DNA from: Eledone cirrhosa
Lineage: Eukaryota
Length of the DNA stretch: 64,000 nt
Direction of reading: 5' to 3'
NCBI GenBank assembly: GCA_964016885.1
Contig: OZ024742.1
Location: forward strand, 24,614,001 to 24,678,000
Part shown: piece after piece, positions 1 through 64,000 of the stretch
How the letters are laid out: each line of letters begins with the position of its first letter
Position numbering within the stretch: the stretch's first letter is position 1
Program-made: the position numbers and the translations under genes
Notes under the pieces: generated by a model
What the model saw: the letters and a program-made list of their open reading frames with translations, nothing else
Database searches by the model: none
Told to the model about the DNA's origin: nothing

Positions 1-3000
1 GTTAGACTGAAACTATGAGATGACTGCTGTGGATTGTGGCCTGTTGCTGTAAGACTGAAGCTATGAGATGACTGCTGTGGATTGTTGCCTGTTGCTGTAA
101 GGCGGAAGCTATGAGATGAATGCTGTGGATTGTGGCCTGTTGCTGTGTGGCTGAAGGTATGAGCTAACTGCTGTGGATTGTGGCCTGTTGCTGTAAGCCT
201 GAAGATATGAGATGATGGCTCTGGATTGTGGCCTGTTGCTGTAACGCTGAAGGTATGAGATGACTCTGTGGATTGTGGCCTGTTGCTGTGTGGCTGAAGG
301 TATGAGATGACTGCTGTGGATTGTGGCATGTTGCTGTGTGGCTAAAGGTATGAGATGACTGCTGTGGATTGTGGCCTGTTGCTGTAAGGCTGAAGGTATG
401 AGATGACTGCTGTGGATTGTGGATTGTTGTGAGGCTGAAGGTACGAGATGACTGCAGTGGATTGTGGCTTGTTGCTGTGAGGTTGAAGGTATGAGATGAC
501 TGAGATGACTGCTGTGGACTGTGGCCTGTTGCTGTAAGGCTGAAGGTAGGAGATGACTGCTGTGGATTGTGGCCTGTTGCTGTAAGACTGAAGCTATGAG
601 ATGACTGTTGTGGATTGTGGCCTGTTGCTGTAAGACTGAAGCTATGAGATGACTGCTGTGGATTGTTGCCTGTTGCTGTAAGGCGGAAGCTATGAGATGA
701 ATGCTGTGGATTGTGGCCTGTTGCTGTAAGGCTGAAGGTAGGAGATGACTGCTGTGGATTGTGTCCTGTTGCTGTGTGGCTGAAGGTATGAGCTAACTGC
801 TGTGGATTGTGGCCTGTTGCTGTAAGCCTGAAGATATGAGATGATGGCTCTGGATTGTGGCCTGTTGCTGTAACGCTGAAGGTATGAGATGACTCTGTGG
901 ATTGTGGCCTGTTGCTGTGTGGCTGAAGGTATGAGATGACTGCTGTGGATTGTGGCATGTTGCTGTGTGGCTAAAGGTATGAGATGACTGCTGTGGATTG
1001 TGGCCTGTTGCTGTAAGGCTGAAGGTATGAGATGACTGCTGTGGATTGTGGATTGTTGTGAGGCTGAAGGTACGAGATGACTGCAGTGGATTGTGGCTTG
1101 TTGCTGTGAGGTTGAAGGTATGAGATGACTGCTGTGGATTGTGGCCTGTTGCTGTAAGGCTGAAGGTATGAGATGACTGCTGTGGACTGTGGCCTGTTGC
1201 TGTAAGGCTGAAGGTAGGAGATGACTGCTGTGGATTGTGGCCTGTTGCTGTAAGACTGAAGCTATGAGATGACTGTTGTGGATTGTGGCCTGTTGCTGTA
1301 AGACTGAAGCTATGAGATGACTGCTGTGGATTGTTGCCTGTTGCTGTAAGGCGGAAGCTATGAGATGAATGCTGTGGATTGTGGCCTGTTGCTGTGTGGC
1401 TGAAGGTATGAGCTAACTGCTGTGGATTGTGGCCTGTTGCTGTAAGCCTGAAGATATGAGATGACGGCTCTGGATTGTGGCCTGTTGTTGTAAGGCTGAA
1501 GGTATGAGATGACTCTGTGGATTGTGCCCTGTTGCTGTGTGGCTGAAGTTATGAGATGACTGCTGTGGATTGTGGCCTGTTGCTGTAAGCCTGAAGATAT
1601 GAGATGACTCTGTGGATTGTGGCCTGTTGCTGTGTGGCTGAATGTATGAGATGACTGCTGTGGATTGTGGCATGTTGCTGTGTGGCTGAAGGTATGAGAT
1701 GACTGCTGTGGATTGTGGCCTGCTGCTGTAAGACTGAAGGTATGAGATGACTGCTGTGGATTGTGGCCTGCTGCTGTAAGGCTGAAGGTATGAGATGACT
1801 GCTGTGGATTGTGGCTTGTTGTTGTGAGGCTGAAGGTATGAGATGACTGCTGTGGATTGTGGCTTGTTGTCGTGAGGCTGAAGGTATGATATGACTGCTG
1901 TGGATTGTGGCCTGTTGCTGTAAGGCTGAAGGTATGAGATGACTGCTGTGGATTGTGGCCTGCTGCTGTAAGGCTGAAGGTATCAGATGACTGCTGTGGA
2001 TTGTGGCCTGCTGCTGTAAGGCTGAAGGTATGAGATGACTGCTGTGGATTGTGGCTTGTTGTTGTGAGGCTGAATGTATGAGATGACTGCTGTGGATTGT
2101 GGCCTGCTGCTGTAAGGCTGAAGGTATGAGATGACTGCTGTGGATTGTGGCCTGTTGCTGTAAGGCTGAATGTATAAGATGACCGCTGTGGATTGTGGCT
2201 TGTTGTTGTGAGGCTGAAGGTATGAGATGACTGCTGTGGATTGTGACCTGTTGCTGAGTGACTGAAGGTATGAGATGACTGCTGTGGATTGTGGCCTGTT
2301 GCTGAGTGAGTGAAGGTATGAGATGACTGCTGTGGATTGTGGCCTGTTGCTGAGTGAGTGAAGGTATGAGATGACTGCTGTGGATTGTGGCCTGTTGCTG
2401 TATGACTGAAGCTATGAGATGACTGCTCTGGAGTGTGGCCTGTTGCTGTAAGACTGAAGGTATGAGATGACTGCTGTGGATTGTGGCCTGTTGCTGTGTG
2501 GCTGAAGGTATGAGATGACTCTGTGGATTGTTGCCTGTTGCTGTGTGGCTGAAGGTATGAGATTACTGCTGTGGATTGTGGCATGTTGCTGTGTGGCTGA
2601 AGGTATGAGATTACTGCTGTGGATTGTGGCCTGTTGCTGAGTGAGTGAAGGTATGAGATGACTGCTGTGGATTGTGGCCTGTTGCTGAGTGAGTGAAGGT
2701 ATGAGATGACTGCTCTGGAGTGTGGCCTGTTGCTGTAAGACTGAAGGTATGAGATGACTGCTGTGGATTGTGGCCTGTTGCTGTGTGTCTGAAGGTATGA
2801 GATGACTGCTGTGGATTGTGGCCTGTTGCTGTAAGCCTGAAGATATGAGATGACTCTGTGGATTGTGGCCTGTTGCTGTGTGGCTGAATGTATGAGATGA
2901 CTGCTGTGGATTGTGGCATGTTGCTGTGTGGCTGAAGGTATGAGATGACTGCTGTGGATTGTGGCCTGCTGCTGTAAGACTGAAGGTATGAGATGACTGC

Positions 3001-5703
3001 TGTGGATTGTGGCCTGCTGCTGTAAGGCTGAAGATATGAGATGACTGCTGTGGATTGTGGCTTGTTGTTGTGAGGCTGAAGGTATGAGATGACTGCTGTG
3101 GATTGTGGCTTGTTGTCGTGAGGCTGAAGGTATGATATGACTACTGTGGATTGTGGCCTGTTGCTGTAAGGCTGAAGGTATGAGATGACTGCTGTGGATT
3201 GTGGCCTGCTGCTGTAAGGCTGAAGGTATGAGATGACTGCTGTGGATTGTGGCCTGCTGCTGTAAGGCTGAAGGTATGAGATGACTGCTGTGGATTGTGG
3301 CTTGTTGTTGTGAGGCTGAATGTATGAGATGACTGCTGTGGATTGTGGCCTGCTGCTGTAAGGCTGAAGGTATGAGATGACTGCTGTGGATTGTGGCCTG
3401 TTGCTGTAAGGCTGAATGTATAAGATGACCGCTGTGGATTGTGGCTTGTTGTTGTGAGGCTGAAGGTATGAGATGACTGGTGTGGATTGTGGCATGTTGC
3501 TATGTGGCTGAAGGTATGAGATGACTGCTGTGGATTGTGGCCTGTTGCTGAGTGACTGAAGGTATGAGATGACTGCTGTGGATTGTGGCCTGTTGCTGAG
3601 TGAGTGAAGGTATGAGATGACTGCTGTGGATTGTGGCCTGTTGCTGAGTGAGTGAAGGTATGAGATGACTGCTGTGGATTGTGGCATGTTGCTGTATGAC
3701 TGAAGCTATGAGATGACTGCTCTGGAGTGTGGCCTGTTGCTGTAAGACTGAAGGTATGAGATGACTGCTGTGGATTGTGGCCTGTTGCTGTGTGGCTGAA
3801 GGTATGAGATGACTCTGTGGATTGTTGCCTGTTGCTGTGTGGCTGAAGGTATGAGATTACTGCTGTGAATTGTGGCATGTTGCTGTGTGGCTGAAGGTAT
3901 GAGATTACTGCTGTGGCTTGTGGCCTGTTGCTGAGTGAGTGAAGGTATGAGATGACTGCTGTGGATTGTGGCCTGTTGCTGAGTGAGTGAAGGTATGAGA
4001 TGACTGCTCTGGAGTGTGGCCTGTTGCTGTAAGACTGAAGGTATGAGATGACTGCTGTGGATTGTGGCCTGTTGCTGTGTGGCTGAATGTATGAGATGAC
4101 TGCTGTTGATTGTGGCCTGTTGCTGTAAGCCTGAAGATATGAGATGACTCTGTGGATTGTGGCCTGTTGCTGTGTGGCTGAAGGTATGAGATGACTGCTG
4201 TGGATTGTGGCCTGCTGCTGTAAGACTGAAGGTATGAGATGACTGCTGTGGATTGTGGCCTGCTGCTGTAAGGCTGAAGGTATGAGATGACTGCTGTGGA
4301 TTGTGGCTTGTTGTTGTGAGGCTGAAGGTATGAGATGACTGCTGTGGATTGTGGCTTGTTGTCGTGAGGCTGAAGGTATGATATGACTGCTGTGGATTGT
4401 GGCCTGTTGCTGTAAGGCTGAAGGTATGAGATGACTGCTGTGGATTGTGGCCTGCTGCTGTAAGGCTGAAGGTATGAGATGACTGCTGTGGATTGTGGCC
4501 TGCTGCTGTAAGGCTGAAGGTATGAGATGACTGCTGTGGATTGTGGCTTGTTGTTGTGAGGCTGAATGTATGAGATGACTGCTGTGGATTGTGGCCTGCT
4601 GCTGTAAGGCTGAAGGTATGAGATGACTGCTGTGGATTGTGGCCTGTTGCTGTAAGGCTGAAGGTATAAGATGACCACTGTGGATTGTGGCTTGTTGTTG
4701 TGAGGCTGAAGGTATGAGATGACTGGTGTGGATTGTGGCATGTTGCTATGTGGCTGAAGGTATGAGATGACTGCTGTGGATTGTGGCCTGTTGCTGAGTG
4801 ACTGAAGGTATGAGATGACTGCTGTGGATTGTGGCCTGTTGCTGAGTGAGTGAAGGTATGAGATGACTGCTGTGGATTGTGGCCTGTTGCTGAGTGAGTG
4901 AAGGTATGAGATGACTGCTGTGGATTGTGGCCTGTTGCTGTATGACTGAAGCTATGAGATGACTGCTATGGAGTGTGGCCTGTTGCTGTAAGACTGAAGG
5001 TATGAGATGACTGCTGTGGATTGTGGCCTGTTGCTGTGTGGCTGAAGGTATGAGATGACTCTGTGGATTGTGGCCTGTTGCTGTGTGGCTGAAGGTATGA
5101 GATTACTGCTGTGGATTGTGGCATGTTGCTGTGTGGCTGAAGGTATGAGATTACTGCTGTGGATTGTGGCCTGTTGCTGAGTGAGTGAAGGTATGAGATG
5201 ACTGCTGTGGATTGTGGCCTGTTGCTGAGTGAGTGAAGGTATGAGATGACTGCTCTGGAGTGTGGCCTGTTGCTGTAAGACTGAAGGTATGAGATGACTG
5301 CTGTGGATTGTGGCCTGTTGCTGTGTGGCTGAAGGTATGAGATGACTCTGTGGATTGTGGCCTGTTGCTGTGTGGCTGAAGGTATGAGATTACTGCTGTG
5401 GATTGTGGCATGTTGCTGAGTGAGTGAAGGTATGAGATGACTGCTGTGGATTGTGGCCTGTTGCTGTATGACTGAAGCTATGAGATGACTGCTGTGGATT
5501 GTGGCCTGTTGCTGTAAGCCTGAAGATATGAGATGACGGCTCTGGATTGTGGCCTGTTGCTGTAAGGCTGAAGGTATGAGATGACTGCTGTGGATTGTGG
5601 CCTGTTGCTGTAAGACTGAAGGTTTCAGATGACTGCTGTTCATTGTGGCCTGCTGCTGTAAGGCTGAAGGTATGAGATGACTGCTGTGGATTGTGGCCTG
5701 TTG
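1..5703. repeat. 48-bp tandem satellite (~119 units, runs off left edge) with higher-order repeats
   Basis: Unit GCTGAAGGTATGAGATGACTGCTGTGGATTGTGGCCTGTTGCTGTAAG. Variant markers (GTCGTGAGG at ~1871/3117/4363; ATAAGATGACC at ~2181/3427/4673) recur every 1246 bp. Confidence 0.97.
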
Positions 5704-5743
5704 CTGCAAAGCATGGCGTCCGACCCTCTATCGATACTGCTAA
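5704..5743 (-). mobile_element. 5' head fragment of tRNA-derived SINE family 2
   Basis: Matches the head of the full copy at 63214-63400 (AAAGCATGGCGTCCGACCCTCTA.CGATACTGC). Confidence 0.75.
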
Positions 5744-6074
5744 TAATAATAGTGTGACATCACCTGTACAAACAGCAAGCCAGCAGCTAATTATATATTA
5801 CAGTGATTAGCAAGAAGACCCCTCAAATCATACTAATTAAAAAATTAATAACAATAATAGTAATAATGGTTCCTGATTTAGGTCAGCAATTTTTTTCTGG
5901 TGGGGGAAAGTCAATTAAATCAACCCAAGTAAGTTACTGGAACGTTATTTTATTGACCCTGTAAGTATGAAAGGCAAAACTAAACTCTGTGAAATTAATC
6001 ATCATCATCATCATTTCATTTTACGTCCGCTTTTTCCCTGCTTGCAAGGGTGTGACTATATAATAAAAATAATA

Positions 6075-9000
6075 TATATTAATGACGCTTTAATGGTCAG
6101 ACCTCGTCGTTCCCTGAGAAGTATAATGTAAATGCGTTTTTTCTTATCTCTCTCCAGCCTATCGGTCCATTCATTCATATATCCGTATCATCGCCCAGAA
6201 TCCAATCTTTGCTCTCTCTCAATGCTATTCTATAATTCTGTCTGGTTGTTTCTAAATAATCTTCTTGTATTTTAAAACCCCATTATTCGCTTATTATTAC
6301 TGTTATATGCTTCTCCGATAATGCCCAAAATTTGAAGATTTCATTTAAACCCTCTCGCTAACTACCCCGTTTGTTTATCTAAAATAACAATCTTGTTTGT
6401 TTAATTTTGACCGAAGAATTCTAGGATTTATAAAATGGCCTCATTGTCCCTCTTATCCTTTACCCCCGGTCCCACTATATCGTATTACGCGCCGGCTAAT
6501 TCTGTCCCACTGTTCTAAATAATCTTCTCCACGACGCTTGTTCTAAATAATCTTCTCTTTGCTAACTACCCCATACCCCCACTCTCCACCGTTATTATTT
6601 GGACCAATCACAAGTCAACGGCCTATGCTATCACTTCTGGCTGCTTTTCGATATGATGGATGGACTAAGGAATTTCTGGAGAGTCTGAAGAATCTGGACA
6701 CTCGATGACAATGCCAAAGATAACGACAAATTCACCTCATGCTGCCAGACGAAAGGGCAAGGCCCCCTCCTCTTTGTTTCGGCCGCGGATGGCCAATATA
6801 ACCCCAACCCCATCCCCCTCACCCCTCCCTGCGCCCCATCCTCCAAACACAATCCAAAACTTCAGAGTTGGTACCATGAATGTAGGCACCTTAAAAGGCC
6901 ACTCTAATGAGGTTGTAGAAATGCTTGAACGTAAGGAGGTTGATGTTTGCTGTATCCAAGAGACCAGGTGGAGGGGCGGGTCGGCTAGATTCATTGTGGG
7001 TAAAAAACGTTGCTATAAGCTTTCTGGGTGGGAAATAACAATGGGATAGGTGGGTTAGGAATCATGTTAGCAGAAAAATGGGTGGATAAGATAATAGATG
7101 TAAATAAAGTGAATGACAGAATAATTAAAATAAGACTTGTTCTAAATAGAACTACTGTGACAGTAATATCTGCATACCCAATCCGGACTTCCTGGCGCTA
7201 TAAAAGACAGATTCTATGAGACACTGATGCTCACTACCTCCCAAATAACCGACAGTGACTATATAATTATTGCTGGCAACCTAAATGGCCACGTTGGACA
7301 ACATTGTGACGGCTATGACGGAATCCACGGAGGCTATGGGTTTGGTACTAGAAACGAGGAAGGCTCCAGAATCCTGGAATTCTGTGATGCAAATAACCTA
7401 ACTATCTGTAACACTAACTTCAAAAAACGAGACAATCACTTGATCACCTACAGATCAGGGGAACATACCAGCCCGGTAGATTATATCCTTACCAGAAGAC
7501 GTGACGGAGTATCTGTTGTAAACACTAAATCCCTCCCCCATGAAGAATGCACCTCCCAACATAGACTGATAATTAGCGACCACATAGTCAGGACGAGACG
7601 TACTAGACAGCAGAAGAGAGAAAAATAAGTAAGGCAATCAAAGATATGAAGACGGGTAAGGCGGCTGGGCCTTCGGAAATAGTTGCCGAGATGCTGAAGG
7701 CATCTGGAACGGTGGGACACACTATGGTCACCCGGATAGTAAACCAAGTCATACAGAATGGGTTTGTTCCGAAGGACTGGCATAGCAGCATCATCATTAA
7801 CTGCTACAAGGGTAAAGGAGACACCCTAGATAGGAGTAACTATAGAGGCATTAAATTAATCGACCAGGTCATGAAGGTCACGGAAAAAGTAATAGCGCAA
7901 CTAATCAGAGAGAGAATTGATCTAGATGAAATGCAGTTCGGGTTTGTGTAAGGCAAAAGTACCACAGACGCTCTTTTCATTGTACGACAACTACAGGAGA
8001 AGTACCTAGCTAAAAGTAAACCCTTATACTAAGATTTTGTCGACTTGGAGAAAGCCTTCGACAGAGTCCCCCTTTCCATTATCTGGTGGGCTCTTAGAAA
8101 ACTAGGTGTTGATGAATGGCTTGTGAGAGCTATACAAGCCATGTATAAAGAAACAGTCAGCAAGGTTAGAATTAACAATGAATATAGTGAAGAGTTTAGC
8201 GTAAAAGTTGGTGTTCTTCAGGGCTCTGTTCTTAGCCCCCTACTATTTATTATTGCCATTCAGGCTATAACAGTGGCGTTCAAGACCGGCTGCCCATGGG
8301 AACTCCTATATGCAGATGATCTAACGCTCATAGCTGAATCACTGGCCGAGCTAGAGAAGAAATTCCAAACATGGAATCACGGCCTAGAATCAAAAGGCCT
8401 TTTAATTAACCTGGCTAAGACTAAAGTTCTAGTTTGTAGGAAAGAAAATAAGGCACCGGTTCCTTCCGGGAAATGGCCATGCTCAGTGTGTAGGAAAGGC
8501 GTAGGTAGAAACTCCATTTTATGTCCCAAATGCAAAGTATGGGTGCATAAAAGATGTAGTGGGATCACAGGTAAGCTAAGAACATAGATTTTACATGTGG
8601 CCGGTGCTCTGGTGCAATAAGTAGCAGCAAGTGCCCACAAACTACTAGCTCTTTCAATTGCGCAGAGGGTTCTATAGAAATAGTGGACAGCTTCCGTTAC
8701 CTGGGTGACAATATCAGCAGTGGGGGAGGGTGCTCTGAAAGTACAGTAGCTAGAGTCAGAACTGGATGGAAAAGGTTCAGAGAGCTTATACCACTATTAG
8801 CCGCTAAAGGGTTCTCCCTAAAAATGAAAGGCAGGCTGTATGATGCCTGCATACGAACAGCAATGTTGCATGGCAGTGAGACCTGGGCATTGTGTGCAGA
8901 GGATATACGCAGACTAGAGAGGAACGAAGCTTGTATGCTCCGCTGGATGTGTAATAGTAATATACGTGAACGGCAAAGCATAAACGAACTAAGGGAAAAA

Positions 9001-9657
9001 TTAGAAATAAGAGGGATCAGATGTTGTTTACTCGAGAGAAGGCTACGTTGGTATGGTCACGTGATGCACATGAAAGACGACAGCTGTATAAAAAAGTGCA
9101 GGGCAATAAAGATAGATGGTAGCCACGGAGTAGGCAGACCCAGAAAAACCTGGGACGACTTGATAAATTCTGACCTCACACACTTACACCTCTCCAAGAC
9201 AATGTCACTGGACCTAGATCTTTGGCGGTACTCAGTAATAGAGAAGACCCGCCTTACCTAAATACAAAGTAAAACCTACTACAGTCAGTAGGCATCTCTA
9301 ACAAAATACACCCCTGTCCCACCACCCCCACCCCATCCACGCCGCCCCTTTCAATGTAAAGTTATGTTGGTACCACAACATCCAGGCCAAAACAAATGAG
9401 ATTGTGTAGGTGTCATAACAAAAAAACACACAGTCCACGCTGTAATGTGACCGTGTAGGCAACATGGTAAAAACCCCCAGTCCCACACTGTAAATGTGGT
9501 TGGTGTTAGGAAGGGCATCAAGCTGTAGAAAACCCACCAGACAGTCCTATGCGAGCAAGACAACGACTCTTGCCTCAAGTGGGAAAACTCCCATCCAAAC
9601 CCATGCAAGCGTGGAACACGGACGTTAAACGATGATGATGATGATGATGACGATGAT
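6075..9657 (+). mobile_element. RTE-clade LINE, family A, decayed copy with internal deletion
   Basis: EN, RT (YADD), PHD-like and C-terminal fragments are colinear with the 39520-42495 ORF. About 630 bp are missing at ~7620. 3' UTR and (GAT)n tail present. The 5' boundary is approximate. Confidence 0.93.
6705..9261 (+). pseudogene. Disrupted RTE endonuclease/reverse transcriptase ORF
   Basis: Split ORFs 6705-7049, 7028-7219, 7227-7628, 7646-7951, 8045-8587 and 8683-9261, separated by frameshifts and stops. Confidence 0.93.
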
Positions 9658-9664
9658 AATTATA

Positions 9665-9785
9665 GTTTCTGATTTAGGCACAAGGCCAACACTTTTGGGG
9701 GAGGGTAAATTCGATTAAATCGACCCCAGTACATTACTGGTACTTTATTTTATCAACCCCTGTAGGGATGAAAGACAAGGTTAAA
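9665..9785 (-). mobile_element. SINE family 2, 3' fragment
   Basis: GGCACAAGGCC...CCCAGTACATTACTGGTACTTTATTTTATC matches 63214-63400. Similar fragments at ~5865-5995 and ~54000-54215. Confidence 0.75.
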
Positions 9786-11899
9786 TAATAATGATAATGC
9801 TTTGTATAATAATATATAATAGCTGACAGCAGCCACATGTCAGTTCTCCATTCTCTAATAGTTTCTCACAGTTTAAATATTTCACTATGAAAGAAACATT
9901 TAAGCTTCAAAACAAAAGAGAAAAATGAAATCAAATGCTCAGCATTAACCATAATATAATAATAATAGTAATAATAATAATGTTGATAATAGACACTTTG
10001 CTGAATGTCATTAACAGGAAATGAAACACGTACATTCAATGAGAATTTCATATTTCAATTATCTCCATAGGAGGCTTTTGATGTTATTTAAAACACCCCA
10101 TCACTGCCATAAAACAAGCACTATGGACTCATTAGAAGTTATTTGTTGAATACAAGCAACATCTAATGAATTCACAACAGGCAGCAAGCACGGTACTGCT
10201 GTTAAACAGATCTGAAGCTATTTTCTCTCTAACTTATTCACTAATCTGCTGTCGCCAATTGCAACAGACATTTTCACCAGTTTGAGATCAAGTAGTTATA
10301 TTGTAAGATTCTATCAATGTCAGATCTCGATCTCTCACTCTCTGTTAAATATAGTTTAATATCACAGAAGAATCTAATACTGTTCATTATTCAATTCAAT
10401 TATTAATACTATCATTTTTATTACTTTTTTCCTTTTGTTTTTTGTTTTTTTTAAAGATGACAGTTATAGATTTTTACCTGTCATAAAACAAACAAACAAA
10501 AACTGTTGATTTTAACTTTTAAGATGCTGTAATGATTTAGCAGAAAATATCAAAATTTTGGGGTAAAAAATGTATCTAATACACCAGAAAATATGGTACT
10601 TTATACATTTTAGCCTAAATTTTCCAGTTTTCTGATTGGTTAAATTCCAGGTATAGTTCATTATGCGTTGTTTTAATTCTTAACATTCCCTAATTACTTA
10701 GCAGAAAATATCTTAAAACATATTTGTTAATTCAAATGTTTATAGTATCTTTACTAGTGGACAGATTGCTGTGAGAATTTGCAGTAAACTAAAATAAAAT
10801 CCTTTAAACTTTAATATGATGCAGTCATTGTGACATTTTCTATTTTTCAAGAATATCCTGTTAATATGGTTTCATGGTAGTACCGAACATTGAAACTTAA
10901 TAAGCATTGCAGAAATTTAAAATTTGAAATGTGGTTGTCCCAACACAGAAATATCCATAATACCTTATCCCTGTCCAACATGACAGCATGGAAATGGGAC
11001 TAAAAATGTTTATGGTGATGATTACCAGCTTTTACAAAAAGCTCTGTTAAAACATCCAACTTCTTAAACCTGGAAGCTAAAGATTTCCCCACTACTATTA
11101 ATACAGAAAATAATAGAATAGTTAGGACCATCCACCACTACACACTATTTGTTATTTCGAACTTTTAGGATCCTATAATGATTTAGCAGAAAATGTATAA
11201 AAATGTTTGTTAATTCAAATGTTTATAGTATCTTTACTAGTGGAGAGATTTTTATGAAAATTTGCAGTAAACTAAAGTAAAGGCTTTAATGTTTAATGTG
11301 AGGCGGTTAAAGTGTTGTTTTGCACTTTAAAAAAAAATCTTTGCAAATGTTGTTTCATATGGTACAGGTTGTTAAGAGTTAAAGATGACAGAGCTAATGT
11401 TTCTAGTAATCCTAAATACAGGCTAATGATCTCCATACACCAAAGATTAAAAACAATATAGGGAGAGATTGCAAGCATGACCTAGATTCATTATACTCAG
11501 AATGATAAAAAACATAATATCCCTCCTATTATAGAATAATAATGTCATGGTATTAGCAACAATCATAATCAACCATGTAAATTTATTCAATTTGATACAA
11601 AATTTTATATTTCTATAACTATACCCCATCTTCTCAATTATTTATCCTTCGTCAACACAGTTTTATGAATCTATGAATTTTACATCAAGATAATTATTCA
11701 TACACAGAAATCCCTTTTGATTTTATGATAACCCATCTTGCGTCAAATAATACAAAGGCAAATTGTTTAATGTTTCTCTAGGAGCATGGTCTTTATAGAG
11801 AGGACAGGCTTTTAATCTTATGTATTATGATTATTATAAATAAATTAGAAAGATGAGTCACTCTTGGTAAGGCCATTACATTTCTGACTTGAAAGATTA

Positions 11900-12110
11900 C
11901 AGAATCTCTCAGGAAAGAATCGCTGGACAGATTTTTTATAGGCAAAACAAACTGGCAAGAGGTCCAGGAGTAGACTTGAGCAAGATGGTTGCATAACATC
12001 CATGAGCTTGGCTGGTCGCACTTGGGGATTTAACCAGATCAGTTGGAGATGGCTGCACTTGACAGGACACACTAGAAAGAGTGTTTGAGAACTCTGTCCC
12101 ATGACCTTCC
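11900..12110 (+). mobile_element. Old RTE (Expander/Rex3-like) C-terminal remnant
   Basis: Reads ...RWLHNIHELGWSHLGI-like. Homologous to the inverted copy at ~61395-61600. Confidence 0.6.
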
Positions 12111-12999
12111 CTGGAATAAATGGGTGAAGAAGAGAGATAGATTTGGAAAGGATACAATAAAATTATTTATTGAAATAGGTTTGTGAATTACAGTTGATAC
12201 TAACTTTAGTGGGATTAAATTTTTCGTTTAATTTAAGATTTTAATACAAATAGATTTTGTCCTTACAAAAAACTCAATAACAGTATATTTTATATTAATA
12301 GGAATTTTAATCACTCACCCATTATTCTACAACCCACCTAAATCTACCTCTGGTTCTGTGAAACAAAACCACACATTTTCAAGGGTCTTGATTTAATTAA
12401 AATCTTCTAACATAATTTGAAATAAGCACACAGCCTTAATAATGGATCTTTAGTAAATGGCTCTAAAGTCTTCATCGATTAATTGAAACGCACACTATTT
12501 CATTAGAAATAGGGTTAATCTCTAATAATTGTAAACCTATATTGTCATTATCTTCTTAACAGGCCATGTTCATTAATGCTTCTATATCTTATAATGAGGT
12601 CCCTTGAAATGATGGATTTTCAGCTAAAATACAGGACCCTGTCCTAATATGTAAGCAGCATGATATAAATGTGAAAAAGTTCACTCAAAAATCCTTAGGT
12701 CCCAGGTTCAATCCCATCATTTGCAATAGGCTCAGATTTACCCATACTTTCATCATCATCATTGTTTAACATCCATTTTCCCAAACTAGCATGGGTTAGA
12801 AGAGTTGTGCTGTTGTGAGACAAGTCAGATCAGATGACCATGTCTTGCTTATACAACTGTTTCTGGCTTAAATTTCACGAGCTAGCTGTTCCATTGACTG
12901 AACAGCTGGAACATTCATTATTGCGACAGATGGAGAACCATTGTTTATTTGTTCTGTTTCCATGTACAAATGTCGACCAAGAAATATTTTTTGGTTTAA

Positions 13000-13219
13000 C
13001 CCTTTAGCATTTAAACCAGCCATATCCGGCCAGAATTCTGTCACCTCTTTCTGCTGTAACTAGCTGTAACCGGCGTCTTATATAGATGTTAAGGTATTGT
13101 TCTCAAAATAAATAATATCAAAATCTCATAGATTCAATGTTATGTGAGATATTATGTAAGATAAAGCCTTTACTGTTAAAATATAATAGTATATATAGAG
13201 TAATGTAAATGTTAAAGGG
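13000..13219. mobile_element. piggyBac-type MITE
   Basis: TTAA on both sides; TIRs CCCTTTAGCATTTA ... TAAATGTTAAAGGG. Confidence 0.85.
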
Positions 13220-13312
13220 TTAACAATTTATGAAGTAACAATTCCAATGAAATAGCACTACTTTTGGTGTTGAGTACTATATATTCTTCCTCTTGTTCAA
13301 ACTGAAATATTT

Positions 13313-16430
<3,118 letters not shown>

Positions 16431-16807
16431 AACTTGGTATAATTTAACAGAAATATGTCCAGCTTCTCTGCAAAATAAATTGCTTATGTAAAGTATTTTC
16501 AACTAAAGTTAGTTGAAATATTTCAAGAGAAGAATGTTGTTAATGACCAGCTTACATGCTACCAACTTTCTGGAGAATTCTTTCAGAAATGTATTTCAAA
16601 CAATGGCTGTAGATGAAAGAAAGAATGTAATATTTGAAGTTATCACTGAATATTAGTTTAATGTTTTAATAAATACCTTTTATTTGGAACTTAGGTAGTG
16701 ATATCTCTCTCTCTCCCACTCTCTCCCTCCCACTCTCTGCCCCGCCGCTCTCTCTCTGTATGTATATATATATATATATTTATATATGTACACACACTAT
16801 GTACAAA

Positions 16808-16935
16808 AATGAAGTAGAAGTCAGTAGGTTAGAATATATCTCATTCATTTGTAACACAATCGCTGTTATATGTATTTCGATGGTAACTGTTATGTAAAAA
16901 TTACAACCTCATCAGCTACTGACTTCTACTTCATT
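16808..16935 (-). ncRNA. Candidate type I hammerhead ribozyme with a long stem I
   Basis: Minus strand: CUGAUGA (16915-16909), stem II GGUUGUAAUU/AGUUACCAUC, GAAA (16878-16875). Enclosed by a perfect 20-bp inverted repeat (16808-16827 / 16916-16935). Confidence 0.55.
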
Positions 16936-17069
16936 GTTATAGCAATGCTCCAAATACCATAAACCTACATGATTACATTAGAGACTACTTTATCTTGGAT
17001 ACACTTATATTGGTTGATTAACTTACATAATAATAATAATAATAACAATAATATATGTATATATATATA

Positions 17070-17411
17070 TCATCATCATCATCATCATTTTACGTCCGCT
17101 TTTCCTTGCTTGCAAGGGTGGGACGGGAACTGTTTCCGGCTTGATTTCTACAGCTGGATGCCCTTCCTAACACCAACCTCATTTACAGTGAGTGCTGGGT
17201 GCTTTTTTGCCGTGGCATCTCCACGACCACTTTGCAGTGGAATGATAGGGACCTCAGTCCCTATCATCTCATTTCTACAGCTGAGTAAACTGGAGCAATG
17301 TGAAATAAAGTATCTTGCTCAAGGAAACAACACATCACCCGGTCTGAGAATTGAACTCACAACCTTTCGATTGCAAGGCCAATGCTCTAACCACTAAGCC
17401 ATGTGCCTCCA
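17070..17411 (-). mobile_element. tRNA-derived CORE-type SINE (family 1), full length
   Basis: A box TGGCTTAGTGG, B box GAGTTCAATTC, CORE-like CCTTGAGCAAGA.ACTT, RTE-derived 3' part and (TGA)n tail. Confidence 0.9.
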
Positions 17412-17452
17412 TATATATATATACATATATTATTATTATTATTATTAAGACT

Positions 17453-17625
17453 AGGGCAGTTGTTTGGTAGTATTGGTAGAGCGTCGGACACCATGCTTTG
17501 CAGCATAGAGTTGCGGCCCTTTACGGTCTGAGTTCAAATCACGCCAAGTTTAACTTTGCCTTTCATCCTCTCGGGGTCGATAAAATAAAGTACCAGTCAC
17601 ACACTGGATTCGATTTAATTGACTC
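17453..17625 (+). mobile_element. tRNA-derived SINE family 2 (Meta-domain-like centre)
   Basis: A box, B box GAGTTCAAATC, then AACTTTGCCTTTCATCCT..CGGGGTCGATAAAATAAAGTACCAG. Confidence 0.85.
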
Positions 17626-18481
17626 TATCTTCTCTGGAGTTTCACCTCTTTATCACATATGTGTGAGTGTGTGCTCTCTCTCTCTCTATATATATGTCTG
17701 TGTGTGTGTGTGTGTGTGTTCTCCCTCCCCCTCTCTCTGTCTATATATGTGAAGGGATGTATAACCTCAATTTGAAATTGAGCTGATCTGACATTATTAT
17801 ATTCACCTGACAGACAATCAGAATAATTAATAAAGCAGCAAGTCTTCTCTATCGGAATTCTGACATAACATTCTATTTCCTTATCACTACTAATATATTT
17901 ATATTACACCTCTTTCTCTGCATAGGCATACATACATACGCACACACATATGTATGCTCACACACATACATACGCACATACTTACATGCATATACACACA
18001 TATATACACACTTATACATCCATACACACATAAATACACTTACACATACATACATACAGACAGACACACACATACATATACACACACTCACACACACACA
18101 CATTCAGTCACACATACATACACACATACATAGATACATACATACATACATGCATACATATATATATGCATACATGCATATAGATTCTTTTTATTATGTT
18201 CTTTTATTATTTTGCTTCTTTCAGTCAGTTGACAATGGTCAAGCTGTAGCACTTCCTTTATTTAATTGATTATATTGACCCCAGTACTAATTTTTAAAAA
18301 CCTGGTACTGATTTTATCGATCTTGTTTTGTTGGACCACTAGGTTACAGGACATAAATAAAAACAGATATTAATGTAAACATAGACACACACACACACAA
18401 ACATATATATTCATATACATGCTTATATATTATATACATATATATATCTATACATATATATATATATATCTATACATATAC

Positions 18482-18512
<31 letters not shown>

Positions 18513-18799
18513 TATATATACATATATAACAGGCTTCTCCAGGTTCCATCTACCAAATTCAACTCACAGCATGTTAGTCCACCCAAGTCTGTACTGGAGG
18601 ACACTTATCCAAGGTGCTGTGTAATAGGTCTGACCCCAGAACTTCTAAGCTACTTAGCCATGCCTGCATTAAACTAATACATTTCTTCCGTGTACTGTGC
18701 TGTTTGTTTTGTTGTTTTTGTTATTTCTGTTTACCTTTTACATACGTACATACATATATATATATATATACACACATAGGTGATAACATTTTACCTTGC

Positions 18800-19196
18800 C
18801 CATTTGCACCTCTCAAGGGCAATGACACAGGACTGAGACCTCTGGCGTTGCACAGTAGTACAGAAGACCCAGCTTCCCACGGGTACAGGCCGAAGCTGAA
18901 GCATATAGACTGTATGCCTCCACCACCTCCCACTGAGGAGTGGTCGTTTCGGTGTCACAACAGAAATCACCCAGTCCACACTGTAAAGTGACCGGATAGA
19001 CGCCACGGTAAAAAAGCACCCAGTCCTCACTGTGAATGAGGTTGGTGTTAGGAAGATGATCCAGCTGTAGAAATCAAGCCAAACTCAGTTCCCGAATGAG
19101 CAAGACATGATCACCTGACCTGGCATTGCCCACAATAGGACAACCCGTCTAACCCATGCTAGCGTGGAAGAATGTATGTAAAACGGTGATGATGAT
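18800..19196 (+). mobile_element. RTE family B 3' fragment
   Basis: Homologous to 35940-36340 (ORF end, 3' UTR, TGA tail). Confidence 0.85.
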
Positions 19197-19385
19197 ACAT
19201 ACACTCTGACACATGTTCTGCGAAATGTGCGTAACAGGTCGATACACAATAAAAAAACTGACTGTTATCAAAACTTTGTTTTTCTTTTCATATATATATA
19301 TAATGTAGGAGGTGAGTTTTATTGTAGCACAACAAAGCAATGCAAAAATCGGATAAGTAGCACTCAACAGTATATAGGCCTGGAG

Positions 19386-19683
19386 TATAAATAATATAAA
19401 ATCAAAAGATGGTTAAAAGAGTTCCATGTATTTTATTATGCGCATTTCAAAAACAAATATCATCATGGGATGATATTTGCGTTCTCATCAGATAAAATAG
19501 GGAGACATGATATGAAGCTTAAAAAACACTTGCGAGCAGTGAAGTGCTAAGCTTCATATCATGTCTCCCTATTTTATCTGATGAGAACGCAAATATCACC
19601 CCATGATGATATTTGTTTTTGAAATGCGCATAATAAAATACATGGAACTCTTTTAACCATCTTTTGATTTTATATTATTTATA
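19386..19683. repeat. Long fold-back inverted repeat carrying two HHR copies (Penelope-like pLTR-type remnant)
   Basis: Arms 19386-19521 and 19548-19683 are ~136 bp with about one mismatch; 26-bp spacer. Confidence 0.92.
19570..19640 (+). ncRNA. Minimal type I hammerhead ribozyme (mirror copy on - strand at 19429-19499)
   Basis: Stem I UAUUUUAU/AUAAAAUA, CUGAUGA 19578-19584, 14-bp stem II, GAAA 19621-19624, palindromic stem III AUGCGCAU, triplet AUA (cut after 19632). Confidence 0.85.
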
Positions 19684-19692
19684 TATATATAT

Positions 19693-19727
<35 letters not shown>

Positions 19728-20375
19728 TTTACGTCCACTTTTCCCTGCTTGCAAGGGTGGGACGGGTCTTATTCAGCACAGCATCTCTCCACTCGTCACG
19801 GTCCCTCGTCATCTCCACCGTGAGCTTCAATGATCTGAGGTCTGTTCTCACCACCTCCGCCCATGTTTTTCGTGGTCTACCTCTACCACGTCTTCCTTCA
19901 ACTGGCATTTCCTGGCACTTCTTCACCCATCGGTCATCCTCCATGCGCATAACATGTCCATACCACCTCAGTCTCCTCTCCCGTACACTACATTCTATCC
20001 CTCTCAGACACAGTTTCTCTCTCAACACATTTATGCTGGGTCGTTCACGCACATTTACCCTGCACATCTAACGGAGCATGCTTGCCTCATTTCTCTCCAG
20101 CCGTCGCACATCCTCTGCAGTTGCTGCCCATGTCTCGCTACCATGCAGCATCGCGCTCCTCACACAGGCATCATACAACCGGCCTTTCGTATGCAGGGAG
20201 AAACCCTTCTTCCTCAACAGAGGAAGCAGCTCCCTAAACTTCTTCCAACCCGTCCTTATTCTAGATACTATGGCCTCGGAACACCCTCCTCCCATGCTAA
20301 TCTGATCTCCTAGGTACCGGAAGCTATCCACCACTTCTATAGCGCCCTCTTGCATTTGAAAAATGTGTCTATCAG
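19693..20375 (-). mobile_element. RTE family C, 5'-truncated
   Basis: ORFs 20068-20472 and 19729-20067 (FRYLG, MLHGSETW, RRLRWYGHV). The stop codon lies directly before the (TGA)n tail. Confidence 0.9.
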
Positions 20376-20974
20376 TGCGACTTCTACTGTCTATATATAT
20401 GAAAACAATGATGATGGTCATCATTAAAATAAAACATAACGTAATGAGGCTGTTTCCTAGCAAACAAATCAAATATTATTATTCGATATAAAACTCATAA
20501 ACATGTATGTTTGTGTATATATGTTTATATATATATATATATATGTATGCTTTTGGACCTCTGTTAGTTTCAACAAATGCTTTAGTTGTTTCATTAATTG
20601 GTTGACCTGCTCAGGAGGAGATTAACATGCAAGAGAATTATCATTTCATAGACATGTGTAACCTTAACATAGTCCTCAGGGAGATCCAGTATGACATGAT
20701 AAGTGACAAGTCTGGCCCTTTAATTAGCCATTCAAATCATTTTTGACAGCTTATTAGATTGGAGCAACATGAAATAAAGTGTCTTGCTCAAGGACACATC
20801 ACATCTCTGGGGATCAATCCTTTGACTTTATGATTGTAGAGCTTACCAACCTAACACCTAAACCGCACAAGCATATGCACATATATTTGTGCATAAATAT
20901 ATATGTATATACATAAATATATATATATAGATATACATATACATAAATATATATATACATATACATAAATATAC

Positions 20975-21119
<145 letters not shown>

Positions 21120-22089
21120 TATATATTTATACATATACATAAATATACATGTACACTTGTTCATATGTGTATATGTGTATATATTATATACAGACATGTA
21201 AATAAAATATTTAGCCACAATATCATACATATACATGGAAAAGAGACATTCAGATATATATATATATATATATGTATGTGTATGCACACATAAATACACA
21301 TACATATGTTATCATATTAACACTGGAAACCTTACACTGTGAACTTTACTCACACATGCACATACATACCCACACATACATATATACAAGTATATATATA
21401 CTCACCTATATATACTGTTGGAAATTATAGAACTGATAAGCTTTGATTTCTTCACTTTGCTAATTCCATTTCATGTAGTTTATCTTTGAGGCAGCAATAC
21501 GTGTGAATGTCTAGTTCGATTACACCTTCCTCACCCTTCCTATACAATCTGCTTGGTGTATGGCTGTGATTTCATTCTCCAGATTATAATACCATTTACA
21601 CAGAGCTTCTTCATTTACTCAATATACTTCTACTGTATATTGAATAATTATTCTACAATTCTTGCTGTCTCTGAAAACATATCACTATCATCATCATCAT
21701 TCTCATCATTTTACGTCTGCTTTCCAAACTGGTATGTATTGGTTGTGTTGTCATGTTCTGAAACTAGAAACATTGATGTGACCAATCTTACTCATTATGT
21801 TCTATATTTGGCATACCTTCTATGGCTGGATGCCCGTCCTATAGCTAATTCTCTCAAAGGGTGTATTTTCCTGAAACAAGCACTACCATATTACAGAGTC
21901 GACTCGGTGCATTTTATTGTAGCATTAACCCATTACAAGGTGTACTAACCACATTTTATTTTATCCCCCAACACTATTGAGATTATCACATGTTAGACCA
22001 AACAGAAGTGTCCTGTTAAACCCTACATTACCAACTTCTGGCAGAAATAATAAGCCTTCAAAATTCTTCGTTAATTAATTGATAGGCGC

Positions 22090-22255
22090 AATGAAGGCAC
22101 ATAGCTTAGTGGTTAGAGCATTGGGCTTGCAATCGAAAGGTTGTGAGTTCAATTCTCGGACTGGGTGATGTGTTGTTTCCTTGAGCAAGACACTTTATTT
22201 CACGTTGCTCCAGTTTACTCAGCTGTAGAAATGAGATGATAGGACTGGGTTCCCT
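22090..22255 (+). mobile_element. SINE family 1 head plus CORE, lacking the RTE tail
   Basis: Matches 36389-36555. More diverged copies at ~20730-20875 (-) and ~52825-52950 (+). Confidence 0.85.
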
Positions 22256-22521
22256 ATAATTAAATCACCCAAGACACCTCCAACGAGATATACCTTGGAG
22301 GAGGCCAGCTAAACCTGAATAGGTGTGAGCTGTAACAACAACATTAATTAATTGAAAGTGTTAAATAATTTCAAGATTGTAAATACTTTCATCATTGTAT
22401 ATTTCTGTTTGACAATAACTTCATTGTTTTGTCATTTGAATATATGATGTGGTCTGTGAGAAGGCTTAAGTTAAACACCTATTTCATGGAAATAGTATAG
22501 GTTATAGTGTGTAATTTCTTG

Positions 22522-23060
22522 CAGGGTTGGATTTAAACCTTGCAGGGCCTGGGGCACTTCAGGTTTAGGGGGCCCCCTCATCATCATCATCATCATCATT
22601 TTACGTCCGCTTTTCCCTGCTTGCAAGGGTGGGATGTGTCCTATTCAGCACAGCGTTTCTCCAATAGTCACTGTCCTTCGTCATCTCCTCCATGAGCTTC
22701 AGCCATCTGAGGTCTGCTCTCACCACGTCCGCCCATGTTTTTCGTGGTCTTCCTCTACTGTGTCTTCTTTCTACTGGGATTTCTTGGCACATCTTTAACC
22801 AGCAGTCATCCTCCATGCACATCACATGTCCATACCAGCTCAGTCTTCTCTCCTGCACACCACAACTTATCCCCCTTATACCCAGTATCACTCTCAAATC
22901 TCAACTCATCTATGCTCATACACAAAAAATTAGAATACACAGTAAACCCCTAATTTTACATATCAAAGTTAACTTAGCACAAGTAATTTGAATTGAAAAT
23001 TTATACATGTATGGGGCCTGGGGTTACTGCTGCCTTTGCCCTCCATTAACTCCAGCCCTG
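22522..23060. mobile_element. hAT-type MITE interrupted by an RTE
   Basis: Ends CAGGGTTGGA...TCCAGCCCTG; 8-bp TSD ATTTCTTG/ATTTCCTG; internal homology to 31489-31803. Confidence 0.75.
22579..22885 (-). mobile_element. RTE family C 3' fragment nested in the hAT MITE
   Basis: ORF 22601-22897 ends [14 protein letters not shown]; (TGA)n tail. Confidence 0.88.
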
Positions 23061-23282
23061 ATTTCCTGATTCAATGAGATGAACTGAGGCAAAGTGTACT
23101 AGATAAGTCAGTTGTATCGAAGAGATGTCAAGCTCCCTAGTGGTTGGGCACCCAGAACACTTTGTTGATGTAAGCAAAGTGTAGGCTCCCATCTTGTTTC
23201 TGAGATCAGTAGCTCTGATTAAATAGTGTCTTGGTCTGTGACAACCCATCCAACCCTTGAAAGCAGGAAGAATAGACGTTAA

Positions 23283-23588
23283 CCCTTTAGCATTTACATT
23301 ACTCTATATATACTACTACATTTTCATTGTAGACACTTTATTTCACAACTTTGCCTTTCATCCTTACGGGGTCGATAAAATAAAGTACCAGTAATGCTCT
23401 GGGTAATTGCTGGCCTTGTGCCAAAAGTAGAAACAATTATCTCACATAAATCGAATCTATGAGATTTTGATATTATTTATTTTGAGAACAATACCTTAAC
23501 ATATGTATGAGCAGCCAGTTATGACTGGTTTGAACAGAAAGAGGTGAAAGACCTTTGACTATATATGGCCAGTTTAAATGCTAAAGGG
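23283..23588. mobile_element. piggyBac-type MITE containing a SINE family 2 fragment (23345-23440), inserted in the TTAA of an RTE tail
   Basis: TTAA-CCCTTTAGCATTTA ... TAAATGCTAAAGGG-TTAA. The flanks rejoin as GACGTTAAATGATGATGAT. Confidence 0.85.
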
Positions 23589-25414
23589 TTAAATGATGAT
23601 GATGATGTCTTAAGTGACTAATATTCTCCATATTTTTGTTGATACTTTGTATTTTCCAATGTTCTCACTTCCATTCATGTGTTGCTGTTTCAGCAATCTT
23701 TAATTAATGATTATTAATACTTTGCTAAAATGTAATCTTTGACCTGTTGTAATAAATGAAGCTGAATATATCTATAGTAACATGTGACAAACTACTGTTG
23801 CCTGTCACTTTTAAATTATCACCCTTCTTTCTCCTACATTTAAACCTCAGCTCACCAGAAGGAGCCTAAAGAATCTCTCAACAGACATACACATTGTCAA
23901 CAGATATCTGTAATTAGGATGTGTCAATATAGTTTCTCTTTGAAAACACCTAATAAGTCATTGTACATGTCAATAATATATACCCTTAACCTCTCTAAGG
24001 ATAAAATAATATATACCACTCTCTCTAGGGTTGAAATATTATCCTACAAAATCCTGCAAGCTGGTTGATGATAGGGAAGGCATCCAGCTGTAGAAAACTT
24101 GCCAAAAAAGGATTGAGAGGACTTTTCTGATTTGTCAAATATATGTTGATGACATGAAAATTCATCCAGTTCACCCTGTAAAGTGGTTGGTGATAGAAAG
24201 GGCTTTTACATGTAGAAACCATGCCAAAAGGGGATTGGATGGACTCATCATTATGATAATAATGAAATTATTGTGTCAGTGCTCAGGTGCACTACAACTC
24301 ATCAAAGGTGCATGTATAGTACATAGAATAATGTACAAATGTCAGGAAAATGAACTGTACGAGTCATGAAATACATGTGTGCATGTGTATGGAGGGGGGA
24401 TATCAGGTATAGTGTTGGCGAATCTCAGGAAGCATGGAGGTTTTAAAAGATGCAGTGTCTTGACAGCTAACAACTGATGCAGGTAGTTTGTTCCATGCTT
24501 CAGCAACTCTGAGTGTGAAAAAATGTTTCCAAAAGTCATGTTTTCTGACTTTATCATCATTGTCATTTAACGACCATTTTCCACACTAGCATGGGTTAGA
24601 CAGGTCGTCCCATTTGCGGCAAGTTGGGCCAGGTGACAGTGTCTTACTCATATAGGACTCAGTTGTGTCAAATACATAACCTCTCTAATGTTGGTGATAT
24701 GGAAAATACACTCAGTATATTTATAAAGTGGTTGGTGATAGGGCGGGCATGCATCTGTAGAAAACTTGCCAAGATCTGTAGAATGTTGGAAAGTATGTGA
24801 GCTAGATGTGGAATCTGGGCCCATTTGTGGGGTCAGTTGCTCCAGTTAAATACTGACATGGCTGGTAAAAACCTTTCCAAGCACTTGTTAGCAGGGAGAA
24901 TGAATGATGATAATGATGATGATCAATGTAAGCTATCAAAGAGATTAACTTTTTTTTCCTCTGATAAACTTCTCAACACAACAATAACCAATGTTTCACT
25001 AATTAAAAAACCAACAAACATACAACCAAAACTACAGAATTACAGTCTATTGAGTCACTGAATAACAAAAAAATAAAATAAATAAAAATAATAATAATAA
25101 TAAATAAAAACAAAAATAAAAAAAAAGACTAACACTTTATTAAGATACAAATTAACAAAATATTTAGATTAATCAAATTATACATTTTATACTATTACAA
25201 TAAAGAACAACAGTTGCAGACAAGTTATATTTTCAATTTTTAACATAAATATTTATGAGATATTTCATTGAATTTAACAGAATTTTGAGAGTTCTCTTAA
25301 TTTATTCATTTTTTTTTATTTAATTACATGCAAATAGTTTTCTTATTGACGTATTATGTCTGTTAGCAATAATGGTAGATTAGCTAATCTAAATCTGTTG
25401 ACTTTGTTAGGGCC

Positions 25415-25445
<31 letters not shown>

Positions 25446-26960
25446 ATCGTTATTGTTATTGTTATTAATATTCTTATTTATTCCATCAAAATTTCTACTG
25501 AAATTGTGCTCTTAATTTATACTTTATAATGATTTTTAACATACGGATGTGTGTGTGTGTGTGTGTGTGTGTTTTTGTGTGTGTGTATAGGAATTAAAGG
25601 TGGAATTTTATGAGTTAAAAACAATATATTCTTTGCTTAATGCTTCTGATGTTTAATGCATATGATCAATACTATCTCATTTTAAAATGTATATCATCAT
25701 AATTATTTTATGTCTGCTTTCCATGCTAGCCTGGTTCAAGCTCAAGTCAGATCTTAGAGGCGCCAGAGAGTCATATCAGGATCATACATTATATTTTTAG
25801 CATAATGTCCATGACTAGATACTCTTTCTAACATCAGCCATTTTACACTGTAAATATTTAATATATGTATGTGTAGGTGTAAATGTGGTTGGTGTTAGGA
25901 AGGGCATCCAGCCGTAGAAAACCTGCCAGATAGTCCTATACGAGCGAGACATGGTCACCCGACCAATCTTGTCTCAAGTGGGACAATTCCCGTCTAACCC
26001 ATGCTAGCGTGGAAGATAGATGATGGTGATGAATGCACCCAGTACACTCTGTAAACTGGTTGATGAAAGGAAGGGTATTCAACCGGAGAAATAATGCCAA
26101 AGCATACACACACACTCAGTGATTGGTGACAACACTTCAAGCCAGCTTCTGAGTAATGGCTGATTGAAGCTTCAGGATTCACCAATGTCGCTTTTTACCC
26201 CAATGAGAATTATGGTCATACAACATTACATTGGTGCTAGTGTCCAGGGTCCCTGATCCTCAGAAATGAGGAAGGAGAGAGACCAGACCAGCCACAATAA
26301 AATACCTCCAGAATTGTATCATATGAAATCTAAAACTAAATGAATGTATCAATAATGATAAAATACACATCATCCAATATGTGTTTCCTTTTAAAAGGAG
26401 ATAGGTCGTATGATTTGAGAAAGATTTAGCTTTTTATTCCAGTGAATCAAGCAAATATATACTGGCTCATTGTTGATTGTTTTGTTATTGTTGCTTTTCC
26501 CATAAGTAGTCTCTGGAAGGACAGATCTTTGTGAAGAAAAATGATCTCGATGTAACATTACTGTTATTTATATTGGAATTAATGTGTCTAGACCTACCTT
26601 ATCCAATGTAATTCCCATTTTAAGATGGCAGTGTGGAATTTGAGTTGTAGATATAGCTGCTATTTTCAAAACATGAAGCAATTATGTAGAAGCTGCCTCA
26701 ATAGCTCCTTGTTGTTGTTGCAGTTGGTGATGGTATAATGTGCATGGGCGAATTTTATAGTTATGCTACATTAATTTGCACATGGCAATCTTCTTCTTGA
26801 GTCATCTGATGCCTTTAGGCAAAGTTTGACAAAGTTTGAGCTCCAAAGTCGTCAGTCAAGTAATATGTATGCCTTTTTTTTGTATTTGTTGAGTAAATTT
26901 TGTATTTGTTGTGACAGTATCCAGCTTTGAATAAATAAACTATGTCTCTGCATGTTTTAA

Positions 26961-27165
26961 CCCTTTAGCATTTAGACCGGCCATATCCGGCCAGAATGCT
27001 TTCACCTCTTTCTTTTCAAACCTGCCTTAACTGGCTGCTCATACTTATGTTAAGGTATTGTTTTAAAAATAAATATCAAAATCTCATATATTCGATATTA
27101 TGTGAGATAATGCCTTTACCACAAAAATACAATAGTGTGTATAGAGTAATGTAAATGTTAAAGAG
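26961..27165. mobile_element. piggyBac-type MITE
   Basis: TTAA flanks; same TIRs and body as 13000-13219. Confidence 0.85.
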
Positions 27166-27392
27166 TTAAAAGGGGACTAAAAGCATTGGCCTTATGAAGG
27201 GCATCTATCCAGAAAATATTGCTGCATTACCTCATGATAATATATGTGGAGTAGTGTCAAAAGTTCCCCTGGGGAAATCCTCAAACCCTTCATCAAGATT
27301 AAAGTTTATTGTTTTGGCATACTCCTTTCTTCAATTTTCTGTTAATTAATCCTGATAACATCCAGAAGAATTAATGTGGTGTGGTAAATAAA

Positions 27393-27742
27393 TCATCATC
27401 ATCAACATCACCATTTTATGCCCGTTCTTCCACGCTAGCATAGGTTAGATGGGTTGTCCTGTTGTGGGCAGTGTCCGGTCGGCTGACCATGTCTTGTTCG
27501 TACGGGAACTGATTCTGGCTTGATTTCTACAGATAGATGCCCTTCCTAACACCAACGTCATTTACAGTGAGTGCTGGGTGCTTTTTTTCTGTGGCGCCTA
27601 CACGTCCACTTTACAGTGAGGGCTGGGTGCTTTTTTGCTGTGGCACCTCCACAACCACTTTGCAGTGGGAGGGTGTGGGGCATATTTTCTATATGATTCA
27701 GCTTCGGCTTGTACCTGTGGGGGGGTCGGGTATTCTGTATTA
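27393..27742 (-). mobile_element. RTE family B 3' fragment
   Basis: Reverse complement of ~36003-36340. Confidence 0.85.
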
Positions 27743-27762
27743 CATATATATATATATATATA

Positions 27763-28111
27763 TCATCATCATTCATCATCATTTCATTTTACGTCCGCTT
27801 TTTCCCTGCTTGCAAGGGTGGAACGGGAACTGATTTTGGCTTGATTTCTACAGCTGGATGCCCTTCCTAACACCAACATCATTTACAGTGAGTGCTGGGT
27901 GCTTTTTTGCCATGGCGCCTGCACGACCACTTTGCAGTGGAATGATAGGGAACCCAGTCCCTATCATCTCATTTCTACAGCTGAGTAATCTGGAGCAATG
28001 TGAAATAAAGTGTCTTGCTCAAGGAAACAACACATCACCCGGTCTGAGAATTGAACTCACAACCTTTCGATTGCAAGGCCAATGCTCTAACCACTAAGCC
28101 ATGTGCCTCCA
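27763..28111 (-). mobile_element. CORE-type SINE family 1, full length
   Basis: Near-identical to 17070-17411. An internally deleted copy lies at 28862-29052. Confidence 0.9.
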
Positions 28112-28728
28112 TATATATATACATATATACCAGGTCCGAACACATGGGAACCAAAATGCCAATGTCTCTGCCTCAGTCTCTCCTACTCTCCACATCTCTC
28201 TCTTCTACAGAAGATGGTGATGGGAGACATACTGGAAGAGCCATTCCAGCTTGCAAGGCTCACACCTGTGGGTAGCCAACTCTGTGCTAATGGTGATTAG
28301 GGTCGTGGTCTTAGAGGCAGGACACGAAAAGTCTCCATTGTTTGTAGAACCTGATTGAAACAGAGGAAGAATTTAGTCCACTTATGATGGCATAGTGTCA
28401 AATCTCCTTTGTGGAGATGAGTATTCAAGATTTGAAGCATTGAATATATAGATGATGACAGGGGTGAAGGTACTGAAGAAATTGGACATGTGTTGTGTGT
28501 AGGAACCACAATGGAGAGGGATAATTAATTAATTGCCACTGAAACAATGAATTCAATTCTGATATCCAACTCAGAGAAATTGACGCGCCTGTTGCTAACG
28601 TACAACTATGACATCAATAAATTTCAAATGTGTATATATATGTAGCTGCTTGGTCTCAGGGTGCTCAATATACACACACATATATATATGTGTGAATATA
28701 TATATGTGTATTCATATGTATACATATG

Positions 28729-28769
<41 letters not shown>

Positions 28770-28770
28770 G

Positions 28771-28808
<38 letters not shown>

Positions 28809-28816
28809 CACATATG

Positions 28817-28854
<38 letters not shown>

Positions 28855-29140
28855 CACATATTTCATTTTACATCCGCTTTTCCCTGCTTGCAAGGGTGGG
28901 ACGGGAACTGATTCTGGCTTGATTTCTACAGCTGGATGCCCTTCCTAACACCAACCTCATTTACAGTGAGAGCTGGGTGCTTTTTTGCCGTGGCACCTAC
29001 ACAACCTTTCGATTGCAAAGCCAATGCTCTAACCACTAAGCCACGTGCTTCCATATATATATATATATACATATATATATAATGTATATATATATATATA
29101 TAAATATATATTATATATATATATATATTATATATATATA

Positions 29141-29193
<53 letters not shown>

Positions 29194-29198
29194 ATATA

Positions 29199-29874
29199 TC
29201 ATCATCATCATCATCAACGTTTAACGTCCGTGTTCCACGCTTGCATGGGTTTGGACGGGGGTTTTCCCACTTGAGGCAAGAGTGATTGTCTTGCTCGCAT
29301 AGGACTGTCTGGCAGGTTTTCTACAGTTGGATGCCCTTCCTAACACCAACCACATTTACAGTGTGGGTCTGGGAGGTTTTTACCGTGTTGCCTACACGGC
29401 CACATTACAGCGTGGACTGTGTGTTTTTTTGTCGTGACACCTACACGATCTCATTTGTTTCGGCCTGGATGGTGTGGCACCAACATAACTTTACATAGAA
29501 GGGGGTGGTGTGGATGGGGTGGGGGTGGTGGGACGGGGGTGTATTTTGTTAGAGATGCCTACTGACTGTAGCAGGTTTTACTATGTATTTAGGTAAGGCG
29601 AGTCTTCTTTATTACTGAGTACCGCCAAAGGTCTGGGTCCAGTGACATCATCTTGGAGAGGTGTAAGTGTGTGAGGTCGGAGTTTATCAGCTCGTCCCAG
29701 GTTTTTCTAGGTCTGCCTATTCCGTGGCTACCGTCTATCTTTATTGCCCTGCACTTTGTTATACAGCTATCGACTTTCATGCGCATCACGTGTCCATACC
29801 AACGTAGCCTTCTCTCGAGTAAACAACATCTGATCCCTCTTATTTCTAATTTTTTCCTTAGTTTCTAATTTTTT

Positions 29875-29878
<4 letters not shown>
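29199..29878 (-). mobile_element. RTE family A, 5'-truncated
   Basis: ORF 29589-29789 matches the C-terminus of the 39520-42495 ORF; 3' UTR and tail; (TA)n on both sides. Confidence 0.92.
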
Positions 29879-29951
<73 letters not shown>

Positions 29952-29955
<4 letters not shown>

Positions 29956-30640
29956 CTTTAATGCGACGAAATGCCTACGACGGTTGGAAGGCCACTGATG
30001 AAGGACAAACTTTTTCATATGTAACCCATTTGCAGCGCCGCAGCTCCATTATTATCATATTTACACATATATTTTTTCCTCCGCTGCCACCAGTCTATTT
30101 CGTTCTTTGTGTCTTTACCCTTTCTAGCAGTCTCTCTCTCTCTGTTAGCCTCTTCCTCACCTTTCACCCACTCACTCTCTGTCACTACCTCTCTTCCTCC
30201 CCTTTCTTCCCGTTTGACCTGTCCGTAATCCTTTTCTCGCGGGCACTTGGCCAAGCCGGTATGAATTTATTTTCTCTCTCTCTCGTCTGCGACTTCACAG
30301 AACTTATGTTTACCGAATTCGCAGACCAGACCCCTTCTTCCTCCCGTTAGACCTGTGCGAAATTCCTTGCTTGCTCACATTTCAACCAGGTTTGATGATC
30401 TTTATTCTCTCGTTCACGATTCCACCGAATTTATATTCATAGAAATCTGGGACTTGTTTCTTTCTTCATCACTTTCTGCTGCTTAAACCATTTTGTTTGT
30501 TTACCCTAGCACTCCCTTTATTTACGTGTCCCAACGACTTTTTTTAGCCGTTGCTCGCACCAACCTGAGGTATATGGCCTTTAATGCGATGAAATGCCTA
30601 CGACGGTTGGAAGGCCACTGATGAGGACAAACTTTTTCAT
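29952..30640 (+). mobile_element. Non-coding terminally redundant element (623-nt unit plus ~67-nt direct repeat), retrozyme-like
   Basis: 29952-30020 is repeated at 30575-30642. Flanked by (TA)n. The repeat contains GAAA and CUGAUGA. Confidence 0.7.
30555..30630 (+). ncRNA. Candidate non-circularly permuted hammerhead ribozyme
   Basis: AGGUAU-A-UGGCCUU...GAA-AUGCCU...AAGGCCA-CUGAUGA. Stems I and III covary with the homolog at 38155-38230. Stem II is not evident. Confidence 0.55.
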
Positions 30641-31488
30641 ATATATATATATATATCTCTCATCATCGTTTTACGTCCGTTCTTCCAATATATATATATA
30701 ATGCGTATATGTACACACACAAACACACACACATATATGTAAATAGATAGATAAATATAGACACACACACTTATCACAATAAAAATGATTATATCTTGTG
30801 GAAAATAAAAAATGAGAACAAAATATTCTTTTCTGTCATATATAAATTATATATTAATAAATATGCAGCAGAATACTTAAAATTGTGTGATAAATACATT
30901 TCTCTGTGTCAGTTAATAATCAACTCTCTTTTTCTATTTTGTTTTTAAAAATATATCTGTCTATCTCAATTATAATTTCATCAACCTTAAATAACAGAGA
31001 ATCTAAGAAAATATATAATGAACAAAACATTTGATTTTGTATGGTGATGATATTAACCTGCCTGCAACCACACCTGGCTTAGATAAAAACCTTTTTTAAT
31101 CTGTAGTTATATAAAATTATGAAGGAATGTTTTAATTTAGATATGAAATTTTAGTTGTCACAACCAGCAGCTAACATTTTGAATTAATTAATGAAGAATT
31201 TGAAGGGATTTGCAAAAATTGTTTCATTATAACATTTGTAAGATAAAAACATATTCTTAGATAAATTATTTTGGGAGGTTTTGATTTAAATAGGTAGTTT
31301 TTGTTTCATAGTGGCAAAGGTAGGTTTGAGCAGGTTTATATGAAAAGGGTTAAGGGACCAATACTTGGGTCCAATTGTATTACATTCAATGGACATGGGG
31401 TAGATTAATGTCCTATTGAGCAGGAAAGGAGTAGGGTGTTGTGTCGGGTGACAGGCTGAAAAAAGTGTATCAATAAAACACCTGTAAC

Positions 31489-31803
31489 CAGGATTGGACC
31501 TTTAGACCTTGGGCAACCTAGGGCAATTCAGATTTTTTGGGGGGGGTTGTTATACACAAAAATAAGAATATACAGCAAACCCCCCAATTTTACATATCAA
31601 AGTTAGCTGGGTACAAGTAATTGGATTTGAAAAGTTATACATGCAGATATTAAATTAAAAAATTCTAACCGTCCTAAAACTAAAAAGCTGAGGGCACAAA
31701 TACATTGCTACGGCCATTGCTGATACCACCACCACTCCCACCACCACCAATGCAGGGGGCCCAGGGAAGTAGCTCCCTTTGGTTCCTATTAAAAGCGACA
31801 CTG
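31489..31803. mobile_element. hAT-type MITE
   Basis: Perfect 8-bp TSD CCTGTAAC (31481-31488, 31804-31811); CAG...CTG ends. Confidence 0.75.
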
Positions 31804-33545
31804 CCTGTAACAGATTTGAAATTGAGGCCTTTGATTCAATAATCCAATATGATTTTGACATTACTTGTGTTGGTGTTGTTGTTCTTCTCTACCCACTTAT
31901 TTCTGAGAAAGATTTGGGGACAGAGACATCACACATGCCTATTGATGTTGTCCAACTTGTTTTTTTAACATTAAAATTCATTTTTTAAACATAGTCCCTG
32001 GAAAGAAACAATGCAATTATAATAGGAACAGTTGAAATTAATGCATGCAAGATTTCACAGCTCTAGCATCACCTCTTTAAATTCAGCACACCCTTGTGGT
32101 GACACCTACATGACTACTTTACAGTGTGGGCTGAATGCTGTTTTATTGTGATACCAACATAACTTTACAGTGTAAGGGTGGTGCACACAGACGTGGGTGG
32201 TTGGGTCATGGCAGATGTATGGAAGGGGGTATAGTGGTTAAGAGGTGCCTACTAGATGTATGTTTGATTCCATGCACATCATCAATAATAATTGATCTCA
32301 TTGATACTCTAAATCTATCATATTTACTGTAAATCAGAGCAACTTCTCATGTAATAAATATATCAGATAAGCATAGTCATTTAGACATATTTATCTTATA
32401 AACTTGCAAAATCTCATATTTCTTATTTAGGTGACATTGGAAATTAAATTCTATTAATGTTGAAAATGTTCTACAACATATTAACCCAATTATCTATTAG
32501 TCTCCCTACTAAATTATTGTGTGTGTAGTATGTTGTGTGTGTCACGTATGTGTGCATGTGTCATATGTGTATGTGTTAATGTATGTATGTTGTGTAATAT
32601 GTGTGTTGTGTGTGTGGGCAGTATATGTATGTGTGTATGTGTTATTATGGACAAATAGTAGCAAACTTAGTTGATATATGTTGCAGAAATTATTTGAGCG
32701 TGTAGTATCATCATCATCATCATCTCCGTTTACCTATGACTCACTTTTCCTCCACTATCCTCTTCTTACTTCCACCTTCTCCATCTCCCTAGTCTTTGTT
32801 TCTCTCTCACCCCAGTACCCTCTCCCTCCTACTCTACCCTCCACCCATGTTTTTTTGCCTCTTCTTTAAACCACCTCATGTCCGTTTCTCAATCGTACCA
32901 CTAGTCTCCCCTGTCATTTCTACACCCTCTCCCCACACTCAGCCCTCCACCATGCCTCAAACATTGAACTAATATATTTTTTTGATGCACTGTGCAATAA
33001 AATGCAATTAAATAAAGATGTCTATACCTTACTAATGTATTGAGTACCTTTCTTAACTGTGGTCACTGCTTGGTATACATTGGGAATCCATCCATAATAT
33101 ATACAAATATAAAATATATATATATATATATGTGTTTGTTTGTGTGTGTATATATAAGTATATATATATATATATTTAATACAATAACAGAGATAGTTTA
33201 AAGCTAAACTCTGACTGGTATCCATCTCACTCAACAAACATTAGGTTATTTTTAAATATAAACCCAATTTAAGTGTTTGGGGTGCTAACAATATGTATAA
33301 TGTGGAAAAACCAGTTGTATTATTTTATGAGATATAATTAAAGTTAAAATACATCTCTCTTTCCAAACAATTGTTTCATTATAAGTTTTCTACAAGTTGG
33401 GAGAATATTTTCAGTTTATGTAGAAGCCTAATATATATTCATATAAGAATATATTTAGGTGGGCGCTTATAAATCATCAGTGGAAGCCCATTAAACTTTG
33501 ATATAAGAAAGACATTCTTACCGCAGTCAAAAATCGTGTTTGTTA

Positions 33546-33646
33546 AGTTGCTCCTTCTCGCATCAAATGACCGCCAAATTTGAAATTCCAGCAGTTCTTG
33601 ACTGAGGAAGTATCATAGCGATACGAAGCGGGAAGGGGAGACAACT
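33546..33646 (+). ncRNA. Candidate type III hammerhead fold with a non-canonical G15.1-C16.1 pair
   Basis: Stem III CUCCUUCUCGC/GCGGGAAGGGG, stem I UCAA/UUGA, CUGAGGA 33602-33608, stem II GUAUC/GAUAC, GAAG 33625-33628. Confidence 0.55.
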
Positions 33647-33973
33647 ACGATCCACGAAAGGAGGAATAAAATAATAATATACACGCGGGTTAATTAGTTT
33701 TTTCGAAAACATTATCAACCCAACGTGTTAAGAACTCAATTGAAAATAAAAAAAATAAATATATGCGTGTATAAATTACACACGCATATAGATATTTTCT
33801 TAGGCTAAAATCAGAAGTTGTACCCGAATAAGAACCGCATCTCATAACCGCAGTAAGTACAGAAAGTCATGCTTTAAAGGGCAAATGGGAATGTAAATCT
33901 CCGGCCGAATTAAGAGTAAAATAGTTATATATATATAAATATATATGATATATATATATATATATATATATAT

Positions 33974-36040
33974 ATGACTTGGTGGTGGAACAATAAGGTA
34001 GATGAAGCAGTCAAGGCCAAGAGACAGGCATGGAAAGAATGGAAGAACGGGGGGAGCAGGGTACATTACATAGAGACCAAGAGGGAAGCTAGGCGACAAG
34101 TATACTTAGCTAGGAGGGAAGCAGAGGATAGAAAATTCAAGCATGTTTTACAACGTGAGGACCAGAAACAGGAGGTATTCAAGGTTGCGAGGCAGTGTGT
34201 CAGAGATAGTTGTGATGTCATTGGAGAGAAGTGTATCCGGAATGATAAAGGTGAGCTTGCCCTCACAAGTGCTGAGAAGAAAGATGCATGGAAGAGTCAT
34301 TATGCATGGAAGAGTCATTATGCATGGGAAGAAGAGACCCTACCCCAGGTAGACCCTATAGAGGGACCAGCAGTACAAGTCAGCGGCAGCGTAGTAAGTA
34401 AGGCAATCAGAGATATGAAGATGGGGAAGGCAACCAGTCCATCGGGTATAGCTGCCGAGATGCTGAAGGCATCTGGGTCTGTAGGTCACACTATAACCAC
34501 ACGTATCGTTAACCAGGTAATACTAGAAGGGGCCATACCAAAAGATTGGTGCAGTAGCATCATTGTCAACTGCTACAAAGGTAAAGGCGATGCACTAGAT
34601 AGAGGAAACTATAGAGGTATAAAGTTGATGGACCAGGTCATGAAAGTAACAGAAAGAGTTATAGCACAGCTGATTAGGGACCGGGTGAATATAGACGAGA
34701 TGCAATTTGGGTTTGTACCAGGGAGAGGCACCACTGATGCCCTCTTCCTTGTGAGGCAATTACAGGAAAAGTACCTAGCTAAAAGTAAGCCACTCTACTT
34801 GGCATTTGTCGACCTTGAGAAAGCCTTTGACAGAGTTCCACGTGCAGTAATCTGGTGGGCTCTTAGAAAACTAGGAGTAGATGAATGGCTTGTGAAAGCG
34901 GTACAAGCCATGTATAGGGGAGCAGTCAGCAAAGTTAGGATTAGCAATGAGTATAGCGAGGAATTTAGCGTACAGGATGGGGTCCACCAGGGCTCTGTTC
35001 TTAGCCCTCTCCTGTTCATCATAGTCCTGCAGGCAATAACGGAGGAGTTTAAGACCGAATGCCCATGGGAACTCCTGTATGCTGATGACCTCGCACTCAT
35101 AGCTGAATCTATGGTAGAACTAGAGAATAAATTCCAAACCTGGAAGCAGGGACTAGAGAGAAAGGGCCTCAAAGTCAACATGACAAAGACTAAGGTCCTT
35201 GTAAGTAGACGAGAAAACAGAACCCAGATCCCCTCAGGGAAATGGCCTTGCTCAGTATGTAGGAAAGGTGTAGGTAGGAACTCCATTCTCTGCCCCAAAT
35301 GCAAACAATGGGTACACAAGAGATGTAGCGGGATCTCAGGAAGCTTAATTAAGAATGTAGGATTCACATGCAGCAGCTGTGCTGAAACAGCAAGCAAACA
35401 GCCACAGGAAACAAGTACCACCAATCTCTGGGAGGGCCCTGTAGAAAGAGTAAACAGCTTCTGCTACCTAGGTGACCGAATTAGCAACGGAGGTGGGTGC
35501 TCAGAAAGTACAATAACTAGGGTAAGAACGGGATGGAAGAAGTTTAGGGAACTACTACCACTGCTAGCTGCAAAAGGCTTCTCCCTCAGAATGAAAGGCA
35601 GACTGTATGATGCGTGTATCCGAACAGCGATGTTGCATGGTAGTGAGACCTGGGCGCTGAAGGTGGAAGACTTACGTAGATTAGAGAGAAACGAAGCCTG
35701 CATGCTCCGATGGATGTGTAACAGTAATATACGTGAACGACAAAGCATAAAGGAATTGAGAGAGAGACTGAGCATAAGAGGAATCAAATGCTGCGTGCAG
35801 GAGAGGCGGTTACGCTGGTATGGACATGTGATGCGTATGAAGGATGACAGCTGCATAAAAAGGTGCAGAGCACTAGAAGTTGATGGAAACCGCGGAGTGG
35901 GGAGACCCAAGATGACTTGGGATGAGGTGATAAAAGCCGACCTTACCCAACTACACCTCTCAAAGACAATGGCACACGACCGTGACTTCTGGCGTCACGC
36001 AGTAATACAGGGTACCCGACCTCCCATGGGTACATGCTGA
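33974..36040 (+). CDS. Truncated RTE reverse transcriptase with PHD-like finger (688 aa open; the ATG is formed at the junction)
   Basis: NYRGIKL, QFGF, FVDLEKAFD, HQGSVLSP, YADD, C4HC3, FCYLG, HGSETW. Confidence 0.85.
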   Translation: MTWWWNNKVDEAVKAKRQAWKEWKNGGSRVHYIETKREARRQVYLARREAEDRKFKHVLQREDQKQEVFKVARQCVRDSCDVIGEKCIRNDKGELALTSAEKKDAWKSHYAWKSHYAWEEETLPQVDPIEGPAVQVSGSVVSKAIRDMKMGKATSPSGIAAEMLKASGSVGHTITTRIVNQVILEGAIPKDWCSSIIVNCYKGKGDALDRGNYRGIKLMDQVMKVTERVIAQLIRDRVNIDEMQFGFVPGRGTTDALFLVRQLQEKYLAKSKPLYLAFVDLEKAFDRVPRAVIWWALRKLGVDEWLVKAVQAMYRGAVSKVRISNEYSEEFSVQDGVHQGSVLSPLLFIIVLQAITEEFKTECPWELLYADDLALIAESMVELENKFQTWKQGLERKGLKVNMTKTKVLVSRRENRTQIPSGKWPCSVCRKGVGRNSILCPKCKQWVHKRCSGISGSLIKNVGFTCSSCAETASKQPQETSTTNLWEGPVERVNSFCYLGDRISNGGGCSESTITRVRTGWKKFRELLPLLAAKGFSLRMKGRLYDACIRTAMLHGSETWALKVEDLRRLERNEACMLRWMCNSNIRERQSIKELRERLSIRGIKCCVQERRLRWYGHVMRMKDDSCIKRCRALEVDGNRGVGRPKMTWDEVIKADLTQLHLSKTMAHDRDFWRHAVIQGTRPPMGTC

Positions 36041-36338
36041 AGCATATAAACAATATGCCCCCACTCCCCCCACCGCAAGGTGGTCGTGGAGGTGCCACGG
36101 CAAAAAAGCACCCAGCCCACACTGTAAAGTGGACGTGTAGGCGCCACGAAAAAGCACCCAGCACTCACTGTAAATGAGGTTGGTGTTAGGAAGGGCATCC
36201 AGCTGTAGAAATCAAGCCAGATCAGTTCCTGTATGAGCAAGGCATGGTCAGCCAACCAGACACTGCCCACAACAGGACAACCCGTCTAACCCATGCTAGC
36301 GTGGAAGAACGGACGTAAAACGGTGATGATGATGATGA

Positions 36339-36342
<4 letters not shown>
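33974..36342 (+). mobile_element. RTE-clade LINE family B, 5'-truncated
   Basis: Starts directly after (TA)n; RT ORF; distinct 3' UTR; (GAT)n tail followed by (TA)n. Confidence 0.95.
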
Positions 36343-36388
<46 letters not shown>

Positions 36389-36390
<2 letters not shown>

Positions 36391-36728
36391 AGGCGTATGG
36401 CTTAGTGGTTAGAGCATTGGCCTTGCAATCGAAAGGTTGTGAGTTCAATTCTCAGACCAGGTGATGTGTTGTTTCCTTGAGCAAGACACTTTATTTCACA
36501 TTGCTCAGGTTTACTCAGCTGTAGAAATGAGATGAGAAGGACTGGGTTCCCTATCATTCCACTGCAAAGTGGACGTGTAGGCGCCACGGCAAAAACGCAC
36601 CCAGCACTCACTGTAAATGAGGTTGGTGTTAGGAAGGGTATCCAGCTGTAGAAATCAACCCAGAATCAATTCCCGTCCCACCCTTGCAAGCAGGGAAAAA
36701 GTGGACGTAAAGTGAAATGCTGAAATGA

Positions 36729-36731
<3 letters not shown>
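36389..36731 (+). mobile_element. CORE-type SINE family 1, full length
   Basis: A box 36398-36408, B box 36441-36451, CORE-like 36475-36491, RTE-derived tail; (TA)n on both sides. Confidence 0.92.
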
Positions 36732-36763
<32 letters not shown>

Positions 36764-36771
36764 AACAAACA

Positions 36772-37206
36772 TTATATTTAAGTAACAGCCGTACTAAGAG
36801 TTTATCGTTTATCGTTTTCGGTACCCCGGCCGATTAACTCACTCGATATGCAAATTGGGCTGCTCAGCCGTTAATATGCATAAGGAAAGTATATACTTTC
36901 AGACATTCAACCATCTGGCAGGAAGGTATACGTTGCTAATAAGCTTGAAACTAGTACAGCGTTCCTTTGTCAGTGTTGAACAAATGGGCAACAATGGTTG
37001 CTAGACACTGTACAGCTTAATTCGGTATGTTTGTTTACAAACACACCGAACATTATAATAAATGTTCGGTGAATCCATACGTACATATAAATGTGTGTGC
37101 ATGTATGTATATATATATATATATATATGCATACTACTGTACGTCTGTATACATATATGTATGTACGTGTACATACTTATATTTAAGTAACAGCCATACT
37201 AAGAGT
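36772..37206 (+). other. Terminally redundant non-coding unit (405 nt plus 30-nt repeat) with a degenerate HHR-like motif
   Basis: TTATATTTAAGTAACAGCC.TACTAAGAGT at 36772 and 37177. ACGUUG-CUAAUAA-GCUU-GAAA-CUAG-UA-CAGCGU at 36930-36962. Confidence 0.45.
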
Positions 37207-37247
37207 GTTTCATTTTTTCCGTTTATATATATATACATATATATACA

Positions 37248-37307
<60 letters not shown>

Positions 37308-37465
37308 ATATAATATATACTTATATATAAGACACTTTATTCCACGTTGCTCCTTCTACCTGGAGTTGCGACTGATAGATAGTACTAGCAATTGGAAAGA
37401 CCAATGGAAACATTGTTTCCTCAGTCCGATTTGACGAAAAGTCGATCGTTCCTTATATATATATA

Positions 37466-37902
37466 TATATTGTTATACTTTGGGAGGGTCATGTTGCCAA
37501 TAAGAAACACACGCACCAGTTGCTTTCACTTCAATTTATTATAATAAATTCATAAATTTAGGAATTTATAAATTTCCGGTTGGTTGGTTGGTTCCACAAC
37601 CAGATGGTTGTTTATATATTGTCAAAGTTCTTTCGTCACACATTCTGTGACCTCTTCAGTGACTGGGATTCTTTTCTTTGTTTTTGTGCCTCTCTTTCTT
37701 TGTTTTTGTGTCACTGAAGAGGTCACAGAATGTGTGACGAAAAAACTTTGACAATATATAAACAACCATCTGGTTGTGGAACCAACCAACCGGAAATTTA
37801 TAAATTCCTAAATTTATAAATTTATTATAATAAATTGAAGTGAAATCAACTGGTGCGTGTGTTTCTTATTGGCAACATGACCCTCCCAAAGTATAACAAT
37901 AT
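37466..37902. repeat. Long fold-back inverted repeat carrying two HHR copies
   Basis: Arms ~37466-37663 and 37710-37902 (~195 bp, few mismatches); 46-bp pyrimidine-rich spacer. Confidence 0.92.
37709..37753 (+). ncRNA. Minimal type I hammerhead (mirror copy on - strand at 37620-37663)
   Basis: UGUCA-CUGAAGA-G-GUCAC(loop)GUGAC-GAAA-[G/A]AAC-UU-UGACA. Confidence 0.75.
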
Positions 37903-37970
37903 CGGTTTCAACACACGTTTTCAGATAAAGAATATTGCTAAACAAATTTAGAAATATATATATATATATA

Positions 37971-38284
37971 ACACCGGATTCACTAGCGAAAGTTTTGTTT
38001 TCTGACTCGCTCATATATTCACACAGCTTATGCTAAAAGAATAACTATGTTGCTTGTGTTTATTTCCATCTTCGGTTAGCTTCCCCCTGTGTTGTTTACT
38101 TGTCTCACTCGCTTTACGCGTTTCTATTGTCCTAATAACTTACTTTAGTTATTATCGCTCCAACGTGAGGTATATGATTTTTAATGCGATGAAATACCCA
38201 TGATCGTTTGGTAAATCACTGATGAGGGACTCATTTTATAACATGTTATCCATGTGCAACCAGCAGTATTCTTCTCACCCATAT

Positions 38285-38290
<6 letters not shown>
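37971..38290 (+). mobile_element. Diverged homolog of the 29952-30640 element with a permuted-HHR candidate (38155-38230)
   Basis: TGAGGTATATG.....TTAATGCGATGAAAT.CC....CACTGATGAGG is shared, and homology extends on both sides. Flanked by (TA)n. Confidence 0.7.
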
Positions 38291-38325
<35 letters not shown>

Positions 38326-38328
<3 letters not shown>

Positions 38329-38550
38329 CTCTCCCTCCACAAATCTTAATTCTAGCGTATTTTCAAAACAATCCATATTTCGTATCAAGTCCAAATAGCC
38401 AATCTATCGCTAAAACAAACTACATTTTCTGTTTCTATTAATTGTTAAATACGAAAGTTTTTGGGCGTATTTAACAGAACAAATTTTGTATTTTTGTTAA
38501 TCGCTTGTTAAATGCAAGGACCCCATTCAATCATTACCTTCTTGCTAGCT
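38326..38550 (+). repeat. ~225-bp direct duplicate of the RTE leader (second copy ~38877-39102)
   Basis: Identical sequence by eye from TTTCTCTCCCTCCACAAATC to CTTCTTGCTAGCTA. Confidence 0.9.
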
Positions 38551-38725
38551 ATTTTCAAACCTTAATTCCTAACGTATTTTCAAACCTCAATCCCTAATTC
38601 TAGCGTATCTTCAAAACAAAAAAAAAACAAAATCCTTTCCTTCTTCCTTCTTCGAAGGCACGGGGCGGTCAAACGCCTAACACACACAGCCATCATGTGG
38701 CCACCCCCCCCCCTCTCTCTCTCTC

Positions 38726-38797
<72 letters not shown>

Positions 38798-38801
<4 letters not shown>

Positions 38802-41800
38802 AGGAATTCACTTCGCCAAATTTCATTGCTTGCTGTGTACCCTCGATATACATGTATACGTAATGTACGGATTTCATTTCTCTCCCTCCACAAATCTTAA
38901 TTCTAGCGTATTTTCAAAACAATCCATATTTCGTATCAAGTCCAAATAGCCAATCTATCGCTAAAACAAACTACATTTTCTGTTTCTATTAATTGTTAAA
39001 TACGAAAGTTTTTGGGCGTATTTAACAGAACAAATTTTGTATTTTTGTTAATCGCTTGTTAAATGCAAGGACCCCATTCAATCATTACCTTCTTGCTAGC
39101 TACAATATCCCTCCCTCTCACCCCCACGCACCACCATGGCTATTACGTGGACCAATCATAAAACAGAGCCCCCACGCATCACCAGTATTATTACGCGGAC
39201 CAATCAGAAACCAGAGGCCTATACTATCGCTTGCCTGGTTGCCTTTCGATATATGATGGATGGATGGACTGCGGAATCCTGGAGAGTGGAGGTGAGAGAG
39301 AGAAAAATCTGGACGCTCAGCGACAATGCCAAAGATAAAGACAAATTCACCTCTTGGACGAGAATGCGAGCACTCCTCATTGTTTCGACCGCGGACGGCT
39401 AACATAACCCCATCGCCCCCCGCCCCCACCGCCCCCAACCCCCAAACGCAATCCAAAACTTCAGAGTTGGTACCATAAATGTAGGCACCCTAAAGGGTCG
39501 CGCTAACGAGGTTGTAGAAATGCTTGAACGTAAGGAGGTCGATGTTTGTTGTATTCAAGAGACCAGGTGGAGGGGTGGGTCTGCTAGGTTCATTGAGGGT
39601 AAAAAACGATGTTATAAGCTTTTCTGGGTGGGAAACGACGATGGGCTGGGTGGAGTAGGAATCATGGTAGCAGAAAAGTGGGCAGATAAGATAATAGACG
39701 TAAATAGAGTGAACGACAGAATAATTAAAATACGACTTGTCCTCAATAGAACTACGGTGACAGTAATATCTGCGTACGCACCCCAATCCGGACTGCCCGG
39801 CACTATAAAAGACAGATTCTATGAGACACTGATGCTAACTACCTCCCAAATATCCGACAGTGACTATATAATTATCGCAGGCGACCTAAATGGTCACGTT
39901 GGACAACATTGTGACGGCTACGACGAAATCCATGGAGGCTATGGGTTTGGTACTAGAAATGAGGAAGGCTCCAGAATCCTGGAATTCTGTGATGCAAATA
40001 ACCTAACTATCTGTAACACTAACTTCAAAAAACGTGACAATCACCTGATCACCTATAGATCCGGGGAACACACAAGCCAGGTAGATTATATCCTTACCAG
40101 AAGACGTGACAGAGTGTCTGTTGTAAACACTAAATCCCTCCCCCATGAAGAATGCACCTCCCAACATAGACTGATAATTAGCGACCTCATAGTCAGGACG
40201 AGACGTACTCGACAACAGAAGAGGACTATCCTCAGGAGGAAAATATGGAAGCTAAAGGACCCCACAGCCAGGAATAAATTTCAAAGCATATTTCTTGATG
40301 CTTTCGACAGTAAGGAAGAACATTTAGAGTCGGACAATATAGAGGGAGAGTGGGAATTTCTGAAAGCAAACCTGCTGTTGGCGACAGACGAAGTCTGTGG
40401 CTGGAGCAGGCCTGTAGGCAGGAGGAGAGTAACATGGTGGTGGAACAGTAAGGTGGAGGGGTCAATTAAGGCCAAAAAGCAGGCTTGGAAAGTATGGCGG
40501 GATGGGGGAAGTAGAGAGGACTATCAAGTGGCCAGGAGGGAAGCTAGGAGACAAGTGTACTTAGCAAGAAGGGGAGCTGAGGAAAGAAAGTTCAAGCATG
40601 TTCTACAACGCGATGACCAAAAACGTGAGGTGTTCAGGATTGCTAGGCAATGCGTCAAGGAAAACCGTGATATTGTCGGGGAGAAGTGTGTACTAAACGA
40701 CGATGGCACACTTGCCATCACCGACGCTGATAAGAAGGTAGCTTGGAAGTGTCACTATGAAAGGCTACTAAATGAGGAGAATAATTGGGAGAAAGGCAGT
40801 CTCCCCCATATCGACCCAATAGAGGGACCAGCAGTGTTAGTCGAGGGGAGTATAATAAGTAAGGCAATCAAGGATATGAAGACGGGTAAGGCGGCTGGGC
40901 CTTCGGAAATAGTTGCTGAGATGCTGAAGGCATCTGGCACGGTGGGACACACCATGGTCACCCGCATAGTTAACCAAGTCGTACAGAATGGGGTTGTTCC
41001 GAAGGACTGGCATAGCAGCATCATCGTTAACTGTTATAAGGGTAAAGGAGACGCCCTAGATAGGAGTAACTATAGAGGCATTAAATTAATCGACCAGGTC
41101 ATGAAGGTCACGGAAAAAGTAATAGCGCAACTAATCAGAGAGAGAATTGACCTAGATGAAATGCAGTTCGGGTTTGTGTCAGGCAAAAGTACCACAGACG
41201 CTCTTTTCATAGTACGACAACTACAGGAGAAGTACCTAGCTAAAGGTAAACCCCTCTACTTAGCTTTTGTCGACTTGGAGAAAGCCTTCGACAGAGTCCC
41301 CCGCTCCATTATCTGGTGGGCTCTTAGAAAACTAGGCGTTGACGAATGGCTTGTGAGGGCTATACAAGCCATGTATAAAGAAACAGTCAGCAAGGTTAGA
41401 ATTAACAACGAATATAGTGAAGAGTTTAGCGTAAAAGTTGGCGTCCATCAGGGCTCTGTTCTCAGCCCACTACTATTTATTATTGCCCTTCAGGCTATAA
41501 CAGAGGAGCTCAAGACAGGCTGCCCATGGGAACTCCTATACGCAGACGACCTGACACTCATAGCGGAATCAATGGCCGAGCTAGAGAAGAAATTCCAAAC
41601 ATGGAAGCACGGCCTAGAGTCAAAAGGACTTAAAATTAACCTGGCTAAGACCAAAGTACTAGTTTGTAGGAAAGAAAACAAGGCGGCGGTCCCTTCTGGG
41701 AAATGGTCGTGCTCGGTGTGTAGGAAAGGCGTAGGTAGAAACTCCATTTTATGTCCTAAATGCAAAGTATGGGTGCATAAAAGATGTAGTGGGATCACAG

Positions 41801-42893
41801 GTAAGCTAACTAAGAACATAGATTTTACATGTGGCCGGTGCTCTGGTGCAATAAGTAGCAGCAAGTGCCCACAAACTACTAGCTCTTTCAATTGCGCAGA
41901 GGGTTCTATAGAAATAGTGGACAGCTTCCGTTACCTGGGCGATAAAATCAGCAGTGGGGGAGGGTGCTCTGAAAGTACTGTAGCTAGAGTCAGAACTGGT
42001 TGGAAAAAGTTCAGAGAGCTTATACCACTATTAGCTGCTAAAGGGTTCTCACTAAAAATGAAAGGCAGGTTGTACGATGCCTGCATACGAACAGCAATGC
42101 TGCATGGCAGTGAGACCTGGGCATTGTGTGCAGAGGATATACGCAGACTAGAGAGGAACGAAGCTTGCATGCTCCGCTGGATGTGTAACAGTAATATACG
42201 TGAACGGCAAAGCATAAACGAACTAAGGAAAAAATTAGAGATAAGAGGGATCAGATGTTGTTTACTCGAGAGAAGGCTACGTTGGTATGGACACGTGATG
42301 CGCATGAAAGTCGATAGCTGTATAACAAAGTGCAGGGCAATAAAGATAGACGGTAGTCACGGAATAGGCAGACCTAGAAAAACCTGGGACGAGCTGATAA
42401 ACTCCGACATCACACACTTACACCTCTCCAAGACAATGTCACTGGACCGAGACCTTTGGCGGTACTCAGTAACAGAGAAGACCCGCCTTACCTAAATATA
42501 TAGTAAAACCTACTCCAGCCAGTAGGCATCTCTAACAAAATACACCCCGTCCCACCACCCCCACCCCCACCCCATCCACACCACCCTGTTCTATGTAAAG
42601 TTATGTTGGTGCCGCGCCATCGAGGCCGAAACAAATGAGATCGTGTAGGTGTCACGACAAAAAAACACACAGTCCACGCTGTAATGTGGCCGTGTAGGCA
42701 ACACGGTAAAAACCTCCCAGACCCACACTGTAAATGTGGTTGGTGTTAGGAAGGGCATCCAACTGTAGAAAACCTGCCAGACAGTCCTATGCGAGCAAGA
42801 CAATCACTCTTGCCTCAAGTGGGACTACCCCCGTCCAAACCCATGCAAGCGTGGAACACGGACGTTAAACGTTGATGATGATGATGATGATGA
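38798..42893 (+). mobile_element. RTE-clade LINE family A, near full length
   Basis: Leader, single long EN-RT ORF, 3' UTR and (GAT)n tail; (TA)n on both sides. Confidence 0.96.
39520..42495 (+). CDS. APE-type endonuclease / reverse transcriptase with internal PHD-like finger (991 aa)
   Basis: CIQETRW, ISAYAP, GDLNGHVG, VDYIL, SQHRL (EN); FVDLEKAFD, YADD at 41539-41550, FRYLG (RT). The probable true start ATG at 39326 is out of frame by 1 nt. Confidence 0.95.
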   Translation: MLERKEVDVCCIQETRWRGGSARFIEGKKRCYKLFWVGNDDGLGGVGIMVAEKWADKIIDVNRVNDRIIKIRLVLNRTTVTVISAYAPQSGLPGTIKDRFYETLMLTTSQISDSDYIIIAGDLNGHVGQHCDGYDEIHGGYGFGTRNEEGSRILEFCDANNLTICNTNFKKRDNHLITYRSGEHTSQVDYILTRRRDRVSVVNTKSLPHEECTSQHRLIISDLIVRTRRTRQQKRTILRRKIWKLKDPTARNKFQSIFLDAFDSKEEHLESDNIEGEWEFLKANLLLATDEVCGWSRPVGRRRVTWWWNSKVEGSIKAKKQAWKVWRDGGSREDYQVARREARRQVYLARRGAEERKFKHVLQRDDQKREVFRIARQCVKENRDIVGEKCVLNDDGTLAITDADKKVAWKCHYERLLNEENNWEKGSLPHIDPIEGPAVLVEGSIISKAIKDMKTGKAAGPSEIVAEMLKASGTVGHTMVTRIVNQVVQNGVVPKDWHSSIIVNCYKGKGDALDRSNYRGIKLIDQVMKVTEKVIAQLIRERIDLDEMQFGFVSGKSTTDALFIVRQLQEKYLAKGKPLYLAFVDLEKAFDRVPRSIIWWALRKLGVDEWLVRAIQAMYKETVSKVRINNEYSEEFSVKVGVHQGSVLSPLLFIIALQAITEELKTGCPWELLYADDLTLIAESMAELEKKFQTWKHGLESKGLKINLAKTKVLVCRKENKAAVPSGKWSCSVCRKGVGRNSILCPKCKVWVHKRCSGITGKLTKNIDFTCGRCSGAISSSKCPQTTSSFNCAEGSIEIVDSFRYLGDKISSGGGCSESTVARVRTGWKKFRELIPLLAAKGFSLKMKGRLYDACIRTAMLHGSETWALCAEDIRRLERNEACMLRWMCNSNIRERQSINELRKKLEIRGIRCCLLERRLRWYGHVMRMKVDSCITKCRAIKIDGSHGIGRPRKTWDELINSDITHLHLSKTMSLDRDLWRYSVTEKTRLT

Positions 42894-42904
42894 TATATAT
42901 ATAT

Positions 42905-43190
42905 ATACTGTTCAGATGTAACAAAGTGTGTGTAAATGTGTATATATATATATATTCATATGTATATATACTGTACAGATGTAACAAAGTGTGTGTAAAT
43001 GTGTATATATATATATATATTTATATGTATATATACTGTACTGATGTAACAAAGTGTCTGTAAATGTGTATATATATATTTATATGTATATATACTGTAC
43101 AGATGTAACAAAGTGTGTGTAAATGTGTATATATATATATATATACTGTACAGATGTAACAAATTTTGTGTAAATGTGTATATATATATA
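42905..43190. repeat. ~60-bp minisatellite, ~5 units
   Basis: ATATACTGTACAGATGTAACAAAGTGTGTGTAAATGTG plus variable (TA)n. Confidence 0.9.
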
Positions 43191-43595
43191 TTTACACATT
43201 GAGTATATAGACATATAGGCACCCAAAATTTTCTGTATTTTCTTGTAAATTGAAAAAAAATATCTTGAATTGATTTCCAAATCTTTTGGAGTTCTCATCT
43301 GAAGATGGCAGCAGACTCCTGTCTCCCTTGCTACTTATTACGAGTTTAGTCTTTGTTAAGTTTACTCTGAAGCAATTTGATTCTAGGTTTCATGTTGACA
43401 CATACAAATTTTTCTTTAATCTTATGCAAATTCAGCTATCATTACTTTATCATTAGCATATAGGACATCTCGTCAATAATCTGTTTAAAACTCCACATTT
43501 ATGGCCTGAAGTACAGAAGAAGGAACAGAGGACCAACCCTTGATAAATATAGCTGAACACTAAATTATTCATGTACTTCTTGATGACAACATCAG

Positions 43596-43635
<40 letters not shown>

Positions 43636-43807
43636 TAAAATAACAGATTAAAGTTTAAACAAAGAATCGCTGCTTTCACCGTTAATAAATATTTAATAAA
43701 TATTTGCTCTACGGTTCTTATATATTTGATATATATTTATTCTTATCGAGCCCTCTTTGGATTTTAGTCTTCAAATTTATTATTATTATTATATATATAT
43801 ATAATAT

Positions 43808-43840
<33 letters not shown>

Positions 43841-44477
43841 CTGGTAGAGAATGTTGAGAAGCCAGAGGGGATCACTAACGTAGGCGGGAAGGCGCTAGAA
43901 TTGGTTGAGGGCTTCCTGTATTTGGGAGCAAAGATTGGGAATACGGAAGATGATGTGGTTGAGAGGAAGAGCAAAGCCTGGGCGGCGTGCCACAGCTTGA
44001 GATTGGCGTGGAAGTCGGACATTCATAAAGACCTGAAAATCCGCCTCTTCATTGCTGTAGTTGAGTCTGTGCTGCTGTATGGGTCTGAGACTTCGACACT
44101 GACCAAGAAACTCACTCAGATGGTGGATGGGTGCTACACGAGACTGCTGAGGATGGCTCTGAACATTAATCAGTATACACTGAGGATGAAAAACTCAGAG
44201 CTGTATGGGAGCCTCCCAAAAGTCAGCTCAAAAGTGACACAGAGGAGACTGAGGTTAGCTGTACATGCTCACCAACATCCAGAGTTGACATTGCACTCAG
44301 TGCTCCTGTGGGAGCCCCTAGATGGACACACTGGAAGAGGAAGACCAAGGTTAACATATGTTGATGCCCTAAGGACAGACACTGGTCTGTTGGAGATGCG
44401 GGACATGACAGCAATAATGAGGGACAGAGACCGCTGGAGAGGACTCGTCCATGGATCTCGGGAATTTTACCCGCCTT

Positions 44478-44479
<2 letters not shown>
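43841..44479 (+). mobile_element. Divergent RTE-like LINE 3' fragment (family D)
   Basis: ORF 43901-44479 has FLYLG, LLYGSET, RRLRL and GRGRP. The stop codon abuts (TA)n. Confidence 0.85.
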
Positions 44480-44519
<40 letters not shown>

Positions 44520-44858
44520 ACATCATCATCGTTTAATGACTATCTTCCATGGTAGCATGGGTTAGACGGGAGTTGTCCCACTTGAAGCAAGATTGGTCAG
44601 GTGATTGTGTCTTGCTCGTAGAGGACTATCTGGCAGGTTTTCTATGGCTGGATGCCCTTCCTAACACCAACCACATTTACGGTGTGGACAGTATATCTAT
44701 AATTTGTCATAAATGAAGCCAAATTTTGCATATTTTACATATTTGACTTAATTATTTTACATTACTCCGGAGTAAACAAACCAACCTGCGTACTTCGTCG
44801 AGTGCTCCAATATGCATACTGAGGTGTCGGTAAACAACCAACATACACTCAAAATGTA

Positions 44859-44904
<46 letters not shown>

Positions 44905-45052
44905 TATTTATATATATATATATATGTATGTATATATATATGTATGTATATATATATATGTATGTATATATATATATGTATGTATATATATATATATATA
45001 TACGTATGTATATATATATGTATGTATATATATATATATATATACGTATATA

Positions 45053-45085
<33 letters not shown>

Positions 45086-45124
45086 ATAAATATGTATGTA
45101 TGTATATATGCATGTATATTCTTT

Positions 45125-45833
45125 TTGGTAAATATCATCTTGGTTAAGAGAGTGGGACTGGCTTTGTGCAGTGCCTTTGCTCACTATAAAAGCTTCACGG
45201 CACAAGCATTGCTTTATATCTCGAGATCTCTCTGCACTTGTCGTCACATGGTACCATGGGCCCAGCACTGTGTCAATAATTGTCACAAGTGTAGTGTTTG
45301 TACCAGAGCTTTCAAGTCGCTGGCTGGACTAAAAAGTCACACTCGTTCAGCGCATTGGTAGGGGTTCTCCTACATGGATATAAAGTAGTGGCCGTACTCG
45401 AAAACGAGTTGGCAGCCACGATATATACATATATGTATGTAAATATATATGTATGTAAATATGTATGTATGTATATATATATATATATATAAATATGTAT
45501 GCATGTATATATATATGTTTGTATATATATATATGTATGTATATATATATATGTTTGTATATATATATATATGTATGTGCAGTGCCTTTGCTCACTATAA
45601 AAGCTTCACGGCACAGGCATTGCTTTATATCTGGAGATCTCTCTGCACTTGTCGTCACATGGTACCATGGGCCCAGCAATATGTGTCAATAATTGTCACA
45701 AGTGCAGTGTTTGTACCAGAGTTTTCAAGTCGCTGGCGGGACTAAAAAGTCACACTCGTTCAGCGCATCAGTAGGGGTTCTCCTACATGGATATGAAGTA
45801 GCGGCCGTACTCGAAAACGAGTTGGCAGCCACC
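45125..45833 (+). mobile_element. Two tandem LINE-like 3' ends with a terminal C2H2 finger (family E)
   Basis: 45167-45420 is approximately repeated at 45577-45832. Encodes [22 protein letters not shown], followed by hairpin CTCG-AAAA-CGAG. Confidence 0.7.
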
Positions 45834-45873
45834 ATGTATGTATATATATATGTATGTATATATGTGTTAATGT

Positions 45874-46863
45874 ATCATCATCATCATCATCATCATCAAC
45901 GTTTAACGTCCGCGTTCCACGCTTGCATGGGTTTGGACGGGGGTTTTCCCACTTGAGGCAAGAGTGATTATCTTGCTCGCATAGGACTATCTGGCGGGTT
46001 TTCTACAGCTGGATGCCCTTCCTAACACCAACCACATTTACAGTGTTGGGCTGGGAGATTTTACCGTGTTGCCTACACGGCCACATTACAGCGTGAACTG
46101 TGTGTTTTTTGTCATGACACCTACACGATCTTATTTGTTTCGGCCTGGATGTTGTGGCACCAACATAACTTTACATTGAAAGGGGCGGTGTGGATGGGGT
46201 GGGGGTGGTGGGACAGGGGTGTATTTTGTTAGAGATGCCTACTGACTGTAGTAGGTTTTACTTTGTATTTAGGTAAGGCGGGTCTTCTCTATTACTGAGT
46301 ACCGCCAAAGGTCTCGGTCCAGTGACATTGTCTTGGTGAGGTCTAAATGTGTGAGGTCGGAATTTATCAGTTCGTCCCAGGTTTTCCTGGGTCTGCCTAT
46401 TCCGTGGCTACCGTCTATCTTTATTGCCCTGCACTTTGTTATACAGCTATCGTCTTTCATGCGCATCACGTGACCATACCAACGTAGCCTTCTCTCGAGT
46501 AAACAACATCTGATCCCTCTTATTTCTAATTTTTTCCTTAGTTTGTTTATGCTTTGCCGTTCACGTATATTACTATTACACATCCAGCGGAGCATGCAAG
46601 CTTCGTTTCTCTCTAGTCTGCATATATCCTCTGTACACAATGCCCAGGTCTCACTGCCATGCAACATTGCTGTTCGTATGCAGGCATCATACAACCTGCC
46701 TTTCATTTTTAGGGAGAACCCTTTAGCGGCTAATAGTGGTATAAGCTCTCTGAACTTTTTCCACCCAGTTCTGACTCTAGCTACTGTACATTCAGAGCAC
46801 CCTCCCCCACTGCTGATTTTGTCACCCAGGTAACGGAAGCTGTCCACTATTTCTATAGAACCC
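45874..46863 (-). mobile_element. RTE family A, 5'-truncated
   Basis: ORF 46269-46847, 3' UTR and tail. Confidence 0.93.
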
Positions 46864-47804
46864 TGTATGTATATATATATATAATATAATAAAATAACAG
46901 GAGGCTGGACTTGTGTAAATCCTTGAAAGGTTTATTATACCATGATAATTTCAATAGCAGGGTTCCGTATGAATCCGGTGATATCATCAGGTATTCGAAA
47001 TATAACAAAGGAAACAGATAAAATCCATGGGGCTGAAAATCATAGACAAGAGGACGACCGACCATCTATCATCTTCTACTTTAGTCAGTCGCCCTATATA
47101 TGTATATAAGAATGTTTGTTTAAAATTTTGTAGAATATAAAATAGTCAAACATTAAATGATTAAGCACTCAATACTGGAGAGTAGAATATGTGTGTGTGT
47201 AAATATATATATATATATGTGGGTGTGTATATAATCTAAACTTTGTGCTTTAATAATGCTACTTAATCTGTAAAAAATAAAAATCTATTTAAAACCCTTC
47301 AAGATACCTCTGGTTTAACTTTTTTTAAACTTTTTGTATTCATTTAATACCTTGTCCTATCCTAACTTTTTCACAATGTTCTTAATTAGTTCTAATTACT
47401 GCTAGTAGATGGCAGGACTTGTTGACAAAGCTGAGCTGACATGTTGAAAGTAATCAAGGAAACCATTAAAACTTAAGGTAGTTTTTTTTTCTTTCTCAAT
47501 TCGAATATTTTCTGTTACTATTTTGAGTAATTTTAGGATAGATTTGCTGACAAGAAAATAGTCAAAGGGTTAATTACACTTACTATATAAAGCATAACCC
47601 TTGATATTTCCACCCACTGTCACCACAACCACCAACACAACCACTGCATCCATCATCATCATCATTTAACACCCATCTTCCACGCTATTCCTATATTTAC
47701 ATCAACTGAATACAAAAACAATTTGATTCAGGAATCTTAAGCAGGGAAAAATGGACATAAAATGATGATGAATATATATAGTCATAAAATGATGATGAAT
47801 ATAT

Positions 47805-47910
47805 ACAGTCCTATGCGAGCAAGACAACCACTCTTGCCTCAAGTGGGAAAACCCCCGTCCAAACCCATGCAAGCGTGGAACACGGACGCTAAACCTGATG
47901 ATGATGATGA

Positions 47911-47997
<87 letters not shown>

Positions 47998-48482
47998 AGA
48001 GTCCTGGTTCAATCGGTGGTAACCACAGTTAGTAAGGTACTCAATACATATGATGATTTCTTTTGAATGAAACAGTTCTAGTCCTGTAGAAGCAATTCCT
48101 ATATTAAACATTAACCAAATATATACCCCATCCCACTCCTCCTACCCCCCCCCCCACTCACCAACACCACCCTTTCTCTGTAAAGTTATGTTGGTACCAC
48201 AACATCCAATCCTAAATAAATGAGGTCGTGTAGGTGCAACGACAAAAAAATACACAGTCCACGCTGTAGTGTGGCTGTGTAGGTAATACAGTAAAAACCT
48301 CCCAATCCACACTGTAAACGTGGTTGGTGTTAGGAAGGGCATCCAGCCATAGAAAACCTGCCAGACAGTCCTATACGAACGAGACACGGTCACCCGACCA
48401 ATCTTGCCTCAAGTAGGACAATTTCCCTCTAAACCCATGCTTGCATGGAAAATAGATGTTAAACAATGATGATGATGATGAT
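47805..48482 (+). mobile_element. Two family A-like 3' UTR/tail fragments (47805-47915, 48120-48482)
   Basis: Homology to 42540-42893. Related fragments at 25880-26030 (+), 44518-44690 (-) and 24553-24660 (-). Confidence 0.85.
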
Positions 48483-48663
48483 ATATAGGCTTTTGCCTTT
48501 CTCTTGGACAACATCGGTGACATAGAGAGGAGAGGCTAGTATGCATGGATGACTGCTGGTCTTTAACAAACAACCTTGCTCGAACTTGAGCCTCGGAGGG
48601 GAGCTTTCTAAGGTCAAATCCCATAGTCATTTATGACTGAAGTGGGTTTTACTCTTATATGTA

Positions 48664-50171
48664 ACCACCAGTACCTTCACTCTCAGTATACCATTGAGGT
48701 GCACCAACCATCTCTACCTTCACTCTCAGTATACCATTGAGGTGCACCAACCATCTCTACCTTCACTCTTAGTATACCATTGAGGTGCACCAACCATCTC
48801 TACCTTCACTCACAGTATACCATTGAGGTGCACCAACCATCTCTACCTTCACTCTTAGTATACCATTGAGGTGCACCAACCATCTCTACCTTCACTCTTA
48901 GTATACCATTGAGGTGCACCAACCATCTCTACCTTCACTCTCAGTATACCATTGAGGTGCACCAACCATCTCTACCTTCACTCTTAGTATACCATTGAGG
49001 TGCACCAACCATCTCTACCTTCACTCACAGTATACCATTGAGGTGCACCAACCATCTCTACCTTCACTCACAGTATACCATTGAGGTGCACCAACCATCT
49101 CTACCTTCACTCTTAGTATACCATTGAGGTGCACCAACCATCTCTACCTTCACTCTTAGTATACCATTGAGGTGCACCAACCATCTCTACCTTCACTCTT
49201 AGTATACCATTGAGGTGCACCAACCATCTCTACCTTCACTCTTAGTATACCATTGAGGTGCACCAACCATCTCTACCTTCACTCTTAGTATACCATTGAG
49301 GTGCACCAACCATCTCTACCTTCACTCTTAGTATACCATTGAGGTGCACCAACTATCTCTACCTTCACTCACAGTATACCATTAAGCTGTACTAACCATC
49401 TCTACCTTCACTCACAGTATACCATTGAGCTGTACTAACCATCTCTACCTTTGCTCACAGTATACCATTGAGCTGTACTAACCATCTCTACCTTCACTCA
49501 CAGTATACCATTGAGCTGTACTAACCATCTCTACCTTCACTCACAGTATACCATTGAGCTGTACTAACCATCTCTACCTTTGCTCACAGTATACCATTGA
49601 GCTGTACTAACCACCTCTACCTTCGCTCACAGTATACCATTGAGCTGTACTAACCATCTCTACCTTCGCTCACAGTATACCATTGAGCTGTACTAACCAT
49701 CTCTACCTTCGCTCACAGTATACCATTGAGCTGTACTAACCATCTCTACCTTCGCTCACAGTATACCATTGAGCTGTACTAACCATCTCTACCTTCGCTC
49801 ACAGTATACCATTGAGCTGTACTAACCATCTCTACCTTCACTCTTAGTATACCATTGAGGTGCACCAACTATCTCTACCTTCACTCACAGTATACCATTG
49901 AGCTGTACTAACCATCTCTACCTTCACTCTTAGTATACCATTGAGGTGTACCAACCACCTCTACCTCCACTCACAGTATACCATTGAGCTGTACTAACCA
50001 CTTCTACCTTCACTCTCAGTATACCATTCAGTTCTACCAACCACTTCTACCTCCACTCACAGTATACCATTCAGCTCTACCAACCACCTCTCCCTCCACT
50101 CACAGTATACCATTCAGCTCTACTAACCACCTCTACCTCCACTCACAGTATACCATTCAGCTCTACCAACC
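48664..50171. repeat. 43-bp minisatellite, ~35 units
   Basis: ACCAACCATCTCTACCTTCACTCTTAGTATACCATTGAGGTGC, with zoned variants. Confidence 0.96.
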
Positions 50172-51128
50172 AGAACTGTCTTTACTACCATTTGAACCTA
50201 CCACCTATGATTCAGTATGAAACATACCCAACTTTCTATCAGTCACCCCATTTATCCCCACCAAAATATACACATCAAATGTAAAAGAATGTCTTAGTGA
50301 AATAAATACAAACAGTTTATCATCCTCACTACTTTATCTATATTTTCCATACTTACGTGGGTTGGACAGGTTGTCAATTTTTTAGGCCAGATATGTTAGA
50401 TGTCTCTTGTGCTCAAATATTCCACTTAGAAATAGTTAATATGGGTGTATGCCCTTCTTAATGTCAACCACTGTTTCAAGACATCTATTGAGAGCGTTTT
50501 GTTGTAGCACTAGCATTGCCACCTAACAGGGTGGACTAGGTGCTTTCATCATGGCACCAGGACTAATACTTTACAGAGTGGGCAGAGTGCAGGCTTTGTG
50601 GCTTCAGTACTAATGTGTGTATATATATATATATAATGAATATATGCAACACACAGAGACAAACACACATATGTGTGCATGGGGGTGTATATATTATGAG
50701 TTTTCATCTATATTTAGGTCATTGTTGATATTTGAGAATTATTTCTGCCAAGGATTAAATTGTTGTGAATATCAAGCTTTAGTAAGTATAATTGATAGTT
50801 TGAAAAATAAAAAGCTTTTAACATCGATACATGCTAGTAGATGATGGTTCAATAATATGACTGTGGCTGTATGTATATATATATATACATATATATTGTG
50901 TGTGTGTCTGTATATATGTATGTGGGTGTGTATGGGGATGTGTGTATAAGTTTGTGTGTGTGTGTGAATGTTGAATGTGTATTTTCTTATGTATGGTATA
51001 TGTTCATCTGTAGAATATGTATATATTGTGTGCTTGTGTGTGTGTATATATATATATATATATACACACACAAATATATATATATATATATATATACATA
51101 TGTGTATACATGTGTTTGTGTGTGTGCT

Positions 51129-51177
<49 letters not shown>

Positions 51178-51227
51178 GTGTTTGTGTTTATGTATATATA
51201 TATATATATATATACATATGTGTTTGT

Positions 51228-51264
<37 letters not shown>

Positions 51265-51646
51265 TATATACATATGTGTATGTGTATATATGTGTATGTG
51301 TTTATATATATATATATATATATATGCATGTAAGTGTGTGTATCTATCTTTCTATGTCTGCCTGTCTGTGTATGTATGTATAATGTCAATATTTCAAATA
51401 GCATTTTCATTTGAAGTTAGATTCTTCGTGAAGAAGGAGAAGAAGAAGAAAGAGAGGAAGTAGAAGGGGAGGAGGAGAAAAGAAAAGAAAAAATCAATCG
51501 ATAGTCACGAATGTGAGATAGAAGATCATAGAGAACCAACATTATGTCAAACACAATATGAAAAACATAGTAAATTTAATGCAACAGCAGTGATATAACA
51601 TTGAATAAATAGAGGAGCTGTGTATATATATATATATGAATATATT

Positions 51647-51745
<99 letters not shown>

Positions 51746-51779
51746 GTATATATATATATATGAATATAATTATATATAC

Positions 51780-51838
<59 letters not shown>

Positions 51839-51872
51839 CACATATGTATGAATATATTTATATATACATATG

Positions 51873-51906
<34 letters not shown>

Positions 51907-51955
51907 TACGTATACATTTATATACACACATATATACGTATACATTTATATATAC

Positions 51956-51996
<41 letters not shown>

Positions 51997-52038
51997 CATA
52001 GATACATATACATATATATATATACATATGTATATATG

Positions 52039-52109
<71 letters not shown>

Positions 52110-52469
52110 CAAGAGGAAAGTGAATAGTTTGAAAGCGTTGAGGATAATGCGCAGCGTCAGTTGTATAGGATGTACAAATAACAGTAATGTATTCTTTTAA
52201 GAAGACGCAACGTTAAAAGTCGAATACTTCTAAAGTGTCTTGAGAAATGAACTAAAGTGCTGCTACTGCTGCTGATTTCTCTGTGTAAGGAATACACAGT
52301 TATCTGCTGCTGCTGTTGTACATGTATGTATGTGAATATGTATATGTGTAGTACAGTTACGGTCTGATGCTTCCCATGTATGAGGTACATGTACGTATGG
52401 TGTATAGTTACATGTTGCTGATGTTGTACATGTAGGTGTACCTATATGCATATGGTCATATATGTGTGC

Positions 52470-52710
52470 ATATGTACATGTATGTATGGAATACTGTTAT
52501 GTGATGCTGATGTTGTTGTACATGTATGTATGGAATGCTGTTATGTGATGCTGATGTTGTTGTACATGTATGTATGGAATGCTGTTATGTGATGCTGATG
52601 TTGTTGTACATGTATGTATGGAATGCTGTTATGTGATGCTGATGTTGTTGTACATGTATGTATGGAATGCTGTTATGTGATGCTGATGTTGTTGTACATG
52701 TGTGTATGGA
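52470..52710. repeat. 44-bp minisatellite, ~5 units
   Basis: TGTACATGTATGTATGGAATGCTGTTATGTGATGCTGATGTTGT. Confidence 0.9.
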
Positions 52711-55700
52711 ATACAGAGTAAAGTAAATTAGTGCTGCTGCACATGTATGTATGGAATACAGTGTTACATGCTGCTGATGTGGTACATGTATCTATGTATG
52801 CTGCTGCTGATGGAAATGTATGGAATGAAGGTGCATGGCTTAGCAGTTAGAGTATTGGGTTTACAGCTGAGAGCTTGCAAGTTCTCTGATGGGATGATGT
52901 GTTATTTGTTTGAGCAAAACACTTTATTTTGTCTTGCTCAGTCCACTCAGATGTTATAGGTGCCAAGCTGTATCAGCCATTGCCATTCCCTTAGACAAAA
53001 TTTGTGACATGGAGAGGAGAGACTGGTATGTATGGGTGACTTCTGGTCTTCTACAGTGAAACCTTGCCCAGGCTTGTGCTTCAGAGGGAAATGTTGTCAG
53101 TGTAAAACCATGGTCATTCATAACTGCTGGGGGCCAAAACAAAAGAATGTATGGAATATTGTGAGAGTGCTGCTCTATGTATCTGCATCCAAATACATAC
53201 ATTCATTCATAAATTATTGTTACTATTACTGATGTATGTATGTATGTATATGTGTATGCAAGTATGTATATGTGTATGTATGTACATATATGGAAATATG
53301 TGTATGCACAAAACACTTGAATTTGTGAATTAGCCAATCATTGTTGAACATCTCAGGTGCAAAGACTAGAGTGATATCATTTGTTAATATTAGTGTTAAT
53401 TGCATCCTTTTGCAGGGAACAAACTCTGGCTCAGTGTGGGGCTGTAGGGGGTGAGGACATGTGGAGGGTGCAGGAGGAAAAGGGTGAGGATATCTAGTTA
53501 CCTTTTCTTTTTAATTTTTTTCCTCTAAATTTTTTTTATCACTTTTAAACATCACAATCAATGAAAATTAAATTAGATTGTATTTAAATTAAATTTAATT
53601 TAATTAAAGCTGAACAGTTTATTCTGAATTGAAATTTATCATTTTGTATTTTTGAGGAAGTAGAAGAAAAAAAAGAGTCCTCCAACTGGGAGATTAGTTG
53701 TACTCTATAGGATCTTTGCATAATATAAATAATTCAGTTCGTCTGTTGATATAATTGATCTTTTAACCCCTGTACAGCCAGTTTATATTGATGTAATTGA
53801 GATAACACTATCATAGACTCAAACACATCTTATTGTAATGAAAACAAAATAAAACAACTAAGATAGTTGATAACTTTCTTCACAACAGGCACCAATAGAA
53901 ACTAGAGAAGACTGAAAGGAGAGATAACAGGTTTTACTTGCTAATAATGCATCAGTGAATCCAGAAATATAGTCTTCAATGATGCAAGAGTGATAATAAT
54001 GGTTTAGGCACAGGGCCAACAATTTGAGAGGAAGGGAAATTCGATTAAATCAATCCCTGTTCGTTAATGGTACTTTGTTTTATTGAACTCATATGGATGA
54101 AAGGCAAAGCTAACTTTGGTGGGATTTGAGTTCAGAGCGATAAGGGCTGTAACTATATGCTGCAAAGTATGTTGCCCTACACTCTACTGATATTGTTAAT
54201 CTACTTCCCTTGCAAGAGTGGTGATAATAAAAGTATTTAAATTTTGATATACAGATTTGTAGTTGAATTGATCTAAGTTTGGTCTCGGTTGGATGAAAGA
54301 CAAAAGTGAATACCAGCAAAATTTGAACAGAGATGTGATATAATTTATAGTTGCACACTATTACTACTTCTCCATATCACCATTTTATACTTGCCACCAG
54401 CATAGTTGCATGAGGACGAGTTCAACTTCATTTCAAAGATGTCTGGAAAAGAGATAAAAAGTATTAGATCTGGGTGTTCACAGATGGGAAGAAGTCACTG
54501 ATGATTGCCCACACTGGAGATGAGTATTATGCAAGGAGATGAAGCGAAGGGAAGAAAAACTGACTTGAAACTTGCAAACCAAGGAAAAGTGTTCTTGAAG
54601 GAAGGGAAACACAGTAACACTGGAAGAGATAGATCATGTTTAAATGCAGTCAGTGCATTCAAGGTTACTACTCTCGTGTGGGCCTATACAGCCACAGCAG
54701 ATGTTGTGCTGCCACCAGCAGCTGACACAACTTTTATATAATTCTAGGTTACAAGTGCTGGTTATAGTTCACTGTCATCATTTTAATGTCTGCTTTCCCT
54801 GCTGGCAAGAGTTGGGCAGGTGTACATCGACCAAGTTGTACTGAAGCGGCTACTGATCTCCAAGTTAGATGCATTATGCTTATGTACGGTCTCACTTTCT
54901 ACAAGTGCACATGAGAAGTCATGTCTTTGACACAACTAAGGGTGCTCCCAACTCTCTGTTTAAAAAGCTTTCTATGGCTGGATGCCCTTCCTATCAGCAA
55001 CAACTTTACAGCATGTACTGGGTGCATTTATTGTGTAGGTCACCAACACTGGGGAGACTGTCATATTCTTGACAAGACTGAGGGGTCTTCCCAGCATATT
55101 GTTTTGCAAGTTTGTTAAAGCTTGTTGCCCTTTCTATGACTCTTCCTAGTTCAATATATATTAAAATATTTTGCTGTGTATTTTAGAATAGGTACACTTT
55201 ATCTCTGGATATTAGGCAGTGAATTAGCAGAGTTGTTAGAACATCAGATATAATGGTTTGTGGTATTTGTTTCTGCTGTCTGCTATAACCTCTGCTGTAG
55301 TGGGAGAAATAGCCTTAAAAGATTTGTTGTGTTGGTGTTATATATATTAAAACATATCAAAAACGTGTCCATCTTGTGAAAAATTCCCATATGTTCAAGG
55401 AAAACCTACACTTCTAACCTACTGTTGTAAAATCATGTCTGTTAATCTTATACAGCAAGTATGCCTGAAAACTTACATTTTAATTGGAAATTCTTGGGTC
55501 ATCTTATACATACTTGTTTTATACATTGGTATATAAAGTAGCTAAATTATTGGATTTTTCTAAGAATTTATACAAAATCCCAGGAGATATAGTGGGATCT
55601 GGAGCCATAGAAGTAAATCAAAAGAAGATAAAAATTTATATATATATATATCAGAGAAGATACCATGGAAATAGAATAACAACATTTTACAATTGATAAA

Positions 55701-55833
55701 GATGGTCAGTTGAAAATCAAGGCCATCATGTGAAAACTTGGAATAATCTTGTCTCAGAAATTCTCAGAAAATTTGGAGTATTACTGTTGTATATGAAGCT
55801 CTCATGAAAGGATGCTGTGATGACAAAAATTAA

Positions 55834-56030
55834 TCCTTGTGCATTTAAACTAACCATATCCGGTTAGTATTCTCTCACCTCATTCTGTTCAAACCATCCC
55901 TAACTGGCCACTCATACCAATGATAAATTATCAAAATAAATAACATCAAAATCTTGTCACTTCGATATTATGTGAGATAAAGCTTTTACTGTGAAAATAC
56001 AATAATATATATTATGTAAATGGTAAAGGG
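55834..56030. mobile_element. piggyBac-type MITE (diverged)
   Basis: TTAA flanks; body homologous to 13000-13219. Confidence 0.8.
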
Positions 56031-58230
56031 TTAAGGAGTACTTTTTTCTAGAAAATTCTGATGAAAAGATTTAGGTAGTACTGCTATTTATAAAGCTGTT
56101 ATCATTATAATCACCATCATAGATATTTTACGTCTAATTCCCATGCTGGCATGGGTTGGACAAGTTGTCACAGTCCAAGTACAGATGGGTCAATGTGACT
56201 TGTCTGGTTCATTAGGTTCCATATTATAGATGAATGCCCTTACTAACCTCAGTCACCTTATATGTTGTACTATGTGCAGTTTTTACAACATCAGCACTAC
56301 CATTTTTCTGGGTGGATTGTCTGTATTTTGTGATACCAAGGCTAATATTTTATAGGGTGTGTTTTCGTAAGATAATTTAAAGTGTACTGTTGCCCAAGAA
56401 ACTATGATGAGAAAATATCAGGATTCCATCTATATATGAAGCTGCTGGGAAATAATTCAACCAGCTCTTCATATTTGTATATTTGTATACTGTATTATTG
56501 TAATGTATTCAATTTCAATAGAGTGCATCTGTGCCATATAAAAACATCATCATCATAATCATCACCTTAATCATGGTTCTTTAGATTTAATATTTTACAA
56601 GCAGGATTCAAAAATAGTTAAACATTGTGAATTCTAAAACAGCATGTCTGTGTTTCTTTCTTTTATTTTTGTTTTTGTTTGTTTGTATGTGTGTATGAAT
56701 GTGTATATTGTAATTTAGTGATACCTTTTTAAAAACTAAATTTTTCTTTCTGGAAAAGAAAAAAACAACAAAAAACTACAATATCCACAATAAAAAAACA
56801 AAAATGAAACCAATACCATCACCACTGTTGCTCTAATGGCGGTAGTTGTGGCATATCTCCTATAAAACACTTTCCATCAATATCTTGTTACAAACAGCAA
56901 TTTGACGGAAATGCATCTACATAAATTTGACATCATGTCAATTAATTTTGTTCCAATTTCAGCGCCTTAAACATTGGTTACTTTTCACAAGAGTATTGTT
57001 ATATGTTTTGGTTGGTTTAGTGTGTTTATTTGTCTGTGATGTGGTGGGGGTTTCTATTATTGTTTACCTTGTGTAGTTGTGGCTATTGTGAAACCAACAC
57101 CACCACTACCAGCACCACCAACAACATTGCCACCCACCACCACCTCCACTACCCTACCACGATTTCCACCACCTCTTTTAACACCATTGTCACTACCACC
57201 ACCACCACCACCACCTTCTCCACCATCTCTACAACCACCACCACCGCCATCACTTCTAACAACAACAGTAAGCCAAGGAAAAATGACCAGCACGTGCGCA
57301 GTATTAATAACAGCAAAGCCAAAAAACATACAGCAGTAACAGGAATTTTGGGTATCGGTTTGATTCTAAGTGAGAATGTCAGAAAGCATGACAGCAAGAT
57401 AAATTTACATAACATCGCTTACAGTCATAATTTATCAGATTCAACTAGCTTGTGGTATTTTAGGGGTATTTTGTTGTTTTTATACTAAAGAATTTTTTGA
57501 AAAACTACCAACTGTTGCTAATGGAAGCTAGCAGTGTGAGAGTGAATCAAGTTTACATTTTCTTTTTCTAATGTATTCTTTAGTTTTGTTATATGTGAGT
57601 CCATTTTACTGGTTAACCATAACAGAATGAAGTAGTTGCTAATGAACAGATGTCATTTCAATGATGTCCATCCATTGTCATGGGTAACGTCTTCATAGAG
57701 AGAAATTAAATCTACTGTTGGGAGGACATGGGGTGAGCAAGGAGGACTAGGAGTATCAAGAGATGAAGAGGAGGATGTGAAGGAGGATGGGGGGGGGGGG
57801 ATAAGTGGAAGAAGAGTAGAAAGAAGAAAAGGAAGACGTGAAGGATGAGGAGAAGCAATGCATGGTTCATTGTTATGACCAAAGGAATTTGATTCCTCCA
57901 AGAATTCATATGGTTTAGTTTTCCTGCTAAATTATATAGCTTTTGAGCTAGCTGTTGATGTGATTAAGGGAACTCTGAACATCTCCACATGTAACAGATC
58001 TGATATTAACTGTTGCATGTGAGGTTTGGGGTTAAAAGAAACAGATGTTGACAGATATTGAAGGTCACATCCCATTTGGAAATATTGTTAGAAGTAAGTT
58101 CTAGTCTTCAGAGAAGACCCAGAGAGGTGATGAATGTCACATTCCACTTAAAAATATTGTTAGACAAAAGTTCTAGAGTTGATAGAAGACTGAGGGAGGG
58201 AGAGAGATAGAACCAAGGTGATATATATTT

Positions 58231-58782
58231 TTTTGAGTTTCTAACTCAATATATACCTTTGATGTATTCGGCTCCTTCAAATTATGTCGAGCTAATTTAA
58301 ATGTTGTGTAAACATGGCTGTTATTTTTAGTAGCATACGTTTATGAAACATCCTAGGTTCTGATGCCATGTGCATTATTTTATAAATGCACACTATTCAG
58401 TCCTCTGTGATACTTAGAAGGGAAGAGATTACTAATTTTACACCCACTGATGAGCAAGGAATTGGTAATTTCCTTCGCTTAAAATTGCGAAACAGCCAAC
58501 CAAAGCTCTCTGGGTGTTCAGGCAGTTGCCCAATATAGGTTTGTATTTCTTTTTCTTAATTTATTATTTTAAATTGAGTCTGGCAAACCATATTGTTAAG
58601 GGTTAGTATTTTTGCACGCTAGCGAACTTGGTCCCTTACGATTTGAGCACATGTGTGTTTATATTTGTGTTTATCTCTCTTTTATATTCAATTATATTGC
58701 ATGGCTCAGAAAAACCTCTTTGTTTGAGCTATTTAGTTGTAAGAGACTATTTTGAGTTTCTAACTCAATATATACCTTTGAT
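58231..58782 (+). mobile_element. Retrozyme-like element: 519-nt unit plus 33-nt terminal direct repeat, one HHR
   Basis: TTTTGAGTTTCTAACTCAATATATACCTTTGAT at 58231 and 58750; TA repeats on both sides; no credible ORF. Confidence 0.75.
58440..58517 (+). ncRNA. Type I hammerhead ribozyme
   Basis: Stem I ACACCCA/UGGGUGU, CUGAUGA 58447-58453, stem II GCAA/UUGC, GAAA 58489-58492, stem III AGC/GCU, triplet CUC (cut after 58510; C15.2:C16.2 mismatch). Confidence 0.85.
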
Positions 58783-58787
58783 ATATG

Positions 58788-58843
<56 letters not shown>

Positions 58844-59359
58844 CGCATAAGCAGAAAGAGATAGATAAAAAAGAGGCACTGTTCAGAGAGGGGGGTTGTT
58901 TGATGAGGAGAGTCCAGGGTATTCACCCTCAGAGCCCCCAATTAATGCAGCCCTGGCTACAAATTGAAAAGACTTGGAGGTAAATGTAAGGGGTCATAAT
59001 CTTGGTACATGTAAGAATTTTAATGGATATATGATGTAAGGGACTTTGGTCTTACCACAATGTCACATGTAAAGACTGGAAACGAGATATGGTGTGAGGA
59101 ATATGGTCAATCTGCATGTTGTAAAGAGCAGGAGATTGGTGAGGGAGCTTATTTTTGGTACATGTATTAAAGATTTGGAGGGAGATATATGGGAGAACTT
59201 AAATTTCAAGTCAGTTGCAATGGAGATGTGTTAGTGACCAGGTCGCAGACAGTGATGAGAGTTTTGATACCAGGAAATCAATGATAAATATAAAAGAAAG
59301 TGAACAGTTTTAGTGTGTTATTTAAATGGCTGAAATGAATCTTCCATGCTGGAATTATA

Positions 59360-59830
59360 TTAGTTTAAACACAGTCTCGGATCATGTCACTTGCCAGACA
59401 TATACAAACTGTGGCTCAAATGACTGTTCAATACGGTAATTGTTTTAATTCCAACACAGTCTCAGATCAAGTCATTTGCCAAACATGTACAAACTATGGT
59501 TCAAATGACTGTTCAATACAGTAATTGTTTGAGTTTCAACAGTCTCAGATTAAGTCACTTGCCAGATATGTACAAACTGTGGCTAAAATGACTGTTCAAT
59601 ATGGTAATTGTTTTACTTTCAACATGCAGTCTCAGATTAAGTCACTTGCCAGACATGTACAAACTATGGCTAAAATGACTGTTCAATATGGTAATTGTTT
59701 TAGTTTCAACATGCAGTCTCAGATTAAGTCTGTAGCCAGACATTTACAAACTGTGGCTCAAATAAATGTTCAACACAGTATTTGTTTTAGTTTCAACACA
59801 TTGTCTCAGGACAAGTCACTAGCCAGATAA
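59360..59830. repeat. ~87-bp tandem repeat, ~5.5 units
   Basis: AGTCTCAGAT.AAGTCACTTGCCAGA recurs at ~59372, 59458, 59541, 59628, 59715 and 59802. Confidence 0.9.
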
Positions 59831-60189
59831 GTACAGCACTCTGAAGTTTTACTTAGATTTTATGAAAACACCTTAATTTGTGGAAGTGAAGAATATTTTC
59901 ATGCAATCCTTAAGATCTTCAGTACCTACTTTATGAAATACTGGAGTACAAGCTAGGCCCTCAGTTGCCCAACAATAGCTGTATAGCAAACAAATTTCTA
60001 TAAAACATCCTTTGATTCCAGCTCTATTTATTGCTATTCAACTTCCATTAACACAGTTAAAATGTTATTCTAGTTTTCAAAGAATTGCGTTCTTGTTATA
60101 TTTTGAATATTTATTTTCTTTGTTTAAATCAAAGTGTTAAATATATTATAGGATTCTACACACAACATTACAGCATTACACTATATTAT

Positions 60190-61195
60190 ATAACACACCA
60201 CATTATTTCATACTAAACACCACATTATATAATACTACACACCACATTATATAATTGTTTCTACTTTTGGCACAAGGCCAGCAATTACCCAGTACATTAC
60301 TGGTATTTTATTTTATCGACCCCGTAAGGATGAAAGGCAAAGTTAACCTCGGCGGGATTTGAACTCAGACCGTAAAGGGACGTAACTATACTGGAAAGCA
60401 TGGCGTCCGACTCTCTACCAATACCTGCCAATCCACACCACATTATATAATATTACACACCACATTATATTATATAACACACCACATTATTTAATACTAC
60501 ACAGCATATCATATAATACCACACACCACATTATATAATACTACACACCACATTATTTAATACTACACACCACATTATATAATATAACACACCACATTAT
60601 TTAATACTACACACCATATCATATAATATAACAAACTACATTATAAAATACTACACACCACGTTATATAATGCTACACACCACATTATATAATACTAGAC
60701 ACCACATTATATAATACTACACACTACATTATATAATACTACACACCATGTTATATAATACTACACACCACGCTATATAATACTCCACACCACATTATAT
60801 AATACTACATGCCACATTATATAATACTACATACCACATTATATAATACTACACACCACAATATAACAATATATAATACTACACACCCCATTATATAATA
60901 CTACACACCGCATTATATAATACTACACATCACATTATATAATACTACACACCACATTATATAATACTACACACCACATTATATAATACTACGCACCATG
61001 TTATATAATACTACACACCACATTATATAATACTACACATCTGACAAGATAACACGCCACATTATATAATACTGCCCACCACATTATATAATACACCACA
61101 TTATATAATACTTCACACCACATTATATAATACTAGACACCACATTATATGATAACTACACATCTTACAAGATATTACACACTACATTACACCAT
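60190..61195. repeat. 22-bp minisatellite interrupted by a SINE
   Basis: Unit CACACCACATTATATAATACTA. Confidence 0.92.
60255..60433 (-). mobile_element. SINE family 2, near full length
   Basis: Colinear with 63214-63400. Confidence 0.9.
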
Positions 61196-61394
61196 ACAAA
61201 AAAAAAACTGTTATTAAAAGTAAACTTAGCAAGAGAGTAGATGTTACAGTGTTTGCAATTGGACAGAGATAATTTAGTGTTTGAGAGGGCACTTCAGTCT
61301 GACCCAGCATGTGACAACTTCCCTAAGTCTACTTTTCTTCTTTGCCCACATTTTTGTGTGTGTGTGTGGGGGGGGGGGGGACAGAGTGCTCAAA

Positions 61395-61600
61395 TAGACA
61401 TTCCATGGGGTCTTGTTAAAAGCAACCATCTTGAATTGATCTGGCTGGATCCCCAAGCAAGACCAGCCAAGCTCATGGATGTTATCCAACCATCTTACTC
61501 AGGGTCTACCCTGAGGTCTCCTGCTGGTTGGTTTTACCTGTAAAATCCATAATATCGGAGCTGTGATCTCTCAATTCAGAGAAGCTGCATCTCTACCTGG
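61395..61600 (-). mobile_element. Old RTE (Expander/Rex3-like) C-terminal remnant
   Basis: ORF track gives DNIHELGWSCLGI; homologous to 11900-12110. Confidence 0.6.
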
Positions 61601-62009
61601 AGCAACTCTCATATATTTGAGCTACACCTCATTTCTTTTCATCTACCCTAAATCACACCATGTTATATTTTACTACAGCATACTACAGTGTACCACACCA
61701 TGCTACACTACATTCTACTACACCACCCTATATTACATAGTACTACACTAAAACCACAAGACTGTCACAACTTTAATACTTCATGTGACTATTTAATGAA
61801 ACTGTTTACACCAATAACAGTCCAAGTAGTAACAACTACAATAACATCTGCAACCATAGTCACAAGCTGTACCAAATACAAGAATAACAAGTCTTTACAT
61901 TACCAACGATAGTTACAAACAGGTGAAAGTAATGTTATTGTACATTGAAAGATTTTATCAAAATCCTCTTTGTTTTGTCAAAACACACAGCTTAGATAGT
62001 TGTGTCATG

Positions 62010-62052
<43 letters not shown>

Positions 62053-62060
62053 ATGTGTAC

Positions 62061-62104
<44 letters not shown>

Positions 62105-62250
62105 ATATATGTATATATATATCTGTGTGCGTGTATATGTGTATATAAATATATATATGTGTGTATATGTGTATTTATATATATATATGTGTGTATATAT
62201 ATATATATGTGTGTGTGTGTGTATATATATATATGTGTGTGTGTGTGTGC

Positions 62251-62288
<38 letters not shown>

Positions 62289-62626
62289 GCACACATATAC
62301 ATACATATAGCTTAGTCGTTATACATACATACATTATTATATATACACATCCAAACACAAACTTATAGCTTACATAGTTTGCCAAACATATATGTATACA
62401 CATTCATACTACTTTTCTGTTTATATATAATCACAGACACCTTAGATAGTTATGTGTTACTTATATACACACACATATGTACACACAAATATATATATAT
62501 ACACAGAACAGTTAAGTAGCTGTTTGTTATTCAAACATGCATTCAACTTTGGTAGTTTTATGTATACACAGAATTTAACAAGATTGTTACATATATACGC
62601 ATATGTATGAATATACACATACAGAT

Positions 62627-62957
62627 GGAGGCACATGGCTTACAATCGAAAGGTTGTGAGTTCAATTCTCAGACCGGGTGATGTGTTGTTTCCTTGAGCA
62701 AGACACTTTATTTCACATTGCTCCAGTTTACTCAGCTGTAGAAATGAGATGATAGGGCCTAGGGTCCCTATCATTCCACTGCAAAGTGGTCGTGGAGGTG
62801 CCACGGCAGAAAAGCACCCAGCAGTCACTGTAAATGAGGTTGGTGTTAGGAAGGGCATCCAGCTGTAGAAATCAAGCCAGAATCAGTTCCCGTACCACCC
62901 TTGCAAGCAGGGAAAAGTGGACATAAAATGAAATGATGATGATGATGAAATGATGAT
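62627..62957 (+). mobile_element. CORE-type SINE family 1 (small deletion in head)
   Basis: Colinear with 36389-36731. Confidence 0.9.
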
Positions 62958-63089
62958 TTGTATATTTAAGATAGTAGTTGGTTATATATACACACATCAG
63001 TGCATGGGGGAGTGTAGAACTTTAGATAAATTGGGGTAACCACAGATTATAAGGTACTCAATACATTAGTAGAGTGTAAACAGCATTAT

Positions 63090-63210
63090 TTGATACAGAA
63101 ATGGCTTCTACAGGACTAAAACTGTTTCATTTGTATGAAATTATCAGGAATGCCTGGGGATTTCATATGAATGAAACTGTTCTAATTTTGTAGAAGCAAT
63201 TTCTATATGA
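63090..63210. repeat. Decayed fold-back inverted repeat with degenerate HHR cores
   Basis: GCTTCTACAGGACTAAAACTGTTTCATT...ATCAGG / CCTGGGGATTTCA...AATGAAACTGTTCTA...GTAGAAGC. Relatives at 48015-48110 and 33030-33070. Confidence 0.6.
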
Positions 63211-63213
63211 AAT

Positions 63214-63400
63214 AATTGTTTCTACTTTAGGCACAAGGCCAGCAATTACCCAGTGCATTACTGGTACTTTATTTTATCGACCCCGTAAGGTTGAAAGGCA
63301 AAGTCAACCTCGGCGGGATTTGAACTCAGATCGTAAAGGGACATAACTATGCTGGAAAGCATCGCGTCCGACCCTCTACCGATACTGCCAATCCACCGCC
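63214..63400 (-). mobile_element. tRNA-derived SINE family 2, full length with TSD
   Basis: GGCGGTGGATTGGCAGTATCGG head, B box GAGTTCAAATC, 17-bp TSD CAATTTCTATATGAAAT (63197-63213, 63401-63417). Confidence 0.92.
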
Positions 63401-63434
63401 CAATTTCTATATGAAATTTCTATATGAAATAATG

Positions 63435-63468
<34 letters not shown>

Positions 63469-63469
63469 G

Positions 63470-63928
63470 TCTGTGTGAGATGTGCGATTCTGCATAGTAG
63501 TGAGACATGAGCAGCAACTACAGTGGATATGCAACAGCTGGAGAAATGAAGCAAGCATGCTCCGTTGGATGTGCAATGTCAATGTGCATGAACGACCAAG
63601 CATACATGAGTTGAGAGAGAAACTGTGAATAAGAGGAATAAGTTGTAGTGTGTGGGAGAGAAGACTGCATTGGTATGGACATGTGATGCACATGGAGGAT
63701 GACCACTCGGTAAAGAAGTACCAAGATATCCCAGTAGAAAGAAGATGCAGTAGAGGAAGACTACGGAAAACATAGGCGGAGGTGGTGAGAGCGAACCTCA
63801 GATTGCTGAAGCTTACGGAGGAGATGACGAAGGACTGTGAGAAGTGGAGAGATGCTGCGCTGAATAGGACCCATCCCACCTTTGCAAGCAGGAAAAAGCG
63901 GACGTAAATTGATGAGGATGATGATGAT
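63470..63928 (+). mobile_element. RTE family C 3' fragment (decayed)
   Basis: Homologous to 19693-20170; begins after (TA)n; TGA tail. Confidence 0.88.
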
Positions 63929-64000
63929 ATATATGTCATAAACAGGTAAAATTCCAGAGTAACAAGACTCTCTATTTAGCCTTTATAAAATGAATTTATG

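Follow-up and report, generated by a model that had tools for sequence, protein, structure and literature searches.

A putative caged hammerhead ribozyme of S-G-C order at the 3' ends of non-coding Penelope-like repeats in Eledone cirrhosa

The 64,000-nt stretch of Eledone cirrhosa contig OZ024742.1 analyzed here (the window) contains copies of a motif in which the conserved words of a hammerhead core occur in an unusual order, which raises the question of what kind of ribozyme, if any, they encode and what kind of element carries them. In these copies, the 5' strand of stem III is followed by the cleavage site, the 5' strand of stem I, G12-A15.1, the 3' strands of stems III and I, and C3-A9. 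The evidence presented below makes it probable that the motif is a self-cleaving hammerhead ribozyme of S-G-C order, caged, and placed at the 3' end of Naiad-derived or Naiad-mobilised non-autonomous Penelope-like repeats.

Strand order and class of the motif

The sequence-only reading of this DNA had described the motif as a non-circularly permuted hammerhead core that fits none of types I, II or III. This holds, as the block order is S-G-C and not the circular order C-G-S of those types; the order itself has already been described under the name type SGC (Eckert et al., 2023; PMC10085705). Comparison with Rfam models returned no hammerhead among the best 150 of 243 matches in the window, and none at the gathering score for six loci. 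The three copies were found by direct reading of the sequence at the places claimed (29952-30006, partial; 30528-30629; 38129-38230), with the predicted position 17 at A30574 and A38174. The 5' boundary of the motif lies about 27 nt upstream of the one assumed, the added part comprising a hairpin and a strand whose partner immediately follows the core, and copies 1 and 2 are not independent loci, being the two ends of one 623-nt unit. The first base of copy 1 coincides with the predicted cut, and this copy has an additional purine after A9. The motif pattern matched the window twice, compared to a mean of 0.06 in 100 shuffles.

Table 1. Coordinates of the motif copies and of the repeats that carry them (window positions)
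Feature	Position	Strand	Remark
Family A non-coding Penelope-like insertion	29952..30640	+	one 623-nt unit (cut site to cut site) and terminal motif 3' half
Copy 1, motif 3' half only (stem I 5' strand to helix C 3' strand)	29952..30006	+	47 bits
Copy 2, helix C 5' strand	30528..30531	+	partner 30625-30628, directly after core
Copy 2, hairpin H	30532..30553	+	8 bp including one mismatch, 6-nt loop; 3/8 pairs change on both sides
Copy 2, stem II 5' strand (helix A)	30555..30559	+	partner 30585-30589; 3/5 pairs change on both sides
Copy 2, brace helix B 5' strand	30560..30565	+	partner 30605-30610; 5/6 pairs change on both sides
Copy 2, predicted kink-turn, non-bulged strand	30566..30568	+	opposite 30599-30604: 3-nt bulge, tandem G.A pairs
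Copy 2, stem III 5' strand (30569-30573) and position 17 (30574)	30569..30574	+	partner 30594-30598; 3/5 pairs change on both sides
Copy 2, predicted cut	after 30574	+	
Copy 2, stem I 5' strand	30575..30581	+	partner 30611-30617; 6/7 pairs change on both sides
Copy 2, invariant 3-nt linker after stem I 5' strand	30582-30584	+	
Copy 2, position 11.1 (30590) and core G12-A15.1 (30591-30594)	30590..30594	+	
Copy 2, core C3-A9	30618..30624	+	
Family B 5'-truncated copy (533-nt unit family)	37969..38290	+	between (TA)n runs, ends with 63-nt tail class
Copy 3, complete motif	38129..38230	+	127 bits
Copy 3, helix C	38129-38132/38227-38230	+	
Copy 3, hairpin	38133-38154	+	
Copy 3, stem II 5' strand	38155-38158	+	
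Copy 3, brace	38160-38165	+	
Copy 3, stem III 5' strand and position 17	38169-38173; 38174	+	
Copy 3, G12; core	38191; 38219-38225	+	

The full order of strands in the sequence is (i) helix C 5', hairpin H, stem II 5', brace B 5', stem III 5' and the cut, (ii) stem I 5', the 3-nt linker, stem II 3', G12-A15.1 and stem III 3', and (iii) brace B 3', stem I 3', C3-A9 and helix C 3'. According to the available text of PMC10085705, type-SGC hammerheads (HRIMA-1 and variants) cleave in vitro, and the brace helix was shown to be needed in the monomeric ribozyme. The motif shares with them the S-G-C block order, the full core, the 3-nt linker from stem I to stem II, and a helix tying the other sides of stems I and II. 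However, in type SGC the stem II 5' strand and the brace strand lie 3' of the core, whereas here both come from the 5' end; therefore, none of the three links between core blocks is left open, and the opening of the molecule falls within block C, which appears to be interrupted by a helix-plus-hairpin junction, with at most one stem II pair supplied from the 3' strand and the rest from the upstream strand. The discoverers of non-circular permutations had assumed the three core blocks to be uninterruptible. Type-CSG hammerheads, represented in the same text by two known examples from metagenomes, have the same cyclic block order, and looping of helix C here would give the CSG order with an insertion after A9, but the opening lies inside block C and not between G and C. 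Type SGC has so far been reported there from metatranscriptomes only and from no genome of a known organism, in contrast to the more than 12,500 copies in one animal genome described here. Literature searches covering journals outside subscription found no published report of this motif.

Helices, junction and core

Covariation was examined in an alignment of 17 copies from 11 families, over 23 pairs in stems I, II and III as well as in the brace, 17 of which change on both sides. In this alignment 92% of cells are paired, compared to 34-46% when slid, and the covariation score was reached by none of 500 shuffles, a count that overstates significance because the copies are related. Most of the compensatory changes sit on few branches. 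The stems covary as had been claimed for stems I (6/7 pairs) and III (3/5), and also for stem II (3/5), so that three stems surround the core. Stem III comprises 5 bp and not the six proposed, the sixth, A-U, not being kept across families and forming part of the predicted kink-turn; stem II, once thought limited to one pair, continues as a 4-6 bp helix with the upstream 5' strand. The two extra pairings proposed (UCGCA/UGCGA and CCAACC/GGUUGG) both covary and are integral to the motif, and they need not exclude each other as had been suspected; one is stem II and the other matches the SGC brace helix. In helix C, the sequence differs between young and old families while pairing is kept.

The high copy number by itself reflects transposition, and words in this order could in principle have arisen by chance in a genome rich in repeats and then been multiplied by copying. 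This is scarcely credible given the compensatory changes between families in four crossing helices, by which we regard chance as already refuted, and given that the same layout recurs, by eye, in unrelated Naiad sequences from three phyla. The crossing of the helices had also led to the suggestion of a pseudoknotted or dimeric RNA; the crossing helices covary, but a dimer is not required. Helices formed between two RNAs or between neighboring tandem units would give a dimeric or trans-assembled hammerhead, like the minimal Penelope hammerheads. The units do occur in tandem, and nested folding is unremarkable (z about -1) and fails to recover the fold. Nevertheless, we consider such assembly improbable, since there is no palindromic loop, all helices are local and 4-7 bp long, many terminal copies carry one complete motif, and stem rescue was used to validate the related SGC RNAs, which were regarded as cis-cleaving (PMC10085705, available text). 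In family A, a rival long helix pairs the hairpin 3' strand with the brace 3' strand.

In a kink-turn, a 3-nt bulge and then tandem G.A and A.G pairs separate two stems. Stem III is predicted to carry such an element: the G.A pair is present in 12/12 families and the A.G pair in 10/12 (A.U in families H and I), and the bulge sequence is free to vary. The available part of the supplement of Eckert et al. (PMC10085705) makes no mention of a kink-turn or a four-way junction.

The source of position 10.1 bears on whether block C is really split. In 12/12 families A9 is followed by a purine that could pair with 11.1; the upstream strand also offers one, directly in six families and across a 1-nt bulge in six, this upstream purine being 30553 in copy 2 and 38154 in copy 3. 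Were the motif an ordinary type-SGC core, the base after A9 would always be 10.1, a one-pair stem II would stack on helix A, helix C and hairpin H would be peripheral, and the core would never be split. The invariable purine after A9 agrees with such an intact block, as do the fewer mismatches in this register in families C, E, F, G and K, the canonical G-C pair that it gives in family A, and the activity of hammerheads with a one-pair stem II, one of which, pseudoknotted and with a stem II of 1 bp, is fast. We still find it rather unlikely, though deserving serious attention, because in families H and I helix C begins right after A9 and the upstream strand pairs 11.1 without an unpaired base, and because C11.1, in those published Naiad tails that were inspected by eye, can pair with the upstream G and not with the base that follows A9.

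The core C3-A9 and G12-A14 is present with N7 free, and the A15.1-U16.1 pair with a position 17 other than G was found in 16 of 17 alignment rows; in 12/12 family majorities, position 17 is occupied by A or C and never by G. Since the search patterns required the core words, their invariance among the 10,751 and 281 copies (below) is by construction, and the core was tested by setting one tolerant position, N7, against G5 and G12. In the genome, the 91 variants of catalytic G5 and the 144 of catalytic G12 are of mixed kinds and scattered over families, while the 1,551 N7 variants are nearly all one change and occur in amplified subfamilies.

Host repeats and the link with Naiads

The genome-wide collection yielded at least 12,500 motif copies, compared to none in controls. 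Pattern matches numbered 10,751, against 0 for the reversed pattern, and 281 older copies were found in addition to the young families and N7 variants. The sequence-only reading had missed their context: the copies form the 3' termini of non-coding repeats of the Penelope-like kind with 623-nt and 533-nt units, showing (TA)n insertion, partial tandems, 5' inversions, a tail, and fixed 3' ends 14-16 nt past the core. The family A insertion in the window has (TA)n on both flanks. Unit spacing is 620-628 nt in family A (11 tandem pairs) and 530-540 nt in family B, and the two families are alignable to each other in the motif region only. The repeats are young (copies 96-99% alike), and terminal copies often carry one complete motif. 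The units code no protein, and the sole long frame of the family A unit has no Pfam match. The family is also contained in two contig sets of unknown kind, which are uninformative on ends or expression. A metagenome scan with the young-family pattern gave no matches.

No enrichment of (TA)n-joined 5' ends at the predicted cut beyond microhomology was found in a hand count of the first 100 listed places each: 19 among the first 100 of 581 places fell at the cut, compared to 18/100 at a microhomology site 11 nt downstream and 33 among the first 100 of 511 at one 9 nt downstream. Little weight can thus be given to the fact that copy 1 begins at the cut. This lack of enrichment, the fixed 3' ends and the predicted kink-turn would all suit a non-catalytic recognition element, whose fold is retained because reverse transcription starts when it is bound by the Penelope RT/endonuclease or by a kink-turn-binding protein, while catalysis is lost or incidental. 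There is little probability in this, as the tolerated and forbidden changes follow hammerhead chemistry (G5 and G12 fixed; N7 and position 17 variable, 17 never G), a pattern unexpected for a mere binding site.

Animal non-LTR retrozymes are tandem arrays of non-coding units, each with a single hammerhead; it has been proposed that the arrays are cut to monomers, circularized and copied by Penelope RTs (available text of PMC7229834 and bioRxiv 10.64898/2026.07.22.740005). The repeats share this organization, but retrozymes carry type I hammerheads and are found by type I descriptors, which are blind to the present motif. Circles were shown for retrozymes, and self-ligation of 1-3% is reported for a type I retrozyme.

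Naiads, dominant in many invertebrate genomes, were reported to be without canonical hammerheads, yet an 'HHR_half_core' was flagged in eight families; they have (TA)n targets, partial tandems, a 5' inverted copy and a 3' tail (Craig et al., 2021; PMC8557442, available text). By eye, the same layout, overlooked in the sequence-only reading, was recognized in the published consensus tails of seven Naiads, where 10.1 comes from the upstream side (Naiad_Obim, Ovul, Amil, Aacu, Anas, EuTe and a Morbakka element assigned by its place in the file). In the Naiad_Ppla tail no such motif was seen by eye. While the (TA)n targets, partial tandems, 5' inversion and tail are common to both, the motif sequences are unlike except for the core and the hairpin loop ends, and the repeats are non-coding and young, without an ORF with N-terminal GIY-YIG and RT, whereas the Naiad ORFs of this genome are decayed. 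All 151 Naiad RT matches in the genome are broken, and Naiad RT patterns gave 0 exact matches and two with mismatches. No motif was found within about 1.5 kb of 44 Naiad RT loci, and no ORF upstream of older motif copies; the single match to an Octopus-Naiad-type motif pattern was ascribed to chance. A Penelope RT beside locus L039 was rejected as the mobilising partner, because its endonuclease is C-terminal and, by eye, it comes with a hammerhead-like hairpin of its own in canonical order. Long open frames resembling a Penelope RT were also noted among the genome matches and are candidates for this partner.

A proposed mode of action and its significance

In the arrangement that we favor, helix C, hairpin H and stem II would meet the core in a four-way junction able to slide by one pair; 10.1 would therefore be either the base that follows A9 or one in the upstream strand. 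The kink-turn would bend stem III back into the brace, which would tie the distal ends of stems I and II. Transcripts that read through tandem units may be cut into unit-length monomers, the ends of which would be clamped together by about 20 bp in four helices, favoring rejoining into a circle. A Penelope-type RT may then start beyond the core, at a distance of 14-16 nt (or about 55-63 nt), and travel round the circle, which would explain why, as observed, 3' ends are fixed, tandems are partial and 5' ends are random. We advance the combined proposal tentatively, its chances being close to even but short of it: a new wiring with a caged permuted core, a sliding four-way junction replacing the A9-10.1 link and stem III kinked into the brace, an active ribozyme hidden in many Naiads together with a large Naiad-borne retrozyme class, and clamped ends acting as a self-circularizing module.

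If true, this would be the first high-copy animal example of a non-circular hammerhead permutation, and would break the assumption that the core blocks are uninterruptible. It would also mean that a class of retrozymes escapes type I descriptors, and would offer a candidate answer to the puzzle of why Naiads seem to be without the hammerhead carried by other Penelope-like elements.

Helices and core of the motif

The three hammerhead-core copies of the sequence-only reading were located at their positions in the window, although the true motif start lies upstream of where it had been placed. The order of the parts was as proposed (stem III 5′ strand, cleavage site, stem I 5′ strand, G12-A15.1, stem III 3′ strand, stem I 3′ strand, C3-A9), as were the predicted cut sites. 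A two-word motif pattern gave 2 matches in the window, compared to an average of 0.06 over 100 shuffles. In the comparison with Rfam suggested earlier, the best 150 of the 243 window matches contained no hammerhead, and six motif loci gave 0 matches; Rfam has no model for this motif.

Positions of the motif, its helices and other elements (plain coordinates, window; G000, the same genome assembly; L039, a motif locus from it)
Feature	Position	Remark
Copy 1	29952-30006	3′ half only
Copy 2	30528-30629	position 17 at 30574
Copy 3	38129-38230	position 17 at 38174
Helix C, copy 2	30528-30531 with 30625-30628	3′ strand just past core
Hairpin H, copy 2	30532-30553	
Helix A (stem II), copy 2	30555-30559 with 30585-30589	3′ strand just before G12
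Brace B, copy 2	30560-30565 with 30605-30610	
Stem III, copy 2	30569-30573 with 30594-30598	
Stem I, copy 2	30575-30581 with 30611-30617	
Competing nested helix, family A	within 30540-30613	about 14 bp
Non-LTR retrotransposon frame	39403-42492 (+)	open, 1030 aa; endonuclease, RT and PHD-finger matches
Partial relative of that frame	33920-36037	73% alike
Near-palindromic element	37467-37902	about 435 bp, long inverted arms; directly upstream of family B copy
Long tandem repeat	1-6000	strong G skew; long stop-free frames on minus strand
tRNA-like heads, probably SINEs	17344-17401, 22100-22163, 28044-28101, 36398-36455	near Rfam threshold
Tandem array of motif-bearing units	G000:C1:43918170-43924212	9 units, about 680-800 nt each
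Second such array	G000:C1:25329110-25331877	5 units, about 680-800 nt each
Weak RT matches in open frames	G000:C1:312729233, C1:282359101, C1:94704421, C2:139683231, C15:40010926	Naiad RT query, 28-29%
Penelope-like element	L039:1-960 and 1690-3111	C-terminal GIY-YIG

Among 12 young copies, 9 of 35 pairs were altered on both sides and helices A and C were invariant, and older families were therefore searched for. In the resulting covariation check (17 copies, 11 families), both sides were altered in 17 of the 23 pairs of helices A, B, III and I. Of the alignment cells, 92% were paired, compared to 34-46% in slid controls, and the pairing score was reached by 0 of 500 shuffles, a count that is not a probability because the rows are related. 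This test excluded hairpin H and helix C, for which the alignment is out of register; helix C differs in sequence in old families, with pairing kept. Nested folding of the motif gave a z of about -1, which, like the competing helix of family A, counts against the fold. In that helix, which could possibly serve as an off state, the hairpin H 3′ strand pairs with the 3′ strands of brace B and stem I.

Stem II, previously credited with at most one pair, resolves into helix A and a junction. In all 12 families, the purine following A9 is a possible partner of position 11.1; the alternative partner is an upstream-strand purine, reached directly in six families and across one bulged base in six. The former register suits families C, E, F, G and K better and the latter H and I, while both fit A, B, D and J, among which the window copies fall. 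From this we infer that core, helix C, hairpin H and stem II meet in a four-way junction with freedom to slide by a single pair. Stem III and brace B are separated by a 3-nt bulge of freely varying sequence, followed in the family majorities by G.A (12/12) and A.G (10/12), a predicted kink-turn by the usual rules for that motif.

Hammerhead chemistry requires G5 and G12, tolerates any base at N7 and excludes G at position 17. Within one search frame, G5 variants (91) and G12 variants (144) were of mixed kinds and scattered over families, a pattern that decay following insertion would be expected to leave. The 1,551 additional genomic copies with another base at position 7 carried one single change within amplified subfamilies in 98 of the first 100 listed. 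Relative to the ~10,751 intact copies, counted with a looser pattern, these rates are roughly 1% for G5/G12 and 14% for N7. In the family majorities, position 17 holds either A or C and in no case G. This variation follows hammerhead chemistry, with N7 as the one tolerant position compared.

Relation to described hammerheads and Naiads

The block order (cut-site side, G12-A15.1, C3-A9) is that of type SGC, described by Eckert et al. (PMC10085705) from metatranscriptomes only; members of this type show in vitro cleavage, join stems I and II by a 3-nt linker and require a brace helix. In that type, the stem II 5′ strand comes after the core, as does the brace strand, whereas here both precede it; therefore, the RNA opens inside block C (C3-A9), which those authors assumed to be uninterruptible. 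A published description of this wiring was not found in the literature searched, and, judged by its sequence, the motif is real, strongly covarying and of hammerhead type.

According to Craig et al. (PMC8557442), canonical hammerheads are absent from Naiads, 8 of 54 of which they flag as having a half core, its counterpart lying at a distance of 35-50 nt. Inspected by eye, the Naiad section of their consensus file has the same layout at 7 of 19 listed core-word places (for one core spelling; matches split by a line break can be missed): the tails of Naiad_Obim, Ovul, Amil, Aacu, Anas, EuTe and one Morbakka element (placed by file position), in all of which the 10.1-11.1 pair is a G-C to which the upstream strand contributes the G. 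Naiad_Bfor may share the layout; in two nematode tails the core instead precedes the second half, and the other listed places are not motif-like.

Repeat setting and a proposed mechanism

Copies 1 and 2 are the two ends of one 623-nt family A unit, and copy 3 is part of the 533-nt family B unit; no recognisable coding content was found in either. The blastn alignment of the two families covers ~100 nt at the motif (76-77%) and extends at most ~100 nt downstream of it; the rest of the unit does not align. In the 3.0-Gb assembly the motif pattern matched 10,751 times, compared to 0 for a control pattern, and older-family copies numbered 281 versus 0. The first 60 loci examined lie within (TA)n; their 3′ ends are constant and their 5′ ends ragged, and partial tandems and 5′ inverted copies occur among them. 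In 128 copies parsed, (TA)n starts mostly 14-16 or 54-65 nt past the core. These features, the tail at one end among them, are marks of Penelope-like insertions (PMC8557442). Relatives of the near-palindromic element adjoin several other motif loci. The L039 Penelope-like element carries a decayed, canonical-order hammerhead-like hairpin and has a (TA)n run in common with a family B copy.

Some results weigh against the proposed interpretation. All strong Naiad-like RT matches scored in the genome (151) are broken, in contrast to the repeats, which are 96-99% alike, and the motif was found beside none of 44 such loci. The five open frames with weak matches (323-493 aa) may be intact Penelope-type RTs and are candidate partners for mobilisation. 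Also against the interpretation, junctions of (TA)n with 5′ ends were not enriched at the predicted cut: they numbered 19 among the first 100 of 581 places (and four more with broken runs), compared with 18 at a site 11 nt downstream and, at one 9 nt downstream, 33 among the first 100 of 511. All three sites have letters in common with the run.

The motif most likely serves to divide read-through transcripts into monomers one unit long. The two ends of such a monomer would carry complementary halves, and the ~20 bp of helices C, A, B and III would join them and favour rejoining. As copies end past the core and not at the cut, the template would be either a circle or an RNA that had escaped cutting. 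Tandems and ragged 5′ ends would result if copying ran around a circle from a fixed starting point, as proposed for retrozymes.

Follow-up and report, generated by a model that had tools for sequence, protein, structure and literature searches.

Hammerhead ribozymes can occur with their strands in non-circularly permuted orders, and the accessible portion of the report that describes them (Eckert et al. 2023, PMC10085705) places such forms only in environmental sequence and in one doubtful bacterial case. One of them, named type SGC, was shown there to cleave in vitro at 0.007–0.19 per minute, and none of its RNAs is given from the genome of a known organism; another, the C-S-G form, was seen in only two metagenome sequences. 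A second related system is that of the metazoan non-LTR retrozymes, which, according to the available parts of two reports (PMC7229834; bioRxiv 10.64898/2026.07.22.740005), are defined by type I hammerheads and make circles; their RNAs are ligated by RtcB in vitro, and mobilization by the machinery of Penelope-like elements (PLEs) has been proposed. PLEs themselves, in the sections available from PMC8557442, insert with 5′ truncation, an inverted 5′ copy and a bias for (TA)n, and possess a 30–40-bp tail that is often found at one end only. The same sections report that no canonical hammerhead was found in the Naiad PLEs, with eight records flagged “HHR_half_core”. In literature outside subscription journals, no report was found that links Naiads or cephalopods to permuted hammerheads or that places permuted hammerheads in animal retroelements.

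The window analyzed here, a 64,000-nt stretch of the genome of the cephalopod Eledone cirrhosa, contains an insert within (TA)n that brings these systems together (Table 1). The initial annotation had read the insert as one 623-nt unit plus a repeat of ~67 nt, starting at 29952 with the first base after a predicted cleavage triplet, and alignment bears out both points: (TA)37 at 29878–29952 lies directly 5′ of the insert, positions 30575 to ~30642 repeat the unit’s first ~67 nt, and (TA)n resumes beyond them. The repeat aligns 29948–30023 to 30571–30645, where the first copy contains an additional A and a single C/T change separates the two; the triplet in question is the AUA at 30572–30574 of the second. 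The first ribozyme copy is without its upstream strands, which were lost by truncation, and the second (30528–30628) alone is complete. An early caveat about TATA microhomology at the junction was well placed: flank and element share the TATA at 29948–29951, which leaves the position of the true 5′ junction ambiguous over about 5–6 nt.

Table 1. Coordinates of the insert, its predicted ribozyme and the tandem arrays of the 64,000-nt window.
Feature	Position	Strand	Basis or detail
(TA)n target, left flank	29878–29951	.	Ends in TATA also found in the element before the predicted cut
Non-coding 623-nt monomer, cut to cut	29952–30574	+	Alignment, fold calculation
First ribozyme copy, reduced to its 3′ half (stem I, GAAA, CUGAUGA)	29952–30006	+	Extra A at 30002
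Internal copy of the ~45–50-nt tail between the two fixed 3′ ends	30023–30072	+	Alignment; ends at unit positions ~72 and ~110–121
Upstream strand predicted to replace stem II	30528–30559	+	Pairing counts, covariation
Block S, with stem III extension (30560–65) and kink-turn short strand (30566–68)	30560–30581	+	Pattern, covariation
Block G: GAAA (30591–94), stem III	30585–30610	+	3-nt bulge and GA of kink-turn at 30599–30603; extension 3′ strand at 30605–10
Block C: stem I 3′ strand, CUGAUGA (30618–24), GGAC	30611–30628	+	Pattern, covariation
Fixed 3′ end (unit position ~66–72) passing into the right (TA)n	30629–30657	+	Alignment
Tandem array, 48-bp unit	7–5706		
Tandem array, 43-bp unit	48672–50172		
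Tandem array, 87-bp unit	59327–59835		
Tandem array, 22-bp unit	60434–61162		

The unit had also been described as lacking a credible ORF, and this description holds. Its sole ATG-started ORF of more than 100 aa (129 aa, 29961–30347) exists only because of the extra A in the first copy, is open in two of 37 family units and has no Pfam match, and a coding role was rejected. Rfam returned no hammerhead or other ribozyme, either in the whole window at the gathering score or between 29900 and 30700 at E ≤ 10. When the 623-nt monomer was folded as a circle, a z of −4.6 was obtained relative to 30 dinucleotide shuffles. The unit also holds an old internal duplication of ~129 nt, ~70% alike and visible in sister-family alignments, at positions ~253–392 and ~382–519 (window ~30204–30470), and a long tandem array elsewhere in the genome (L298:1–2131) has a 129-bp period and is built from the duplicated segment. 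A different repeat, with an (ATC)n end, lies directly left of the (TA)n at 29198–29880; it has inverted matches of 93–98% at 8987–9478 and 42221–42891 and is possibly the 3′ end of a LINE or SINE. Finally, a weak tRNA match (32 bits) at 22100–22163, with a similar reversed stretch near 29000–29050, is likely the head of a tRNA-derived SINE.

A search of the 3.0-Gb genome with the unit gave 3,724 first-look candidates, and scoring of the best 40 yielded 86 matches at 92–98% identity besides the window. An exact 30-nt pattern spanning the junction matched 741 times (control 0). Thirty-seven full units of this family, termed A, lie at a median distance of 1.3% from their majority sequence, and by this measure of divergence the family is young. 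Each unit has one predicted ribozyme, and the non-coding monomers occur in tandem, with head-to-tail multimers reaching more than four units (L028); family A pieces, up to 1,527 nt long, map wholly onto such head-to-tail monomers, in keeping with the original view of a non-coding unit rather than the LTR or pLTR of a longer element. The ribozyme motif, whose blocks follow the order cut site (S), GAAA (G) and CUGAUGA (C), was matched at least 8,314 times in the genome by families A–D (control 0), and a second pattern added 322 matches from families H, I and J (control 10). Individually, family B has 2,345 exact matches, a C-like family 4,169 (control 3) and family D 109, and 40 matches of family E were scored. 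The window itself contains a diverged family C copy (38117–38290, ~70% identical to the unit) with a complete S-G-C ribozyme, ending in (TA)n at the longer of the two 3′ sites described below. Part of the family D ribozyme has undergone a 40-bp tandem amplification at G000:C1:350207916-350208021 (L191–L193).

The mode of insertion was examined in the 100 matches listed first for contig C1, unselected for length, which gave 88 pieces at 64 loci (60 newly taken plus four already in the set, with five long ones left out). The 3′ ends are strikingly uniform: 77 of the 88 pieces end at unit position ~66–72 or ~107–121, two sites ~45 nt apart, and 64 of these 77 ends pass into (TA)n. Both orientations are present at 17 of the 64 loci, and one short and one long 3′ end are combined in 15 of the 17. 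The pieces thus display a fixed 3′ end with a tail, 5′ truncation, an inverted partner and a microsatellite target, all of them traits of PLE-mobilized sequences, and insertion of the PLE type is very likely on this evidence.

The pieces also carry information about the template. One cut site is crossed by 75 of the 77 pieces, a proportion that is partly a product of the sampling, and an independent check gave 846 matches to the 3′ part relative to 741 to the junction. Two cut sites are crossed by 20 of the 77, so the templates carried intact junctions. Derived variants, counted with two duplicate loci left out, are shared at 0.56% of sites between tandem pairs (100/17,914) and at 0.79% between inverted pairs (50/6,308), compared with 0.19% between loci (7,033/3,717,394). 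Sharing within a locus is therefore three to four times higher, as a common template would predict, and it fits either one circle read repeatedly or a homogeneous tandem source. A circular template is considered somewhat more likely than not.

The 5′ end of the window copy had originally been taken to reflect ribozyme processing, and a tabulation of the 5′ ends of genomic copies had been proposed as a check. Applied to the 88 pieces, this tabulation goes against the claim, with ends scattered over unit positions 1 to 618. Within (TA)n, only five copies begin at the cut, versus 741 that read through it (5/746, 0.7%); two of the five contain a full unit, namely the window copy and L033, and the other three are 72–120 nt long. 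A control TATA site inside the unit and unrelated to the ribozyme gave ten starts versus 794 intact sites (10/804, 1.2%), in a pattern that may take in sister families. In families B and C, 108 starts at the cut were counted versus roughly 7,000 intact sites, or about 1.5%, which is similar to the control rate. Since the rate at the cut is not above that of the control, the window copy very probably starts there by chance, through truncation combined with microhomology.

It is conceivable, though unlikely, that the window copy is instead the complete cDNA of a linear RNA cut at one site and left uncut at the next, with a 5′ end made by the ribozyme. The junction is compatible with a cut, L033 and the three short copies begin likewise, and the 108 starts in families B and C are of the same kind. 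Moreover, of 22 pieces long enough to reach the second cut, two stop no more than 5 nt from it, where 0.57 would be expected (not significant), and three inversion junctions of a score-selected set fall at unit positions 1, 3 and 8, one of the three (L017) also being among the 22. These observations are weighed down by the control rate given above, by the finding that the two ends near a cut among the 64 loci each lie at an inversion junction, and by the counts of 846 and 741 matches, a difference too small to accommodate many run-off copies. That the cut made the 5′ end would, in any event, matter little, and it probably did not.

The ribozyme itself differs from what was first supposed. All hammerhead core bases are in register at 30528–30628, which agrees with the initial prediction of a cut after the AUA triplet, but the motif had been treated as an ordinary hammerhead and its strand order is the non-canonical S-G-C. 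Block S comprises a strand of stem III, the AUA triplet with the predicted cut after 30574, and the 5′ strand of stem I. A descriptor covering all six block orders, when run over the window, gave this one match alone. The core elements CUGANGA, GAAA and an NUH triplet stand in register with the stems, as is required of a hammerhead; across 17 representatives the core bases are invariant except N7, and the triplet varies within NUH only (AUA, AUC, GUA and GUU). In every family, the blocks lie within ~100 nt of one another on linkers of near-constant length, with 16–18 nt between the cut and GAAA.

The 17 representatives were picked by the authors from 153 rows of fixed geometry, more than 60 of them supplied by family A. 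Among the representatives, 96.9% of cells are paired and two-sided changes occur in ten of 17 pairs, a result reached by none of 500 shuffles, although this control ignores the kinship of the rows and 0/500 is no probability; slid controls pair in 21–47% of cells. Stem I has two-sided changes in four of its five pairs and reads UGGCC/GGCCA, UGGUC/GAUCA, UGAUU/AAUCA and UAGUC/GACUA in families A to D, respectively. The stem III extension also covaries across families, while stem III has one-sided changes only in families A–G, and its second pair is C-G in E, H, I and J. In families E, H, I and J, moreover, stems I and III and the extension are kept with unrelated sequences. In family A, ribozyme and unit body have diverged at the same pace (1.2–1.7% vs. 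1.6%), which is to be expected after insertion and lends no support. Self-cleavage of the predicted ribozyme is regarded as likely.

Other ribozyme classes were also considered. A canonical hammerhead of type I, II or III does not fit the strand order. The 13-nt block A consensus of twister is matched in family A but no longer in family B, and of the elements that make up a twister (P1, P2, P4 and two pseudoknots around the UAA cut), P1, P2 and PK2 are unpaired by eye. Readings as HDV-like, hairpin, pistol and hatchet ribozymes were likewise compared by eye and dropped. An S-G-C motif with a much shorter linker from GAAA to CUGAUGA, and without a clear stem III extension, was seen on the minus strand of L296, near position 873 of the reversed locus.

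Two structural features set this fold apart. A kink-turn is characterized by a 3-nt bulge followed by tandem G.A and A.G pairs, between two helices. Such a bulge is present in the loop that separates stem III from its extension, with the tandem G.A in 145 of 153 rows and the A.G in 132, so that stem III of the predicted fold is interrupted by a kink-turn motif; family D has a U at one position of the pattern, and the pattern is absent in H and J. The second feature concerns stem II, whose direct first pair is present in 148 of the 153 rows while the next pairs are found in only 15 and one. An upstream strand is predicted to take its place: GUCC (30528–31) would pair with the GGAC after CUGAUGA, and UCGCA (30555–59) with the UGCGA before GAAA, with a predicted hairpin (30532–30553) between the two pairings. 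The pairing to the bases before GAAA is found in 130–145 of 153 rows per pair (110 for the fifth pair), and, by eye, the upstream strand of families E and H remains paired right up to GAAA. Over 16 rows, the hairpin covaries in five of seven pairs, whereas the two upstream pairings are conserved and barely covary (one of five and one of four pairs), with family D rows misaligned in one of these two helices. All six helices together are 93.4% paired in the 16 rows, with two-sided changes in 16 of 32 pairs. These counts suggest that stem II is replaced by a junction of helices, for which the support is weaker than for stems I and III. In ordinary type I motifs of PLEs of the same genome, the stem II junctions are also weak.

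Folding between adjacent tandem units, rather than within one, would yield a type II or double hammerhead, in which GAAA comes from one unit and the cut site and CUGAUGA from the next. Such an arrangement, G(n)-S(n+1)-C(n+1), would be canonical in a multimer, multimers of three to four units exist, and covariation is blind to the distinction. A dimer, however, would need neither blocks confined to ~100 nt nor the near-constant linkers of every family, the kink-turn motif supplies the bend needed in cis, and cis-acting SGC ribozymes have been proven in vitro, as the accessible portion of PMC10085705 reports. Inter-unit folding is therefore quite improbable. It is less probable still that the fold does not cleave and survives as a relic that serves the PLE RT as a recognition signal. 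Such a role would suit a fold that adjoins the fixed 3′ ends, is read through in most copies and is without a canonical stem II, but a binding signal needs neither an invariant core nor a triplet confined to NUH.

The origin of the fold appears to lie with the Naiads. The ends of six published Naiad records were read by eye, and three (Naiad_Ovul, the record preceding it and Naiad_Esco) parse in S-G-C order with a stem III extension; Naiad_Ovul and the preceding record also show the kink-turn pattern and the upstream strand. No such fold was seen by eye at the record ends of Naiad_Omin, Naiad_Adux (incomplete) and Naiad-1_Skow. Three other 3′ ends in the Naiad section of the PMC8557442 supplement, as far as that section is accessible, read by eye as complete C-S-G hammerheads with a helix between stems I and II, and one of these passages directly precedes Naiad_Hcon. 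It is likely that the fold derives from the 3′ end of Naiad PLEs.

The Naiads found in the genome itself are decayed. Seven remnants were found by motif and 46 matches by protein, with 69–83% pairwise identity, many stops and open frames of at most 233 aa, and none of 27 downstream stretches (seven plus 20 loci) contains a Naiad’s own S-G-C 3′ end. Neptune-like PLEs are young, with many pairs at 95–98% and one RT plus GIY-YIG frame of 938 aa; they end in (TA)n with different 3′ sequences, and some carry ordinary type I hammerheads. A GIY-YIG search gave 10,596 candidates, of which the best 150 were scored and 50 loci examined. Where an ORF was readable among these 50, it was Neptune-like and of the C-terminal-endonuclease kind, and none of the loci examined ends in a family A unit. 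Since family A is young, it was presumably moved either by an undetected Naiad or by another clade, and the present helper may be another PLE clade. The genome also contains a conventional non-LTR retrozyme array (L076:7598–9558), in which a ~490-bp unit carrying an ordinary type I hammerhead is present in five tandem copies. A longer coding PLE of which the unit would form just the pseudo-LTR or 3′ UTR is extremely improbable. The fold resembles Naiad 3′ ends, and a related unit lies near five of 20 PLE loci, but the one such locus read in detail (L072) holds it as a separate insertion behind (TA)n, and family A pieces map wholly onto the head-to-tail monomers described above.

The insert is thus probably a 5′-truncated copy of a non-autonomous retrozyme, placed into (TA)n by a PLE RT and carrying one predicted S-G-C hammerhead per unit. 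The retrozyme proposal of the initial annotation survives in its non-coding tandem units, predicted ribozyme and mobilization in trans; the 5′ end as a processing product does not. In the proposed mechanism, tandem transcripts would cut themselves once per 623 nt, and the monomers would likely be ligated into circles. A PLE endonuclease would nick (TA)n, and the nick would prime on an AU-rich site located ~72 or ~115 nt beyond the cut. From there, the RT would pass the junction, whether religated or uncut, once or in some cases repeatedly, before stopping at random; the window copy would have been joined at the cut by TATA microhomology. Within the ribozyme, the stem III extension would be brought back to stem I by the kink-turn, with the upstream strand and its hairpin standing in for stem II.

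It is tempting to go further and suggest that Naiads possess an unrecognized ribozyme (of C-S-G order in other Naiads): an active hammerhead of four strands that is open at stem II and held closed by a kink-turn together with a helix junction. On this view, it would drive thousands of circular-RNA retrozymes, which have outlived their Naiad parent by means of another PLE clade’s enzyme. This joint reading, its four-strand architecture included, is offered tentatively, as one that could well prove wrong. If true, it would place a permuted hammerhead at thousands of sites in an animal genome and extend ribozyme architecture with a new solution for stem II. It would also overturn the view that Naiads lack hammerheads, a view invoked in arguing that hammerheads are dispensable to PLEs, and it would mean that descriptor-based surveys of retrozymes miss whole families.

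Among known systems, as the accessible portions of the respective reports describe them, type SGC (HRIMA-1 and variants) is close to the ribozyme. It shares with the unit the S-G-C order, the core bases, stems I and III and a short linker between stem I and block G. Its stem II, however, has two to six further pairs between G and C, where the unit has one pair and an upstream strand with a hairpin; its helix joins the free sides of stems I and II, whereas in the unit the strand before stem I pairs upstream, with five of six pairs covarying. The unit adds a kink-turn-like loop and an extension in stem III, and its motif sits in thousands of animal genomic repeats, while type SGC is without cases from known genomes.

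Metazoan non-LTR retrozymes resemble the element as a whole. They too are non-coding tandem monomers with one hammerhead each and a proposed PLE mobilization, and 623 nt falls within the 51–972 bp reported for them (Cervera and de la Pena 2020, PMC7229834; Li et al. 2026, bioRxiv 10.64898/2026.07.22.740005). The unit nevertheless lacks the type I hammerhead that defines them, and its S-G-C order would be missed by their descriptors; moreover, circular RNA has been shown for these retrozymes and is predicted for the unit. Naiad PLEs (Craig et al. 2021, PMC8557442) share with it the (TA)n targets, 5′ truncation, inverted partner and short tail. By eye, the layout of its ribozyme is found in records marked HHR_half_core, with a similar upstream hairpin loop in Naiad_Ovul, but Naiads are 3.4–4.4 kb long and encode an endonuclease plus RT, and the unit encodes nothing; no living Naiad was found in the genome. 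Plant LTR retrozymes (PMC4918200) likewise have a monomer between direct repeats that hold the ribozyme, although theirs is of type III, within fixed LTR ends and 4-bp TSDs, and the unit’s terminal redundancy is a by-product of variable truncation. The unit is therefore most similar to a non-LTR retrozyme combined with a type-SGC hammerhead, and it departs from each in a defining feature.
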